Positions 1-64,000 of a DNA stretch of 64,000 nt are shown piece after piece. Positions within the stretch are counted from its first letter, which is position 1. Every line of letters starts with the position of its first letter. Under the pieces are notes generated by a model. The model had not been told where the DNA came from, made no database searches, and worked only from the letters and a program-made list of their open reading frames with translations. Origin of the DNA: an uncultured Acidobacteriota bacterium (GTDB lineage: Bacteria > Acidobacteriota > Thermoanaerobaculia > Gp7-AA8). The stretch covers positions 544,001 to 608,000 of the forward strand of contig CAVUKB010000004.1 in assembly GCA_963741955.1 (NCBI GenBank), written 5' to 3'. Position numbers and translations under genes: made by a program.

Positions 1-316
1 GTTCGGGCGCCATTGACCTGGCCCATTCCGCCGGCTCCTTCCCGGGTGCTCCGTGACACTCGGCGCAGGTTTCGTGGTATTCGCCCGCTCCTTCCCGAGC
101 GAGCTTCGGATCGTTCAGCGGCGGGACCTGGATCCCTTTGGCGTGGTAGGCGATCGAATGGCTGGCGGTCCGATCCGCGCTCCATTCGATGGGCCCACCG
201 GTGTCGCCGTGCGCAGCGATACTGTACCAGCCGGAAAAGACGATAACCGCCCAGAAGATCCCGGCCAGGACGACTCCCACAAGAATGGTGATCACGACGG
301 CAGTTGAAGCTTTCAT
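1..316 (-). CDS. Membrane-anchored c-type cytochrome (runs off the left edge of the window)
   Basis: Manual minus-strand translation from ATG 316 (AGGAG RBS upstream) gives MKASTAVVITILVGVVLAGIFWAVIVFSGWYSIAAH...GEYHETCAECHGAPG. This has an N-terminal TM helix and a CxxCH heme-binding motif. Not in the ORF track. Confidence 0.88.
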   Translation of the reverse strand, partial: MKASTAVVITILVGVVLAGIFWAVIVFSGWYSIAAHGDTGGPIEWSADRTASHSIAYHAKGIQVPPLNDPKLAREGAGEYHETCAECHGAPGKEPAEWARSMAPE

Positions 317-449
317 TCGCTCTCCTCGCCGGATGTCCGCCTGCCAGTCCAATGCCATGAGGGATGAAACGGCGATGGCATTGCGAGGTTGTAAGAATGG
401 GGATCATCGGGAATCGGGCTACAGAAACCGGCAGATCAGACGTGCGATC

Positions 450-483
450 GTCCGACGGGTCCGACACGTCCGACAGGTCCGAC
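450..483. repeat. Short tandem repeat, 4 x GTCCGAC at 9-bp period
   Basis: gtccgacgg gtccgacac gtccgacag gtccgac, in the intergenic gap between mgtE and the cytochrome c gene. Confidence 0.7.
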
Positions 484-555
484 TGAACATCCTTCTCGAA
501 AGAACTTTCTCTTCGCCGTCCATCTCGCTCAGAAGCCTCGGCTCTCGCCTCTAAC

Positions 556-1965
556 CTACAGCAGGATGCCGCGAAGGATCGTGGCCGCGACGGTGAAGTA
601 GATCACGATGCCGGTAACGTCCACGAGCGTCGCGACGAATGGCGCCGACGACGCCGCGGGATCGGCGCCGAGGGATTTGAGAACGATCGGAAGCATTGAC
701 CCGGCGATCGAGCCCCACAGGACCACTCCGACGAGTGCGCATCCTATGGTGGCCGCGACGGGAAGCCAGTGTGGACCGTAGAGGTTGAACGCGACGGCCC
801 AGACGGTGACGCGCGCGAATCCGACGATGCCGAGGATCAAACCCAGTCCGAGCCCGGAGATACACTCGCGACCGAGGACGTACCACCAGTCGCGGATGCG
901 AAGCTCGCCGAGTGCGAGTGCGCGGGTGACCAGAGTGGCGGCCTGCGATCCGGTGTTGCCGCCGGCGGAGATGATCATCGGGATGAAGAGGGCGAGCACC
1001 ACGGCGCGCGCGATCTCCTTTTCGAAGTATCCCATCGCGGTCGCGGTGAGCATCTCGCCGACCAGGAGGAAGACCAGCCAGGTCGCGCGCTTCTTGATCA
1101 TGCGGGGGAGTGCGATGGTGAGATACGGCTCATCGAGGGCTTCCGATCCACCGAGTTTCTGGATGTCTTCGGTCGCCTCTTCTTCCACCACGTCGAGGAC
1201 GTCGTCGACGGTGACGATCCCGACCAGAGCTCCTCCGGTATCGGTGACCGGGAGGGCAGTGCGGTCGTGTTTCCGGAAGAGCGCGATCGCAGTCTCCTGG
1301 TCGTCGGTGGCCTGCAGGGCCACGAACTGGTGGTCCATCAGATCATCCACGTGACTGTCGGGAGGAACGAGCAGAAACTCGCGCATCCGGATGTCGTCGA
1401 TCAATGTCCCGTCGTCGTCGACCACGTAGATGACGTTGAGCGTCTCGCTGTCGCGTCCGAAGACGCGCACGTGCGCGAGGACTTCTTCCACCTTCCACTC
1501 TTCACGGACCGCGACGTAGTCCGGCGTCATCAGACGGCCGATACTGTCCTCCGGATACCCGAGCAGACGGCTGGCGACGGTTCGCTCGTCGGGCGAGAGG
1601 AGGTTGAGGAGGCGCTTGGTGACCTTCGCCGGCAACTCCTCGAGGAGCGCGGTACGGTCGTCAGGCGACATGTCGTTGAGGATCGAGGTGATGTCCTTGT
1701 CGCCGAGTCCTTTCAGGAGCTCTTCCTGCGCATCGAACGAGAGGTACTCGAACGTCCTCGCGGCGACTTCCCGCGAGAGGAGGCGGAAGACGATCACCTC
1801 GTCCTCCAGCTCGAGCGCCTGGACCACGTCCGCGATGTTCGGGGGATCCATCCGGAGGAGCTCCTGGCGCAGCTGGACGAAATGACGCTCGTGCACCATT
1901 CCGGAGAGGCGGGCGATCCGCTCTTCCCGCTCCGCTTCCCGCTCTTCGATCTCTTCTTCCGCCAT
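556..1965 (-). CDS. mgtE: Magnesium transporter MgtE
   Basis: MgtE N-domain, tandem CBS domains (YPEDSIGRLMTP; GIVTVDDVLDV) and 5-TM domain with GGNTGSQ and DPAASSAPFVATLVDVTG motifs. Confidence 0.97.
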   Translation of the reverse strand: MAEEEIEEREAEREERIARLSGMVHERHFVQLRQELLRMDPPNIADVVQALELEDEVIVFRLLSREVAARTFEYLSFDAQEELLKGLGDKDITSILNDMSPDDRTALLEELPAKVTKRLLNLLSPDERTVASRLLGYPEDSIGRLMTPDYVAVREEWKVEEVLAHVRVFGRDSETLNVIYVVDDDGTLIDDIRMREFLLVPPDSHVDDLMDHQFVALQATDDQETAIALFRKHDRTALPVTDTGGALVGIVTVDDVLDVVEEEATEDIQKLGGSEALDEPYLTIALPRMIKKRATWLVFLLVGEMLTATAMGYFEKEIARAVVLALFIPMIISAGGNTGSQAATLVTRALALGELRIRDWWYVLGRECISGLGLGLILGIVGFARVTVWAVAFNLYGPHWLPVAATIGCALVGVVLWGSIAGSMLPIVLKSLGADPAASSAPFVATLVDVTGIVIYFTVAATILRGILL

Positions 1966-2040
1966 TTTCCGGATCCGCTCCGTACCGTCCTTAAGCTAAC
2001 ACGAGAGGGGGCGGATCGGGAGGGGAGAAAGAGGCATCTA

Positions 2041-2449
2041 CGATCGAGGATCGAGGATCGAGGATCGAGGATCTGAGAGGATCGAGGATCGAGGATCGGG
2101 GATCGAGAATCGGGGATCGGGGATCGAGGATCGGGGATCGAGGATCGAGGATCGAGGATCTGAGAGGATCGAGGATCGAGAATCGAGGATCGAGGATCGA
2201 GGATCGAGGATCGAGGATCGAGGATCGAGGATCGGGGATCGAGGATCGAGGATCGAGGATCTGAGAGGATCGAGGATCGAGGATCGAGGATCGAGGATCG
2301 GGGATCGAGAATCGGGGATCGGGGATCGAGGATCGAGGATCGAGGATCGGGGATCGAGGATCGAGGATCGAGGATCTGAGAGGATCGAGGATCGAGGATC
2401 GAGGATCGGGGATCGAGAATCGGGGATCGAGGATCGAGGATCGAGGATC
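2041..2449. repeat. Heptamer tandem array (GAGGATC)n with GGGGATC/GAGAATC variants and periodic TGA insertions
   Basis: Directly visible ~410-bp array upstream of mgtE. The ILDPRSS ORFs are its translations. Confidence 0.97.
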
Positions 2450-2520
2450 TATCGTGAAGCGAAACAGGGGGAGCCCGCTGGCCGGCGAGCCGGGCGAGCT
2501 CCTCGTCATCGTGAACCAGG

Positions 2521-2877
2521 TCAGTACGTCCCGGTGGTTGATGTCCCGCTGGTCGACGTTCCAGTCGTCGATGTCCCGGTCGTGTCGGTTCCGGTCGGAT
2601 ACTCCGTTCCTGCAGTTCCTTCCGTCCCCGTGGTTCCCGCGGTGCCGTACGCCGTACCCGTGTTGCTGTAGGGCGTGACCGGAGCGGTTGCGGCGGTCGA
2701 GGTCTCGGTCGCAGCGCCTGGCGCAACGGCTCGCCTGGTGCCCCACCAGCTCCAACCCCAGATGATGAGAATGATGATGATGATGATAATGACGATCCAC
2801 CACCACGCGCACCCTGTTCCTGCGCCGGCTCGGCGGGGTGCTCCGGGTCCTGGGCTTCCAGATGGATTGACGGTCAT
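2521..2877 (-). CDS. Small single-pass membrane protein with poly-Ile TM helix and Thr/Gly-repeat tail
   Basis: ATG 2877 with strong AAGGAGG RBS. WWWIVIIIIIIILIIWGWSWW TM segment and C-terminal TTGTS-like repeats. Confidence 0.75.
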   Translation of the reverse strand: MTVNPSGSPGPGAPRRAGAGTGCAWWWIVIIIIIIILIIWGWSWWGTRRAVAPGAATETSTAATAPVTPYSNTGTAYGTAGTTGTEGTAGTEYPTGTDTTGTSTTGTSTSGTSTTGTY

Positions 2878-2961
2878 CGACTCCCTCCTTTCGTGCGGCA
2901 CTTCGGTACCGCGATTCTTCTACCGCGGCCGAGTGGCAACGGGTGCCAGCTGCTGTTCCGG

Positions 2962-2977
2962 AGCAAGTGCAGTGCCC
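2962..2977 (-). promoter_or_regulatory. Putative sigma54 -24/-12 promoter
   Basis: The minus strand reads GGGCAC-TGCAC-TTGCT (GG-N10-GC), ~85 bp upstream of the ATG at 2877. Confidence 0.45.
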
Positions 2978-3012
2978 GAAACACCGTGTCTCGCCGCGCC
3001 TGAGTTCGAAGC

Positions 3013-3307
3013 GTGGGGTGCGGATCCTCCGATCCGCCGCGAAGATCGTGTTGTACGCGATGAAGAGGGCGGCTGTGGGAGAACGCGGAGCGTCTGTGAT
3101 TCGTGCGAACAGCTTCGCTTCTGCCGCAGGGGTCGTCTCGATCGGTTCTGAACGGGAGTGTCGCGGCGGATCAGAGGATCCGCGCCCCTCGGCGCGAAGA
3201 TCGTGTTGTACGCGATGAAGAGGGCGGCCGTGGGAGAACGCGGAGCGCCTGTGATTCGTGCGAACAGCTTCGCTCCTGCCGCAGGGGTCGTCTCGATCGG
3301 TTCTGAA
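3013..3307. repeat. One full and one partial copy of a REPIN-like palindromic element related to the 23.2-24.9 kb array
   Basis: Inverted termini GTGGGGTGCGGATCCTCCGATCCGCCGCG ... CGCGGCGGATCAGAGGATCCGCGCCCC, and the shared core ATCGTGTTGTACGCGATGAAGAGGG. Confidence 0.9.
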
Positions 3308-3317
3308 GACGAGGGGG

Positions 3318-4535
3318 CTAAAGCTCCGCGGGGTCGTCGTTCAGCGGGAGCCGCCTTATCGAGATCGCGATCACGAACGCGACGAGAGCGATGCCGGACG
3401 CGACGAGGAACGCTCCTTTTGCTGCTGCGATCCCGTACATCGTTCCGCCGAGGATCGGTCCGAGAACGCGGGAAAGGGAGCTGACGGAGGAGGAGACGCC
3501 GAGGACGCTTCCGTGCTGGTTCGACGGAGAGCTCTTGGTCACCAGCGACATCAGCGAGGGATAACAGAGCCCCTGCCCGATGGCGACGAGGAGCGCGGCG
3601 GGGTAGAGGAGCGACGGACGCGGAACGAACGGCACCGCGGCGAATCCGATCATGAAAGAGAACGTCCCGATGGCGACTACCGTCCGTTCGCCGAGTGCGC
3701 GCGTGAGACGTCCGATTAAACCTCCCTGGATCATCGCCACGACGACGCCCATGAAGCCGAAGAAGTAACCGAGGTCCTTCGGCGTGAAGTCGAAGCGATC
3801 TTTCCCGAAGAGGGTGACCGTCGTCTCCATGCTGGAGAACGAGATCACGATCAGGAAGAGGGTCAGGAGAACTGCCGAGAGTACTCGACGGTCGAGGACC
3901 AGGCGCCACATTCTCCGGTCGAACTGCGGTGGAATCTTCGAACGGACGATTCGCGGCGCGGCGCCAGGCTTTCGGGATTCGCCGAGGACGAAGAGTGCGA
4001 CGGTCCATGCCGTTGCAGAAAGGGATGCTGCGGCGATTCCGGGAAGGGTGTTCCCGTGCATTCCGTGAGCGATTCCGACGTGCGAGAGGATCCCGCCGAG
4101 CGGTGGCCCGAGGATGAAACCGAGTCCGAAAGCCGCGCCGATCAGTCCCATGCCCTTGGCGCGATTCTCCCGGGTGGTCGTGTCGGCGATGTAAGCCTGT
4201 GCGGTGCCGATGTTCGCGGCCGCGATGCCGGCGACGATGCGCGAGACGAAGAGGATCGGGATCGAGCGTGCGATGGCGAAGATCGCGTATCCGGCGATAC
4301 TTCCGGTGAGACTGATCAGAAGCACCGGACGTCGTCCGACGCGATCCGAGAGCCGTCCCCAGACCGGCGAGAAGAAGAACTGCATCAGAGAGTAGACTGC
4401 AACGACGGCCCCGACGGTCGTCGCGGTCGCACCGTACTGATCGGCATAGTACGGCAGCAACGGAATGACCATTCCGAAGCCGAGCAGATCGATGAATACG
4501 ATAAGAAAGAGTACGAAAATCGACGTTCTGCGCAT
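3318..4535 (-). CDS. MFS transporter, TetA/DHA1 drug:H+ antiporter family
   Basis: From ATG 4535: MRRTSIFVLFLIVFIDLLGFGMVIPLLP. Contains motif A (GRLSDRVGRRP), GFILGPPLGG and ~12 TM segments. Confidence 0.93.
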   Translation of the reverse strand: MRRTSIFVLFLIVFIDLLGFGMVIPLLPYYADQYGATATTVGAVVAVYSLMQFFFSPVWGRLSDRVGRRPVLLISLTGSIAGYAIFAIARSIPILFVSRIVAGIAAANIGTAQAYIADTTTRENRAKGMGLIGAAFGLGFILGPPLGGILSHVGIAHGMHGNTLPGIAAASLSATAWTVALFVLGESRKPGAAPRIVRSKIPPQFDRRMWRLVLDRRVLSAVLLTLFLIVISFSSMETTVTLFGKDRFDFTPKDLGYFFGFMGVVVAMIQGGLIGRLTRALGERTVVAIGTFSFMIGFAAVPFVPRPSLLYPAALLVAIGQGLCYPSLMSLVTKSSPSNQHGSVLGVSSSVSSLSRVLGPILGGTMYGIAAAKGAFLVASGIALVAFVIAISIRRLPLNDDPAEL

Positions 4536-4649
4536 CGCCGGCGGGAGTTTACCACCTCGTGAAGGAGTTTGACCTCGACGTATGTCCGACGAAGCCATGA
4601 GTAGGACGGCTCCTACGCCGAACCCGGAATAGTCCGGGTTGAAAGTTAC

Positions 4650-5354
4650 GTGAAGGAACGACTGATTCTTTTCGACATCGACGGCACCCTCGTTCTCGAC
4701 GACGGCGCAGCGCGCGGAGCGTTCGCGTGGGCACTCCGGGAAGCGTATGGATTCGCTGAGCCGATCCGCGGTTACGACTTTTCGGGAAAGACCGATCCCG
4801 AGATCGCCACGACGATCCTCCGCGACCACGGGATGGGCGACGACGAGATCAACGGCGGACTCCGCCGTCTCTGGGACGCGTATCTCGAAAAGCTCGCCCT
4901 CTACGTCTGCCGGGAGCGGGTGCGCGTTCTCGACGGAGTGACGGAGCTTCTCTCCATTCTGGAACGCGAATCGGCGACCCTCGCGCTCCTCACCGGGAAC
5001 ATCGAGCCGGGCGCGAGGATCAAGCTCGGCTCGCACGGGTTGAACCGCTACTTCCCGTTCGGAGCGTTCGGCAGCGACTCGATGCACCGCCAGGAGCTTC
5101 CCCCCATCGCACTGCGGCGCGCGGCCGAGCATCACGGCCGCCCTTTCGCCATGGAGAATGTCGTGATCATCGGCGATTCGATTCACGACGTCCGCTGTGG
5201 TGTCCCTCACGGCGCGATCACCATTGCGGTGGCGAGCGGAAGGACGCCGGCCGAGACGCTCCAGGCGGAACGTCCGGACTTCCTGTTCCACTCGCTGGAG
5301 CCGACGGAAGAACTGCTCGACGCAGTGCTGCGCTGGCAGAGAGCGGTTGACTGA
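4650..5354 (+). CDS. HAD-superfamily hydrolase (phosphoglycolate phosphatase-like)
   Basis: FDIDGTL motif I, LLTGN motif II, IIGDSIHD motif IV. Confidence 0.9.
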   Translation: MKERLILFDIDGTLVLDDGAARGAFAWALREAYGFAEPIRGYDFSGKTDPEIATTILRDHGMGDDEINGGLRRLWDAYLEKLALYVCRERVRVLDGVTELLSILERESATLALLTGNIEPGARIKLGSHGLNRYFPFGAFGSDSMHRQELPPIALRRAAEHHGRPFAMENVVIIGDSIHDVRCGVPHGAITIAVASGRTPAETLQAERPDFLFHSLEPTEELLDAVLRWQRAVD

Positions 5355-5409
5355 TCGCGCTCCTCGCATGCGCGTCTGAGCGCCGTATTCGGCCCGCGAG
5401 CGGTGGGAT

Positions 5410-5919
5410 TCAGAGGACGATCGTGTAGGCGAGAGTGGAGAGATCGGGCATCCGGTCGAGGTAGACCTGACCCCTGGTGTGGTCGATCTCGTGCTGGAAG
5501 ATCCGCGCCAGATAGTCTTCGATCACCATCTCCGCTTCGTTTCCTTCCGGGTCGATGCCGTGCACGCGAATCTTCCGGTAACGGGGAACCTCGCCGCCGA
5601 GGAACGGGACGCTGAGACAGCCTTCCCAGTCCAGAACCTTTTCGTCTCCCTCTGGTTCGTACGTCGCGTTGAAGAATGCGCCGCGAACGGACTGCATGCT
5701 CTTGCGCCGGGCGGTCTCCTTTTCCAGTTCGAAGACGAAGACCCGCAGCGGGAGGTGCACCTGGGGCCCCGCGAGGCCGACTCCCTGATAGGCGTGCATC
5801 GTCTCCATCATGTCTTCGATCAGCTGGTCGTACTTGCCGTTCCGGATGTCGTCGACCTCTGCATCCTGCGACTGCTGCCGCAGGACCGGATGTCCGAGCC
5901 GTGAGACTTTGAGAATCAT
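5410..5919 (-). CDS. def: Peptide deformylase
   Basis: GVGLAGPQ, EGCLSVP and QHEIDH motifs. ATG 5919 has a GGAGG RBS. Confidence 0.96.
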   Translation of the reverse strand: MILKVSRLGHPVLRQQSQDAEVDDIRNGKYDQLIEDMMETMHAYQGVGLAGPQVHLPLRVFVFELEKETARRKSMQSVRGAFFNATYEPEGDEKVLDWEGCLSVPFLGGEVPRYRKIRVHGIDPEGNEAEMVIEDYLARIFQHEIDHTRGQVYLDRMPDLSTLAYTIVL

Positions 5920-5950
5920 GCGTTCCTCCGTTTCGGATCTCGTTTCGCGG

Positions 5951-7090
5951 TCACGCACCTGCAGCAGCGTGCAGCTTCGAGAGCGTGCCGATGATCCGCC
6001 CGGCTGCCTGGTGGATCTCTTCTCCGGTGGTATAGCGTGACAGCGAGAAGCGGACCGTGCCGACCGCGTAATCTCGAGGGGTTCCCATCGCGAGCATCAC
6101 CCCGCTCGGTTCGGCTCTTCCGGAATGACATGCCGCGCCAGCGGAACAGCAGATTCCCTCTGTGTCGAATGCGGCGACGAGGTGGTCCGCACGAAGGCCG
6201 CGGAACGACATGCTCGCCGTGTTCGGCAGGCGTGTCTGGGCGGCTCCGTTGACCCGCACGTCCCCGCCGGACGCGAGGACGCGCTCTTCGAGACGGTCAC
6301 GATGCCGCTGCACCTCCTTCTGGTGGGGCAGCAGCTCCAAAGCGAGCGAACAGGCACGCCCGAGTCCTGCGATCAGCGGGACCGGCTCGGTGCCTGATCG
6401 GAGGCCGTTCTCCTGGCCGCCGCCGCGCCAGATCGGCTCGAGAGCGATGCCGCGTCGAATGAAGAGAGCACCGATTCCCTTCGGCGCGTGGAACTTGTGT
6501 CCGGAGATGGAGAGGAGATCGGCGCCGAGCAGATCGACGTCGATCGCGACCTTTCCCGCGGCCTGTACGGCGTCGACGTGAACGAGAGCGCCGTGTTCGT
6601 GTGCGATCGCCGCAACCGCCGCCACGTCGTGAATCACTCCGGTCTCATTCTGGGCGAGCATGACCGAGACGAGCGCCGTTCCGTCGTCGACCGCGTCTCT
6701 CATCGCGTCGAGGTCGAGAGCGCCATCGGGAGTGACGGGAGTCACCTCCAGCTCGATCGAGCCGTCGCCGGCAAGCTCGTGCAGCATCGCGAGGACGGAC
6801 GGATGCTCCACCGCAGTGGTGACGATCTTCGGGCGATCCGCACGCGACGCGAACGAGCGGAGCACCAGAGCGTTCGATTCGGTCCCGCAACTGGTGAACG
6901 CGATCGACTCCGCTCGCGCGCCGAGGAGCCGCGCCACCTCGGATCGCGCATTCTCGACCAGATCGTGGGCCGCTCGGCCGAGTGCGTGCGGGGAATGCGG
7001 ATTCCCGTAGATCTCCCGATACGCGGGAGTCATCGCGTCGACCACTTCGTCTGCGACGCGGGTGGTGGCGTTGTTGTCGAGATAGATCAT
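5951..7090 (-). CDS. Cysteine desulfurase (IscS/NifS family)
   Basis: MIYLDNNATT start, GNPHS, SGHKFHAPKGIG PLP lysine motif and SAGAACHS catalytic Cys. Confidence 0.95.
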   Translation of the reverse strand: MIYLDNNATTRVADEVVDAMTPAYREIYGNPHSPHALGRAAHDLVENARSEVARLLGARAESIAFTSCGTESNALVLRSFASRADRPKIVTTAVEHPSVLAMLHELAGDGSIELEVTPVTPDGALDLDAMRDAVDDGTALVSVMLAQNETGVIHDVAAVAAIAHEHGALVHVDAVQAAGKVAIDVDLLGADLLSISGHKFHAPKGIGALFIRRGIALEPIWRGGGQENGLRSGTEPVPLIAGLGRACSLALELLPHQKEVQRHRDRLEERVLASGGDVRVNGAAQTRLPNTASMSFRGLRADHLVAAFDTEGICCSAGAACHSGRAEPSGVMLAMGTPRDYAVGTVRFSLSRYTTGEEIHQAAGRIIGTLSKLHAAAGA

Positions 7091-7137
7091 CGACGGCTCT
7101 CCTGACTCATGGCGATCGCCCGAACCGGGCGGCGGTG

Positions 7138-7599
7138 TCACATGTCGCGGAAGAAGGCGTCCGGGTCTTCGGCGAACGAGTCGTACTCGTTCTGGATCGC
7201 CACTTTGTGCTTCCACTCGAACTCGGCGAGCTCGAGGAAGAGAGACCGTAGCATGCCGGTCTGGGCGCGTTCGGCCATGAAGCGGAAATTGCTCTCCGCA
7301 TCGCGCTCTCTCTCGAGCACGATCTTCAGTGCCCGCCGCATGTCGAGGTCCCACAGGTCGACCGGAAGCTCCACCGTCGGCGCCATCACCTCGGGAGGCT
7401 GCTGGCCGACCGCTTCGCGGTAGCGCTTCTCGAGCTTCGCTCGATGAGAGATCTCCTCGTCCGCGAGTGCGAGGAGGCGCATTCGGACCTCTTCCGTTCC
7501 GGCGCGCTCTGCCAGCTTCGTGAGGAATTGGCGAGATTCGATCTCGGCAGCAATCGCGTCGTGAAGGACTTCTCTGACGGTCGTCTCGAGTGGCTTCAT
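7138..7599 (-). CDS. Ferritin-like/rubrerythrin family diiron protein
   Basis: AIAAEIES...LADEEISH and ERERDA...LAEFEWKH: paired E-x(n)-ExxH motifs. Confidence 0.85.
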   Translation of the reverse strand: MKPLETTVREVLHDAIAAEIESRQFLTKLAERAGTEEVRMRLLALADEEISHRAKLEKRYREAVGQQPPEVMAPTVELPVDLWDLDMRRALKIVLERERDAESNFRFMAERAQTGMLRSLFLELAEFEWKHKVAIQNEYDSFAEDPDAFFRDM

Positions 7600-7655
7600 C
7601 GGAGCCCGGACATCATACCTTCATCCGAACGGATTCGGCACCGGGAAGGACTTCG

Positions 7656-8288
7656 TCAGCTCTTCGACTCGCCCCGATAGAGATCCGGATTGGGAGGAGC
7701 GTCGTCGGCGAAAGGCGCTTTACGGATCGGCTGGCCGAGTCCGGTGCCTCCCGCGGTGCCGACCTTCTCGAGCTTTCCGTAGTACGGACGCCAACCCATC
7801 GGCGCAACGGGAAAGTTCGGAGGAACCACCAGGTCGCGAAGGCCGACCACCGAACGGGCGCGTGTGTCGATCGCCATCTCGTAATCGCGCGTCATGTAGA
7901 TCGCATCCTCGGGACAGGCATCGACGCAGTACCCGCAGAAGACGCAGCGGAGCAGGTCGATATCGTATCGGATCGGGAACTTTTCGCGCGTCCGCTCGTC
8001 TTCGCCGGCCTCGATGGTGATGCACTCGGCGGGGCAGGCGGTGGAGCACATGTAGCATGCGACACAGCGGGTGGTCCCATCTTCACGGGCGGTGAGAATG
8101 TGGCGTCCGCGGAACCTCTCCGAGTAGATGCGCTTGACCTCGGGATACGAGATGGTCGGCAGTCCCTTGAGATTGAACAGATTCTTCAGCAGGTGACCGA
8201 GGGTTACAAACATTCCTCCGATCACCTGAGGGAGGTACAGCCGCTCCCAGAAGCTCAACTTGCGTCTTTCGACTTTGATTACGCCCAT
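7656..8288 (-). CDS. nuoI: NADH-quinone oxidoreductase subunit I
   Basis: TISYPE and RFRGRH motifs, plus two CxxCxxCxxxCP 4Fe-4S motifs. Confidence 0.95.
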   Translation of the reverse strand: MGVIKVERRKLSFWERLYLPQVIGGMFVTLGHLLKNLFNLKGLPTISYPEVKRIYSERFRGRHILTAREDGTTRCVACYMCSTACPAECITIEAGEDERTREKFPIRYDIDLLRCVFCGYCVDACPEDAIYMTRDYEMAIDTRARSVVGLRDLVVPPNFPVAPMGWRPYYGKLEKVGTAGGTGLGQPIRKAPFADDAPPNPDLYRGESKS

Positions 8289-8340
8289 CGTTCACCAGTT
8301 CTCGTTTCGTTCAGGTTCTGCCGTGTGTGCGAGACGTCCA

Positions 8341-10113
8341 CTATCGATCGAGCTCGCCCGCGATGATGTTCATCGATCCGAGCGCGGCGACGGCGTCGGG
8401 AATGGTCTGACCGGTGACCATCTTGCCGAAGGCCTGATAGATGGCGAAGCAGGGAGGACGCACACGGACACGGTACGGATTCTTCGTGCCGTCGGAGACG
8501 ACGTGGAATCCGAGCTCGCCGTTTCCACCTTCGACCTGGAAGTACGCTTCGCCCACCGGCGGCTGAATGCCGTGCATGATCAGCTTGAAGTGGTAGATCA
8601 GCGATTCCATCTCGTTGTAGACCTTCTCCTTCGGAGGAAGGGCGACGTACGGATTGCTCACGATGACCGGACCGGGAGGAAGTCCGCGATCGAGAGCCTG
8701 TTTGAGGATCCGCAGCGACTGACGCATCTCTTCCATCCGCACCAGGTAGCGGGCGAGAGTGTCGCCTCCGTCCGCGATCGGGATGTCGAAGTCGTACGTG
8801 TCGTAGCCGAGGTAGGGATTTGCTTTCCGGACGTCGTAGGGGACGCCGCAGGCGCGGAGGCAGGGGCCGGTGAAGCCGTACTGGATGGCGTCTTCCTTCG
8901 AGATCGGGGCGATGCCCTCGACCCGCTCGTGGAAGATCCGGTTGCGGGTGACCAGCGCCTCCACGTCGTCGAGGTGCTTCGGAATCGACTCGACGACCCG
9001 TCGCGTGTTCTCCATGAAGTCGGCCGGTGCGTCGACCGCGAGGCCGCCTACGCGAGTGTAGGTGGGCAAGAGGCGCGCGCCGCAGCACGACTCGACCAGA
9101 CCGTAGATCTCCTCGCGAGGCTGGAAGAGGTACCAGAAGTTGGTCAGCGCACCCATGTCGACCAGGTTCGTTCCGATGCAGACGAGGTGGTCGGCGATGC
9201 GCATCAGCTCGGAAAGAATCAGCCGGATGGCCTGGGCTCGAGGTGGGGCTTCGATGCCGAGAAGCTTCTCGACCGTCATGCAGTAGCCGACGTTGTTGAT
9301 GATCGCCGACATGTAGTTGAGGCGGTCGGTGAAGGGGATCACCTGCTGGTACGTGTGGGTCTCGGCCATCTTTTCGAAACAGCGGTGGAGGTACCCGATC
9401 TCCTGATCGGCGCCGACGATCCTCTCGCCGTCGAGCGTGACCACCAGCCGCAGGGTTCCGTGGGTGGCAGGATGTGACGGACCGAGGTTCAGGGTCACCT
9501 GTTCGGAATCGGGGTGCTGCAATTCTTCGGGTACGACCGGGGTGAACTGCGCGACGTCCTTTTCGGTGAGGAGCCAGCGCTGCGCCGGGTCGTAATCCTT
9601 CCGTAGCGCGTGACCGCGGAACGCCTCGTGGGTGAGGATCCGCCGAAGGTTCGGATGCCCATCGAAGCGGACACCGTACATGTCGAACACTTCTCGCTCG
9701 AACCAGTCGTGGCCTTTGAAGACCGAGATCGTGGAAGGAACGGAGTGTTCCTCGTCCGTCCGGACCTTCAGTCGCACCCGCTCGTTGCTCTTCAGCGAGA
9801 GGAGCGAGTAGACGATCTCGAATCGTTCTTCCCGGCCGGGATAGTCGACCCCGAAAAGGTCGAGGGGCATGGTGAACTGGAGCTCGGGATCGTCCCGGAG
9901 CGCGGTGAGGACCTGACCGATGTGCTCGCGCTCGACGAGGAAGGTCGGCATGTCCGCTCCCGCTTCGCGGGTGACGGCAGGCGACTTGATCCGCGCCTCG
10001 ATCTCCTCGGCGCGCTGGTCGATCTTCTCGACGCCCGCCGGGACGTACGACTCGCGATTGGTCGGCGCGGGTCCGGTGTAGGGAATGGAGCTGTACTTCG
10101 TGGTGGTGCTCAT
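8341..10113 (-). CDS. nuoCD: NADH-quinone oxidoreductase fused subunit C/D
   Basis: NuoC motif [11 protein letters not shown]...HPNLRRIL followed by NuoD motifs [16 protein letters not shown] and C-terminal GELDR. Confidence 0.96.
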
Positions 10114-10697
10114 CGCCGGATCTCACCCCGCTCGATCTTTTCCTTCAGTTTGAGAATGCCGTAGATCAGGCCCTCGGGAGTCGGCGGGCATCCGGGCACC
10201 CAGATGTCGACCGGGATGACTTCGTCGATCCCCTGGACCACGTGGTAGGCGCGGTAGAAGCCGCCCGAAGTGGCACAGGCACCCATGGAGACGACGTAGC
10301 GCGGCTCGGGCATCTGATCGTAGATCTTCTTGAGGACCGGGGCCATCTTGTCGACGATGGTTCCGGCCACGATCATCAGATCGGCCTGTCGCGGCGAGAA
10401 CCGGACCACTTCGGCGCCGAATCGGGCAATGTCGTAGTGCGAAGAGACTGTCGACATGAACTCGATCGCGCAGCAGGCGGTGCCGAACGGGAGAGGCCAG
10501 AGGGAGTTGCCTCGGGACCAGTTCACCATCGTCTCCAGCCGGGTGGTGATGACGTTTCCGAGCTCTTCGTAGCCGGGAGCCTTTCTCGCGGATTCGCCGG
10601 CGAGGGTGATCAATCCCTTCTCGGGACCTTCGCCGGGGAGCTGATTGCGTTTCCGGCCGATGATCGAATCTGGTGCATCTACTTTCTTGATCGCCAT
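10110..10697 (-). CDS. nuoB: NADH-quinone oxidoreductase subunit B
   Basis: [23 protein letters not shown] and VPGCPP motifs. Confidence 0.97.
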
Positions 10698-10916
10698 TTA
10701 GCTTTCCGTTCCCGATTTCGTCCGCGGTTCGGACAAGAGTCGGAATTTTAAGCGCATGAGAAATTTTTCACAAGACGTGTAACCGGCCGGCGAGGGAAAC
10801 CTATTGCATGAGGGTCGCGATCCGGCGGGCCGTCTCCTTCGGCCGCGCCGGATCGCAAGTCTCCAACGGTTCGAGGCTGAAGCAAGCAAATCGCGCGCCG
10901 CTGTGGAAGGCGCGTC

Positions 10917-10925
10917 TGCTATACT
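10917..10925 (+). promoter_or_regulatory. Extended -10 promoter for zapA
   Basis: TGCTATACT ~24 bp upstream of the zapA ATG. Confidence 0.55.
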
Positions 10926-10948
10926 CCCGGCACAGTAAGGCAAGGTCC

Positions 10949-11263
10949 ATGAATCGAAAAAACGATTCGATATCAGTCGAAATTTATGGCCAGACATACA
11001 ATGTTCGCGGGGAGGGAGACCCGGCGTATCTGACGGAGCTTGCGGAGTTTGTCGACGCGAGAATGCGTGAAGTCGCTTCTCGTGTTTCGACGATCGAACC
11101 GGCGAAAATCGCGATTCTCGCGGCGCTCAACATCGCCGACGAGTTCTTCCGATTCCGGAAAACGCAGGAGTCCGCGGTCGGTCGGTGGATGGAGACAACG
11201 GAAGATCTGGTGGAGAAACTCGGCGTGACGCTTGCGGAAACGCCGGGGCGGTCTACACTATGA
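10949..11263 (+). CDS. zapA: Cell division protein ZapA
   Basis: VEIYGQTYNV...LAEFVDARMREV...AILAALNIADE, with conserved synteny to 6S RNA and rny. Confidence 0.93.
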   Translation: MNRKNDSISVEIYGQTYNVRGEGDPAYLTELAEFVDARMREVASRVSTIEPAKIAILAALNIADEFFRFRKTQESAVGRWMETTEDLVEKLGVTLAETPGRSTL

Positions 11264-11269
11264 ATGATC

Positions 11270-11469
11270 GGAGTCCCTGCGGAGTTCGTGATGAGCAAAT
11301 ACTACTTGAACCAACTCTCTAATTCGGGGAGCTCGCGTCCCGCACCGAGTGCAGGCCTTCGTACTGCAGGAGCAGCGGCGAAGGAAGCCAGATGTGTGCG
11401 GGCAGGGCGCCCACCTGTTTCACGCAGGTTCAATTAGAGGCATCTCACACGGCTCATGCGGGGTACTCC
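11270..11469 (+). ncRNA. ssrS: 6S RNA
   Basis: ~200 nt with terminal pairing GGAGTCCCTGC/GCGGGGTACTCC and 6S hallmarks (GTTCG, CTTGAACC...GGTTCAA, GGGAGC, GCCCACC). Classic zapA-ssrS-rny position. Upstream TTGCGG-16-TACACT promoter. Confidence 0.9.
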
Positions 11470-11521
11470 GATTTTCATCCTTCCTTGAACCATCCATCCG
11501 GGCCTCCCTTCGGAGGGTTGG

Positions 11522-13084
11522 ATGAATATTCTCGCAACAGCACTCGGCGCCATCGTCGGAGCGGTGATCCTGGCTCTTCTCTGGGCCATGGTCTACCGCA
11601 AGCGTGCGGCGACCCAGATTGAAGAAGCGCGCCGCCATGCCGAGCGCATCGTCGACGATGCGCGGAAGACTGCCGACGCCCGCCTCAAGGAGGCCGATCT
11701 CGAGTCGAAGGAGAAGATGCTCCAGGCTCGGACCGACTTCGAGCGTCAGTCGCGGGAGCGGCGTGACGAACTCAAATCGAGTGAGCGGCGGCTGCAGCAG
11801 AAAGAAGAGAACGTCGACCGGAAGATGCAGCAGCTCGACCGGCGCGAGGGTGATCTCGACAAACGCGAAGAGTCCGCTGCCCAGCGGGAGAAGGTTCTGG
11901 GCGAGCGGGAGACGGAGCTCCAGTCTCTGGTTCAGGAGCAGAGGCACAGGCTCGAACAGATCTCCGGGCTCACCGTGGATCAGGCCAAACAGGAGCTGAT
12001 CCGCGGAATCGAGAACGAAGCCCGGCTCGAAGCGGCAAACCTGATCAAGCGACTGGAGACCGAGGCGGTCGAGCTCGGCGGACAGAAGGCCAAACGGATC
12101 ATCGGCACAGCGATTCAGCGGATGGCCTCGGATTACGTCGCCGAGAACACGGTCGCGGTGGTCGATCTCCCCTCGGAAGACATGAAGGGAAGGATCATCG
12201 GTCGTGAAGGCCGCAACATCCGCGCGCTGGAGCTCGCCACCGGGGTCGACCTGATCGTCGACGACACTCCGGAGGCGGTGATCCTCTCCGGATTCGATCC
12301 GATTCGCCGCGAGGTCGCACGGATCTCACTCGAGCGCCTGATGGCCGATGGCCGGATTCACCCCGCCCGCATCGAAGAAGTGGTCGACAAGGTGCGGGTC
12401 GAACTGGAGGACAAGCTGTTCGAGGAAGGGGAGGCCGCGGCCTTCTCTCTCGGCATCACCGACATTCATCCCGAAGTCCTCCGTCTTCTCGGCCGGCTTC
12501 GCTACCGTACGTCGTACGGTCAGAACGTCCTGATGCACTCACTCGAAGTCGCGCAGCTGGCGGCACTGATGGCGGTCGAGCTGGGAGTCGACGACGAGAT
12601 CGCCAAGCGCGGCGGCCTCCTGCACGACATCGGAAAAGCGATCGACCGCGAGATGGAAGGAACCCACCTCGAGCTCGGACGGCAGGTGCTGGACAAGTAC
12701 GGCGAGCGCCGCGAGATCATCCACGCCATGGAGTGTCATCACGGCGACTACGATCCGCAGACCGTCGAGGCGGTGCTGGTCAACGCCGCCGATGCGCTCT
12801 CCGCGGCCCGACCCGGAGCGAGACGGGAGATTCTCGAGAATTACGTCCATCGCCTCGAACGGCTCGAGTCGATCGCCGACAGCTTCGGAGGCGTCCAGAA
12901 GTCGTTCGCCATCCAGGCCGGCCGCGAGCTTCGCATCATCGTCAACGCAGACAAAGTCACCGACGAGCAGTCGATCCTTCTCTCGCGTGACGTGGCGCGG
13001 CGGATCGAATCCGAGCTGCAGTATCCCGGTCAGATCAAGGTCACCGTCATCCGCGAAACGCGGGCGGTCGACTTCGCGAAGTAG
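11522..13084 (+). CDS. rny: Ribonuclease Y
   Basis: N-terminal TM, coiled coil, KH domain ([14 protein letters not shown]) and HD domain (LLHDIGKA). Confidence 0.98.
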
Positions 13085-13106
13085 CGTACTTACCGAATTG
13101 TCATCC

Positions 13107-13141
13107 GGGCCGCCTGTTTTCGGGCGGCCCTTCTTTCGTTT
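13107..13141 (+). terminator. Intrinsic terminator after rny
   Basis: GGGCCGCC-TGTTTTCG-GGCGGCCC followed by TTCTTTCGTTT. Confidence 0.75.
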
Positions 13142-13193
13142 ATGATCCATCCCCCCGGGCGGTTCCCGCTCACAGATCGAAAGGGTTTCCGGA

Positions 13194-13982
13194 ATGGTTC
13201 GTCTGCTCTACATCGGCGACACGGTCGGCCAGCCAGGCCGTCGCGCACTTCGCGACCGCCTCGAGACGGTGATCGATCGCGAGATGATCGACTTCACCAT
13301 CGTGAACATCGAGAACGCTGCCGGTGGCTTCGGGGTCACCGACAGCATCATGCACGAGTTGCTGCAGCTCCCCATCGACGTCTTCACCAGCGGTAACCAC
13401 ATCTGGGACAAGAGAGACTTCGTCGAACAGCTCGATCAGTGGGAGACGCTGATCCGCCCCGCCAACTACCCGACCGGGAACCCGGGGAAGGGGCGGGTGG
13501 TCCGTCCCACCGCCACCGGCATCAACGTCGGAGTGGTCCAGGTGATGGGACAGGTCTTCATGCCTCCATGTGAAAACCCTTTCCACGTCGTGGAGCGGGA
13601 GCTCGAGGCTTTGCGGGGTGTGCCGGTGATCCTGGTCGACATCCACTGCGAGGCGACCTCCGAGAAACAGGCCATGGGACGGTTTCTCGACGGCCGCGTC
13701 TCGGCAGTCGTCGGAACGCACACTCACGTGCCGACCGCCGACGAACGGATCCTCCCGAAGGGGACCGGTTTCCAGACCGACGTCGGGATGACCGGAGCGT
13801 ACGATTCGATCATCGGATTCCGCCCCGAGGAGATCCTGGAACGGTTCACACTCTCCACGCCTCGGAAGATGGAGGTCGCCAAGCGCGACATCCGGCTGAC
13901 CGGTGTGATCGTCGACGTCGACGAGGCGACCGGACGCGCGACGAGAATCGCCCGCGTCCAGGAGCGCCTGGACGAGAGCTGA
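13194..13982 (+). CDS. ymdB: YmdB-family metallophosphoesterase (2',3'-cyclic nucleotide phosphodiesterase)
   Basis: IGDTVG, NIENAAGG, TSGNHIWD, HCEATSEK, GTHTHV and TDVGMTG motifs. Follows rny. Confidence 0.94.
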   Translation: MVRLLYIGDTVGQPGRRALRDRLETVIDREMIDFTIVNIENAAGGFGVTDSIMHELLQLPIDVFTSGNHIWDKRDFVEQLDQWETLIRPANYPTGNPGKGRVVRPTATGINVGVVQVMGQVFMPPCENPFHVVERELEALRGVPVILVDIHCEATSEKQAMGRFLDGRVSAVVGTHTHVPTADERILPKGTGFQTDVGMTGAYDSIIGFRPEEILERFTLSTPRKMEVAKRDIRLTGVIVDVDEATGRATRIARVQERLDES

Positions 13983-13983
13983 G

Positions 13984-14649
13984 ATGACCGCGCAGTCGCG
14001 CCGGCTCTCGGTTCTCGTGTTCGACACAAAGGATTCCGATCGCGTTCGGACGTTTCCGGATCCGGGCGAATGGGAGATCTGCCCGATCGCTTTCTCGCCG
14101 GACGAGATCCCGTGGCGCACCGCCGCCCGGGCCATGGACGCGGCATCCCACGATTGGATTCTCCTGATCCACGAAAATGAAGAGATGACCCCTGCGCTTG
14201 CACGCGAGATCGTGCGAGCGATCGGGGAGACCCCGAAGGCGTGGGGGTATCGAATCCGATCCGAACCGACATACGCGGGGCGGCCACTCCGATTCGGACT
14301 CTCTGAAGACGCCGGAAGCATCCGGCTCCTTCATCGCCGCCATGGGAGGTTCCGCGGAGGGGGGCCCGACGGCCTGGAGCCGTGGGTTCAGGGAACGGTG
14401 ATCCGTCTCGGGGAGCCGCTCCGCCGCGTGGTGTATGAAAGCACGGGAGCGCACCGGGCCGCTCTGGCTGCGACGGCTCCCCCGCACTCACTCCTCCGCC
14501 ACATTCTCCTTTTCCTGCGGAACGGCGTCCGGAGCGGAAGCCTGTGGCGAAGTCTCACCACGACGAAGTATCTCTGGATCGAAGCAGGATTCGATCGGGG
14601 ACCGGCGGGCGTAAGGGATTTCCCCGGTGGCGGTCGGAGAGACGAATAG
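13984..14649 (+). CDS. Truncated/divergent GT2 glycosyltransferase-like protein
   Basis: ASHDWILLIHENEEMTPALAREI resembles the GT2 DWILxLDADE segment. Later RLLHR and C-terminal FLR-rich segments also fit. The N-terminal GT2 strand region is abbreviated. Confidence 0.55.
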   Translation: MTAQSRRLSVLVFDTKDSDRVRTFPDPGEWEICPIAFSPDEIPWRTAARAMDAASHDWILLIHENEEMTPALAREIVRAIGETPKAWGYRIRSEPTYAGRPLRFGLSEDAGSIRLLHRRHGRFRGGGPDGLEPWVQGTVIRLGEPLRRVVYESTGAHRAALAATAPPHSLLRHILLFLRNGVRSGSLWRSLTTTKYLWIEAGFDRGPAGVRDFPGGGRRDE

Positions 14650-14687
14650 TCCCCTTACCCCCGAGGAAATCCCGGTGCAGCAGAATC

Positions 14688-15059
14688 TCAGACCGCGGCG
14701 CGAAGGTCCGGCGGGGGAGTCGTCCCGGTCATCGAGCCGGCCCCGGCCCGGAACTGCCTGGGCGAGACGCCGTATCGCTTCCGGAACTGCTGCCGGAAAT
14801 AATTCTCCGAGTCGAACCCGCAGAGACGCGAGATCTGAGTGACGCGGAGATTTCCGGTGCGAAGGAGCATTGCGGCCTTGTGGAGCCGTTTCCGCTTCAG
14901 GTACTGGCTCAGCAACCGCCCGGTCACGCGGTGGAAACGTCCCGAAACGTACTGCCGCGTGAACCCCAGCTCTCTCGACACGGACTCCACCGTCAGGTCC
15001 TCGTCGTCACGCATACGCCGGCGAACGCATTGGATCAGTGCACGGAGTAACCCGTCCAT
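14688..15059 (-). CDS. Stand-alone AraC/XylS DNA-binding-domain regulator (MarA/SoxS-size)
   Basis: ATG 15059 with GGAGG RBS. AraC signature RLHKAAMLLRTGNLRVTQISRLCGFDSENYFRQQFRKRYGVSPRQFR, 123 aa. Confidence 0.9.
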   Translation of the reverse strand: MDGLLRALIQCVRRRMRDDEDLTVESVSRELGFTRQYVSGRFHRVTGRLLSQYLKRKRLHKAAMLLRTGNLRVTQISRLCGFDSENYFRQQFRKRYGVSPRQFRAGAGSMTGTTPPPDLRAAV

Positions 15060-15174
15060 ACTGTAGCCTCCGTTTATAGTGTCTAAGTCCGTCATTCCAT
15101 TACAGCAAGAAAAAGTAAGATTCCGGTGACCGGGAGGCAGACTGGCTTCTGGACATCGCAGACGGGAGGACCGA

Positions 15175-15681
15175 ATGTCGGAAATCAACTTTTTGCAAGA
15201 AGTACGCCTTTTCGGAAGGATGAGCGAGGCGGATCTCGGACGCATTGCGAAACTTGCCGAACGGCGCGAGCTCGCGCCGGGGGAGCTGGTTCTCGCCGAG
15301 GGCGATTCGAACGACGCCCTGCACGTCCTTCGGGAAGGGCGGGTGAGGGTCACGCGTACAGTCGACGGTGACACGCTGGTTCTGTCGGACCTCTCCCCGG
15401 GAGCGACGTTCGGCGAGCTCTCGGTCCTCGGCGGACGCCCCGCGGCGGCCAGCCTCCACGCCCTTCCGAGATCGGTCGTCCTCTCGTTTCCTGCTCCCGC
15501 GCTCGAGCGTTTCCTCGGCGAGACTCCAGCCGCGGCGGCGTGTTTCTGGCGCGCGCTCGCGCTCGAGCTGGGCGAACGACTCCTCAGGACGAACGACGTG
15601 GTCCGCTCTTACTTCGCAGCGAACCGTACCCTTCTCGAAAATCCTTCGTTCCGCGATGCATGGACCGATTCGAGCCGGTGA
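15175..15681 (+). CDS. Stand-alone cyclic-nucleotide-binding domain protein
   Basis: LFGRMSE...VLAEGDSND...LREGRVRV...PGATFGELSVL, with a GGAGG RBS and no HTH. Confidence 0.85.
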   Translation: MSEINFLQEVRLFGRMSEADLGRIAKLAERRELAPGELVLAEGDSNDALHVLREGRVRVTRTVDGDTLVLSDLSPGATFGELSVLGGRPAAASLHALPRSVVLSFPAPALERFLGETPAAAACFWRALALELGERLLRTNDVVRSYFAANRTLLENPSFRDAWTDSSR

Positions 15682-15906
15682 TCTGCTTCGCAGCAGGCCG
15701 CGGTCCTGCTGCCCAGGCTCCCGGCCTGCGGTCCTCGGGCTTCTCCTGCAAGCCGGGAGCGGGTGCTTGAAACGCGGTTCTGCACGCGAGCCAGGGAGAG
15801 ACCGGATCACCCACGCCACTCTCCTCTTGGTCGCCGCCCTCCGCTCCTGTACCATTCACCCGATGAATCGCCTGGGTGGGAGCGTGAGCTCCGAGGATGG
15901 GGTGCG

Positions 15907-17271
15907 ATGCCGCAGATGACTCCCGGCGTAGCTCCGCCGTTCGACCAGGGCGTCTTTCTGATGCATTACAACCGGGGGAGGGAGGCGTTCCAGGAAGGGC
16001 GGTACGCAGAAGCGCGGAAGGAGCTCGAGATCGCGCAGCGCTTCCGTCCCGATGATTCGGACGTGCTGAACCTCCTCGGCCTGGTCTACTTCAAGACCAA
16101 TGCGTTCCCCGAAGCGGAAGTGATCTACCAGCGCCTGGTCCAGGAGAATCCGAGCGTCTTCATTCTCCATTCGAATCTGGGGCTGATCCTCTTCAAGCAG
16201 GGAAAACTCGAGGAGGCGGAACAGTATCTCCTCCGGGCCGTCGAGCTTCGCCCCAACTACTCGAAGTCCCATCTCTATCTGGGACTCCTCTACCGGCAGC
16301 GGAAGAAATTCGGCCTCGCTCTCGAGCATCTCCAGTTCGCCGGTGCGGAGAAGGCGGTCCGGGAGATCCAGAGCGAAATGCAGTCGCAGACGCGGGGAGC
16401 TCCAGCCGCGCAGGCCCCGCCTCAGCCGAACGCGCGTCCGGCGAGCCCTCCCGCTCCGGTCGCGGCTCCCCCTCCGGCGGCCTCTTCGCCGATTCGAAGA
16501 CCTGGCCCTTCCGAGACCCAGCGAGGCTCGGAAGTGAACCCGCGGGTGACTCAGGAGCACAAACTCGCGGCGAGGGCCGAACCCGCTCCGGCGCTTCCGC
16601 CGATTGCCGCGACCCAGGCCGCGCGCAAACTGCAGGAGGCGGTCGATGAGACGCCTCAGGCGGAACAGCCGCGGATCGACCTCGGGCGGAAGATCGAGAG
16701 CGCATCGCGCACATTCGCCCTCCATGAGAATGGATTCCTGGAGATCAACTTCCGAAGAAGCGTGTACGTGAAGAAGGGTACGGTCTCGAGTTACACGGGA
16801 AATCTCCGCTTCGCGGCCGAGTCCGGACTTCTCGGGACCACTGCGGCAACGCTGGTAAAGGCCGAAGGGCACGGGAAAGTCTTCGCGTACGAAAAGGGGA
16901 GGAAGACCTTCCTTCTCGATCTGAGCGACGAATTCATTTACGTGGAAGGAAGCAACCTCCTGGCGATGGAGGATTCTCTCTCCTACCGCGTCGAGCCGAT
17001 CTACGACAGCACGTACCAGCAGAAGATCGACACGCTCAAGATCTTCGGGAAAGGCTCGCTCGCGATCTCGACTTCCATCGAGCCGCTCACGCTCCGCGTT
17101 ACTCGCGAATACCCTCTCTCGATCTCCGCCACATCACTCGTCGCCTGGACGGGAAACCTCATTCCCAACGTTCTGGAAGACTCGGATCTGGGGAACGTGA
17201 TGATCGACACGAACGAGCAGTCGTTCAAGATTCGATTCGAGGGCGACGGGGTCGTGGTGGCGGAGCAGTGA
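15907..17271 (+). CDS. TPR-repeat protein with Pro/Ala linker and C-terminal AIM24-like domain
   Basis: N-terminal TPRs (LNLLGLVYFK, SNLGLILFKQG, HLYLGLLY), a low-complexity linker and an AIM24-like beta domain (AEGHGKV, LKIFGKG, IRFEGDGVV). Start codon uncertain. Confidence 0.8.
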   Translation: MPQMTPGVAPPFDQGVFLMHYNRGREAFQEGRYAEARKELEIAQRFRPDDSDVLNLLGLVYFKTNAFPEAEVIYQRLVQENPSVFILHSNLGLILFKQGKLEEAEQYLLRAVELRPNYSKSHLYLGLLYRQRKKFGLALEHLQFAGAEKAVREIQSEMQSQTRGAPAAQAPPQPNARPASPPAPVAAPPPAASSPIRRPGPSETQRGSEVNPRVTQEHKLAARAEPAPALPPIAATQAARKLQEAVDETPQAEQPRIDLGRKIESASRTFALHENGFLEINFRRSVYVKKGTVSSYTGNLRFAAESGLLGTTAATLVKAEGHGKVFAYEKGRKTFLLDLSDEFIYVEGSNLLAMEDSLSYRVEPIYDSTYQQKIDTLKIFGKGSLAISTSIEPLTLRVTREYPLSISATSLVAWTGNLIPNVLEDSDLGNVMIDTNEQSFKIRFEGDGVVVAEQ

Positions 17272-17400
17272 CCGATCTGCTCTGAACCGGTCGGGCCGTC
17301 GGTGCGCCGACGAGGATTCTTCAGGAGCGGCGTGGTCGGGACGAGCTCACGAATTGCGCAATTCGCGAAAATCGCGCCAATGAGATCAGGGCAGCGAAGT

Positions 17401-17685
17401 CTATTCGTCCGGTGGCTCGTCCATCGGCTCGTCTTCGTACAGCCGCCCGCCAGCGATCACCCGGGGCCATCGCTCGCCTCCGTCGGCCATCGTCACGCCG
17501 AGCCGGGGAGAGATGAAGGTGTGGTCGTCCGGGGCGGGAAGTGGCGGGGGTGGGGCGCTTCCACGAAGCGGCTCGGGGCGGGAACGCCTGCGCAGGGAGA
17601 TCGTCGCGAGTCCCAGAACGGCGCCGAGGACTGCGGCCGACGTCGCGAGAAAGGGAACGTCGAAGAAGGAGAACGGATCCGGCAC
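17401..17685 (-). CDS. Small hypothetical membrane protein
   Basis: GGAGG RBS, GTG start, hydrophobic helix, Pro-rich segment, then LGVTMADGGE. Confidence 0.5.
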   Translation of the reverse strand: MPDPFSFFDVPFLATSAAVLGAVLGLATISLRRRSRPEPLRGSAPPPPLPAPDDHTFISPRLGVTMADGGERWPRVIAGGRLYEDEPMDEPPDE

Positions 17686-18046
17686 GTCGAACCTCCACGA
17701 GACTCTGTGCAGCCGTCGGTCTCGTCTCCATCGGTTCCAATAGGCGTGCCACGGCGCTGTTCGCGCGCAATCGTCTGAAGCGAAGCTACTTACGGGGTCA
17801 GGAGGTCAGTTTGGAGCTGGCCGGCCGTTGCGATTCCCTACAGACTCGTCGGAATTTCCCTCGGGCGTCTGGACGGAGGCTCCGTCCGAGACTCGAGCAT
17901 CCGGAAATCGCGAGGAGACATCGACGAGGCAGACACCGAAAGCGTTGCAGCGAAGTGGCGTGACTTGAAGCGAAGTGATGGGTACCATGAGGAGAGAGCC
18001 TCGTGACCGCCCGATCGTCCTCACGCCCGAATCTCGAAAGGTCTTC

Positions 18047-21000
18047 ATGGTGAAGGCCGGATTGGCGGGTTCAGCCCGTCCAAGGATTCTCTTCGCCGTC
18101 GTTTCGGTGGTCATCTTCATCGTCGGATTCCCGCTTTTCGCCCTCGATCCATCCCGTGCCGCCTCCCAGTTCACCCGCCGGCGCTGGTCTCTCGAGCAGG
18201 GGTTTCCTCAGGCATCCGCGAACTCCATCGTTCAGGATCCGGACGGATATCTCTGGATTGCGACATTCGGAGGTCTGGTCCGCACCGATGGGGCGAGCGT
18301 CGACGTCATCGATGCGCCGGGCCGCTGCAGCCCGCGCCTTCTCGCCGTCGGAGTCGATCATCATGGTGCGCTCTGGGTGGGCACCGAGCGTTCCGGGCTC
18401 TGCATCGAGCGCGACGGCGTGCTCACCGCGTTCAATCCTCCCGACCGGAAGGAGATCGGAGGCGTCTCCTCGATTCGCGCGTCGATGCGCGGCGGAATCC
18501 TCGCCGGCACCGGGCACGGCCTGATTCTCGCGGGTGACGGCCATTTTCGGAGGTTCACCGTGGCCGAGGGCCTCCCTCACGACGACGTCCTCTCGTTCGA
18601 AGAGCGTCCCGACGGATCGACCTGGGTCGGTACCCTCCTCGGACTCTGCATCCTTCGAGATCAGCACTGTACCGTCCCGTCATGGAGTGCGCCGTTCGGT
18701 GGCCAGATGGTCCAGGCGATCCATCACACCGCGGATGGTACGGGATGGATCGGGACTGGTGGCGGTCTCTATCGCGTGCGTGGGAATGAGTGCACTCTGG
18801 TCGATACGCACTCGAACGGAAAGGTGACCTCGATCCTCGAGGACCACGACGGAGGTCTCTGGATCGGTCTCGACCCGGGCGGAGTTCGGCGAGTCCTGCC
18901 GCGGCTCGAGGAGGTCACCGGTCTGGACCAGCGCACCAGCGATTCGGTGAGGGACCTCGCGGAAGACCGGGAAGGGAACGTCTGGATCGGGACGGCCGGA
19001 GACGGGGTGGTGAAACTGAGCGAGGGAGCGGCGGTCGGGCTCGAGATCCGGGAGGGGGAGGACGTCGTTCCGGTTCTTCCGGTGATTGCGGAGGGGGGCG
19101 GCCGCGCCTGGGCGGGAACGGTCTGCCACGGACTGGCGCGCATTACGCCCGAAGGGACGCGGCTGTTCGGAAAGCGGGACGGTGTGAATCCGTGCGTCTG
19201 GTCTCTTCTTCTCGACCATCGCGGCACTCTCTGGATCGGAAGTTACGGAGAGGGTCTCTACTGGCGGACGCCGGACGGCAAATTCCATCGAGCGGGAGGA
19301 CCGGCGACCCACGAGAAAATCGTCCGCGCTCTGGCGGAGGAGAACTCGCGCGCAATCCTGGTGGGGACGGATCAGGGGCTCTTCCGGTTCGATCGCTCCA
19401 GCCACGCGTTCTCCCTCGTTCCCGGCACGGGAGAGCTGGACATCTTCTTCGTCGATGTCGATCCGGACGGCACGATCTGGATCGGGAGCCGGGAGGGAGT
19501 GCGGTCTATTCGGAACGGTCGGATCGACTCGATCGGCATGAAAGAGGGGTTGTCGAGCGATTTCGTGCGCGCGATCCATCGAGACGAGAGGGGAGTGCTC
19601 TGGATCGGAACGTACGGCGGAGGGCTGAACCGGATCGAGGGGAAGCGCGTGTTCGTCTACGGCGCGCGGCAGGGGCTGGCCGACTCGGTGGTCTCGAGCA
19701 TCATCGAGGATGCGGAAGGACGCTTCTGGATGACGGGGAACCGCGGAGTGACCCGGGTATCACGCGAGGCTCTCGATGCCGTGGCGGACGGCGCGCGCGG
19801 CCGCGTCGACGCAGATCTGTTCGACGTCACTGACGGGATGCCGGCGACCGAGACCAACGGCGGTGGCCAACCCGCAGGCTCGCTCGATCCGGACGGCAGG
19901 ATCTGGATTCCCACCCTCTCGGGATTCGCGATCTTCGACTCCCGCCAGGAGCTCAGAAACGGCGTCCCTCCTCCCGTACGCATCGAGAAAGTGATCGTCG
20001 ACGGTCGGATGGTGCAACGGCCGGAACGGGGTTTCGTTCTCGAGTCGCAGGCGAGAAATCTCGAGATCCGGTATACCGCGCTCTCTTTCATCGCTCCCGA
20101 AAAAGTCCGCTTCCGCTACCGCCTGGAGGGATTCGACCAACGCTGGGTGGACGCCGGCAACCGCCGGGTCGCGTATTACCCGTACATTCCTCCGGGACGA
20201 TGGCGATTCCATGTAGTGGCCGCGAACGAGGACGGCGTATGGAATCGGGAGGGGGCAGCATTCTCGTTCGAGATGCACCCGCCGGTTTTTTCGACCTGGT
20301 GGTTCTGGGTCCTCGGTGGTCTTGGCGTCGCCGCCCTCGTCGCCATCGCGGTAAGGGTACGGATCTCGGCGATCGCGCAGCGTCAGTCGGACCTGCAGCG
20401 CGAGGTCGCGAACCGGACCGCCGAGCTGGCGCGGCTCTCCGAGCTGACGGAGTTGATCAACGAGGCAGTCACCATCGAGGACGTGCTCGATCATCTCTAT
20501 GACAACCTCCGTTCCATCATTCCGTACGACCGGATCGGCCTCGCGCTCCTCGACGAGGATCGGGTCATCCTGCGGGCGGTCTGGTCCCGGGGAGAAAAGC
20601 CGCCGGTCGGAATCGATCGGGGATACGAAGCTCCTCTGGCCGGCAGCAGCCTGGAGAAGATTCTCCAGAGTGGGCGTCCCCGGATCATTCCCGATCTCGA
20701 ACAGTACCTGGTGGAGAATCCCGATTCGGAAAATACGCGGCGAATCGTCGCGGAAGGAATCCGCTCGAACCTGACCTTCCCTCTCACGGCGCTCGGTGCG
20801 CCGGTCGGGTTCATCTTCTTCTCCAGTTCGGAGCGCGACGCGTACAAAGAGAAACACGTGCAGTTCCTCCGCGAGATCGCGGGACACCTCTCGCTGGTGG
20901 TCGGGAAGTCGAAAATCTACGAAGATCTTCTGGCCACGAAGGCCCGGCTGGAGGAGGCGAACCGCAATCTGGAACGGCTGGCGACGGCAGACGGCCTGAC

Positions 21001-21511
21001 CGGACTCGCCAACCGCCGGGCGTTCGACGAGCGGCTCGACACGGAATGGCGGAGAGCGACGCGAAGTGGAGCACCGCTCTCGTTTCTCCTCATCGACGTC
21101 GACTTCTTCAAGGGTTACAACGACCGGTACGGGCATCTCGAAGGTGACGACTGTCTCCGCACCATCTCCACGGCGCTTGCGGCATCCCTCCGTCGCGTCT
21201 CCGACTTCGTTGCCCGATACGGGGGCGAAGAGTTCGGCGTGATTCTCTCCGACTGTGATCTCGACGGGGCTGCCGCGGTCGCGGAAAACGTCCGCGCGAC
21301 GGTGGAGCGACTCGGCATACCGCACGCCGACTCGGGAATCAGCCACGCGGTCACCATCAGCGTGGGAGTGGCGAGCATCTTCCCCACCGCAGGGAAACCA
21401 CCGGAGGAACTGGTGAGCCTCGCCGACCGCGCGCTCTACCAGGCGAAGCGTCGCGGAAGGAATCGCGTGGTCGTCCTGAGCGAAGGGGAGATCAGTCAGC
21501 AGCAGACCTGA
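18047..21511 (+). CDS. Sensor diguanylate cyclase: Reg_prop beta-propellers + Y_Y_Y + TM + GAF + GGDEF
   Basis: Repeated DxxGxLWIGT blades, FRYRLEGFD...YYPYIPPG (Y_Y_Y), TM, GAF, then DGLTGLANRR...RVSD...RYGGEEF. Start approximate. Confidence 0.93.
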   Translation: MVKAGLAGSARPRILFAVVSVVIFIVGFPLFALDPSRAASQFTRRRWSLEQGFPQASANSIVQDPDGYLWIATFGGLVRTDGASVDVIDAPGRCSPRLLAVGVDHHGALWVGTERSGLCIERDGVLTAFNPPDRKEIGGVSSIRASMRGGILAGTGHGLILAGDGHFRRFTVAEGLPHDDVLSFEERPDGSTWVGTLLGLCILRDQHCTVPSWSAPFGGQMVQAIHHTADGTGWIGTGGGLYRVRGNECTLVDTHSNGKVTSILEDHDGGLWIGLDPGGVRRVLPRLEEVTGLDQRTSDSVRDLAEDREGNVWIGTAGDGVVKLSEGAAVGLEIREGEDVVPVLPVIAEGGGRAWAGTVCHGLARITPEGTRLFGKRDGVNPCVWSLLLDHRGTLWIGSYGEGLYWRTPDGKFHRAGGPATHEKIVRALAEENSRAILVGTDQGLFRFDRSSHAFSLVPGTGELDIFFVDVDPDGTIWIGSREGVRSIRNGRIDSIGMKEGLSSDFVRAIHRDERGVLWIGTYGGGLNRIEGKRVFVYGARQGLADSVVSSIIEDAEGRFWMTGNRGVTRVSREALDAVADGARGRVDADLFDVTDGMPATETNGGGQPAGSLDPDGRIWIPTLSGFAIFDSRQELRNGVPPPVRIEKVIVDGRMVQRPERGFVLESQARNLEIRYTALSFIAPEKVRFRYRLEGFDQRWVDAGNRRVAYYPYIPPGRWRFHVVAANEDGVWNREGAAFSFEMHPPVFSTWWFWVLGGLGVAALVAIAVRVRISAIAQRQSDLQREVANRTAELARLSELTELINEAVTIEDVLDHLYDNLRSIIPYDRIGLALLDEDRVILRAVWSRGEKPPVGIDRGYEAPLAGSSLEKILQSGRPRIIPDLEQYLVENPDSENTRRIVAEGIRSNLTFPLTALGAPVGFIFFSSSERDAYKEKHVQFLREIAGHLSLVVGKSKIYEDLLATKARLEEANRNLERLATADGLTGLANRRAFDERLDTEWRRATRSGAPLSFLLIDVDFFKGYNDRYGHLEGDDCLRTISTALAASLRRVSDFVARYGGEEFGVILSDCDLDGAAAVAENVRATVERLGIPHADSGISHAVTISVGVASIFPTAGKPPEELVSLADRALYQAKRRGRNRVVVLSEGEISQQQT

Positions 21512-21659
21512 CCCCGATCGCTCCCGGCCGCGGCCCTTCGCTCGGCGATCAGGTAGCCGGCGAAATCATCCTCCTACGACCCGATTGCGCGCCGGACCTC
21601 GTCGGGGTCCGCGATGCTCAACCTCGGTTCCGTTCCGCGGCCCACGCTTCGGGCTCTCC

Positions 21660-23057
<1,398 letters not shown>

Positions 23058-23210
23058 GGAGTTCCTTTCTGAAGCCGATGCGCAGCGGTCGGCCGCCGGC
23101 GAAGCACTGCGCCCGGGTGGAAGTCGGGGGACATGGTAGCGCACTCGCCACGGAATTCCCCAACTCCGGGCCGAAGACTCGTGGCGTTCGCATCCGACGA
23201 CGGTCTCGCG

Positions 23211-24940
23211 TGGGGTGCGGATCATCCGATCCGCCGCGCGAATCGTGTTGTACGCGATGAAGAGGGAAGATGTGGGTCTCGCGGAGCGTGGGTGAATCCG
23301 GCGACCAGCTCCGCTTCTGCCACCGGAACCGTCTCGATCCGCTGTGAACGCGATCGCCGCGGCGGATCAGAGGATCCGCACCCCTATCGATGACGTGGGT
23401 TCCCTGGGGTGCGGATCATCCGATCCGCCGCACGAATCGTGTTGTACGCGATGAAGAGGGAAGATGTGGGTCCCGCGGAGCGTCGGTGAATCCGGCGACC
23501 AGCTCCGCTTCTGCCACCGGAACCGTCTCGATCCGCTGTGAACGCGATCGGCGCGGCGGATCGGAGGATCCGCACCCCACGACGACGTGGGTTCCCTGGG
23601 GTGCGGATCATCCGATCCGCCGCGCGAATCGTGTTGTACGCGATGAAGAGGGAAGATGTGGGTCCCGCGGAGCGTGGGTGAATCCGGCGACCAGCTCCGC
23701 TTCTGCCACCGGAACCGTCTCGATCCGCTGCGAACGCGATCGCCGCGGCGGATCAGAGGATCCGCACCCCTATCGATGACGTGGGTTCCCTGGGGTGCGG
23801 ATCATCCGATCCGCCGCGCGAATCGTGTTGTACGCGATGAAGAGGGAAGATGTGGGTCCCGCGGAGCGTGGGTGAATCCGGCGACCAGCTCCGCTTCTGC
23901 CACCGGAACCGTCTCGATCCGCTGTGAACGCGATCGGCGCGGCGGATCGGAGGATCCGCACCCCACGACGACGTGGGTTCCCTGGGGTGCGGATCATCCG
24001 ATCCGCCGCGCGAATCGTGTTGTACGCGATGAAGAGGGAAGATGTGGGTCCCGCGGAGCGTGGGTGAATCCGGCGACCAGCTCCGCTTCTGCCACCGGAA
24101 CCGTCTCGATCCGCTGTGAACGCGATCGCCGCGGCGGATCAGAGGATCCGCACCCCTATCGATGACGTGGGTTCCCTGGGGCGCGGATCATCCGATCCGC
24201 CGCGCGAAACGTGTTGTACGCGATGAAGAGGGAAGATGTGGGTCCCGCGGAGCGTCGGTGAATCCGGCGACCAGCTCCGCTTCTGCCACCGGGATCGTCT
24301 CGATCCGCTGTGAATGCAATCGGCGCGGCGGATCAGAGGATCCGCACCCCACCAGGACGTGGGTTCCCTGGGGTGCGGATCCTCTGATCCGCCGCGCGAA
24401 TCGTGTTGTACGCGATGAAGAGGGAAGATGTGGGTCCCGCGGAGCGTGGGTGAATCCGGCGACCAGCTCCGCTTCTGCCACCGGAACCGTCTCGATCCGC
24501 TGTGAACGCGATCGGCGCGGCGGATCGGAGGATCCGCACCCCACGACGACGTGGGTCCCCTGGGGTGCGGATCATCCGATCCGCCGCGCGAATCGTGTTG
24601 TACGCGATGAAGAGGGAAGATGTGGGTCTCGCGGAGCGTGGGTGAATCCGGCGACCAGCTCCGCTTCAGCCACCGGAACCGTCTCGATCCGCTGTGAACG
24701 CGATCGGCGCGGCGGATCAGAGGATCCGCACCCCTATCGATGACGTGGGTTCCCTGGGGTGCGGATCATCCGATCCGCCGCGCGAATCGTGTTGTACGCG
24801 ATGAAGAGGGAAGATGTGGGTCCCGCGGAGCGTCGGTGAATCCGGGCGACCAGCTCCGCTTCAGCCACCGGGATCGTCTCGATCCGCTGTGAATGCGATC
24901 GGCGCGGCGGATCAGAGGATCCGCTCCCCACGACGACGTG
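23211..24940. repeat. Tandem array of 9 near-identical 192/194-bp REPIN-like palindromic units
   Basis: Unit starts at 23211, 23405, 23597, 23791, 23983, 24177, 24369, 24561 and 24755. Each is bounded by ~27-bp inverted REP-like ends GGGGTGCGGATCATCCGATCCGCCGCG / CGCGGCGGATCAGAGGATCCGCACCCC. Confidence 0.96.
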
Positions 24941-24985
24941 GCTTCCCAGCGCTTGCGACGCGCGACGCGCGGTCTCAGATGCCGT

Positions 24986-25678
24986 TCACGATTCGGTCGG
25001 CATATGCAGGTACATCGACTGGAGCGCGACCTTTCCCGGACCGGTGAAGCGGTTCATGAAGAGGTTGAACCCGCCGAAGAATCCAGTCGAGAGCTTCTGC
25101 GATACGGTCTCCATCTTCACATGGGTGTCCTTGTAGAGCCATCCGCCGGGCTCGACGTCGATCTGTTCGTGCGGCTGGAGAGTCTTCTCGAACACGTTGC
25201 CGTATCCGTGGAGCCAGAGAATCCCAGCGCCGTTGCGAGCATGGAAGCGATCGATGAAGAAGCCCGACCCGCCGAGGAGGATGTTCGAGATCCCCTTCAC
25301 ACGCTCGAAGTCGTAGTCGATGTTCGAGGTCGCGGCGAGGAACTGATGCTCGCGAACGTGGATCTCTTCGCCCTGATTCATGTGGATCCCGAGGATGTGT
25401 CCCGCTCCATCACGGCTGAATGCAATCTCGCCCTGGCCGCTCGCCTCCGTGACGAAGATCTGGATCCCGGCCATCATTCTCTTGAATGCACCCTTCATGG
25501 CCTTGATCCCGATGTTCACCCGCGGATCCTTCCAGAGGAGGATGTGGTGCTCGAAGTACACCGCCTCGTGACTCACGTCGACCGAGAGGACCGGAACGAG
25601 CTCTCCGTCGACGTGATAGGTCACGCCGGCGAACGTCTCTCCGAGAGCCTGGGTAGGGACGAGAACGGGAGCGGCCAT
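24986..25678 (-). CDS. AIM24 (DUF124) family protein
   Basis: From ATG 25678 (GAGGAGG RBS): YHVDGELVPVL, VYFEHH, REHQFLAAT, LWLHGYGNVF, NRFTGPGKVALQSM. Confidence 0.9.
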   Translation of the reverse strand: MAAPVLVPTQALGETFAGVTYHVDGELVPVLSVDVSHEAVYFEHHILLWKDPRVNIGIKAMKGAFKRMMAGIQIFVTEASGQGEIAFSRDGAGHILGIHMNQGEEIHVREHQFLAATSNIDYDFERVKGISNILLGGSGFFIDRFHARNGAGILWLHGYGNVFEKTLQPHEQIDVEPGGWLYKDTHVKMETVSQKLSTGFFGGFNLFMNRFTGPGKVALQSMYLHMPTES

Positions 25679-25779
25679 GGATGCCTCCTCGATCGAATTT
25701 GATGGTCTGCTCAGGATCTTACGGTCGAGGCGGGTGCCGGGCGCATTACGAATCTGAAATCCGTCGTCTCCGCGCGTCT

Positions 25780-27450
25780 TCACTTTCCGGTCGGGAAGTC
25801 TTCTGCCTCGTGGCGCAACGCGTAGTTCGCGCTTCCGACGCGGTACCAGCGGTAGCCGTTCGCGTCGAGCGTGATCCGGTGGGTGCCGCGTGCGTCGGCG
25901 CGGCTCTCTTCGTCGTCGAAGAGGCTGACCAGTCGCTCGCCTCCGTCGACTTTCAGCCGGAATTTCGCCTCCCGTGAACGCTCGTCGAAGTTGTGAACCA
26001 CCACCACCGCCTTCCCTTCCCACCGGTAGCAGAGGGCGAGGATGTTCGGCGAACCGGTGGAGATGACGTCCCAATCGCCCCACCCGATCTCCGGCGTCTC
26101 CCGCCGGATGCGAATCATGCGGGTCATCCATCGCATCAGCGAATCGGGATCTCGCCGCTGGGCTTCGACGTTGACCTTCCGGTATCCGTACACGCCGTCG
26201 TCGATCACCGGATGAATGAGCTTCTCCGCGGTGGAGAACCCGGCGTTCGGCTCGTCGGTCCACTGCATCGGGGTGCGCACCGAATCGCGCTGATCGAGCG
26301 AGAGATCTTCGCCCATCCCGATCTCGTCGCCGTAGCGGATGACCGGAGTCCCGGGGAGTGAGAACATCACGCTGTAGGCGAGCTCGATCCGTGCGCGGTC
26401 TCCGAGCATCGAGGCGAGCCTCCGCCGGATTCCGCGGTCGTACAGCTGCATCCGGGGCTCGGGACCGAATCGCTGAAAGACCCGCTCGCGCATTTCCGGC
26501 CCCAGACGTCCTAAATCGAGCTCGTCGTGATTCCTGAGAAACTGAGCCCACTGCCCGGTGGGTGGAAGACGCCTCGTCGCGCGGAGTGAATCGATCAGCG
26601 GCCGGACGTCGCCGGTGGCGAGTGCATAGAAGAGATGCTGATTGACGAAGAAATTGAACATCATGTGGAGCCCGCGTCCGTCGGCGAAGTACTTCTTGTT
26701 CTCTTTCGGAAGGACGTTCGCCTCGCCGAGGAGGACCGCGTCGCCGCTGCGCCACTGGAGGAATTCGCGGAGCTCCGTGAGGTACTCGAAGTGCATCTGA
26801 TGCGGCTGACCGAAAGGACTGACGCTTTCGATGATGAAAGGCACCGCATCGACCCGGAATCCGCTCACGCCGGTCTGGAGCCAGAAGCCGACGATGCGAC
26901 GGATCTGTTCACGGACTTCCGGGTTGTCCGTGTTCAGGTCAGGCTGAAACGCGTAGAAGCGATGGAAGTAGTACTGGCGCGCGATCTCGTCGCGGGTCCA
27001 GGTGGCCTTCTGGATTCCGGGGAAGACCATTCCCTTGTCCCAGTCGGGCGGGCGCTTCTTCGACCAGGTGTACCAGTCGCGGTAGAGCGACTCGGGGTCG
27101 CGCCGGGCCTCCTGAAACCACGGATGCCGGTCGGAGGTGTGGTTGACCACGAGATCGATGATGATCTTCAGCCCGCGGGCGTGTGCCTGATGGATCAGCT
27201 CGACGAAGTCACCCGAGGAGCCGTGACGGGGGTCGACACCGAAGTAGTCGGAGATGTCGTAACCGTTGTCGCGGTTCGGAGTGGGCTGGAACGGAGCGAT
27301 CCAGAGAACGCCGACACCGAGGCTCTCGAGATAGTCGAGGCGCCGGATCAGTCCCTCGATGTCACCGACTCCGTCGCCGTTCGAATCCATGAACGTCTCG
27401 AGATCGAGACTATAGATGACGTTGTTCTTGTACCAGAGGTCGCCGATCAT
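25780..27450 (-). CDS. GH13 alpha-amylase family protein, trehalose synthase (TreS)-like
   Basis: DLWYKN, DSNGDGVGD, DLVVNHTSD, FRVDAVP, LGEAN, FLRNHDE, RGIRRRLA and RTPMQW motifs. Confidence 0.9.
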   Translation of the reverse strand: MIGDLWYKNNVIYSLDLETFMDSNGDGVGDIEGLIRRLDYLESLGVGVLWIAPFQPTPNRDNGYDISDYFGVDPRHGSSGDFVELIHQAHARGLKIIIDLVVNHTSDRHPWFQEARRDPESLYRDWYTWSKKRPPDWDKGMVFPGIQKATWTRDEIARQYYFHRFYAFQPDLNTDNPEVREQIRRIVGFWLQTGVSGFRVDAVPFIIESVSPFGQPHQMHFEYLTELREFLQWRSGDAVLLGEANVLPKENKKYFADGRGLHMMFNFFVNQHLFYALATGDVRPLIDSLRATRRLPPTGQWAQFLRNHDELDLGRLGPEMRERVFQRFGPEPRMQLYDRGIRRRLASMLGDRARIELAYSVMFSLPGTPVIRYGDEIGMGEDLSLDQRDSVRTPMQWTDEPNAGFSTAEKLIHPVIDDGVYGYRKVNVEAQRRDPDSLMRWMTRMIRIRRETPEIGWGDWDVISTGSPNILALCYRWEGKAVVVVHNFDERSREAKFRLKVDGGERLVSLFDDEESRADARGTHRITLDANGYRWYRVGSANYALRHEAEDFPTGK

Positions 27451-27567
27451 GACCGAGCGGGCGCTGCAAGAGGCTGGCCCGGCTCTCTCGACGCGGCATA
27501 GTGGTGACAACTTTGAGGAGCCGACGCGGGGTGCAACGCAGCAGACAGGTCCGGTGGATTACGCGTC

Positions 27568-27595
27568 GTGGAGTGCGGATTCGTAATCCGCCGCG
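27568..27595. repeat. Single REP-like hairpin related to the array termini
   Basis: GTGGAGTGCGGATTCGTAATCCGCCGCG: GTGG followed by a GCGGAT..ATCCGC stem. Confidence 0.6.
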
Positions 27596-27750
27596 CAGCT
27601 CACGGCACGTGCGCGACAGCAGCATCGCCTCGATCCTCGGCAGAAGCGGAGCCGCGCCCGGAATCGCACACGCTCCGCGCAGCACCCGAAGTCTCGCTCT
27701 TCATCCCGTACGACACTCCTCGCGGCATGTCTCTGGCAACCATTTCCAGA

Positions 27751-28878
27751 ATGGCCGAACGAAATCCCATCAAAGGAGAAGACCGAAGAATCCGTTACGC
27801 CGTGGTCGGGCTCGGACACATCGCGCAGGTGGCGGTGCTCCCGGCATTCGCTCACGCATCCGAGAACTCCGAGCTCGTCGCGCTCGTGTCGAGCGATCCG
27901 GAGAAGCTCAAGAGGCTCGGAGAGCGACATGGCGTCGCCACGCTGGCGAGCTACGACGAGTACGACTCTCTTCTCGAGAGCGGCCGGGTCGATGCCGTCT
28001 ATCTGGCCCTCCCGAATACTCTTCACCGCGACTTCGCAGTGCGCGCGGCGCGACGGGGTGTCCACGTCCTGTGCGAAAAGCCGATGGCGGTGACCTCGCG
28101 CGAATGTGAAGCGATGATCCGGTCCGCGGAAGAAGCGAACGTGCGATTGATGATCGCGTACCGGCTGCACTTCGAGGAGGGCAACCTCGAAACCGCGGAG
28201 GTCGTGGCGTCCGGAACGATCGGCGAGCCGCGCATCTTCAATTCGACCTTCACTCAGCAGGTGCGCGAAGGCGACGTGCGGCTCCGCAAGGACCTCGGCG
28301 GCGGCCCGGTGTACGACATGGGCGTCTACTGCATCAATGCGGCGCGCTATCTGTTCCGCGACGAACCGCTGGAGGTCTCTGCCCTGGCAGCAAGCGGCGA
28401 CCCGCGATTCGACGAGGTCGCGGAGACCGTGGCGGTGACCATGCGCTTTCCCGGCGAGAAACTCGCGTCATTCGTCTGCGGTTTCGGCGCCGAGCAGGTC
28501 AACGCGTACCGGATCGTCGGTGCGAAGGGTGTACTCCGCGTGGAGCCGGCGTACACGTACGGCTCCGCCATCCGTCACGAGCTCGTCACCGGCGGCCGAA
28601 GAGAGCTCCGCGAGTTCCCGAGGAGAGATCAGTTCGCGCCGGAGATCGTCTACTTCTCGCGATGCGTCCTCGAAGAAGACGAGCCGGAGCCTTCGGGGAT
28701 CGAAGGGATGATCGACGTGAGAATCGTCGAAGCGATCCATCGATCGATCGAGCAGCGCGGAAGAGTGGAGACCCTCGATCTCGAGGGCCGGCGGCGCCGG
28801 CCGGAGAGGAGCCAGGGGATGCAGAAACCTCCCGTGAAACCGGAAGCGCTGGTGAACACCGCCCCGCCGACGAGGTAG
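27751..28878 (+). CDS. Gfo/Idh/MocA oxidoreductase (glucose-fructose oxidoreductase-like)
   Basis: YAVVGLGHIA, DAVYLALPN, HVLCEKPMA, AYRLHFE and GGGPVYDMGVYC motifs. Confidence 0.92.
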   Translation: MAERNPIKGEDRRIRYAVVGLGHIAQVAVLPAFAHASENSELVALVSSDPEKLKRLGERHGVATLASYDEYDSLLESGRVDAVYLALPNTLHRDFAVRAARRGVHVLCEKPMAVTSRECEAMIRSAEEANVRLMIAYRLHFEEGNLETAEVVASGTIGEPRIFNSTFTQQVREGDVRLRKDLGGGPVYDMGVYCINAARYLFRDEPLEVSALAASGDPRFDEVAETVAVTMRFPGEKLASFVCGFGAEQVNAYRIVGAKGVLRVEPAYTYGSAIRHELVTGGRRELREFPRRDQFAPEIVYFSRCVLEEDEPEPSGIEGMIDVRIVEAIHRSIEQRGRVETLDLEGRRRRPERSQGMQKPPVKPEALVNTAPPTR

Positions 28879-28955
28879 CCGCACGGGCTGGATCCCGGCG
28901 AGCTGTGGCGGACGGGATGAGCACGAGTCGGGATCGCGATCGAGCGCGATCCCGT

Positions 28956-29741
28956 TCACAATCCGGGATTGAGCTTCAGCACCAGCGGGACGATGACGAA
29001 GAGCTGGACCGCGTCGAACACGCCGTGCGCGATGATGCACGGAACGAGATTCTTCGTGCGCCAGAACGTGATGCCGATGATGGTCGAGATGACCGTGACC
29101 CCGATCAGCATCAGCGGCTGTCCATACCCGGCGTGAGAGAGCGCGAAGAGAACGGTCGACACGATGAGCCCGGTCCGTTTCTGCAACCAGCCGCGGTAGA
29201 ACGCCTCCTCGACGGTCATCGCCATGAAGACGATGACGGCTTTCTTCCAGATCGGAAGTGCGGCCATCCACGGGATCATCGCCGGAGCCTTCAGGTCGTG
29301 AGGCGCGAGCCCCGCCGCGGAGAGGATCAGCCCGATGGCCAGAGCGATCGCGATGGTCAGCAGCCACCCGCCGACTCCGACTCCGACTCCGAGAAGCGTC
29401 GACTGTGCGGCTTCGCGGGACGTGAGGTTGAGAAAGCGACCGACCGGGGGGCGTCCGGCGAGCCACCACCATCCGGCGAGAAAGACGATCAGAATCAGGT
29501 GCAGCGTGAAGAGAGACCAGAAAGGAGTCGCCCTCAACTGATCTGCAGTGGCCGGTGCCTTGGACGATGCGGCGATCAGGACGCTGAGGAGCACCACGAA
29601 GAGGGTCAGCCAGACGTAGGCCCCGCTCTTGTGCGCCGAGGTCGGGAAATGGTCACTGCTGAAGAGGTGGAACCGCTGGTTGAGAAAAATGAGGACGACT
29701 GACACGAGAAGGCCGAAGGAGAGTGCGATCACATAGCTCAA
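28956..29741 (-). CDS. CPBP (Abi/CAAX) intramembrane glutamic endopeptidase
   Basis: EEAFYRG, FALSH and AHGVFDA motifs, with multiple TM segments. Confidence 0.9.
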   Translation of the reverse strand: MSYVIALSFGLLVSVVLIFLNQRFHLFSSDHFPTSAHKSGAYVWLTLFVVLLSVLIAASSKAPATADQLRATPFWSLFTLHLILIVFLAGWWWLAGRPPVGRFLNLTSREAAQSTLLGVGVGVGGWLLTIAIALAIGLILSAAGLAPHDLKAPAMIPWMAALPIWKKAVIVFMAMTVEEAFYRGWLQKRTGLIVSTVLFALSHAGYGQPLMLIGVTVISTIIGITFWRTKNLVPCIIAHGVFDAVQLFVIVPLVLKLNPGL

Positions 29742-29748
29742 TGGGAGG

Positions 29749-30183
29749 TCACCTCACGACGAGAACGGGGCAGTGGGCTTTGCGGAGAACTTTTTCAGTG
29801 ATGCTGCCGAGGAGCGCATGCTCGAGGCCTGTGTGCCCGTGCGTGGCCATCACGATCAGGTCGTACCCTTCGTTGCGTGCGAAGTCGACGATCTCCGTGG
29901 CAGGGTAGCCGCGCCGGATCTCGATTCTGGCCTCGACGTCTCCGGCCCATCGGTCGGCGAGCTTGTGCATCGCCTCATCCGCTTTCGTCTGCATCACCGG
30001 GAAGTAGTCCGCGGTGGCATAGTCGATGGGAAAGAAGTCGAAGTAAGGGAAGACGTCGTTGATGACCGTGCAGAGGGTGATCGTCCCTCCGGTCAGGCGG
30101 GCGACACCTGCAGCGTACTCGACTGCTTTCGCCGAGAAGTCGGAGAGGTCGACCGGAACCAGAATGTTCTGCGGCGGCTCCAT
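29749..30183 (-). CDS. Universal stress protein (UspA family)
   Basis: NILVPVDLS...DLIVMATHGHTG...LLGSITEKVLRKAHCPVLVVR. Confidence 0.95.
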   Translation of the reverse strand: MEPPQNILVPVDLSDFSAKAVEYAAGVARLTGGTITLCTVINDVFPYFDFFPIDYATADYFPVMQTKADEAMHKLADRWAGDVEARIEIRRGYPATEIVDFARNEGYDLIVMATHGHTGLEHALLGSITEKVLRKAHCPVLVVR

Positions 30184-30307
30184 CGGTGAGAAGTGTATTC
30201 GAATTTCAAGCTCGATGCGACGTGTCTCAGCGACGTCTCTCCTCGGGTACCGGCCCCGCTTCCGCCGGGGACGTGGGAGGCTGCGGTCACGCACGGGCGG
30301 TGATCCG

Positions 30308-30333
30308 CGCGGCGGATTGCGAATCCCTCTCCA
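30308..30333. repeat. Single REP-like hairpin related to the array termini
   Basis: Reverse complement reads TGGAGAGGGATTCGCAATCCGCCGCG. Confidence 0.5.
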
Positions 30334-30530
30334 GGGCGGAATCGTGGATCGGGCCGAGAAGTGCGGGCTTTTCCTCAACCCACAACCCGCCACCTCACCA
30401 CGAAGAGGCCGGCTGTCGCGATATGAGAATCCGCGCTTGCGAAGCCGTTCGCCGATTGGCTCTCTTCTTGCGATTTCAACCTTCTGACAATCCGGGGGTT
30501 CAGAGAACCTCGGGATGGAAAGAAGGCCTC

Positions 30531-31709
30531 ATGCACACCAACAGACATTCGACTCGCGTGGCGATGCTTCCGGCGGCATTCGCCCTCGCGCTCCTCACTG
30601 TGGCCGGAAGCTCACGAGCCGAGAATCCTCTCCCCGAACTGGTCAAGCGGGTCAAACCGGCGATTGCGACCATCACTGCGCACATGCCGGGCGACGACGT
30701 ACAGATCGGGACCGGGTTCTTCGTGCAGAAGGGGATTCTGGTCACGAACCGTCACGTTCTCGCCGGTGCGCTCAGCGCGGAGGTGAAGACCGACGACGGT
30801 CGTGTTTTCGAGATCGAGCACGTCACAGCGGAAGACGCCGATTCCGATCTGGTGAAGGTCGATCTTCCGGTCGGCGACGACGCGTCGATCCGTACACTCG
30901 AGCTGAGAAGGAACCTGCCCGAGCCCGGATCACGCGTGGTGGTGATCGGAAGTCCGTTCGGACTCGAAAAGACGGTGTCGGACGGAATCGTTTCGACCGT
31001 GCGTCAGCTCGAGGACGGAACTGCAGTCATCCAGATCACTGCACCCATCTCACCCGGATCGAGCGGGAGCCCGGTGCTCGACCTCGACGGTCGCGTGATC
31101 GGCGTCGCAACGATCCAGCTGGTCGGCGGACAGAATCTGAATTTCGCGATTCCCGCAGGAAACGTAATGGGACTGAAGAACGCGACGCCCGAGGCGCTGA
31201 ACCACTGGACCGCTCGCGAGCTGGCGGCAGACGGTATGTCCGCGGCGGGCGAGGGCAACTGGGGTGACGCACAGAAACTCTTCGAGCAGGCGGCTGAGGC
31301 AGATTCGAAGCTCGATGGCGTCTATCTCTGGCTCGGACGGGCTTTCACCGAGAACGGACGGGACGACGATGCGCTCGACGCCTATCGTCGCGCCGTGGTC
31401 GCCGCACCATCATCCGCGGATGCGCAGCTCGGACTCGGTCGGGCTTATGCGCGGATGCGCAAGTGGAGCGATGCGATCAGCAGCTACCGGGAAGCTCTGC
31501 GCCTGAGTCCGAAATACGTCTCCGCGATCAGCGACCTGGGGCGGGCGTATCTCGAGATCGGCGACACGAGCTCTGCGCTGGCGGAGCTCCAGGACCTGCA
31601 GGCGCTCGATCCGGCGGCAGCCGAGTCGCTCCGGAAGCGGATCCGGGAAGTGGCGGGTACGCCGGAGGAGCGGGCGAGTCAGTCGCTCCGGCCGAGCAAC
31701 GAACGGTAG
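30531..31709 (+). CDS. Exported trypsin-like (S1C) serine protease with C-terminal TPR repeats
   Basis: Signal peptide, GTGFFV, VTNRHV (His), DL (Asp) and ISPGSSGSP (Ser), followed by TPRs in place of PDZ domains. Confidence 0.9.
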   Translation: MHTNRHSTRVAMLPAAFALALLTVAGSSRAENPLPELVKRVKPAIATITAHMPGDDVQIGTGFFVQKGILVTNRHVLAGALSAEVKTDDGRVFEIEHVTAEDADSDLVKVDLPVGDDASIRTLELRRNLPEPGSRVVVIGSPFGLEKTVSDGIVSTVRQLEDGTAVIQITAPISPGSSGSPVLDLDGRVIGVATIQLVGGQNLNFAIPAGNVMGLKNATPEALNHWTARELAADGMSAAGEGNWGDAQKLFEQAAEADSKLDGVYLWLGRAFTENGRDDDALDAYRRAVVAAPSSADAQLGLGRAYARMRKWSDAISSYREALRLSPKYVSAISDLGRAYLEIGDTSSALAELQDLQALDPAAAESLRKRIREVAGTPEERASQSLRPSNER

Positions 31710-32851
31710 CGGAACTTCATCACGGCGTTCCTCACGAGACGTTGCAGCTTGTCCTGCTGTTCGAAGTGTCCGCTCCTGCGGAGGGAGCGGACCTCTCCTG
31801 GCGTGAGACCGGCCTGAGTCGCGACGTCCTCGAAGGAGGCGCCGAGTTTCTCCGCCGACCCGGTCCGACGCGGGAAGTTCCGCTGCAGGGGGTGGCTCTC
31901 GTTCGGATCGCCGAGACGCTGATGCGCTTCGTCGATGGTGAGCACCGGCTCCACACAGGCGTCGATTCCGGCGAAGACTTCTTCCCATTCGTCGCGGGTT
32001 TTCGATCCGATCGCTTCCGCGATCGTCTCGAACAGGGCACTCTTCTCACTCTCCTCGTACTGCTTCTCGATCAGATCGGGATGTCCGATCGCATTGCAGA
32101 ACGCTTCCCAGAAACGGGGCTCGAGCGGCGCGACGGAGAGGTACTTCCCGTCCCGTGTCCGGTACACATTGTAGGCGGGGAGGGCTCCGGTCAGCATGAA
32201 GTGCTCGGGACGCTGCTGCGTTCCCCGGTAGAGCGCTTCCGCGGTCGGCATCATTGCCCGGGTCGCATCGGACATCGCCACGTCGAGCACGCGTCCCTTC
32301 CCGCTGGTCCTTTTTTCGTACAATGCCGCAACGATGGAGAGAGCGGCATAGAGGGCGCCGGCCATGTCACCGCTCTGGGTCGCCGGGAGGACCGGACGTC
32401 CATCGCGGTCCCGCTGGAGATCGAGCAGCCCTGCGAGCGCGACGAAGTTCAGATCGTGACTGCTGCGCGGATTCGCCTGACCGAAACCGCTCACCGAGCA
32501 GTACACCAGTCCCGGATTGATCTCCATCAGCGCATTTGCGTCGACCCCGAACTGCTTCATCACTCCGGGACGGTACGATTCGACCACGACGTCGCAGGTC
32601 GTGGCCAGCCGTTTGACGAACGCGATCCCCTCTTCGCTCTTCAGGTCGACCACGACGCTCTTCTTGCCGCCATTGATGAGGACGAAGAGAGCGCCGTAGT
32701 CGCCGTTGAACGGAGGAAGCCATCGTGTCGGATCGCCGTCCGGCGGTTCGACCTTGATGACCTCGGCCCCGAGGCGCACCAGGAGATCAGTGGCGTACGG
32801 CCCGGGAAGGTGTCGCGAAAAATCGAGAACACGGATTCCGGAAAGGGGCAC
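31679..32851 (-). CDS. CaiB/BaiF family CoA transferase (family III)
   Basis: PLSGIRVLDFSRHLPGP, GAEVIKVEPP-GDP, ESYRPGV and SGFGQ motifs. Confidence 0.94.
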   Translation of the reverse strand: MPLSGIRVLDFSRHLPGPYATDLLVRLGAEVIKVEPPDGDPTRWLPPFNGDYGALFVLINGGKKSVVVDLKSEEGIAFVKRLATTCDVVVESYRPGVMKQFGVDANALMEINPGLVYCSVSGFGQANPRSSHDLNFVALAGLLDLQRDRDGRPVLPATQSGDMAGALYAALSIVAALYEKRTSGKGRVLDVAMSDATRAMMPTAEALYRGTQQRPEHFMLTGALPAYNVYRTRDGKYLSVAPLEPRFWEAFCNAIGHPDLIEKQYEESEKSALFETIAEAIGSKTRDEWEEVFAGIDACVEPVLTIDEAHQRLGDPNESHPLQRNFPRRTGSAEKLGASFEDVATQAGLTPGEVRSLRRSGHFEQQDKLQRLVRNAVMKFRYRSLLGRSD

Positions 32852-32855
32852 GCGG

Positions 32856-34142
32856 CTACTCCCGCTCGATCACGATGGCGCTTCCCTGACCGCCCGCTGC
32901 ACAGATCGAGACCAGCCCGTACTGCTTCCCGGTGCGTTGCAGCTCGTTGCAGACGGTCGTCACGATCCTTGCGCCGGTGGCGCCGAACGGATGCCCGAGA
33001 GCGATCGAGCCGCCGGTCGGATTGATCCGCTCGGGATCGAGCTCTCCCACTGCCTCGCTGCGTCCGAGTTTCTCCTCGGCGAACTTCTTCGAGCCGAGCC
33101 ACTGGATGTTCGAAAGAACCTGTGCGGCGAACGCCTCGTGCATCTCGATGACATCCATGTCCGAGAGCTTCAGTCCGGCCCGATCGAGCGCGATGGGAAT
33201 CGCATACGCCGGTCCCTGCAGGAGCTGATCGAAAGGATCGAGTGCGGCGTATCCGTAGCTGCGGATGTATCCGATGGGGTGGAGCCCCAGAGCCTTCGCG
33301 CGATCCTCCGCCATCAGGACCACCGCGGACGCTCCGTCGGTGAGAGGGGAGGAGTTCCCGGCCGTGATCGTCCCGTACTTCTTGTCGAACACGGGACGCA
33401 ATTGAGAGAGCGCCTCGAGGGTGGTGTCGGCCCGGATCAGGTTGTCCTTCTCCACCACGTGGTCGAATTTCGGAGGAACCACGACCGTCATCACTTCGTC
33501 GGCGAACCGTCCTTCCTCGTACGCCTTCGCGGCCCGGTGATGACTCTGGGCGGCGAAACGATCCTGAGCCTCGCGGCTGATGCCGTTCTCCTTCGCCATC
33601 TTCTCCGCGGACTGGCCCATGGTCAGTCCGGTCGTCGATTCGGCGATTGCGGGGACGTCGGGGGTCAGGTCTTTTGGCCGCAGTTTGCTGAAGATCGCGA
33701 GCTTTCCGCCCATGCTCTTCTGCCGGCTCGCGGCGATCAGCATGTCCGAAAACTTCTTCGAGAAGAGGATCGGTACATTGGAGAGGGACTCGGCGCCTCC
33801 GGCCACGACGACGTTCGAGTAGCCGCGGTGGATGCGGTCGGCCGCTGACGTGATTGCCTGGTTCGAGGATGCGCAGGCCATGGTCACCGAGTACGAAGGG
33901 ATGTTCCGGGGAAGCGAAGTCCCGAGGACTACTTCCCGGGCGATGTTTGCGGCCTTCACCGAGGGGATGACCGTACCGTAGACGACCTCGTCCACGTCTT
34001 TCGCTTCGATCGGTGCGCGTTGCAGGAGCTCGGAGACGACGATCTTGCCGAGCTCGAGGGCGTCAACGCTGGTGTAGACGGTTCCTGCTTTCGCAAAAGG
34101 GGTCCGGAGGCCACGGATCACCGCGACTCGCTTGTCTGGCAT
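32856..34142 (-). CDS. fadI: Acetyl-CoA C-acyltransferase (thiolase), FadI-type
   Basis: GLRTPFAK, NIAREVVL, MACASS, MHEAFAAQVL, GHPFGATG and CAAGGQG motifs. Confidence 0.9.
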   Translation of the reverse strand: MPDKRVAVIRGLRTPFAKAGTVYTSVDALELGKIVVSELLQRAPIEAKDVDEVVYGTVIPSVKAANIAREVVLGTSLPRNIPSYSVTMACASSNQAITSAADRIHRGYSNVVVAGGAESLSNVPILFSKKFSDMLIAASRQKSMGGKLAIFSKLRPKDLTPDVPAIAESTTGLTMGQSAEKMAKENGISREAQDRFAAQSHHRAAKAYEEGRFADEVMTVVVPPKFDHVVEKDNLIRADTTLEALSQLRPVFDKKYGTITAGNSSPLTDGASAVVLMAEDRAKALGLHPIGYIRSYGYAALDPFDQLLQGPAYAIPIALDRAGLKLSDMDVIEMHEAFAAQVLSNIQWLGSKKFAEEKLGRSEAVGELDPERINPTGGSIALGHPFGATGARIVTTVCNELQRTGKQYGLVSICAAGGQGSAIVIERE

Positions 34143-34303
34143 GTCTCACCTCGTCATCGGCGGGCATTCGCTGTCCGTCGAGCTGGGCCGAAATCTATCA
34201 CGGTTGCAAGGGGAGGGTCTGTGATCTACGAGCCCGCGCGGCACGACGGCCGAGAGGCCCCCTTCTCTGCACCTCGACGCCCGATGTCGTAAGATGGACC
34301 GCC

Positions 34304-35344
34304 ATGACCTCTCCACTCGAGCGACTGATGAAGCTGCCTCTCGATTCCGGGCCGCTCCTCATCCTCACCCACGACAACCCGGATCCCGATTCCGTCGCCA
34401 GCGCTGCCGCGATGCGCGTGCTGCTCGACCAGGTCCGAGGAGTGAAGGGAGTGGTCGCGTACAGCGGGATCATCGGTCGCGCAGAGAATCGCGCGATGGT
34501 CGATCTGCTGCATCTCCCGATGAAGCACGTCTCCCAGCTCGACCTCGCCTCGTTCGCGCACGTCGCGCTGATCGACGCGCAGCCGCATACCGGCAACAGC
34601 GCGCTCCCGACCGACCGGGTCCCCGACATCGTGATCGATCACCATCCGCTCCGGGAGAACACCCGGCGTTCGCCGTTCTACGACGTTCGCGAGGAGCTCG
34701 GAGCCTCGGCGACGCTGCTGACCGAGTATCTACGGGAAGCAGACGTGTCGGTCTCCCCGAATCTCGCCACCGCTCTCCTCTACGGCATCCGCTCGGAGAC
34801 ACACGACCTCGGGCGTGAAGTCTCGGAGTCGGATCTGTTGGCGTACCAGTTCCTCTTTCCCATCGCGGATCCGGGAAAGCTCGCGACCATCGCACGCCCG
34901 ACCCTCTCCCGCCGTTACTATCGGGAGCTGGTGGTCGCGCTCGCATCACTCCAGATCAGCGAACATGCCGCGATCTGCTCGCTCGGCGAGGTGATCAATC
35001 CCGACTTCGTCCCGGAGATCGCCGACCTGGCGGTCCGGATGGAAGGGATCGTCTGGAGTCTGGTTCACGGTTCGTTCGATGAGAATCTCTACGTGTCGAT
35101 CCGGACCAACGACACCGAAGCGAGCGCGGGCGACGTGATGCAGTCGATCCTTCGAGAACTCGGTCGCGGTGGAGGTCACGGAATGCGCGCGGGAGGGAAA
35201 GTGAACCTCGGCGGCGTCGATCTCGAGCGAGACGAGCTCGAGCGCTTGCTCAAGGAGCGGTTTCTCGACGAGACCGGCTACGCCGAGGAGCCGATGCACT
35301 ATCTCGCGTCCGAGCCGATCGGTCACAATGGTACCGAGCCGTAG
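34304..35344 (+). CDS. DHH/DHHA1 family phosphoesterase
   Basis: THDNPDPDSVASA, LIDAQ, VIDHH and GGGHGMRAGG motifs. Confidence 0.9.
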   Translation: MTSPLERLMKLPLDSGPLLILTHDNPDPDSVASAAAMRVLLDQVRGVKGVVAYSGIIGRAENRAMVDLLHLPMKHVSQLDLASFAHVALIDAQPHTGNSALPTDRVPDIVIDHHPLRENTRRSPFYDVREELGASATLLTEYLREADVSVSPNLATALLYGIRSETHDLGREVSESDLLAYQFLFPIADPGKLATIARPTLSRRYYRELVVALASLQISEHAAICSLGEVINPDFVPEIADLAVRMEGIVWSLVHGSFDENLYVSIRTNDTEASAGDVMQSILRELGRGGGHGMRAGGKVNLGGVDLERDELERLLKERFLDETGYAEEPMHYLASEPIGHNGTEP

Positions 35345-35416
35345 GTTGTCCCTCATCGGGGGGTGACAGGACCCCCTGCTCCGATGGCGCCCGGCTCGTG
35401 AGGAGGCAATCACGCG

Positions 35417-36970
35417 ATGAGTGTCCCGGTAGTCGAAGTCGATTCGAATCCGCTTCGCGAAGGACTGCAGGAGGAGAAAGCGCCTGAGCCTTCCGTTCTC
35501 GTCATCTTCGGTGCTTCTGGAGACCTGACCCATCGGAAGCTCATTCCGGCACTCTACTCGCTGGCCCATGACGGCCTTCTCTCCCCGGGGCAGACCATCA
35601 TCGGATTCGCGCGGGCGGAGATGACCGACGAGGAGTTCCGGGCCGAGATGCGGAAGGCGTGCGACGAACACGCTCGCCGGCGGCCGGTCGACGAAACGAT
35701 CTGGGCGAATTTCGAGCAGCGACTTCATTACGTCTCCGGCGAATTCCAGGACCACGACGCATACCAGAGACTTCAGTCCCGGCTGAAGGAGATCGATGAG
35801 GAACGGGGCACGGGAGGACGGCGTATCTACTATCTGGCCGTCCCGCCGAGATTCTTCTCGGTCATCTCCGCGGAGCTCGGCGCCGCGGGAATGGTGACTG
35901 ACCCGGAGAGCGGCGGTCCTTTCACCCGCGCGATCATCGAGAAGCCTTTCGGACACGACCTCGCCAGCGCTCGCGAGCTCAATCGCGTCGCCGTGTCGAC
36001 CTTCCGCGAGAAACAGCTCTTCCGCATCGACCATTACCTCGGGAAAGAGACCGTCCAGAACATTCTGGTGCTGCGCTTCGCGAACGCGATCTTCGAGCCG
36101 TTCTGGAATCGCAACTACATCGACCACGTGCAGCTCACCGTCGCTGAGTCGATCGGAGTGGAGGGACGTGGCGGCTACTTCGAATCCTCAGGGATCGTCC
36201 GGGACATCGTGCAGAACCACATGCTGCAACTCGTCTCACTCGTGGCGATGGAACCGCCCGTCGCGTTCGAGGCCGGTAGCGTTCATGACGAGAAGGTGAA
36301 GATCCTCCGAGCACTCCGCCCTTTTCCGTCGGGCAAGTCCGACGATTACGCAGTACGGGGACAGTACACGCATGGATCGGTTCTCGGCGAAGCCGTTCCC
36401 GGTTACCGTGAAGAGCCGAACGTCAGTCCGGAGTCGAATGTCGAGACGTTCGCCGCGATGAAAGTCTTCGTCGACAACTGGAGGTGGGCCGGCGTGCCGT
36501 TCTATCTCCGGGCCGGGAAGCGTCTGCCGAAGCGCTCCACCTACATCGGCATCGTCTTCCGTCGCGCTCCGCATCTGCTGTTCAAGGGGCATCTCGACGT
36601 TGCGGATGACGCGAACGTTCTCGGAATCCGTATTCAGCCCGATGAAGGGATCTCGCTCCGCTTTTTTTCGAAAGTGCCCGGGCCGAAAGTCCGGATCCAC
36701 CCGGTGACGATGGAGTTCCGCTATGCCACCGCGTTCGGAGGCGAGCCCCCGGAGGCATACGAGCGGCTTCTTCTCGACACCATGCTCGGCGACACGACGT
36801 TGTTTGCGCGCCGGGACGAGGTCGAGACGGCCTGGGAATGGCTCGATCCGCTTCTCGACGACTGGAACCGAAGTGGCAGCGGACCGGCGTCGTACGGCGC
36901 CGGAACCTGGGGGCCGAAAGCCGCGGACGATCTGATTGCGCAGGATGGGCACCGCTGGCTCCGCCCGTAG
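35417..36970 (+). CDS. zwf: Glucose-6-phosphate 1-dehydrogenase
   Basis: FGASGDL, EKPFGHDL, RIDHYLGKETVQN and RDIVQNH motifs. Confidence 0.98.
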   Translation: MSVPVVEVDSNPLREGLQEEKAPEPSVLVIFGASGDLTHRKLIPALYSLAHDGLLSPGQTIIGFARAEMTDEEFRAEMRKACDEHARRRPVDETIWANFEQRLHYVSGEFQDHDAYQRLQSRLKEIDEERGTGGRRIYYLAVPPRFFSVISAELGAAGMVTDPESGGPFTRAIIEKPFGHDLASARELNRVAVSTFREKQLFRIDHYLGKETVQNILVLRFANAIFEPFWNRNYIDHVQLTVAESIGVEGRGGYFESSGIVRDIVQNHMLQLVSLVAMEPPVAFEAGSVHDEKVKILRALRPFPSGKSDDYAVRGQYTHGSVLGEAVPGYREEPNVSPESNVETFAAMKVFVDNWRWAGVPFYLRAGKRLPKRSTYIGIVFRRAPHLLFKGHLDVADDANVLGIRIQPDEGISLRFFSKVPGPKVRIHPVTMEFRYATAFGGEPPEAYERLLLDTMLGDTTLFARRDEVETAWEWLDPLLDDWNRSGSGPASYGAGTWGPKAADDLIAQDGHRWLRP

Positions 36971-37091
36971 CGGGCTGGAGTCACCCCGGCGCCGGTGATC
37001 CGGGGCATTTCGACGGCTTCGAGCTCGCGGTCGCGCGGAAGCGAACGGACCCGAGGCAGATTCGGGCACGGCTCGAGAATTGGAGACGGGA

Positions 37092-38183
37092 ATGAACGCA
37101 GAGGATCTGAATCGGGCACTCTCCGGCGAGGATCTCCGGGTCGACGTCTCGGCGATCGAGAAGAATCTCTCCGCTCTCTGGCGGGAGGAGTGGGAAGACG
37201 ACGCCGCCGCGATGCGTGCGGCGCTCTGGAACGTGGTGGCGCACACCAGCGACGATTCCGCGAGGGGAACCGCGAGCGAGACGCTCTCCAGCGCGAGCGT
37301 GCGCGTTCCGCAGCGATCCATCGTCGTCTGCGCCACTCCTCACTCCGATCCGATGATGGACGCGTGGATCACCGCAAACTGTCACCTCGTGCGCGACGGG
37401 GGCCGGGTCTGCTCGGAGGAGATCTCCATCCGCGCGGGAGGATCGCGCGTGCGGCACGTGCCGCCATTGGTCAACGCACTCCTCGTCCCGGAGATGCCGG
37501 TCGCGACGTGGTGGCTCGGAGACCTCCCGAGCGAGAATGAATCGTATCTGAAGGCACTGTTCGAACCGGTGGACAGGCTCATCGTCGACAGTGCCGATTT
37601 CGACGACATCTCCGACATCCGCTTCGTCGGCCGGATGGGAATCGAGTCGAATACGTCGCTCGCCGACCTCAACTGGGCCCGTCTCGACGAATGGCGTGAG
37701 GCGACCGCCTCGATCTTCGACCCTCCCCACATGCGGCAGCGGCTACGGATGGTCCGCCGAATCCGGGTTGTGACCGGCGTCTCCGGTCGGGACTACTTCG
37801 GAGAAGACGTCGCCGCACTCCTCTATCTCGCCTGGCTCATCGCACAGACCGGAATGAGGGTCGAGACCGACGGCACCGCGCACGGCGCTTCGGGAGCGGT
37901 CAGGCTCGAGCTCGAACGGCAGAGAAGCGGGCAGAGAGGCATTCTCTTCGTCGAGATCCGTTTCGACGATGAGTCGTCCGTCACGGTGGAGCGACACGAA
38001 GAGAGCGGACGGCTGGTGACTCACGTCGCCGGCATCGCCCAATGCATCGGATCGGTCACGCCCTCGCAGCCGGTCCGGCTCGAAGACCTGGTGGTGCGCG
38101 AGCTGGCGAGATCCGCGGGCGATGAAGTGTTCCACCGGGCGTTGCCGGTCGCGGTCGAGATTGCGAGGCCGTTCCTCCGATGA
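37092..38183 (+). CDS. opcA: G6PDH assembly protein OpcA
   Basis: VCSEEI, LLVPEMPVATWW, DRLIVDS and ADLNWARL motifs. Lies between zwf and pgl. Confidence 0.92.
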   Translation: MNAEDLNRALSGEDLRVDVSAIEKNLSALWREEWEDDAAAMRAALWNVVAHTSDDSARGTASETLSSASVRVPQRSIVVCATPHSDPMMDAWITANCHLVRDGGRVCSEEISIRAGGSRVRHVPPLVNALLVPEMPVATWWLGDLPSENESYLKALFEPVDRLIVDSADFDDISDIRFVGRMGIESNTSLADLNWARLDEWREATASIFDPPHMRQRLRMVRRIRVVTGVSGRDYFGEDVAALLYLAWLIAQTGMRVETDGTAHGASGAVRLELERQRSGQRGILFVEIRFDDESSVTVERHEESGRLVTHVAGIAQCIGSVTPSQPVRLEDLVVRELARSAGDEVFHRALPVAVEIARPFLR

Positions 38184-38866
38184 ATTTTCGCGTTTTCGAC
38201 GACCGCGACGCGCTGGTCCGCGGAACCGCGGATGCGATCCTCGATACGATCGAGAGCGAGCAGGCACGCGTCATCGCCCTCTCCGGCGGCTCTACGCCAC
38301 GGCCGGTGTACGAGATGCTCGGCTCGGAGCCGTTGCGGCGAAGACTCGCGGCCGTTCCTCTGATCTGGGTGACGGGGGACGAAAGGGACGTTCCGCCGGA
38401 CCACCCCGAGTCGAATGCCGGGATGATCCGGAGCACCCTCTTCCGGCACGGCATTCCGGAGGGTCAGGTCTTCCTCACCTTCGACACCCGCCGCGATGGG
38501 AGAGATTCGGTCGTGGAGGAATTCGAGGCGGAGTGGCGGAAGCTCGGGATCGAGGGGCTCGATCTCGCGATCCAGGGAATCGGAGAGGACGGTCATACCG
38601 CCTCGCTTTTTCCGGGGACGACGATCCTCGAAGCGATCGATCGCATCGCGGCCTCCGTCTGGGTCCCGAAGGTCTCGATGTGGCGTTTCAGCCTCACCGC
38701 CCCGGTGATCGGCTCGGCGAAGAAGAAGCTCTTTCTCGCGGCTGGTAAGGGGAAGCGCGAGATCCTCACCAGGATCCGCGCGGGGGAGGAGTTTCCCTCC
38801 ACCGTCGTCACGCGCTTCGGCGGACCGGCCTGGTGGCTGGTCGATCGTGACGCCTATCCCGAGTGA
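38180..38866 (+). CDS. pgl: 6-phosphogluconolactonase
   Basis: ALSGGSTP, GDERDVPPDHPESN and GIGEDGHTASLFP motifs. Confidence 0.95.
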   Translation: MNFRVFDDRDALVRGTADAILDTIESEQARVIALSGGSTPRPVYEMLGSEPLRRRLAAVPLIWVTGDERDVPPDHPESNAGMIRSTLFRHGIPEGQVFLTFDTRRDGRDSVVEEFEAEWRKLGIEGLDLAIQGIGEDGHTASLFPGTTILEAIDRIAASVWVPKVSMWRFSLTAPVIGSAKKKLFLAAGKGKREILTRIRAGEEFPSTVVTRFGGPAWWLVDRDAYPE

Positions 38867-38919
38867 GCTCCTCCGCTCTCGTGAGGTCGGCTCGGTGCGG
38901 GACGTGGAAACGAGGGTGC

Positions 38920-40260
38920 GGCAAGCGCCGCAGGACGGACTCGTGGCACGCATCGCTCGCGGCGGGACGCCGCTCGCCATCGCGCGGGGACGCGCGACCC
39001 ACAGACGCGCGACCCACTTTGTGGGTTGGACGTCTCGTCCGATGCAGGGCGGCGTCCCGCGCCGGCCTGCCCGGTGCGAGGAGTGTTCTGTTGGATGGTC
39101 TCCGCGAGCTCCTGGGGCTCGTCGTGGTGTCGGAATGACGCTCGGGAGAACGACGGTTTCGGGAGATGCGCGAGTGGGGCTGATTTTCGAATTGAGCACG
39201 GGCGGTGCGAACGGGATCGTCCCCAGTGCCGCCATCAGCGCTCGTGGCACGCATCGCTCGCGGCGGGCCGCCGCTCGCCATCGCGCGGGGACGCGCGACC
39301 CACAGACGCGCGACCCACTTTGTGGGTTGGACGTCTCGTCCGATGCAGGGCGGCGTCCCGCGCCGGCCTGCCCGATGCGAGGAGTGTTCTGTGGAATGGT
39401 CTCCGCGAGCTCCTTGGGCTCGTCGTGGTGTCGGAATGACGCTCGGGAGAGTCGTGCCGGCCCGGGAGGTGAGAACGAGGGTGCGGCAAGTGCCGCATGA
39501 CGGGTTCATGGCACGCATCGCTCGCGGCGGGACGCCGCTCGCCATCGCGCGGGGACGCGCGACCCACGGACGCGCGGCCCACTTTGTGGGTTGGACGTCT
39601 CGTCCGATGCAGGGCGGCGTCCCGCGCCGGCCTGCCCGGTGCGAGGAGTGTTCTGTTGGATGGTCTCCGCGAGCTCCTTGGGCTCGTCGTGGTGTCGGAA
39701 TGACGCTCGGGAGAGTCGTGTCGGCACGGGAGGTGCGAACGGGATCGTCCCCAGTGCCGCCATCAGCGCTCGTGGCACGCATCGCTCGCGGCGGGACGCC
39801 GCTCGCCATCGCGCGGGGACGCGCGACCCACGGACGCGCGACCCACAGACGCGCGACCCACAGACGCGCGGCCCACTTTGTGGGTTGGACGTCTCGTCCG
39901 ATGCAGGGCGGCGTCCCGCGCCGGCCTGCCCGGTGCGAGGAGTGTTCTGTTGGATGGTCTCCGCGAGCTCCTGGGGCTCGTCGTGGTGTCGGAATGACGC
40001 TCGGGAGAGTCGTGCCGGCGCGGGAGGTGAGAACGGGATCGTCCCCAGTGCCGCCATCAGCGCTCGTGGCACGCATCGCTCGCGGCGGGACGCCGCTCGC
40101 CATCGCGCGGGGACGCGCGACCCACAGACGCGCGACCCACAGACGCGCGACCCACAGACGCGCGACCCACAGACGCGCGACCCACAGACGCGCGACCCAC
40201 AGACGCGCGACCCACAGACGCGCGACCCACAGACGCGCGACCCACAGACGCGCGACCCAC
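38920..40260. repeat. BIME-like mosaic of REP-type palindromes (4 full and 1 partial ~265-300-bp units)
   Basis: Units begin GTGGCACGCATCGCTCGCGG at ~38943, 39244, 39508, 39772 and 40066. They contain the hairpins GTGGG-TTGGACG-TCT-CGTCCGA and (minus strand) GTGGG-TCGCGCG-TCCC-CGCGCGA. Located between convergent genes. Confidence 0.93.
40112..40260. repeat. 15-bp tandem repeat (GACGCGCGACCCACA) x ~10
   Basis: Directly visible. The same 15-mer occurs 2-4 times inside each larger unit. Confidence 0.95.
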
Positions 40261-40272
40261 TGAACCCCGCCG

Positions 40273-41478
40273 TCACACCAGGACGTCGCCGGTGACCGCC
40301 GCGAGAGCCTCCTCGAGGTCGAGCCGGATGTCCTCGACGTCTTCACAGCCGACTGCGAGCCGGACCAGTCCGGGAGTGATTCCCTGGTGGAGCTGCTCTT
40401 CGGGCGCGACTCCCTTGTGCGTCATCGAAGCGGGGTGCTCGATCAGTGACTCGACGCCGCCGAGCGATACGGCGAGGGTGATCAGTTTGACGCTGTTCAT
40501 CAGCCGCTGACCTGCTTCGACTCCGCCGCGGAGCTCGAACGCGAGCACCGAGCCGGGTCCGTCCATCTGCCGGCGGGCGATGGCGTACTGCGGGTGAGAC
40601 TGGAGTCCGGGATAGCGCACCCACGCCACTTCTTCGTGCTGCTCGAGCCAGCGTGCGATCTTCATCGCATTCGCCTGCGCGCGCTCGACCCGCATGCCGA
40701 GTGTACGGATACCCCGGAGGACGAGCCAGGCCTGGTGCGGGTCGATGGTGAAGCCGAAATTCCGCGCGGAGTCCCTGCAGGTGGCGAGCATGGTCTCCTC
40801 GCGTGCGACCACGATTCCCGCCACCACGTCGCTGTGGCCGTTGAGGGACTTGGTCATGGAGTGGATCACCACGTCCGCGCCGCGCTCCAGAGGCCGCTGC
40901 AGATGTGGCCCCGCGAATGTATTGTCGACCACCAGAGGGATACCGGCCGAGCGTGCGAGCGCTACCGCAGCATCGAGGTCGACCAGATCGAGAGTCGGAT
41001 TCGCCGGCGTCTCGCAGAGGATCAGGCGCGTCTCGGGGCGGATCGCCGCTTCCAGCGCGGCAATGTCGGCGGCGTCGACGAAGGTCGACGTGATGCCGAG
41101 GCGCGAGAAGTACTTGTCGAAGAGGAGTCTCGAAGGACCGTAGAGGGGATGGGTCCCCACCACGTGGTCGCCCTGACGGAGGAGGGCGAGGAGGACGGTG
41201 CTCACGGCGGCCATGCCCGTCGCGGTCGCGATCGCACCACAGCCGCGCTCGAGCTCCGCCACGCACTCCTCGAGGGCCTGGACGGTCGGATTTCCGAGCC
41301 GCGTGTAGATCGGTCCCGAGGAGCGTCCCGCGAAGCGCTCTGCACCTTCTTCGGCGGACGGAAAGGCGAACGTGGAGGTCTGATAGATCGGGACGGAAAC
41401 GGCGCCGCGGTGGTCGGCCGGGTTGAATCCGGCGTGAATGGCTTTGGTGTGAAGGCGCTGCTTTTCGTTCCCGGACAT
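40273..41478 (-). CDS. PLP-dependent trans-sulfuration enzyme (methionine gamma-lyase/cystathionine lyase family)
   Basis: PIYQTSTF, YTRLGNPT, ETPANP, DNTF, HSMTKSLNGHSD and AVSLGGVESL motifs. Confidence 0.93.
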   Translation of the reverse strand: MSGNEKQRLHTKAIHAGFNPADHRGAVSVPIYQTSTFAFPSAEEGAERFAGRSSGPIYTRLGNPTVQALEECVAELERGCGAIATATGMAAVSTVLLALLRQGDHVVGTHPLYGPSRLLFDKYFSRLGITSTFVDAADIAALEAAIRPETRLILCETPANPTLDLVDLDAAVALARSAGIPLVVDNTFAGPHLQRPLERGADVVIHSMTKSLNGHSDVVAGIVVAREETMLATCRDSARNFGFTIDPHQAWLVLRGIRTLGMRVERAQANAMKIARWLEQHEEVAWVRYPGLQSHPQYAIARRQMDGPGSVLAFELRGGVEAGQRLMNSVKLITLAVSLGGVESLIEHPASMTHKGVAPEEQLHQGITPGLVRLAVGCEDVEDIRLDLEEALAAVTGDVLV

Positions 41479-41671
41479 CTTTCTTCTCTCCGTCTGCTGG
41501 TCTTGACCTGGATTTCTCACACCGCGACGGGCCGCTGCGCGGAATCCGGGGCAGTCGATGACCATGCGGTTATATCGGATCGGACGCGGGAAATCCACGC
41601 CTCGCGTGCGCGACGGAAGTGACGGGGATCACGCGCAGGAAGAAGATTCGAGGACCGACGAGACTTCCGGC

Positions 41672-43117
41672 TCAACGTCGTCCGAGCCGTTTCAGCACCG
41701 ACTGTGCCGCGTAGTAGCCGCACATTCCGTGAACCGCACCACCCGGGGGGGTGGATGCCGAACAGAGGAAGATCTTCGGATCGGGGGTGGAGTACGGGTC
41801 GATCTTCACCGCAGGACGGAAAAGGAACTGCCGGACGTCCTGCACGCCGCCGTTGATGTCCCCGCCGATCAGGTTCGCGTCGTGCTCTTCGAGCTCGAGC
41901 GTGTTGAAGGTGTGGCGCGCGAGAATGGTGTCGCGGAAGCCGGGAGCGAAACGCTCGACCTGTCGCTCGATCAGCTCCGACATCTCCTTCGTCGATCCGT
42001 GCGGCACGTGACAGTAGGCCCAGGCGGTGTGCTTTCCGGCCGGCGCACGCGTCGGATCGAAGAGGCTCGGCTGCGCAAGAAGCACGAACGGACGGCGGTC
42101 GTCCTCGCCTTTCCACGCCTCGGCTGCGGAGCGTGCGATCTCTTCCGCGCTTCCACCGAGGTGCAGCGTCCCGGCGCGGCGGCATTCGGGTGCGGTCCAG
42201 GGGATCGGCTCGGAGAGAGCCCAGTCGATCTTGAAGACCCCGGGCGCGTAACGCCAGCGTCGCAGCTGTGCGGTGTACCGCGGCGGCAGACGTTCTCCTG
42301 CGATCGAGAGAAGCTGGAGCGGCGTCACGTCGAGAACCACTGCGCGTGCCTCTTCGAAGTCGTCGAGAGAGCCGACCTGTGAGTCCGTCTCGATTCGTCC
42401 ACCATGTTCGCGAAGGAGCGAAGCGAGCGCGTTCGCAATCGACTGTGAACCTCCCCGGGGGATCGGCCAGCCGGCACCGTGGCCCGCGAGCGCGAGCATG
42501 ATCCCGAATGCAGCGGACGGAGTCTTCTCCATCGGAAGAAGGGCATGTGCAGCGATCCCGATGAACATTGCGCGTGCGCGAGGGCCGTCGAAGAGGTGGC
42601 GGACCAGACTCATCGCCGGTCGCATGCCGTACCACCCGAGGCGGGCCATGATGAATGGATGCCGGGGAATGTGGAACGGAGGAGCGAGGGCGTCCTCGAG
42701 TACGCCCTCCCAGTCACGAACGAATGGATCCATCAACCGTTGGTAGGCGCGACCGTCCGATTCGCCGAGACTCTCTCCGGTTGCCACCGTCGAGCGGTCG
42801 AGCACCGCGGCCGTTCCGTCGTCGAAAGGGTGCGCCATCATCAGTGGAGGGTGGATCCACTTGAGACCATGCTGTTCGAGCGGAAGAGTACGGAAGAACG
42901 GAGAGCCGATACCCATCGGATGGACTGCCGAGCAGACGTCGTGAACGAAGCCGGGGAGGGTCAACTCTTCAGATCGCGTTCCTCCGCCGATCTGTGAAGC
43001 CGCCTCGTGGACGACGACGCGATGACCTTCGCGGGCGAGCGCAACGCCGGCAGCGAGCCCGTTCGGCCCCGCCCCGACGACGATGATCTCCGCTCCTTCT
43101 GTCTTACCTTTCACCAC
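41672..43117 (-). CDS. Phytoene dehydrogenase-like FAD-dependent oxidoreductase
   Basis: VVGAGPNGL, GGGTRSEELTLPGFVHDVCSAVHP and STPPGGAVHGMCG motifs. Confidence 0.9.
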   Translation of the reverse strand: MVKGKTEGAEIIVVGAGPNGLAAGVALAREGHRVVVHEAASQIGGGTRSEELTLPGFVHDVCSAVHPMGIGSPFFRTLPLEQHGLKWIHPPLMMAHPFDDGTAAVLDRSTVATGESLGESDGRAYQRLMDPFVRDWEGVLEDALAPPFHIPRHPFIMARLGWYGMRPAMSLVRHLFDGPRARAMFIGIAAHALLPMEKTPSAAFGIMLALAGHGAGWPIPRGGSQSIANALASLLREHGGRIETDSQVGSLDDFEEARAVVLDVTPLQLLSIAGERLPPRYTAQLRRWRYAPGVFKIDWALSEPIPWTAPECRRAGTLHLGGSAEEIARSAAEAWKGEDDRRPFVLLAQPSLFDPTRAPAGKHTAWAYCHVPHGSTKEMSELIERQVERFAPGFRDTILARHTFNTLELEEHDANLIGGDINGGVQDVRQFLFRPAVKIDPYSTPDPKIFLCSASTPPGGAVHGMCGYYAAQSVLKRLGRR

Positions 43118-43593
43118 TCCGAACAGCTCCGCTTCGGTCCGCCGCCGTAGAGAAACGCGGGACCGGGCCCGAAGATCAGCGGCGCGGTCGCAAGCGCCAC
43201 TTCCTGCCGCCAGGGACGATCGCGCGGATCCTTCTCCACTCCAGTGACGACTGCGCCGGGAGACCGCGAGAAAACGGGATCAGGTGCAGAAATCCGGCCC
43301 GCGCCACTCCCCCGGGAGCGGATGACGCTGCGTCCGTTCCTCCTTCAGAGCGTACACGATCGGACGGGATGTGGCGCACCCGAAATGGAACCCGGCCGCG
43401 GCGAGCCATGTCCACTTCAGCCGAGGGAGCGGCGTTTTCGCGCGGCGGGAGCCGCTTCATCAGGAGAGGGGCGGATCACGAAACGATGGAAGCTGAAAGC
43501 TCGAGGCCCGGAAGCTCTTTTGACCGGCGTGGGAAGATTTGGCCTTGAGCCATGGCTGGATCACGCCAGAGCTGCGCCATCCCTGAGGGCGGG

Positions 43594-44199
43594 TCAGGTG
43601 CGACGCCCCAGCCCCGAGCTTCCAGCCTCCATCGTCTCGATCTCCTCTCTCGAATGCATCTCTGATGTTTCGTGGCGCCGACGCCGAGCTCGCGGGAGCC
43701 GGACCGTCAGAAAACGTGCGAGTTCCTCCTCGATACCGAGAATCGTGCCGAGCTCCAGATGGGATCGGAGTTCGGCGAGCAGGCTTCTCGCAGGGAGTAG
43801 CTTCCCGATCACCGGCTCGATGCGTCTCCGACCGATCCGCGCGTGGATGCTGCGGGAGACCTCGACCGCCTCGATTCCTTCCTCGAGGGCGCGCCGGCAG
43901 ACTGCGCGCATGTAATAGCGATTGAACTCCTCTTCTGCGATTCTTGCTGCGGCGGAGGAGCGGCGCGACCGTCGCGACGTCGCCGACTCTTCGAGAATTC
44001 CCGGCGCATTGAGCTCGACCATCAGCTGGTCGGGAGTGCCGTTCCGAATTGCCGTTCCCATCTGTACCGCGTACCGGATCCGCCCTCGGACCGACAGACG
44101 CGGGCTGAAGTAGAGTGCACGGACCGACGCGTCGGCCGTGAACTCCAGAAGCATGAGCTGCCGTGTGTGCTCATCCAGATGCTCGAAGGTGAGCGGCAT
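43594..44199 (-). CDS. Hypothetical protein
   Basis: Protein-like composition (LDEHTRQLMLLE, LYFSPRL, AEEEFNRYYMRAVCRRA). No known function recognised. Confidence 0.7.
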   Translation of the reverse strand: MPLTFEHLDEHTRQLMLLEFTADASVRALYFSPRLSVRGRIRYAVQMGTAIRNGTPDQLMVELNAPGILEESATSRRSRRSSAAARIAEEEFNRYYMRAVCRRALEEGIEAVEVSRSIHARIGRRRIEPVIGKLLPARSLLAELRSHLELGTILGIEEELARFLTVRLPRARRRRHETSEMHSREEIETMEAGSSGLGRRT

Positions 44200-44383
44200 G
44201 ATGCACCCCCTACAACTGGGAGTACCGCCAGGAAGGCAAAACGGTACCCCGGGGGACAAAGATTTTTTTCGCCTCCCGGAAATCGGGGAGCGATCGGCCG
44301 CCGGTGAGTGGCTCGACGAGACGGAATCGGGGAGCGATCCGAGACTCCGTCACCGGAATGTCACGTGCTCGACGGCCGGTTAT

Positions 44384-44416
44384 GACCGATCGGTCCTACA
44401 ATCCGACCGGTCGGTC
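44384..44416. promoter_or_regulatory. Probable TetR operator pair flanking a -10 box
   Basis: Palindromes GACCGATCGGTC (44384) and GACCGGTCGGTC (44405) flank TACAAT (44397), immediately upstream of the tetR start. Confidence 0.75.
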
Positions 44417-44421
44417 ATTTC

Positions 44422-45093
44422 ATGTCCACGATCTCCGAATCCACCCGCAAGCCGCTCTGGCGGTCTCACAGAAAGCGGGCGATCACCGACGCCGTGGTGC
44501 GGATCCTCTGCGAAGAGGGGATCGACGCGATCACCATGGAACGGGTCGCCGAGACCGCGGGGATCGCGAAGGGAACGATCTACCTTCACTACGCCGACAA
44601 GCAGGAACTGCTCGACGAAGTGAAGGAGGCGAGCCTCACGCCGATCACGAACAAGGTGATGGACCTCTTTGCGAGCGACATCGCTCCCGACCGGAAGATC
44701 GTCGCGTTCTCACTTCGCTATCTCGGCTATTTCGATGAGCACCGCGACCTCTTCCGAGTCCTTCTGTACGAGAGGGAGTTCACCCGGAGCGGTGCGAGTC
44801 GTTTCCGTTCGGAACGGTATCGAACCCTGCTCGAGGCGACGACCGCGGTGATCGAAGCGGGCATCGAGCAGAAGATCTTCCGCCCGGTCGACGCGCGGAA
44901 GACCGCCGGGATGTTCCTCGAAGCCCACCTCGCATTGATCGCGCAGCGCCTGCTGGGGATGGATCCGCTCCCGGTCGAAGAAGATGCGCGACTGGTCACC
45001 GACCTTTTTCTCTCCGGAGTGGGAATCCCCTCCGTGCCGAATCCAGACGGGGCGCAGCCTCGCCGCGCAACCCGAACGAGGTCAGCCAAATGA
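44422..45093 (+). CDS. TetR/AcrR family transcriptional regulator
   Basis: HTH ITMERVAETAGIAKGTIYLHYADKQEL. Heads the efflux operon. Confidence 0.95.
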   Translation: MSTISESTRKPLWRSHRKRAITDAVVRILCEEGIDAITMERVAETAGIAKGTIYLHYADKQELLDEVKEASLTPITNKVMDLFASDIAPDRKIVAFSLRYLGYFDEHRDLFRVLLYEREFTRSGASRFRSERYRTLLEATTAVIEAGIEQKIFRPVDARKTAGMFLEAHLALIAQRLLGMDPLPVEEDARLVTDLFLSGVGIPSVPNPDGAQPRRATRTRSAK

Positions 45094-46538
45094 AGTATGG
45101 AAGGTTCGCTGTCGCCATCGTGGCGATGGTTCTCTCGTCCTCCTGTGCCGACGTCGCCGCGCTGCGTCATCCGACGCCGGGTGTTGCCCTCGCTCCGTCG
45201 GAGGAGTGGAAGGCGCCTGCGGACGCGGTTGCTCCGCCGCCCGTTGTCGCCGCGCCGGAGATTCCCGCTGCGTTGCTTCAGCCCGGCGCCGAGGTCTCGC
45301 TCGACCAGGTGATCGATGTGGCGCTCGCGAACAATCCCGCGACCCGCGCCTCCTGGATGACTGCGAAAGCGGCCGCGTCGCACGAAGCGTCCGCCCGCGC
45401 CGACTATTTTCCGGAGATCGACCTCGGCGCGCAGGTGATCCGGCAGAAGTCGGGATCGGGAGGGGGACGCAGTGCATACCAGCAGACCGTATGGGGTCCG
45501 ACCGCAGCGGTGAATTTTCTCCTTCTCGATTTCGGTGGGAGGGGCTCGCGCGTCCAGCAGGCACGAGATGCCCTGATTGCAGCGGACTTCGCCCACAACG
45601 CGACGATTCAGAACGTGGTCCTGCGGGTCGCTCAGGCCTATTACGGATACCTGAACGCGAAGACGCTCCTCTCCGCCCAGGAATCGACCGTCCGCGAGAT
45701 GCAGGCGAACTACGACGCGGCCGAAGCGCGGCATCGCGCCGGCGTGGCGACGATTGCGGACGTGCTGCAGGCGAAAACCTCGCTCTCGCAGGCGCAGCTG
45801 GTGCTCGAATCGATTCACGGAACGGTCCAGACGGTCCAGGGATCCCTCGCCGTGGCGGCGGGACTTCCCGCGACTACGACGTTCGAGGTCGGACTCCTCC
45901 CGCCGAGCGTTCCGGCCACCCAGGTGGGCGAGAGCATCGACTCATTGATCGATCGCGCCGTGCGAGCCCGGCCGGACCTTCTCCAGATGCGCGCACTGGC
46001 CGAGCGCGCACACGCGCGGATCCGCGAAGTACGCTCGCAGGGGCTTCCGACGCTCTCTCTCTCCTCGTCCGGGAGCCGGAACGACTACACCGGCGATCTT
46101 CAGCCTTCGACGAACTACAGCTTCGGTCTGCAGCTCCGCCTCCCCGTCTATACGGGGATGAAGAATGCGTTCGACGTACGCGAGGCGCGGGCGCTGGCGG
46201 AAGCCGCGGACGCACAGGCGCTCTCGTTTCAGCAACAGGTCGAGCTGGAAGTCTGGAGCTCGTACTTCGACCTGAAGACTGCGCAGCGCAGAGTCGCAGT
46301 CGCCCATGATCTTCTGGCGAGCGCCGAAGAATCGGAGAAAGTCGCCGCCGGACGTTACAAGGAAGGAGTCGGGAGCATCCTCGATCTCCTGACCGCACAG
46401 GCGGCACTCGAAAACGCACGCGCCGAGGAGATCACCGCACGAAGCGACTGGTTCCTCTCCCTGGCACAACTTGCTCACGACATCGGCTCGATCGACCTCG
46501 GCGAGGCGACGGGCGCTCAATCGACGGAGATCCAATGA
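45090..46538 (+). CDS. TolC family outer membrane efflux lipoprotein
   Basis: Lipoprotein signal (SSSC), ALANNP, LLDFGG and RYKEGVGSILDLLTAQ. Confidence 0.93.
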   Translation: MKYGRFAVAIVAMVLSSSCADVAALRHPTPGVALAPSEEWKAPADAVAPPPVVAAPEIPAALLQPGAEVSLDQVIDVALANNPATRASWMTAKAAASHEASARADYFPEIDLGAQVIRQKSGSGGGRSAYQQTVWGPTAAVNFLLLDFGGRGSRVQQARDALIAADFAHNATIQNVVLRVAQAYYGYLNAKTLLSAQESTVREMQANYDAAEARHRAGVATIADVLQAKTSLSQAQLVLESIHGTVQTVQGSLAVAAGLPATTTFEVGLLPPSVPATQVGESIDSLIDRAVRARPDLLQMRALAERAHARIREVRSQGLPTLSLSSSGSRNDYTGDLQPSTNYSFGLQLRLPVYTGMKNAFDVREARALAEAADAQALSFQQQVELEVWSSYFDLKTAQRRVAVAHDLLASAEESEKVAAGRYKEGVGSILDLLTAQAALENARAEEITARSDWFLSLAQLAHDIGSIDLGEATGAQSTEIQ

Positions 46539-47656
46539 ACAGCAGATTTCTATTTCGAGCTTCAGCCGCCGGCGCCATCGTCCTCGCCGCATCACTGACT
46601 GCCGGTTGTGGTGGAAAGGCCTCCGAGGTGCATCAGCCGGACGTCCCGGTCTCCGTCGCATCGGTCCTGCAACGCGACGAGCCGTTGCAGCTCCAGGCCA
46701 TCGGAACGGTGCAGCCCTTGCGTACGGTGGATGTCAAGTCTCTGGTCGGGGGAGAGCTGACTCGAGTCTACTTCCAGGAGGGAGAGGACGTGAAAGCGGG
46801 ACAGCGGCTGTTCGAGATCGATCCGCGACCGTATCGCGCGGCGCTCGCCCAGGCCGAGGCGAATCTGCAGCGCGACGTCGCCCAGGCGAAGAATGCCGCG
46901 GCTGAGGTCGAGCGCTACCGGGACCTGGTGGCGAAAGATTACGTGACGGCCGAGGCTTTCGACCGGACCGTCGCAGCATCGGAAGCTGCGCACGCTGTGG
47001 TCGCGGCCGACAAGGCCGCAGTCGAGAACGCGAAGCTTCAACTCGGCTACTGCGACATTCGTTCTCCGCTCGACGGACGCACCGGGACTCTCAACGTGCA
47101 CGCCGGGAACATGGTCAAGGCGAACGATGTCCCACTGGTGACGATCAATCAGATCGAGCCGGTGTATGCGACGTTCGCCGTGCCGGAGCAGTTTCTGTCG
47201 CAGATCCGGACCAATGACGGTCAGACGGTGGAAGCGAGATCGCCCCAGAACGGCCAGTCGCTCGGAACCGGGAGACTCACCTTCGTCGACAACGCCGTCA
47301 ACGAGTCGACCGGCACCATCACTCTGAAGGCGAAGTTCGTGAACGCGCAGCGGCGTCTCTGGCCCGGCGAGTTCGTGAACCTCGTACTCACCCTCGGCAC
47401 GGACCCCAACGTCGTCGTCGTTCCCTCGAGGGCGGTGCAGACCGGCCAGAGCGGACAGTTCGTCTACGTGGTGAAGAAAGACCGCTCGGTCGAGAACCGT
47501 CCGGTGACCGTCGCGCGGACCGTCAACGAGGAATCGATCATCGGGAGCGGTCTGGCAGCGGGAGAGGAAGTGGTCACCGACGGCCAGCTTCGACTCACTC
47601 CGAAGAGCCGCGTGGCGATCAAGCCGGCAGTGAAAGGAGAGGAGGCCGGTTCATGA
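46535..47656 (+). CDS. RND periplasmic adaptor (MdtA-like membrane fusion protein)
   Basis: Lipoyl half-motifs FQEGEDVKAGQRLFEIDPRPY and IRSPLDGRTG, plus LWPGEFV. Confidence 0.94.
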   Translation: MNSRFLFRASAAGAIVLAASLTAGCGGKASEVHQPDVPVSVASVLQRDEPLQLQAIGTVQPLRTVDVKSLVGGELTRVYFQEGEDVKAGQRLFEIDPRPYRAALAQAEANLQRDVAQAKNAAAEVERYRDLVAKDYVTAEAFDRTVAASEAAHAVVAADKAAVENAKLQLGYCDIRSPLDGRTGTLNVHAGNMVKANDVPLVTINQIEPVYATFAVPEQFLSQIRTNDGQTVEARSPQNGQSLGTGRLTFVDNAVNESTGTITLKAKFVNAQRRLWPGEFVNLVLTLGTDPNVVVVPSRAVQTGQSGQFVYVVKKDRSVENRPVTVARTVNEESIIGSGLAAGEEVVTDGQLRLTPKSRVAIKPAVKGEEAGS

Positions 47657-50600
47657 ACATCGCCTCGCTCTTCATCCGGCGTCCGGTCATGACCACGCTG
47701 GTCATGGCCGCAATCATCGTCTTCGGGGTGATGGGATACCGGCTGCTTCCGGTCAGCGATCTGCCGAACGTCGATTTTCCCACCCTGCAGGTGTCGGCAT
47801 CTCTTCCCGGAGCGAGTCCGGAGACGATGGCCGCGGCGGTGGCCACTCCACTCGAGAGACAGTTCTCGACCATCGCGGGACTCGATTCGATGAGCTCCGC
47901 GAGCGCGCTCGGCTCGACACAGATCACGCTGCAGTTCGCCCTCAGCCGCAACCTCGATGCGGCCGCGCAGGACGTGCAGGCTGCGATCGCGGCAGCGCAG
48001 CGGCAGCTCCCGCCGAACATGCCGAGTCCTCCTTCCTACCGGAAGGTCAATCCCGCCGATTCTCCGATCCTCTATGTCGCGCTGACCTCGGACACCATGC
48101 CGCTCTACACCCTGGACGAGTACGGATCGACGATGCTCGCCCAGCAGATCTCGACCGTCTCCGGCGTGGCCCAGGTCATCGTGTACGGATCGCAGAAGTA
48201 CGCAGTGCGGGTGCGTCTCGATCCGAAGCAGCTCGCGGCGAAAGGCATCGGAATCGACGAGGTGGCGGCCGCGATCCGCGGCGGGAACGTGAATCTTCCG
48301 ACCGGAGTGCTGTACGGTGATTCGCGGGCGTACACCGTCATGGCCAACGGGCAGCTGATCGACTCGGCCGACTACCGCCCCCTGACCGTGGCGTACCGCA
48401 ACGGTTCGCCGGTTCGTCTCGACCAGCTCGGGACGGTCGTAGACAGCGTGGAGAACGACAAGACCGCGGCATGGTTCATCAAGAGTCGCGCGGTCGTTCT
48501 CGCCATCCAGAAGCAACCAGGCACCAACACCGTCGCAGTCGCCGAGGGGGTCAAGTCTCTCCTTCCGACCTTCCGCAGGCAGCTGCCGTCCTCGGTGGAA
48601 ATGAACGTCCTCTACGACCGCTCGGAGTCGATCCGCGACTCCGTCAATGATGTCCGATTCACTCTGCTCCTGACCCTGATGCTGGTGGTCCTGGTGATCT
48701 TCCTCTTCCTGAGGAATCTCTCCGCGACGGTGATTCCCAGTCTGGCGTTGCCGTTCTCCATCGTCGGCACGTTCGCCGTGATGTACCTCCTCGGGTATTC
48801 GCTGGACAACCTGTCGCTGATGGCGCTCACCCTCTCGGTCGGATTCGTGGTGGACGACGCGATCGTCATGCTGGAGAACATCGTCCGGCACATGGAGATG
48901 GGCGAGCGCCCCATGACGGCCGCGCTCAACGGTTCCCGCGAGATCGGATTCACCATCGTTTCGATGACTCTTTCTCTCGCCGCAGTCTTCATCCCGGTTC
49001 TCTTCATGGGAGGAATTCTCGGCAGGCTGTTTCACGAGTTCGCCGTGACCATCGGCGCGGCGATCCTGGTCTCCGGCTTCGTCTCGCTCTCGCTCACGCC
49101 GCTGCTCTGCAGCCGCTTTCTACGGCCTCCGGGAGAGGAGCGTCATGGAAAGCTCTATCAGGCCTCGGAGCGCTTCTTCGCGAGACTGCTCGCGGGGTAC
49201 GAGAGGGGTCTGCGATTCGTGCTGGGCCACGCGCGCGCGACGCTGGTTCTGTCGCTCTCCATCCTCGTCGCGACGGCGTTGCTCTTCCATTTCATTCCGA
49301 AGGGTTTCATCCCGAGCGAAGATGCGGGACAGATCTTCATTCAGCTCCGGGCGCAGGAAGGGATCTCGTTCGACGACATGGTCCGGCACCAGCGCGCTGC
49401 GGCGGCCATCGTCGCCGCCGATCCGAATGTCGAGGCGTTCATGTCGAGCGCCGGTTCGCGCGGTACGTCCGGGGGCAACACCGGAGTTCTCTTCATCCAC
49501 CTCAAAGCGCGGGACCAGCGGAAGCTCTCCGCCGATCAGGTGATCGACGAGCTCCGTCCGAAGCTGAACGCGATTCCGGGCATCCTCGCGTTTCTCCAGA
49601 ACCCTCCACCGATCCGCATCGGCGGGCGCATGACTCAGGGGCAGTACCAGTACACGCTGCAGGGGTCGGATACCGACGAGCTTTACGCGGCATCGGAAAA
49701 ACTTCTCGCGAAGATGGATAAGCTTCCCGGGTTTCTGGACGTTTCGAGCGACCTGCAGATGAAGAACCCGCAGGTCACGGTGAACGTCGACCGCGATCGG
49801 GCCGCGTCCCTCGGTCTCACCGTGAGCCAGGTCGAGGACGCGCTGTTTTCCGCATACAGCGCGAGACAGGTCTCGACCATCTACGCGCCGAACAACGAGT
49901 ACCAGGTGATCATGGAGCTCGAGCCGCAGTACCAGCGGGATCCGGCGGCACTGTCGCTCCTCTACGTCCGCTCCTCGAGCGGGAAGCTCGTGCCGCTCGA
50001 CGTGGTCGCGAGCATCACCCCGACCCTGGGGCCACTGACCATCAACCACTCGGGACAGCTCCCGTCGGTGACGCTCTCGTTCAACCTCGCTCCGGGAACC
50101 TCTCTCGGAGACGCGGTGAAAGCCGTCGAGAACGTCGCCCGCGAGACGCTCCCGGCGACCATCACCACCAGCTTCCAGGGAACCGCCCAGGCTTTCCAGT
50201 CTTCACTTCGCGGTCTCGGTCTTCTGCTGCTGATGGCAATCGCGGTCATCTACATGGTTCTCGGAATTCTCTACGAGAGCTTCATCCACCCGCTGACCAT
50301 CCTCTCGGCGCTTCCTTTCGCCGGTTTCGGTGCCCTCGCGACGCTGATGATCTTCCACGTCGATCTCTCGATCTACGCGTTCGTCGGCATCATCATGCTG
50401 GTCGGTCTGGTCAAGAAGAACGGCATCATCATGGTCGACTTCGCGATCGAGACGCAGCGCAGTTCGGGGAAGAGCGCGGTGGACGCCATCTACGAGGCGT
50501 GTGTGGTCCGCTTTCGTCCGATCATGATGACCACCATGGCCGCACTGATGGGAACCCTCCCCATCGCACTCGGTCTCGGCGCCGGCGCGGAAGCGCGTCG

Positions 50601-50781
50601 TCCGCTCGGACTCGCCGTGGTCGGAGGTCTCCTTTTCTCCCAGACGCTGACCCTCTTCGTCACGCCGGTGTTCTTCGTCTACATGGACCGGCTGCAGGAG
50701 TGGCTGCGGGGAAGGAAGAGAGCGACGGAGAAACTGACGGCCGACGAGACGGCAGGGGAGGCGGTGGAGGCGCCGGTCTGA
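47653..50781 (+). CDS. RND efflux permease (MdtB/MdtC-like)
   Basis: FIRRPVMT, LPGASPETMA, GFVVDDAIV, KKNGI and RFRPIMMTT motifs. Confidence 0.97.
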   Translation: MNIASLFIRRPVMTTLVMAAIIVFGVMGYRLLPVSDLPNVDFPTLQVSASLPGASPETMAAAVATPLERQFSTIAGLDSMSSASALGSTQITLQFALSRNLDAAAQDVQAAIAAAQRQLPPNMPSPPSYRKVNPADSPILYVALTSDTMPLYTLDEYGSTMLAQQISTVSGVAQVIVYGSQKYAVRVRLDPKQLAAKGIGIDEVAAAIRGGNVNLPTGVLYGDSRAYTVMANGQLIDSADYRPLTVAYRNGSPVRLDQLGTVVDSVENDKTAAWFIKSRAVVLAIQKQPGTNTVAVAEGVKSLLPTFRRQLPSSVEMNVLYDRSESIRDSVNDVRFTLLLTLMLVVLVIFLFLRNLSATVIPSLALPFSIVGTFAVMYLLGYSLDNLSLMALTLSVGFVVDDAIVMLENIVRHMEMGERPMTAALNGSREIGFTIVSMTLSLAAVFIPVLFMGGILGRLFHEFAVTIGAAILVSGFVSLSLTPLLCSRFLRPPGEERHGKLYQASERFFARLLAGYERGLRFVLGHARATLVLSLSILVATALLFHFIPKGFIPSEDAGQIFIQLRAQEGISFDDMVRHQRAAAAIVAADPNVEAFMSSAGSRGTSGGNTGVLFIHLKARDQRKLSADQVIDELRPKLNAIPGILAFLQNPPPIRIGGRMTQGQYQYTLQGSDTDELYAASEKLLAKMDKLPGFLDVSSDLQMKNPQVTVNVDRDRAASLGLTVSQVEDALFSAYSARQVSTIYAPNNEYQVIMELEPQYQRDPAALSLLYVRSSSGKLVPLDVVASITPTLGPLTINHSGQLPSVTLSFNLAPGTSLGDAVKAVENVARETLPATITTSFQGTAQAFQSSLRGLGLLLLMAIAVIYMVLGILYESFIHPLTILSALPFAGFGALATLMIFHVDLSIYAFVGIIMLVGLVKKNGIIMVDFAIETQRSSGKSAVDAIYEACVVRFRPIMMTTMAALMGTLPIALGLGAGAEARRPLGLAVVGGLLFSQTLTLFVTPVFFVYMDRLQEWLRGRKRATEKLTADETAGEAVEAPV

Positions 50782-50999
50782 GTGGAACTGGGCGGGGCGT
50801 GTGTGCGTTCGATCGGCATCGCGTTTCGATCAGCGCGCACGCCACGGCGTCCCGGCGATCGACGCGAGCTGTCTCCACCGGCTCTCGACGTGCCACCGGA
50901 CGGACGGGAACTTGTCCGGCGTCGTCACACAGAGCGGTGACGCCAAAGCTTGTCGGGGCAGAGCATCTCACTGAGAATCCTTCCATCCGGCCCAGACCG

Positions 51000-51086
51000 A
51001 TCGTCCGAAAAGGCAAAGCCGCCGCGAGGTGGCGACGCAAAGCCGAGGATCTCCCGCCCGTCCCGGGAGACTGCCGGGCTACCGAA
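51000..51086 (+). ncRNA. c-di-GMP-I (GEMM) riboswitch
   Basis: AAGGCAAA-GCCGCC-GCGA-GGTGGC-GACGCAAAGCC-GAGGATCTC...GAGACTGCCGGGCTACCGA matches the GEMM consensus (GGCAAA, GNRA-capped P2, GACGCAAAGC, GCCGGG.TACCGA). Lies 50 nt upstream of a CDS. Confidence 0.88.
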
Positions 51087-51135
51087 GCATCACGGAGGTG
51101 CGCGGAGCAAATTCGCTACCGAAAGGATGCCAGCA

Positions 51136-52458
51136 ATGAGATCTCGCTTTCTCTTCCTCGTCGCTCTCGTGACCCTCTTTGCATTCCCCCTCCTTGCCGC
51201 CACGCACGTCGTCGTTTTTTCCGGAACGCCACCCGCGGATTTCCAGAGCCGCGTCGTTGCACTCGGCGGATCGGTGGTTTTCGTCCATGCGGATGCCGGA
51301 GTGGCGTCCGTCGAGGGACTCTCGGACTCCGCGGCAGCAGCTCTGGAGAAGAGCTCCGGCATCCGGATCGTGGAGCCCGATCAGGAGTTCACCATCGCCC
51401 CTGCCTCGTTGGACTCGGCTGAGCTGGCCGAGGTCGAGCCGAACAGTGCGGCGGATCCGACGAGCGCGTACTTCTACGCGCGCCAATGGCACCTCCGGCA
51501 GATCGGAGCTCCCGCGGCATGGGCCGCAGGGAAGCTCGGATCACCTGCGGTCACGGTGGCGGTGCTCGACACAGGCATTGCGTACACCTGTCCCGACCTC
51601 CAGGGGCGGGTGGACCTGAGCCGCTCGGTCTCGTTCCAGCCGGGTGACGACGCGGTCGTCGCCGCTCTCTTCCCCGGGCTCGATCCGATCACCGATCTCT
51701 ATTTCCACGGCACCCACGTCAGTGCCACGATCTCCAGCAATGGTCTCGTCGGCGCTGGTGTCACGTCCGGTGTCACACTGATGGGAGTGAAGGTCCTCAA
51801 CTACCAGGGCAGCGGGTCGACGACCTCGACCGTGCGCGGGATCCTGTGGGCCGCCGACCATGGAGCGGACGTGATCAACATGAGTCTCGGCGGAGGATTC
51901 GCGAAGAACGGAGCCGGTCGTCTCGTCGCATATCTGAACCAGGCGACGAATTACGCGTACCGCAAGGGAGCCCTCGTCGTCGTTTCAGCCGGCAACAGCG
52001 CCTGGGATCTCGACCACGATGGCAACACCTACATCAGCTACTGCAACGCTCCGAACGTGGTCTGCGTCTCGGCCACCGGGCCGCTGAATTACAGCCTGGC
52101 CGGCCCGTGGGTTGCGCCCGACACGCCTGCCGATTACACGAACTACGGCCGCTCCGCCATTTCGGTCGCGGCTCCCGGTGGTTTCGGCAGCTACGTGTAC
52201 GAGGCGTGCTCGAACACCAGTCTGGCGATTCCCGTCTGCCAGACCGGCAACTACATCCTCGGCGCGAGCGGAACCAGCATGGCCGCGCCGCACGTGTCGG
52301 GTCTCGCAGCGTTGATCGTGGGAGAGATCGGCCACGGCAATCCCGCCCGGGTTCGGGCGCGGCTGCTGCAGTCCGCGGACGATCTCGGGCAGCCGGGTAC
52401 TGATCCTTTCTACGGTAAGGGGAGAATCAACGTTCCGCGGGCCCTCGGACTCGAATAG
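51136..52458 (+). CDS. Secreted S8 subtilisin-like serine protease
   Basis: Signal peptide, I9-like propeptide, VAVLDTG (Asp), HGTHV (His), SAGN and GTSMAAPHVSG (Ser). Confidence 0.95.
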   Translation: MRSRFLFLVALVTLFAFPLLAATHVVVFSGTPPADFQSRVVALGGSVVFVHADAGVASVEGLSDSAAAALEKSSGIRIVEPDQEFTIAPASLDSAELAEVEPNSAADPTSAYFYARQWHLRQIGAPAAWAAGKLGSPAVTVAVLDTGIAYTCPDLQGRVDLSRSVSFQPGDDAVVAALFPGLDPITDLYFHGTHVSATISSNGLVGAGVTSGVTLMGVKVLNYQGSGSTTSTVRGILWAADHGADVINMSLGGGFAKNGAGRLVAYLNQATNYAYRKGALVVVSAGNSAWDLDHDGNTYISYCNAPNVVCVSATGPLNYSLAGPWVAPDTPADYTNYGRSAISVAAPGGFGSYVYEACSNTSLAIPVCQTGNYILGASGTSMAAPHVSGLAALIVGEIGHGNPARVRARLLQSADDLGQPGTDPFYGKGRINVPRALGLE

Positions 52459-52481
52459 TCTTCACCGGAGATGCTTTTCTC

Positions 52482-52513
52482 GAGACGGGGCCGCAGCATT
52501 GCGGCCCCGTTTC
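52482..52513 (+). terminator. Hairpin terminator after the subtilase gene
   Basis: GAGACGGGGCCGCA-GCAT-TGCGGCCCCGTTTC. Confidence 0.7.
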
Positions 52514-52595
52514 ATCTCCGGCCGGCTCGCTTCGCATCGTTCCCGGGAGAACCCCGACGCACAACGCGGAATCCCGCTGTTACAATGGCGCCCTC

Positions 52596-54395
52596 ATGGC
52601 AAGACGATTCCCCGAGACGCCGATGAACGAAGCCGACAAACGCAATCTGATCGCCCAATGGGCGTTCGACACACGTCCGGTGCTGCTCCGGTTCCATCTG
52701 TGGCTCGAAGACGTCGAAGTCGAGCGGTCGCCACAGGAGGGGCCGGTCTCCGATTTCACGTTCACACCGCGCGGGATCGCACGCTGCGTCGCGATGACCT
52801 CCGCAGCGACCGCGCTCGGCACTCGCCTGTTCGGCGAGTTCGGCGCCGGAGCGGGGAAAGAGAAGGCGGTCTACAACCAGTTCAAGAAGTCCGCGGATGC
52901 GATCAGTGCCTACGTCATGAGCGAAGGGCTGTGGCATCTGACCCGAACTCTCCCCGAGAACCACGCGATCATGGTCTCGCTCGGCGAAGGGTTGATGCCG
53001 AAGGCTGGCGAGACGCCCGAGATGGGGGCGAATCCTCTGCTCGGATTCGGCCGCGTCTACGCGCGACCCGAAGTCGCACGCGCGGTCGACCGGCGCGTTC
53101 GGCGGCTGCTCAATGAGGACGGACACACGTTCCAACAGTTCTACGACTGGATGCAGGATCGCGGCATCACTCTCTGGGGTGCGGCGGTCGACACACTGGA
53201 GAACACTTCCCGTTTCGCGGAAGGAAAAGAAACCGGGCCGATGTCGGTGCTGCACCTCTTCGACTCGCCGCTCCGGATGGCGCAGCCGTACGAGTCCTAC
53301 ATGGGATGTCTCACCGTGCCGCGGCGGGTCTCCGAAGCGGCGTCCGACGCATCGATCCGGCTCGACTACAGAAGCCCGCGAAGGTTCGTGGTCGAAGCGA
53401 TCGAGAAGGCGTATCCCGGAATCCGGCGGGAGAACATCCACGTCTGGACTCTCCGCGGCAAGAGCCGTTCGCAGCGACTCGGCGAGTTGTGGGAGGAGTG
53501 GGAAGGGCTCGGCGCGCACCTGGTCGAAGACGGATGGAAAACGCCGGCGGGGCTCGAAGTGTTCACCGACTCGGGGACGTATGCCCCGACTTTCCTGGTG
53601 GGGAGCTGGAAAGATGCCGAGGGGCAGCCTCACGTGTTCCTCTGCGACGGCTACGCGGCCAGCGCCGAAGCGATGCAGGCCGCGAGTCTCTCGGAAGTGC
53701 TCGACGTCGACGCGACGATGGCTGTCTTCTCTCCGACCTTCAATCTTCCGTGTGCGGTGGAAGCGAGGCTGATGCAGCTCGATCCCTCTTCGCCGGAATT
53801 CGCGGCACGGGTGGCCGAGCTCGTCGGTGGAATGGATGCCGATCCGGCGAGAGTCGAGACGTACGCCGGTGCGATTCGCGATGCGGAGGAGTCGAACGTT
53901 CCGATGGGAAAGCGGATCCTCTGCGCCGACGACTTCCTCCCGGAAAAGGAGTGGAAGGTCCTCGCGAGCATCGGCTACATGTGCGACGATCCCTACACCG
54001 GAGCCGCCGGTGTCACGGAGGTCGGCGACGGCGTGTACAAGGTCAGAACGCGACTCGCCACCCGTCGTGCATCGTCACTGATCACGCTGACCTTCCGGCT
54101 GATGGAGTCGATGGATCAGGCGAGACAGGTTTTCAGTCCGCTCCTGGTTCGATTTCTCTCCGGAGTGGATCCGGAGCGGCGTCCGGTCAAGATCTCCGAC
54201 TCCGGACGGATCCGCAACGAGCTGCAGACGATGCTCTCGCAGGCTCTCGAGCACGAAGGAGAACGGATCCGCGTTCACTTCGACCGGATCGACGCTCAGG
54301 TGATGCCCCGCGAGAAGCAGGAGACGATCCGGAAGGTCCTCCTCTGGTACAAGGAGAATCATCCGGTATGGTTCGATTGGCTCGACGTGGATTGA
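52596..54395 (+). CDS. Hypothetical protein, probably a highly divergent GlpX/class II FBPase-fold phosphatase
   Basis: Ordered motifs KKSADAISAYVM, SLGEG, NPLL, AAVDTLENT, ESYMG, NIHVWTL and DGYAASAEAMQAAS parallel the GlpX motifs. The protein is much longer than GlpX. Confidence 0.7.
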   Translation: MARRFPETPMNEADKRNLIAQWAFDTRPVLLRFHLWLEDVEVERSPQEGPVSDFTFTPRGIARCVAMTSAATALGTRLFGEFGAGAGKEKAVYNQFKKSADAISAYVMSEGLWHLTRTLPENHAIMVSLGEGLMPKAGETPEMGANPLLGFGRVYARPEVARAVDRRVRRLLNEDGHTFQQFYDWMQDRGITLWGAAVDTLENTSRFAEGKETGPMSVLHLFDSPLRMAQPYESYMGCLTVPRRVSEAASDASIRLDYRSPRRFVVEAIEKAYPGIRRENIHVWTLRGKSRSQRLGELWEEWEGLGAHLVEDGWKTPAGLEVFTDSGTYAPTFLVGSWKDAEGQPHVFLCDGYAASAEAMQAASLSEVLDVDATMAVFSPTFNLPCAVEARLMQLDPSSPEFAARVAELVGGMDADPARVETYAGAIRDAEESNVPMGKRILCADDFLPEKEWKVLASIGYMCDDPYTGAAGVTEVGDGVYKVRTRLATRRASSLITLTFRLMESMDQARQVFSPLLVRFLSGVDPERRPVKISDSGRIRNELQTMLSQALEHEGERIRVHFDRIDAQVMPREKQETIRKVLLWYKENHPVWFDWLDVD

Positions 54396-54641
54396 GCGGC
54401 GCCCGACGCGGGCCACTGCCCGCGTTAATCACGGGATTTCTGTCGCGACGAAATCCCGTGAATAGTCCGGGCTGGAGCGGCACGGCTTCCGCCGTGCCGG
54501 CCGCGGCTAAGCCGCGGCGACACACCGGGCCAGAACAAAATTCTGTAGAAGTCGTCATGTGCCGGTGATTATTTCTGAAAATGGCCTCCAGACAGAATAA
54601 AATTCTGCGATACGTCCTGGTTGCAGAATGATTCGCTGTGC

Positions 54642-56282
54642 CTAGGTTTCCGAGCGCAACCGCTTCCGCATCTGCCAGAGGAGATGGGACAGATGCGGCC
54701 GGCGCGATTCGCCGGTGGCGACGATGAGGAGCTTGGTGATCTTCAGCTCCAGCGGATCGGTGTAGAGGAGGATCAGCATCTCCCGGATGTAGCTCGTGTT
54801 GAGCGTGACGTAGTTGTCGGTGCCGACGCCGAGCCGCAGCCCTTTCTTCTCCCACCATGAAAAGGGATGGTCCTTTTCGTCTTCCAGCGCGCCGGTGAGT
54901 TTGCGGTTGGAGGAGGGGAGGGCGACGAGGGTGAGGCGCTTGTCGATCATCCGGTTCAGGACGTCGTGCTGGTAGTGTTCGAGCTCGGTGGCGAGGTGGA
55001 ACTTCGCCTTCGTGAAGAGCGTGGTCTCACCGCTCGAGAGCGGCTCCCCGCGGAGGAGCTTTTCCCGGATGTGCTCCCGCGTGTTCCAGTCGATGTCGAA
55101 CAGTTCGTCGTGCTCGGGAGCTTCCGGCTGGATCGCGATCCCGCGGATATTCAGCTCCAGCACTCGCTGCAGAAGACGGTGGAAGTAGTAGTTGGGATTG
55201 ATGCCGAGCGAGAGGCCGTGCTCGATCGCATCGACGTGCCAGATGTTCATGGCGTTGTCGACCGCCTGAATGCCCTGGCGGAGCGTCTTCCACGTCTCGC
55301 CATGGTGGCTTCGGGTGCGGAAGCCGTACGCCTGCAGTTTTCGGATTCCGACCCGCATCTCCTGGAAATGAGCCTTGCGGTAGAAGCCGCGCTCGTTGCC
55401 GACCGTGTCGATCTCGTTCATCACCTCGCGGAGCTCCGGATGGATGCGAAGGATCTCGATGATCTGCCGGACCTGGTCGTCGAAGCTCGCGCGTTTCGAC
55501 GGATACTTTGCCGCGTCGAAGAAACCCGGTTCCTTCCGGAAGCTGGGCGAGAGAATGAAGCGGAATCCGGGCTGCTCCCGCTGGAAATCCCTGAACCCTT
55601 CGTAGAGACCGATCACCACGTCTTCCGGGGTCAGGTCTTCGATTCCAGGAATCTGTTCGCTGGAGATGGTGGTCTCCCGGAAGAGGGTGAATTTCAAACG
55701 GATCGTCCCGACGTTCGCTTCGTGCCAGAGGCGGGACGCCATGTGGCGGGCGGCGGCGCGATGCGCCTCGCGCGAGGTGAGGACCAGCTTCGAAAGATAG
55801 AGTACCTGGAGATAGCGGTCGAAGCGGTCGTCGCGCCCCAGCCGGATGAGCCGATCGACGTCGGCGGCACTCCGGAGCGGGAGACTCCCCGGGCCGTAGA
55901 CTTCGGCGATCTTCGCCTCGTAGACCGCGCGCTGCGGCCCGTCGAGGAGTGTCGCGAGACGGGGATAGATGAACTCCGCGTCCAGCGATCCGGTCAGATG
56001 GGTGTGCTCGTCGCGGAAGGGAATCGGAAACGCGTGGAAGAAATCATGGAGAGCGCGGGAGAAGGGATGCTCGAGGAGCGGTTCGATCGAGACTTCGTCC
56101 ACCCGGAAGCGGTCCAGAAGGGAGTGGAATTCGCGGATGATCGCGGCAACTTCCCCGTCCTGGTCGAGCGCGGGTGTCCGTCCGGCCAGCTCGAGCGTAT
56201 CGCCGAGGGAGAGGCCGTTCGTTTCACTGATCAGTTCGGAGAGGAATCGGGTGAGCCGTTCGGTCGGAGATGGTTCCGGCAT
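54642..56282 (-). CDS. Adenosine/AMP deaminase-like amidohydrolase with extra insertions
   Basis: EHTHLTGS (HxH), SHHGE, AIEHG, PSSN and GTDN motifs of the ADA family. 546 aa. Confidence 0.8.
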   Translation of the reverse strand: MPEPSPTERLTRFLSELISETNGLSLGDTLELAGRTPALDQDGEVAAIIREFHSLLDRFRVDEVSIEPLLEHPFSRALHDFFHAFPIPFRDEHTHLTGSLDAEFIYPRLATLLDGPQRAVYEAKIAEVYGPGSLPLRSAADVDRLIRLGRDDRFDRYLQVLYLSKLVLTSREAHRAAARHMASRLWHEANVGTIRLKFTLFRETTISSEQIPGIEDLTPEDVVIGLYEGFRDFQREQPGFRFILSPSFRKEPGFFDAAKYPSKRASFDDQVRQIIEILRIHPELREVMNEIDTVGNERGFYRKAHFQEMRVGIRKLQAYGFRTRSHHGETWKTLRQGIQAVDNAMNIWHVDAIEHGLSLGINPNYYFHRLLQRVLELNIRGIAIQPEAPEHDELFDIDWNTREHIREKLLRGEPLSSGETTLFTKAKFHLATELEHYQHDVLNRMIDKRLTLVALPSSNRKLTGALEDEKDHPFSWWEKKGLRLGVGTDNYVTLNTSYIREMLILLYTDPLELKITKLLIVATGESRRPHLSHLLWQMRKRLRSET

Positions 56283-56314
56283 ACGGCGGCATTATCCTGC
56301 AAAAAAGCGGGCAG

Positions 56315-56352
56315 AAAAAAAGTGGTCCCGGAGGCCTTTGCCCTTCGGGACC
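56315..56352 (-). terminator. Intrinsic terminator (minus strand)
   Basis: Minus strand GGTCCCGAAGG-GCAAAGG-CCTCCGGGACC followed by ACTTTTTTT. Confidence 0.8.
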
Positions 56353-56475
56353 GTTCTCGGCGCGTTGACATCCGCAAAGGGGCATTCGCGCCGCTTGCCT
56401 CGATTGATCTATCGCCTCATTCGTGGCTCCTGCGACTCCGTTGGCATCCGCGATAGGGCATTCGGTGTCGAGGTA
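56315..56475 (-). ncRNA. Candidate small RNA with two homologous stem-loops
   Basis: Own sigma70-like promoter, two hairpins with 22-nt loops that are 18/22 identical, a terminal intrinsic terminator and no convincing ORF. Confidence 0.6.
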
Positions 56476-56481
56476 GCGATC

Positions 56482-56510
56482 AATCTAGGTTCGCCTTTCG
56501 GATCGCGCAA
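56482..56510 (-). promoter_or_regulatory. Sigma70-type promoter for the candidate sRNA
   Basis: Minus strand TTGCGC-17 nt-TAGATT. Confidence 0.55.
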
Positions 56511-56680
56511 GGGTTTCGGCTGTTACAGAATCGCGGTTTTCCACAGATCTCCGCAGATGCCGTGCACACGCTGCTGAGCAGTCTGCCGGCAAGTCCAGGT
56601 ATCGCAATCATCAGCGCCGTGTCACAGCTGTGGAGATTCCGATGGAGATTCGAACCCGTCCGTTGTTGTACCATTTCGGA

Positions 56681-57763
56681 ATGAACAGCAACCTTCGATC
56701 CGTGATCGTGGGAACGGGATCGTCGATCCCGTCCGTCCGCGTTCCGAACGAGAATTTTCTCAGTCATGAATTCTGGGGAGCAGACCGGAAGAAGATCGAC
56801 AAGACGAACGCGACCATTCTCGAGCAGTTCGAATCGATCACCGGAATCCGCGAGCGTCGCTACGCGGAAGACGACCGGGTCTCGTCGGATCTGGCGAGCG
56901 AGGCCGCGCGGGAAGCGCTCGCTTCGAACGGGTCGAACGGGGAGGACCTCGACGGGATCATCGTCGCGCACAACTTCGGCGACGTCCGCCTCGGGTCGCG
57001 TCGCTCCGATCTGGTTCCCTCGCTCGCGGCGCGGGTCAAGCACAATCTCGGGATCCGCAATCCCGCTGCCGCCGCATTCGATCTGATCTTCGGCTGTCCG
57101 GGATGGTTGCAGGGCATCATCGTCGCCGACTCGATGATCCGCTCCGGCGCTGCGAAACGGATGATGGTCATCGGATCCGAGACTCTCTCCCGGGTCACCG
57201 ACCCGCACGACCGCGACACATTGATTTATGCGGACGGCGCTGGCGCGACCATCCTGGAGGGACGGGAGTCGGAAGACGATGCGGGAGTCCTCGCGTACAC
57301 GGTCCGCTCCGACAGCGCGGAGCAGCTGGAAATGCTGTTCATGGCGCGCTCGTACCATCCGGATCTGGTCGGTGACGAGATCTTCCTGAAGATGGAAGGG
57401 CGGAAGCTCTACAAGTACGCGCTGCAGACGGTGGCCGGGGCGATCCTCGATTGCCTGAAGAAGGCCGGAATCGGGCTGCAGGACGTGAAGAAGGTCCTCA
57501 TTCACCAGGCGAATGCCAAGATGGACGAGGCGATTCTCGGAGCTCTCTATCAAACTGCAGGTCTGACCCCTCCGGACGACGTCATGCCGATGACGATATC
57601 CTGGCTGGGGAACAGCTCCGTTGCTACGATCCCCACCATGCTGGATCTGATCGTCCGCGGCCGTCTCGAGCCCCACACCATCTCGAAGGGGGACATCGTC
57701 GTCTTCGCGTCGGTCGGCGCGGGGATGCACATCAACGCGGCGGTCTACCGCTGGGCCTCGTGA
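56681..57763 (+). CDS. fabH: 3-oxoacyl-ACP synthase III family protein (FabH-like)
   Basis: VIVGTGS, TGIRERR, FGCPGW (Cys), HQAN (His) and LGNSS (Asn). Confidence 0.88.
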   Translation: MNSNLRSVIVGTGSSIPSVRVPNENFLSHEFWGADRKKIDKTNATILEQFESITGIRERRYAEDDRVSSDLASEAAREALASNGSNGEDLDGIIVAHNFGDVRLGSRRSDLVPSLAARVKHNLGIRNPAAAAFDLIFGCPGWLQGIIVADSMIRSGAAKRMMVIGSETLSRVTDPHDRDTLIYADGAGATILEGRESEDDAGVLAYTVRSDSAEQLEMLFMARSYHPDLVGDEIFLKMEGRKLYKYALQTVAGAILDCLKKAGIGLQDVKKVLIHQANAKMDEAILGALYQTAGLTPPDDVMPMTISWLGNSSVATIPTMLDLIVRGRLEPHTISKGDIVVFASVGAGMHINAAVYRWAS

Positions 57764-57802
57764 CGCGCGCCGTTCACGTTCGCGCGTAGAGCGATCCCCG
57801 AC

Positions 57803-58369
57803 TCATTCCTTTCCGATTGCGGCGAGCGCTCGCCGGGCGAGATCGACGGCCGCGGCGTGACCTGCATCGGGCGCCGGGAAGTTCTTCGGTGTCACGATCA
57901 GGTAGTACTTTCCGCCCTCGAAGACGTGGAGCTTGTCAAACTGCCAGAACGCATCGTTTCCGAGTCCCGGTACGGTGATCATCTTCACGCTCGAATCCGC
58001 GAGCTCTTCCCGGACCGCATCGGCGTGATGCGGGTTCTCGATGGGGCTCTGCTCGACGAAGAGTGTCAGCTCACGGTCGGATGTCGACGACTTGAACAGA
58101 CAGCTGCTCATTCCGGGAGTGACTCTTCCCATCGGCGAGTTGACCAGCTCGCGCGGCTCGCCGGCCGGTTCTCCCAGTACCTCTGCGATGGCGGAGGAGG
58201 GGAGGAGCTTGCAGGCGTCGAGCTGCTTCTCCGGAGGTGCGCTCTCCGCCGTCGCCGTCGCGGAATGGCTCGTCGTCGCCGGAGACGGTTTCCCCGAGCC
58301 GTTGCAGCCGACCAGCGAGAGAAGGGACAAGCCGAGGATCAGGAGCGGGAAACGATTTCGTACGTGCAT
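57803..58369 (-). CDS. Hypothetical lipoprotein (DUF3558-like)
   Basis: Lipobox LVGC, Ser/Thr linker and DACKLL...CLF...VPGLGNDAFW pattern. Confidence 0.75.
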   Translation of the reverse strand: MHVRNRFPLLILGLSLLSLVGCNGSGKPSPATTSHSATATAESAPPEKQLDACKLLPSSAIAEVLGEPAGEPRELVNSPMGRVTPGMSSCLFKSSTSDRELTLFVEQSPIENPHHADAVREELADSSVKMITVPGLGNDAFWQFDKLHVFEGGKYYLIVTPKNFPAPDAGHAAAVDLARRALAAIGKE

Positions 58370-58523
58370 GGACTCTCCATCTGTTGTCGAAGCGGAACCG
58401 TACGGACTCCGGGCGATCGAGTCAAGAGCCTCGACGGACTGCCATTTTGACGGATCCTCCTATCGAACGGGGGGTTGCGTCCGGAGGCCACTCGCGGCAC
58501 TCTTGTCGTGTTCGGTTTTTCTG

Positions 58524-61502
58524 ATGTCGCTCAATTTACGCTTTATCCTCATCCGGTCCTCGGTGGCCGCACTCGTTCTGCTCGTGTCGACCGTGACCTC
58601 GCCTGCAGCCGCGACGGTCGCGGACCGCCCTGCGGAACGTGGATTCCCGATCATGAAGGTCTTTGATCAGCGGGTCCATCGAGGAGGTCCGCAGACGTTC
58701 GACGTCGCGCAGAACCGGCAGGGGATCCTCTACTTCGGAAACCTGGCCGGTCTCCTGAGCTACGACGGCGCCTGGTGGCGGCTGATCAAGCTCCCGCACG
58801 ATGCTTCGGCAGATCAGGTCGAGTCGGACGACTCCGGCCGGATCGCAATCGGCACCGTCGGGGAGCTCGGTTATCTCGAGCCGAATGCCGAAGGCGCGAA
58901 CGTTTTCCGCTCGCTCCTTCCTCTGCTCGCGCCGGCCGACCGCGACTTCGGGGACATGAAGAGTATCCGTTCGACCGGGAACGGATTTCTCTTTCTGACC
59001 GACCGGCTCCTCCTGCATTGGGACGGGCACTCTTCCCTTCGAATCGTCCGGCGATTCGCAGACGACCAGACCACTCCTCACAGGATGTTCATGGTCGGCA
59101 GGACGCCGTGGCTGGTGGGGGATTCGGGGGCCGAGACTCTCGACCTGAAGAATGGAGCGACGAATCCGATCCCGGCTCTGGCAGGGAAGAAGGTCAAGCT
59201 CGTCTTTCCGCAGAGCGGCGGAGGAGTGGTCGTCGCCATCGACGAACAGGGACTCTACTCACTTCGGGACGGCCGGCTGGAGCCTCTTTCATCTTCGCTG
59301 AACGCCTGGTTCTCGGGAAAGGCGATCTCCGGCGGATGCCGTTTGCTCGACGGACGCTACGTGCTCCTCGCCCGTGATCACGGGGTGGTCCTGATACGAG
59401 CGGACGGAACGATCGAGCAGGTGATCGATGAATCGGCAGGTCTGCCGCAATTCGTTCTCTGGAACGCGTTCGCGGATCGCGAAGGAGCGCTGTGGCTCAC
59501 GTTCGACGGTCCGATTGTCCGAATCGATTTTGCCTCGCCGGTGACCATTCTCGACTCGCGGAGAGGGATCAAGGGATCGATCAGCACGGTCAACCGATGG
59601 CGCGACCGGCTCTACATCGGCACCACACGAGGGCTGTTCACCCTTTCGAACGAGAGGAATCAGGAAGAGGCGACGAAGGTCGGCGGTCTTCCTTCGGCCG
59701 CGTGGTGTCTTCTTCCGTTCGATCGCGATCTGGTGATCGGTACGGTCAAGGGCGTCTATATCCTCCGGGACCGGGGCGATCCGCAGCTGGTGCCGGGCAC
59801 CGATCGCTTCGCACTCTATTCGATGGCCCGGTCCACGAGTGATCCTTCTCTGGTGTGGATGGGAACGGACAAGGGACTGTTCGTCCTGCGTCGTCGCCCG
59901 GCCGGTTGGCATTTGGAAGGAGCGGTCGACGGGGTCCGGCCTTACGTCTCCTCGATCGTCGAACGTGACCACGTGCTGTGGCTCGGGACGGTCTACGACG
60001 GACTTCTGCGAGTCGACGATCCACTTTCCGCGAAACCACGGATCACGACTTACGCGAACGGCGAAGAGATCGGAGTCTTCACCATTGGAGGACGTCTCCT
60101 GGTCGTCCGTCCCTCCGGCGAGATCTCCGACATCGATGCGACCAGCCATCTGGTGCCCGATCCGCGGCTCGCCGGGATCTCCCTTCCGGATGACTTCTTC
60201 CTCCTCGCGGAAGACGGAGCGGGGAACATCTGGATCAATTCCACACCGCCGCGCCTGATCCGGAAGCATTCTGACGGGACGTTTTCCAGGGACACCGAGC
60301 CGCTGGTCCAGGTGGATGCGAGCGACATTCAGTTCATGTCCGTCGATTCGGACGGAGTGGTCTGGTTCGGTGGGGACCGCGGCCTTTTCCGCTATCAGCC
60401 CTCGCAGGTTCAGACGCACTTCGCCCAACCCATCCCTCTCGTCCGTCGGGCGGTCACAGGCGACGGGAGGCTGGTCTACGGCGGCGGCGCGACGAGCGCG
60501 CTCGTGCACCTTCCGTTCGCGTTTCGCCGGTTGCGCGTCGAGTTCGCCCCCGCGTCGTACCACCAGGGAATCGAGTACCAGTACCGGCTCGACCCTTCCG
60601 ACACCGATTGGGGCAAGTGGAGCACGGAGCCGTTCGTGGACTTCACGAATCTCTCCGAGGGAACTTACACGCTCCGGATGCGGGCGCGCGACGCCGAGAA
60701 GGTCAGCCCGGAGACGACCTGGTCCTTCGCAGTGGATCCTCCCTGGTACCGACGTCCGTGGGCGATCGCCCTCTGGTTTCTGGTCGTGGTCGGTGCGGTA
60801 GTGATCGTGGTGAGGCTGCGGACGCGCGCACTCTCGCGCGACGCGGAAGAATTGCGCCGGCTGGTCGGCGAACAGACCGAGGAACTGAGCCAGAGGGTCG
60901 AGCAGCTGAGGGAGATCCAGGAGGAACTGGTCGAAAAGAACGCGCAGCTCGAAGAAGCAAACGCGCAACTCGAGCTCCAGTCGCTGGTGGACGAGCTCAC
61001 TGGGGTCAACAACCGCCGGAGCTTCCAGCGCGAGCTGGCCGACGAATGGAACCGCGCCCTTCGAAGAAATGATCCGATCTCGTTGATCCTGATCGACCTC
61101 GATCGGTTCAAGGATCTGAACGACCGGCTGGGACATCAGGCGGGAGACGCCTATCTTCGCGAGCTCGGTGCGCTCCTGATGGCATCCATCCGGAGAGCTG
61201 GCGACGTCGTTGCGCGCTACGGAGGCGAGGAGTTCGTGCTCCTGCTCCCCAGGACCGAAGAAGAACATGCGGTGCGCATCGCCGAAGCACTGCGTTCGAA
61301 GATCGAATCGATGGAGGTTCCCGGTCTCGGAAGGGAATGCCAGGTTACTGCAAGCTGCGGAGTGGCGACAATGAGGCCCGTTCCGGGCGATACGGTCAGC
61401 GAGTTCGTCGGACGGGTCGACCGCGCGCTCTACGCAGCAAAGAGAAGCGGGCGAAATCGCGTCTGCGTCGCCGACGAAGAGGGCGCAAAATCGCTCCTCT
61501 GA
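58524..61502 (+). CDS. Sensor diguanylate cyclase: beta-propeller + Y_Y_Y + TM + coiled coil + GGDEF
   Basis: Signal peptide, propeller blades, EYQYRL...FTNLSEGTY, PPWYR TM, then DELTGVNNRR...RAGD...RYGGEEF. Start approximate. Confidence 0.92.
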   Translation: MSLNLRFILIRSSVAALVLLVSTVTSPAAATVADRPAERGFPIMKVFDQRVHRGGPQTFDVAQNRQGILYFGNLAGLLSYDGAWWRLIKLPHDASADQVESDDSGRIAIGTVGELGYLEPNAEGANVFRSLLPLLAPADRDFGDMKSIRSTGNGFLFLTDRLLLHWDGHSSLRIVRRFADDQTTPHRMFMVGRTPWLVGDSGAETLDLKNGATNPIPALAGKKVKLVFPQSGGGVVVAIDEQGLYSLRDGRLEPLSSSLNAWFSGKAISGGCRLLDGRYVLLARDHGVVLIRADGTIEQVIDESAGLPQFVLWNAFADREGALWLTFDGPIVRIDFASPVTILDSRRGIKGSISTVNRWRDRLYIGTTRGLFTLSNERNQEEATKVGGLPSAAWCLLPFDRDLVIGTVKGVYILRDRGDPQLVPGTDRFALYSMARSTSDPSLVWMGTDKGLFVLRRRPAGWHLEGAVDGVRPYVSSIVERDHVLWLGTVYDGLLRVDDPLSAKPRITTYANGEEIGVFTIGGRLLVVRPSGEISDIDATSHLVPDPRLAGISLPDDFFLLAEDGAGNIWINSTPPRLIRKHSDGTFSRDTEPLVQVDASDIQFMSVDSDGVVWFGGDRGLFRYQPSQVQTHFAQPIPLVRRAVTGDGRLVYGGGATSALVHLPFAFRRLRVEFAPASYHQGIEYQYRLDPSDTDWGKWSTEPFVDFTNLSEGTYTLRMRARDAEKVSPETTWSFAVDPPWYRRPWAIALWFLVVVGAVVIVVRLRTRALSRDAEELRRLVGEQTEELSQRVEQLREIQEELVEKNAQLEEANAQLELQSLVDELTGVNNRRSFQRELADEWNRALRRNDPISLILIDLDRFKDLNDRLGHQAGDAYLRELGALLMASIRRAGDVVARYGGEEFVLLLPRTEEEHAVRIAEALRSKIESMEVPGLGRECQVTASCGVATMRPVPGDTVSEFVGRVDRALYAAKRSGRNRVCVADEEGAKSLL

Positions 61503-61726
61503 TCGTGCATGACGTCGATCGCGCTCACGTTTCCTTCGCCGGCCTCGCGGTGGCTGTCTCCTGACGTCTGCGTGTCCACAGCCACCACACCGGAAGTCCA
61601 CTCAGAAGGATCAGCAGCCCGATTCCGGCATCGCGTGGAGCCTTCGCGACGGCAATCGTGCGATTTGCGGCGAAGGAATGGGATCCCGGACCACGAGCAG
61701 CCCTCGAGTCGAGTGCGACTCGACGC

Positions 61727-62431
61727 TCAGAAGTGCAGCACCACTCCCGATCGGATCACCAGAGAGGACGGATCGTCGCCGAAGATGTGCCCGACTCCGA
61801 GCTTCACCGTGACTCCTTCGATCGGTTCGGAATAGACGGCGGCGAGAGCTTCGTCAGTTGCGCGTTCGCCTCGCATCCCGGTGGCCTCGATCCCGAATGC
61901 GAGACTCCGGTCGATCCTGAGCCGCCACCCGGCAGCGTATCCCGGCACGACCGCGTGGGGATCGCCTCCTCCGTGGGCAGCTATAAGGTTCGCGACGAAC
62001 ATCGACCTATCGAAGTGACGCGACTCGACGAACCGCACCTCGTAACGATCGGGGCCATCCTTCGCAATCTCGGCCTCCGCCGAGACTCCTCCCTTCCAGG
62101 CAGTGAAGCTCCACGGATCGGAGATCTCCCAGTGAACCGCGGGCGCGACCGCCTCGTAGCGGAAGTTCTCACCCTGCTCGCGCGAAGCGTGGACATGGGC
62201 TTCGATCGCGAGACGCTCTTTCATCCCCACCAGAATCGAGGGCTCCAACGCGATCTCGGATCCGGAGTCTCTCTTCAGATATGAGGGCGCCAGGACCAGG
62301 TAAGTCTCACCCGGCTCGGGAAGCTCGAACGACTCGACCAGGAGGAAATCCTTCCCGTGGTGAGCAAATGCTGCGGAGGGAAGAACCATCGCAAGCACGA
62401 GGCCCGGGATGATGAGACGTCTGAGCGACAA
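61727..62431 (-). CDS. Exported hypothetical protein, probable outer-membrane beta-barrel
   Basis: Signal peptide ending AFA, amphipathic beta strands and C-terminal Phe (GVVLHF). Confidence 0.7.
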   Translation of the reverse strand: MSLRRLIIPGLVLAMVLPSAAFAHHGKDFLLVESFELPEPGETYLVLAPSYLKRDSGSEIALEPSILVGMKERLAIEAHVHASREQGENFRYEAVAPAVHWEISDPWSFTAWKGGVSAEAEIAKDGPDRYEVRFVESRHFDRSMFVANLIAAHGGGDPHAVVPGYAAGWRLRIDRSLAFGIEATGMRGERATDEALAAVYSEPIEGVTVKLGVGHIFGDDPSSLVIRSGVVLHF

Positions 62432-62530
62432 ATTGAGCTCTCCTTCGACTGCGTCCTGTCGCGTTGGATGTGGACGATATCAGGAGGTGACAGGGAACTC
62501 GTTCTCCGGAGAGGGACCGCACCGCGAGGC

Positions 62531-63232
62531 TCAATACACGATCTCCATCCGAAGGCCGGCCGTATCGAGAGGAACGACATCAGGAAGGGTTCCGGCAGTC
62601 CCCGTCGCGATCCGTTCCGCAGTCCAGAGGGCGGCGAACGCATCGAGAATGTCCTCGTCGGTCACATCCGAGGCACGGTAGCGGTGGCGAACGAGCTCGA
62701 AGGAGTCGGGACCGAAGTGGGAATCGACCAGGAGCCTTCGCGCATCGCGACCGGCGCGGGTTCGTTTCGGCGGTTCGATCGCCACTCCCCCGTTCCAGGC
62801 CCAGAACGATACTTCCGGATGGACCTCGTGTACCGCCCCCTGCAGCGAGGGACGCTCAATCATGGCCCGGTCGATCTCACGCACCTTGGGGTAGATCGCC
62901 CACGCCTGTCTCGAGATCTGTTTTCCCGTCCGTTCCAGGGTGATCCGGCATGCGGACCCGTACGTTCGAGCCGAGAGTGCAGGGCGGATCGGCGCGGGAA
63001 AGACGCTGCTGGCGCGCGCGCCGAGCACCCTTCGTGCGGCGTGGTCACAGAAGCGGGCCCCGGAGTCGCTCAGTCCGATCGGGACGTCGATTGTCAGCAC
63101 CGATGGACGCGGCCGTTGATCGAGGAGGTCGGCCGCATTGATGAAGACCTGGGGGTGGATCTCGCGCGACTTCATCCTCCTGCGGAGGCAGATCCACCCC
63201 GCGGGACAACCGTCCGTGCCGGCGACGAGCAT
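62531..63232 (-). CDS. DUF429 family protein (predicted RNase H-like nuclease)
   Basis: AGTDGCPAGW, IDVPIGL, SSVFPAP, EVHPEVSF and DILDA motifs. Confidence 0.88.
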   Translation of the reverse strand: MLVAGTDGCPAGWICLRRRMKSREIHPQVFINAADLLDQRPRPSVLTIDVPIGLSDSGARFCDHAARRVLGARASSVFPAPIRPALSARTYGSACRITLERTGKQISRQAWAIYPKVREIDRAMIERPSLQGAVHEVHPEVSFWAWNGGVAIEPPKRTRAGRDARRLLVDSHFGPDSFELVRHRYRASDVTDEDILDAFAALWTAERIATGTAGTLPDVVPLDTAGLRMEIVY

Positions 63233-63434
63233 GGTGCGCTCCCTCCGTGGAGATCATCTCCCTCTGCCATTGTATGCAGAGCAGCACCGCAGGTGCCATT
63301 CGTGCCGGCCACGGCGAGAGCGGCCGCAGCGGAGCCCCGCACCTCGGCGTCCGCAACGTGCAACGAAAGACGAGATCGCGTTGCCCATGACGAACGTCAC
63401 ATCGAAACGCTGTTCCCGCTGCTACCATCCACGC

Positions 63435-64000
63435 ATGCGGCTGATCGAACAGCTGGTCGAAGAGCACGAACGGATCGACCGGACCCTCGGCGCGTTCCGC
63501 ACCTGGGCCGGAGAGCTCGCGGAAGGACGTGCGCCGCGCGAGGATGGGACTCGTTTCATCGCGTTTTTCGAGCTCTACGCGGGGCGTTTTCACCACGAGA
63601 GGGAAGAGGAAGTCCTCTTCACCACCCTCGCATCGAAAGCGGAGGTTCCTCGCGAGCGCGGCCCGATCGCCGTCCTCACCGCCGACCACCGGGATCTCGA
63701 ATCACGTCTGGCGAAGCTGCGCTCACTTCTCCCGATCGAGACGTCGAAGTCGACGGAAACGCTTCGGGACCTCGTCTACGCGTACACCGAAGCGCTGTGG
63801 ACCCACATCGATGCGGAGAATTCGGTTCTGTTTCCCGAGAGTGAGAGCCGTCTTCGCCGCAACGGCGTGCGAGAGCTCGACGGCCGCGCACCGTCGGTAG
63901 AGGAACTGGCTCTCGCCGCTGACGCCGAGGCTCTGGCGGTGCGCTATCCGCCGGGGGAAGATGCCGGTGTGATCCGCGGCGAAGGATGCGTCATGTGCGC
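63435..64000 (+). CDS. Hemerythrin/HHE domain protein (runs off the right edge of the window)
   Basis: Manual translation: MRLIEQLVEEH...FHHEREEEVLF...GPIAVLTADH...HIDAENSVLFPE...RGEGCVMC. Not in the ORF track. Confidence 0.88.
   Translation, partial: MRLIEQLVEEHERIDRTLGAFRTWAGELAEGRAPREDGTRFIAFFELYAGRFHHEREEEVLFTTLASKAEVPRERGPIAVLTADHRDLESRLAKLRSLLPIETSKSTETLRDLVYAYTEALWTHIDAENSVLFPESESRLRRNGVRELDGRAPSVEELALAADAEALAVRYPPGEDAGVIRGEGCVMC

Follow-up and report, generated by a model that had tools for sequence, protein, structure and literature searches.

A candidate family of modular small RNAs built from kissing-hairpin pseudoknots in one order of Thermoanaerobaculia

A divergent intergenic space of 347 nt, flanked by a FabH-like gene and a deaminase-like open reading frame (ORF), carries hairpins with strikingly similar 22-nt loops on its minus strand. 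This raises the question of whether these hairpins belong to an RNA gene in its own right or to a leader of the deaminase-like gene, and what a repeated loop could be for. The space lies in the window, by which we mean the whole stretch of 64,000 nucleotides that was analysed, from an uncultured member of the Thermoanaerobaculia. These are abundant, uncultured soil Acidobacteriota, and we know of nothing that has been described on RNA-based regulation in this class.

The RNA locus in the window

On the minus strand we found every element that a sequence-only reading had placed there: a promoter, two hairpins, a terminator with a U-tract, and a GATAAT ahead of the deaminase-like ORF. A third hairpin (56427-56397), which lies between hairpins 1 and 2, was absent from that description. 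The parts of the locus are listed below, where P1 and P2 are the two hairpins of a module and modules are of an internal (A) or a terminal (B) type.

56630-57763, plus strand: FabH-like gene, one flank of the RNA locus
56515..56581, minus strand: upstream boxes, namely a TGCNC-N8-GTGCA palindrome, CTGYGGA-N4-CTGTGGAAAAC and then TGTAACAGC; presumed transcription-factor sites
56510-56505, minus strand: -35 element TTGCGC, followed by a 17-nt spacer to the -10 element (whole promoter, 56482..56510)
56487-56482, minus strand: -10 element TAGATT, from sequence reading and the upstream alignment of homologues
~56476-56474, minus strand: putative transcription start, placed by promoter conservation
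56433..56470, minus strand: hairpin P1 of module 1 (internal A type); match of covariance model R1 at 56383-56475, 61.4 bits
56470-56463 / 56440-56433, minus strand: stem of hairpin 1 (P1 of module 1), CGACACCG / CGGAGTCG, with an internal A-A mismatch
56462-56441, minus strand: 22-nt loop of hairpin 1, AATGCCCTATCGCGGATGCCAA
56456-56450, minus strand: kissing 7-mer CUAUCGC in the P1 loop of module 1, predicted to pair with 56415-56409
56397..56427, minus strand: hairpin P2 of module 1, which alone folds at -9.5 kcal/mol (z = -2.5)
56415-56409, minus strand: 7-nt loop GCGAUAG of this P2, the exact complement of the P1-loop 7-mer
56358..56393, minus strand: hairpin P1 of module 2 (terminal B type)
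56393-56387 / 56364-56358, minus strand: stem of hairpin 2 (P1 of module 2), CGGCGCG / CGCGCCG
56386-56365, minus strand: 22-nt loop of hairpin 2, AATGCCCCTTTGCGGATGTCAA
56380-56374, minus strand: kissing 7-mer CCUUUGC of module 2, predicted to pair with 56341-56335
56315..56352, minus strand: GC-rich intrinsic terminator, doubling as P2 of module 2, with its stem at 56352-56343 / 56333-56324
56341-56335, minus strand: terminator loop bases GCAAAGG, complementary to the 7-mer of module 2
56321-56315, minus strand: U-tract
56296-56291, minus strand: GATAAT, 8 nt ahead of the ATG at 56282
54642-56282, minus strand: deaminase-like ORF of 546 aa, the other flank, downstream of the RNA

A transcript from this promoter to this terminator would run from ~56475 to 56315 on the minus strand and measure ~160 nt. 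When folded, the terminator hairpin (56352-56324) reached -20 kcal/mol with z = -3.0. A simple promoter/terminator scanner reported neither a promoter nor a terminator in 56100-56800, because TTGCGC/TAGATT fell below its threshold and the 10-nt terminator loop exceeded its limit. The minimum free energy fold of the whole region reached z = -1.45 only and paired the -10 region with the 3' strand of P2, a pairing that was dropped since homologues give it no support.

The two loops are identical at 18 of 22 positions, as had been claimed from the sequence. Even with up to 3 mismatches allowed, the 22-nt loop pattern occurred at exactly two sites in the window (0.15 expected; two sites were reached in 1 of 100 shuffles), and these two were also its only sites in the 5.4-Mb genome to which the window belongs. 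The stronger case against chance comes from comparative sequence analysis, which shows these elements conserved across many other genomes.

The impression that the RNA belongs to no known family held up in three Rfam searches. At gathering thresholds, Rfam 15 matched only 6S RNA and a c-di-GMP-I riboswitch in the whole window, both away from the locus. A scan of 56200-56650 at E <= 10 gave seven weak matches to eukaryotic miRNA or snoRNA models and to part of the Pseudomonas sRNA P17 model, with scores of 10-18 bits that fall well short of gathering, and in a scan of seven homologous loci at E <= 1 none of eight matches overlapped a module. A search of full-text literature, with supplements outside its scope, found no account of such an RNA. 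We therefore regard the RNA family as previously undescribed and, in kind, as a modular regulatory sRNA.

The remainder of the window holds other features of note. The 6S RNA lies at 11271-11468 on the plus strand (RF00013, 92.5 bits, full length), and the c-di-GMP-I aptamer at 51002-51086 on the same strand (RF01051, 56.7 bits), with several overlapping ORFs after it. A large GGDEF protein with Reg_prop/Y_Y_Y domains is encoded at 58041-61502 (plus strand). An ORF of 599 aa at 52596-54395 (plus strand) had no Pfam, NCBIfam or PADLOC match and may not be a real gene, because ORFs overlap there on both strands.

Tandem arrays and the fold of the module

When the segment 56290-56540 (minus strand) was compared by blastn with 60 relatives, matches with E <= 3e-8 were obtained in 22 of the 36 genomes of the same family, the best match in the 24 genomes of other families having E = 0.006. 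Many of the matches overlapped with a period of ~76-80 nt. The homologous loci are tandem arrays of one unit of ~78 nt, with a terminator and U-tract after the last module; the period lies between 70 and 85 nt among arrays, and the linkers are variable in length (2-5 nt). In all loci collected, a loop pattern of the same kind found 88 arrays of at least two modules (69 after removal of identical copies): 28 with two modules, 32 with three, 12 with four, 8 with five, 3 with six, 1 with seven and 4 with eight, these counts being lower bounds because divergent modules escape the loop pattern. The array in the window thus has two modules, and those of relatives two to eight. Several genomes carry more than one RNA locus, and the window's own genome has one. 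Mean identity between modules was 0.70 within arrays versus 0.63 between arrays; some neighbouring modules were up to 0.96 identical, which points to recent tandem duplication as judged from sequence, and others were only ~60% identical with the fold kept. Among the genomes used, five are unpublished, and no claim depends on them: G022 contributed locus L016 and with it 3 of the 78 modules described below, and G042, G076, G116 and G117 entered the blastn and R1 family tallies only.

A subtype with three modules (L010, L021, L065, L073, L091 and L093) has a spacing of ~72-75 nt, and the P2 of its middle module is no terminator. The -35 and -10 elements are present in it but the CTGTGGAA upstream boxes are missing, and its position is conserved between an S1-like and a histidine-phosphatase-like gene, both labels coming from sequence motifs judged by eye. 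This subtype may represent the ancestral single-copy orthologue.

Some loci carry further inverted sequences. Long tandem-heptamer palindromes directly follow the RNA terminator in L006 (~1381-1500, minus strand) and L025 (~1960-2060, plus strand), in which ATTTTGG repeats stand opposite CCAAAAT repeats, and TAGTGAT repeats opposite their complement. Long, perfect-looking hairpins stand beside the arrays in L011 (810-1091) and L012 (1899-1989); they gave sub-threshold matches to plant and animal miRNA precursors and are probably inverted repeats of another kind.

For the analysis of the fold, the 90 candidates returned by a regular expression for the loop were reduced to 78 modules with the 23-nt form and conserved ends (54 internal A modules and 24 terminal B modules). 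The other 12, two of which lie in the window (14828 and 27477), were discarded as spurious. Stem P1 showed compensatory changes at 12 of 12 pairs in the 54 internal modules and the loop bases were kept, which bears out the earlier observation that the stems vary while the loops are conserved.

The same loops had been taken for a displayed single-stranded motif, an idea that the alignments contradict: the P1 loop has at its centre 7 nt that are exactly complementary to the 7-nt loop of P2, the hairpin that follows. Internal modules combine CYAUCGC with GCGAURG and terminal modules CCYUUGY with RCAARGG, the P2 of the latter being the terminator hairpin itself. Three of the four differences between the two loops in the window fall within the 7-mer, and each of them is compensated in the partner loop. 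Counted as alignment cells and not as events, the kissing helix was 97.3% paired in the 54 A modules (3 of 7 pairs changed on both sides), 98.8% in the 24 B modules (5 of 7) and 98.2% in 119 distinct R1 model hits (5 of 7); such covariation counts overstate the number of evolutionary events, because the modules of one RNA and of related genomes are not independent. In each of the three sets the observed values were matched by none of 500 shuffles, and sliding the partners by 1-3 columns lowered the pairing to 27-50%. Since model R1 includes P1 and P2 and leaves out the kissing helix, the 119-module alignment is not biased towards that helix. On these alignments, the reading of the module as an intramolecular kissing-loop pseudoknot of two serial hairpins is well supported. 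We know of no other bacterial RNA made of serial intramolecular kissing-hairpin modules in which the terminator is reused as a module element.

Around the kissing 7-mer, nine loop bases were invariant in all 78 modules (A15, G17, C18, G25, G28, U30, G31, A34 and A35 in alignment numbering), and the closing pair G13-C36 was kept in 77 of them. Positions Y16 and R27 were correlated in the 119 modules (UA 50, CG 34, UG 9, CA 25, other 1); they may form an extra pair, a hint of further tertiary structure. RNAalifold proposed a nested mini-hairpin within the loop, in which positions 16-18 pair with 25-27. As the main fold this mini-hairpin was rejected: it conflicts with the kissing pairs, which covary, and most of it does not vary, two of the three pairs being near-invariant (no variation at one, a single deviating row of 54 at the other). 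In the window, the terminator loop could be closed by four further pairs, and in such a model this closure would compete with the second kissing helix.

Distribution, promoter and neighbouring genes

Covariance model R1 detected the RNA in 109 of 124 genomes of the window's family, its own included (~88%; 35 of 40 genera), and in 74 of the 84 that are at least 90% complete. Homologues with conserved loops and covarying stems, the comparison proposed with the sequence-only reading, thus exist in number. Because 15 of the 124 genomes lacked a match, 10 of them at least 90% complete, the RNA is either not universal in the family or has diverged there beyond the model. The class and phylum figures rest on samples, so that absence means not found in the genomes searched: in the class sample (151 genomes) R1 matched 31 of 35 genomes of the window's own family, the single genome of a sister family in the same order and none of 114 genomes of 15 other families, and in the phylum sample (151 genomes) none of 145 genomes outside the window's family and the sister family. 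A 21-nt loop pattern was searched in 185,579 species, each represented by one genome, and matched at 65 loci, with ~2 chance matches expected as estimated from the information content of the pattern. All 65 were titled as Thermoanaerobaculia, Acidobacteriota or Acidobacteria MAGs, some of them labelled gp7. Viral contigs gave no match. Judged by these sequence searches, the family was found only in one order of Thermoanaerobaculia (Acidobacteriota) among the genomes searched.

The regions upstream of the first module could be aligned across 65 arrays, some rows of which show modules instead of the promoter, the first module having been missed by the pattern. In relatives the order is a TGCAC-N8-GTGCA palindrome, CTGTGGAnnn-nTGTGGAAAAC, TGTAACAGCGAAA and a -35 TTGC; there follow a 17-nt spacer, a -10 of the form (CC)TAnnTT(GA) and, ~7 nt later, the first strand of P1. 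A genome of the sister family (G038, locus L106) shows the same boxes, then one A and one B module. The -35 and -10 elements stand at a fixed distance from the first module in homologues, and we infer from the alignment a conserved promoter of sigma-70 type, accompanied by boxes that resemble regulator sites. The window's own genome contains one further near-match, with one mismatch, to TGTGGAAAAY-N6-12-TGTNACAG (G000:C1:160323-160348, L105); no module lies downstream, and this second box was judged to be a chance occurrence.

Neighbouring genes were compared by clustering (blastp, 1e-8) the stop-to-stop frames of at least 90 aa that lie within 2.5 kb of 69 arrays, to the left and to the right. 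The largest cluster touched 8 of the 69 arrays and, by its sequence and membership, looks like translated neighbouring modules. Real protein clusters touched no more than 6 of the 69 arrays and mirror the genus-level synteny of close relatives. Between paired RNA loci we found Band_7 proteins in one genome and PLD plus cytochrome b in another, and genes downstream of arrays lie on either strand and are unrelated. No conserved neighbour gene, and no protein gene linked to the RNA, was found in the 2.5-kb flanks of the 69 arrays or between paired loci. The deaminase-like and FabH-like flanks of the window matched no flank of the 68 other arrays. Since the flanking genes vary and those of the window are unique to it, the RNA is not a leader of deaminase genes or of any gene class, and the suggested tandem riboswitch for the deaminase-like gene was rejected on these grounds.

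The alternative offered with it, an independent sRNA gene, fits the homologues, in which the -35, the -10 and the terminator occupy the same positions. We consider it very likely that the locus is a structured RNA gene that stands on its own and represents a new family. A REP/BIME-type or mobile repeat was rejected, given the single locus in the window's own genome, the conserved promoter and the lack of matches in viral contigs.

What the modules may do, and comparison with known systems

Our preferred explanation, to which as a whole we give a probability of roughly 0.45, is a stand-alone modular sRNA of ~160 nt that acts in trans as a multivalent binder, with a protein as its most likely partner. 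Each module consists of the P1 stem, the 22-nt loop with its invariant junction and a P2 hairpin whose loop is paired with the centre of the P1 loop; in the last module the terminator hairpin takes the role of P2. Each folded module would offer one binding unit for the same partner, and the RNA could serve as a multivalent decoy or scaffold whose capacity is set by the number of modules and of gene copies. It might work by analogy with CsrB/RsmZ or CrcZ, though with a structured binding unit unlike theirs and with another partner. A multivalent binder is preferred because RNAs that titrate or scaffold, these included, are designed in this way, with a repeated folded unit, a fast-changing unit number and a regulated promoter. 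We propose protein titration as the mechanism only tentatively, at somewhat less than an even chance. The evidence sets no protein partner apart from a small ligand, an ion or another RNA, and metabolite aptamers and small ribozymes just as typically have a highly conserved junction beside a pseudoknot.

Three RNA-binding proteins that come to mind as partners or helpers were sought in the window's own genome, which is 99.1% complete. Neither CsrA (PF02599) nor Hfq (PF17209) nor ProQ (PF04352) gave a match, and the controls were detected (E. coli, B. subtilis and T. maritima for CsrA, and the control genomes for Hfq and ProQ). A sRNA dependent on Hfq or ProQ was set aside accordingly for this genome.

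The RNA could instead be a base-pairing sRNA that uses conserved loop bases or linkers as repeated seeds for mRNAs, possibly after processing into modules. Its own gene, its Rho-independent terminator, the multiple paralogues per genome and the regulated-looking promoter would all suit this, as they do sRNAs of the Qrr or CcsR type. However, the most conserved 7-mer is paired within the molecule, the other invariant bases form short junction segments, the linkers vary and are no longer than 2-5 nt, and neither Hfq nor ProQ was found. The multi-seed idea of the sequence-only reading therefore survives in a weakened form: since the conserved bases belong to a structured junction instead of an open seed, it is disfavoured, and we regard it as unlikely.

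Nine invariant bases around a pseudoknot are also the usual look of small aptamers, and the covariation of Y16 with R27, with its hint of tertiary structure, points the same way. Each pseudoknotted module might then bind a small molecule or ion, and the RNA would sense or buffer this ligand, for example through ligand-dependent stability or folding. Yet there is no expression platform, because the terminator belongs to the last module and is compatible with its fold; no link to a gene class names a ligand, and no Rfam aptamer matched. We know of no natural RNA with up to eight tandem aptamers and consider such a poly-aptamer quite unlikely.

An improbable alternative is that the tandem units are cut to monomers, either by self-cleavage, which would make them a new small ribozyme, or by an endoribonuclease as in type III toxin-antitoxin arrays. 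The conserved core with its pseudoknot is ribozyme-like, and the order of promoter, tandem pseudoknotted repeats, terminator and, in the window, a gene ~33 nt further on resembles ToxI/ToxN. Against this, no downstream gene is conserved, the protein encoded downstream in the window resembles adenosine deaminase weakly and is not like ToxN, and none of the known ribozyme models gave a match. Moreover, the present repeats span 72-85 nt and are 60-96% identical, whereas those of ToxIN-like type III systems are short (~34-45 nt) and near-identical. Taking the two kinds of function together, we see an outside chance that every module is complete in itself as a pseudoknot aptamer that binds a small molecule, or that it is a new small motif capable of self-cleavage; if so, the RNA would be categorically new.

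A cis-regulatory leader, that is a tandem riboswitch or attenuator of the deaminase-like gene, is highly improbable and already largely refuted by the comparison of sequence contexts. It would account for the co-orientation of RNA and ORF and for the RNA end lying 32-33 nt before the ATG, but beyond the unshared flanks and the unrelated downstream genes on either strand, the terminator is integral to the last module and no conserved antiterminator was seen. As to the ORF itself, its adenosine-deaminase likeness is confined to residues ~438-507 (Pfam, 33.5 bits; NCBIfam, 30.8 bits versus a cut-off of 412), its first ~430 residues are without a match, and PADLOC gave a single marginal match (CARF_ADA, E = 0.0099).

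A sponge for CsrA of the CsrB/RsmY type would be in keeping with the repeated hairpins and with the two loops of the window, which both read GCGGAUG and resemble the CsrA SELEX consensus. It is rejected because GGA is not conserved and because the genome lacks CsrA. Loop positions 27-29 read AGA in 39 of the 54 internal modules and GGA in the other 15; among the 24 terminal modules, 12 have C at position 29, with GGC or AGC in about half. With no Rfam CsrB/Rsm match either, this reading is refuted for the window's own genome unless a very divergent CsrA exists.

Whichever partner the multivalent binder has, presence in ~88% of the family, frequent multiple copies, a conserved promoter of regulator type and a changing number of modules are the marks of a global regulatory RNA. 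Finding the partner of the module could reveal a new system of post-transcriptional control, because the window's own genome is without CsrA, Hfq and ProQ. With its compact fold and very clear covariation, the module lends itself to structural work and to inclusion in RNA family databases. Were the aptamer or ribozyme reading true, the RNA would be the first natural array of up to eight units of identical function on one regulated transcript, and would serve to buffer or sense a ligand, or be a multi-unit RNA that processes itself, in a lineage without these three proteins.

Several known systems share single traits with the RNA described here. Type III antitoxin RNAs (ToxI, CptI, TenpI) are likewise tandem direct repeats that each fold into a pseudoknot and are followed by a terminator; unlike them, the present RNA has no adjacent toxin gene or conserved neighbour, its units have double the length and show compensatory changes where they have diverged, and it possesses conserved regulatory boxes of its own. 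A helix of ~7 bp between two hairpin loops also organises the fold in purine and lysine riboswitches and in the loop-loop contacts of ColE1 RNA I/RNA II, whereas here the hairpins are serial neighbours and not arms of one junction, the unit occurs 2-8 times, and the RNA has no known ligand or gene association. CcsR or 'cuckoo' RNAs and the Qrr paralogues resemble it as paralogous sRNA families with repeated hairpins and conserved loop sequences, but their loop motifs are free seeds for mRNAs, and here the centre of the loop is paired within the molecule.

The closest parallel in design is offered by CsrB/CsrC/RsmX/Y/Z, which sequester CsrA, and by CrcZ, which sequesters Hfq/Crc. The differences lie in the unit, here a 78-nt two-hairpin pseudoknot and there a short GGA or A-rich motif, and in the partner, given that GGA is not conserved, that no CsrA or Hfq was found, and that there is no similarity in sequence or model. 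What is shared is a stand-alone sRNA gene running from promoter to terminator, repeated units that vary in number between species, often several paralogues per genome, conserved upstream sites of regulator type and, presumably, the logic of titration by multivalency.
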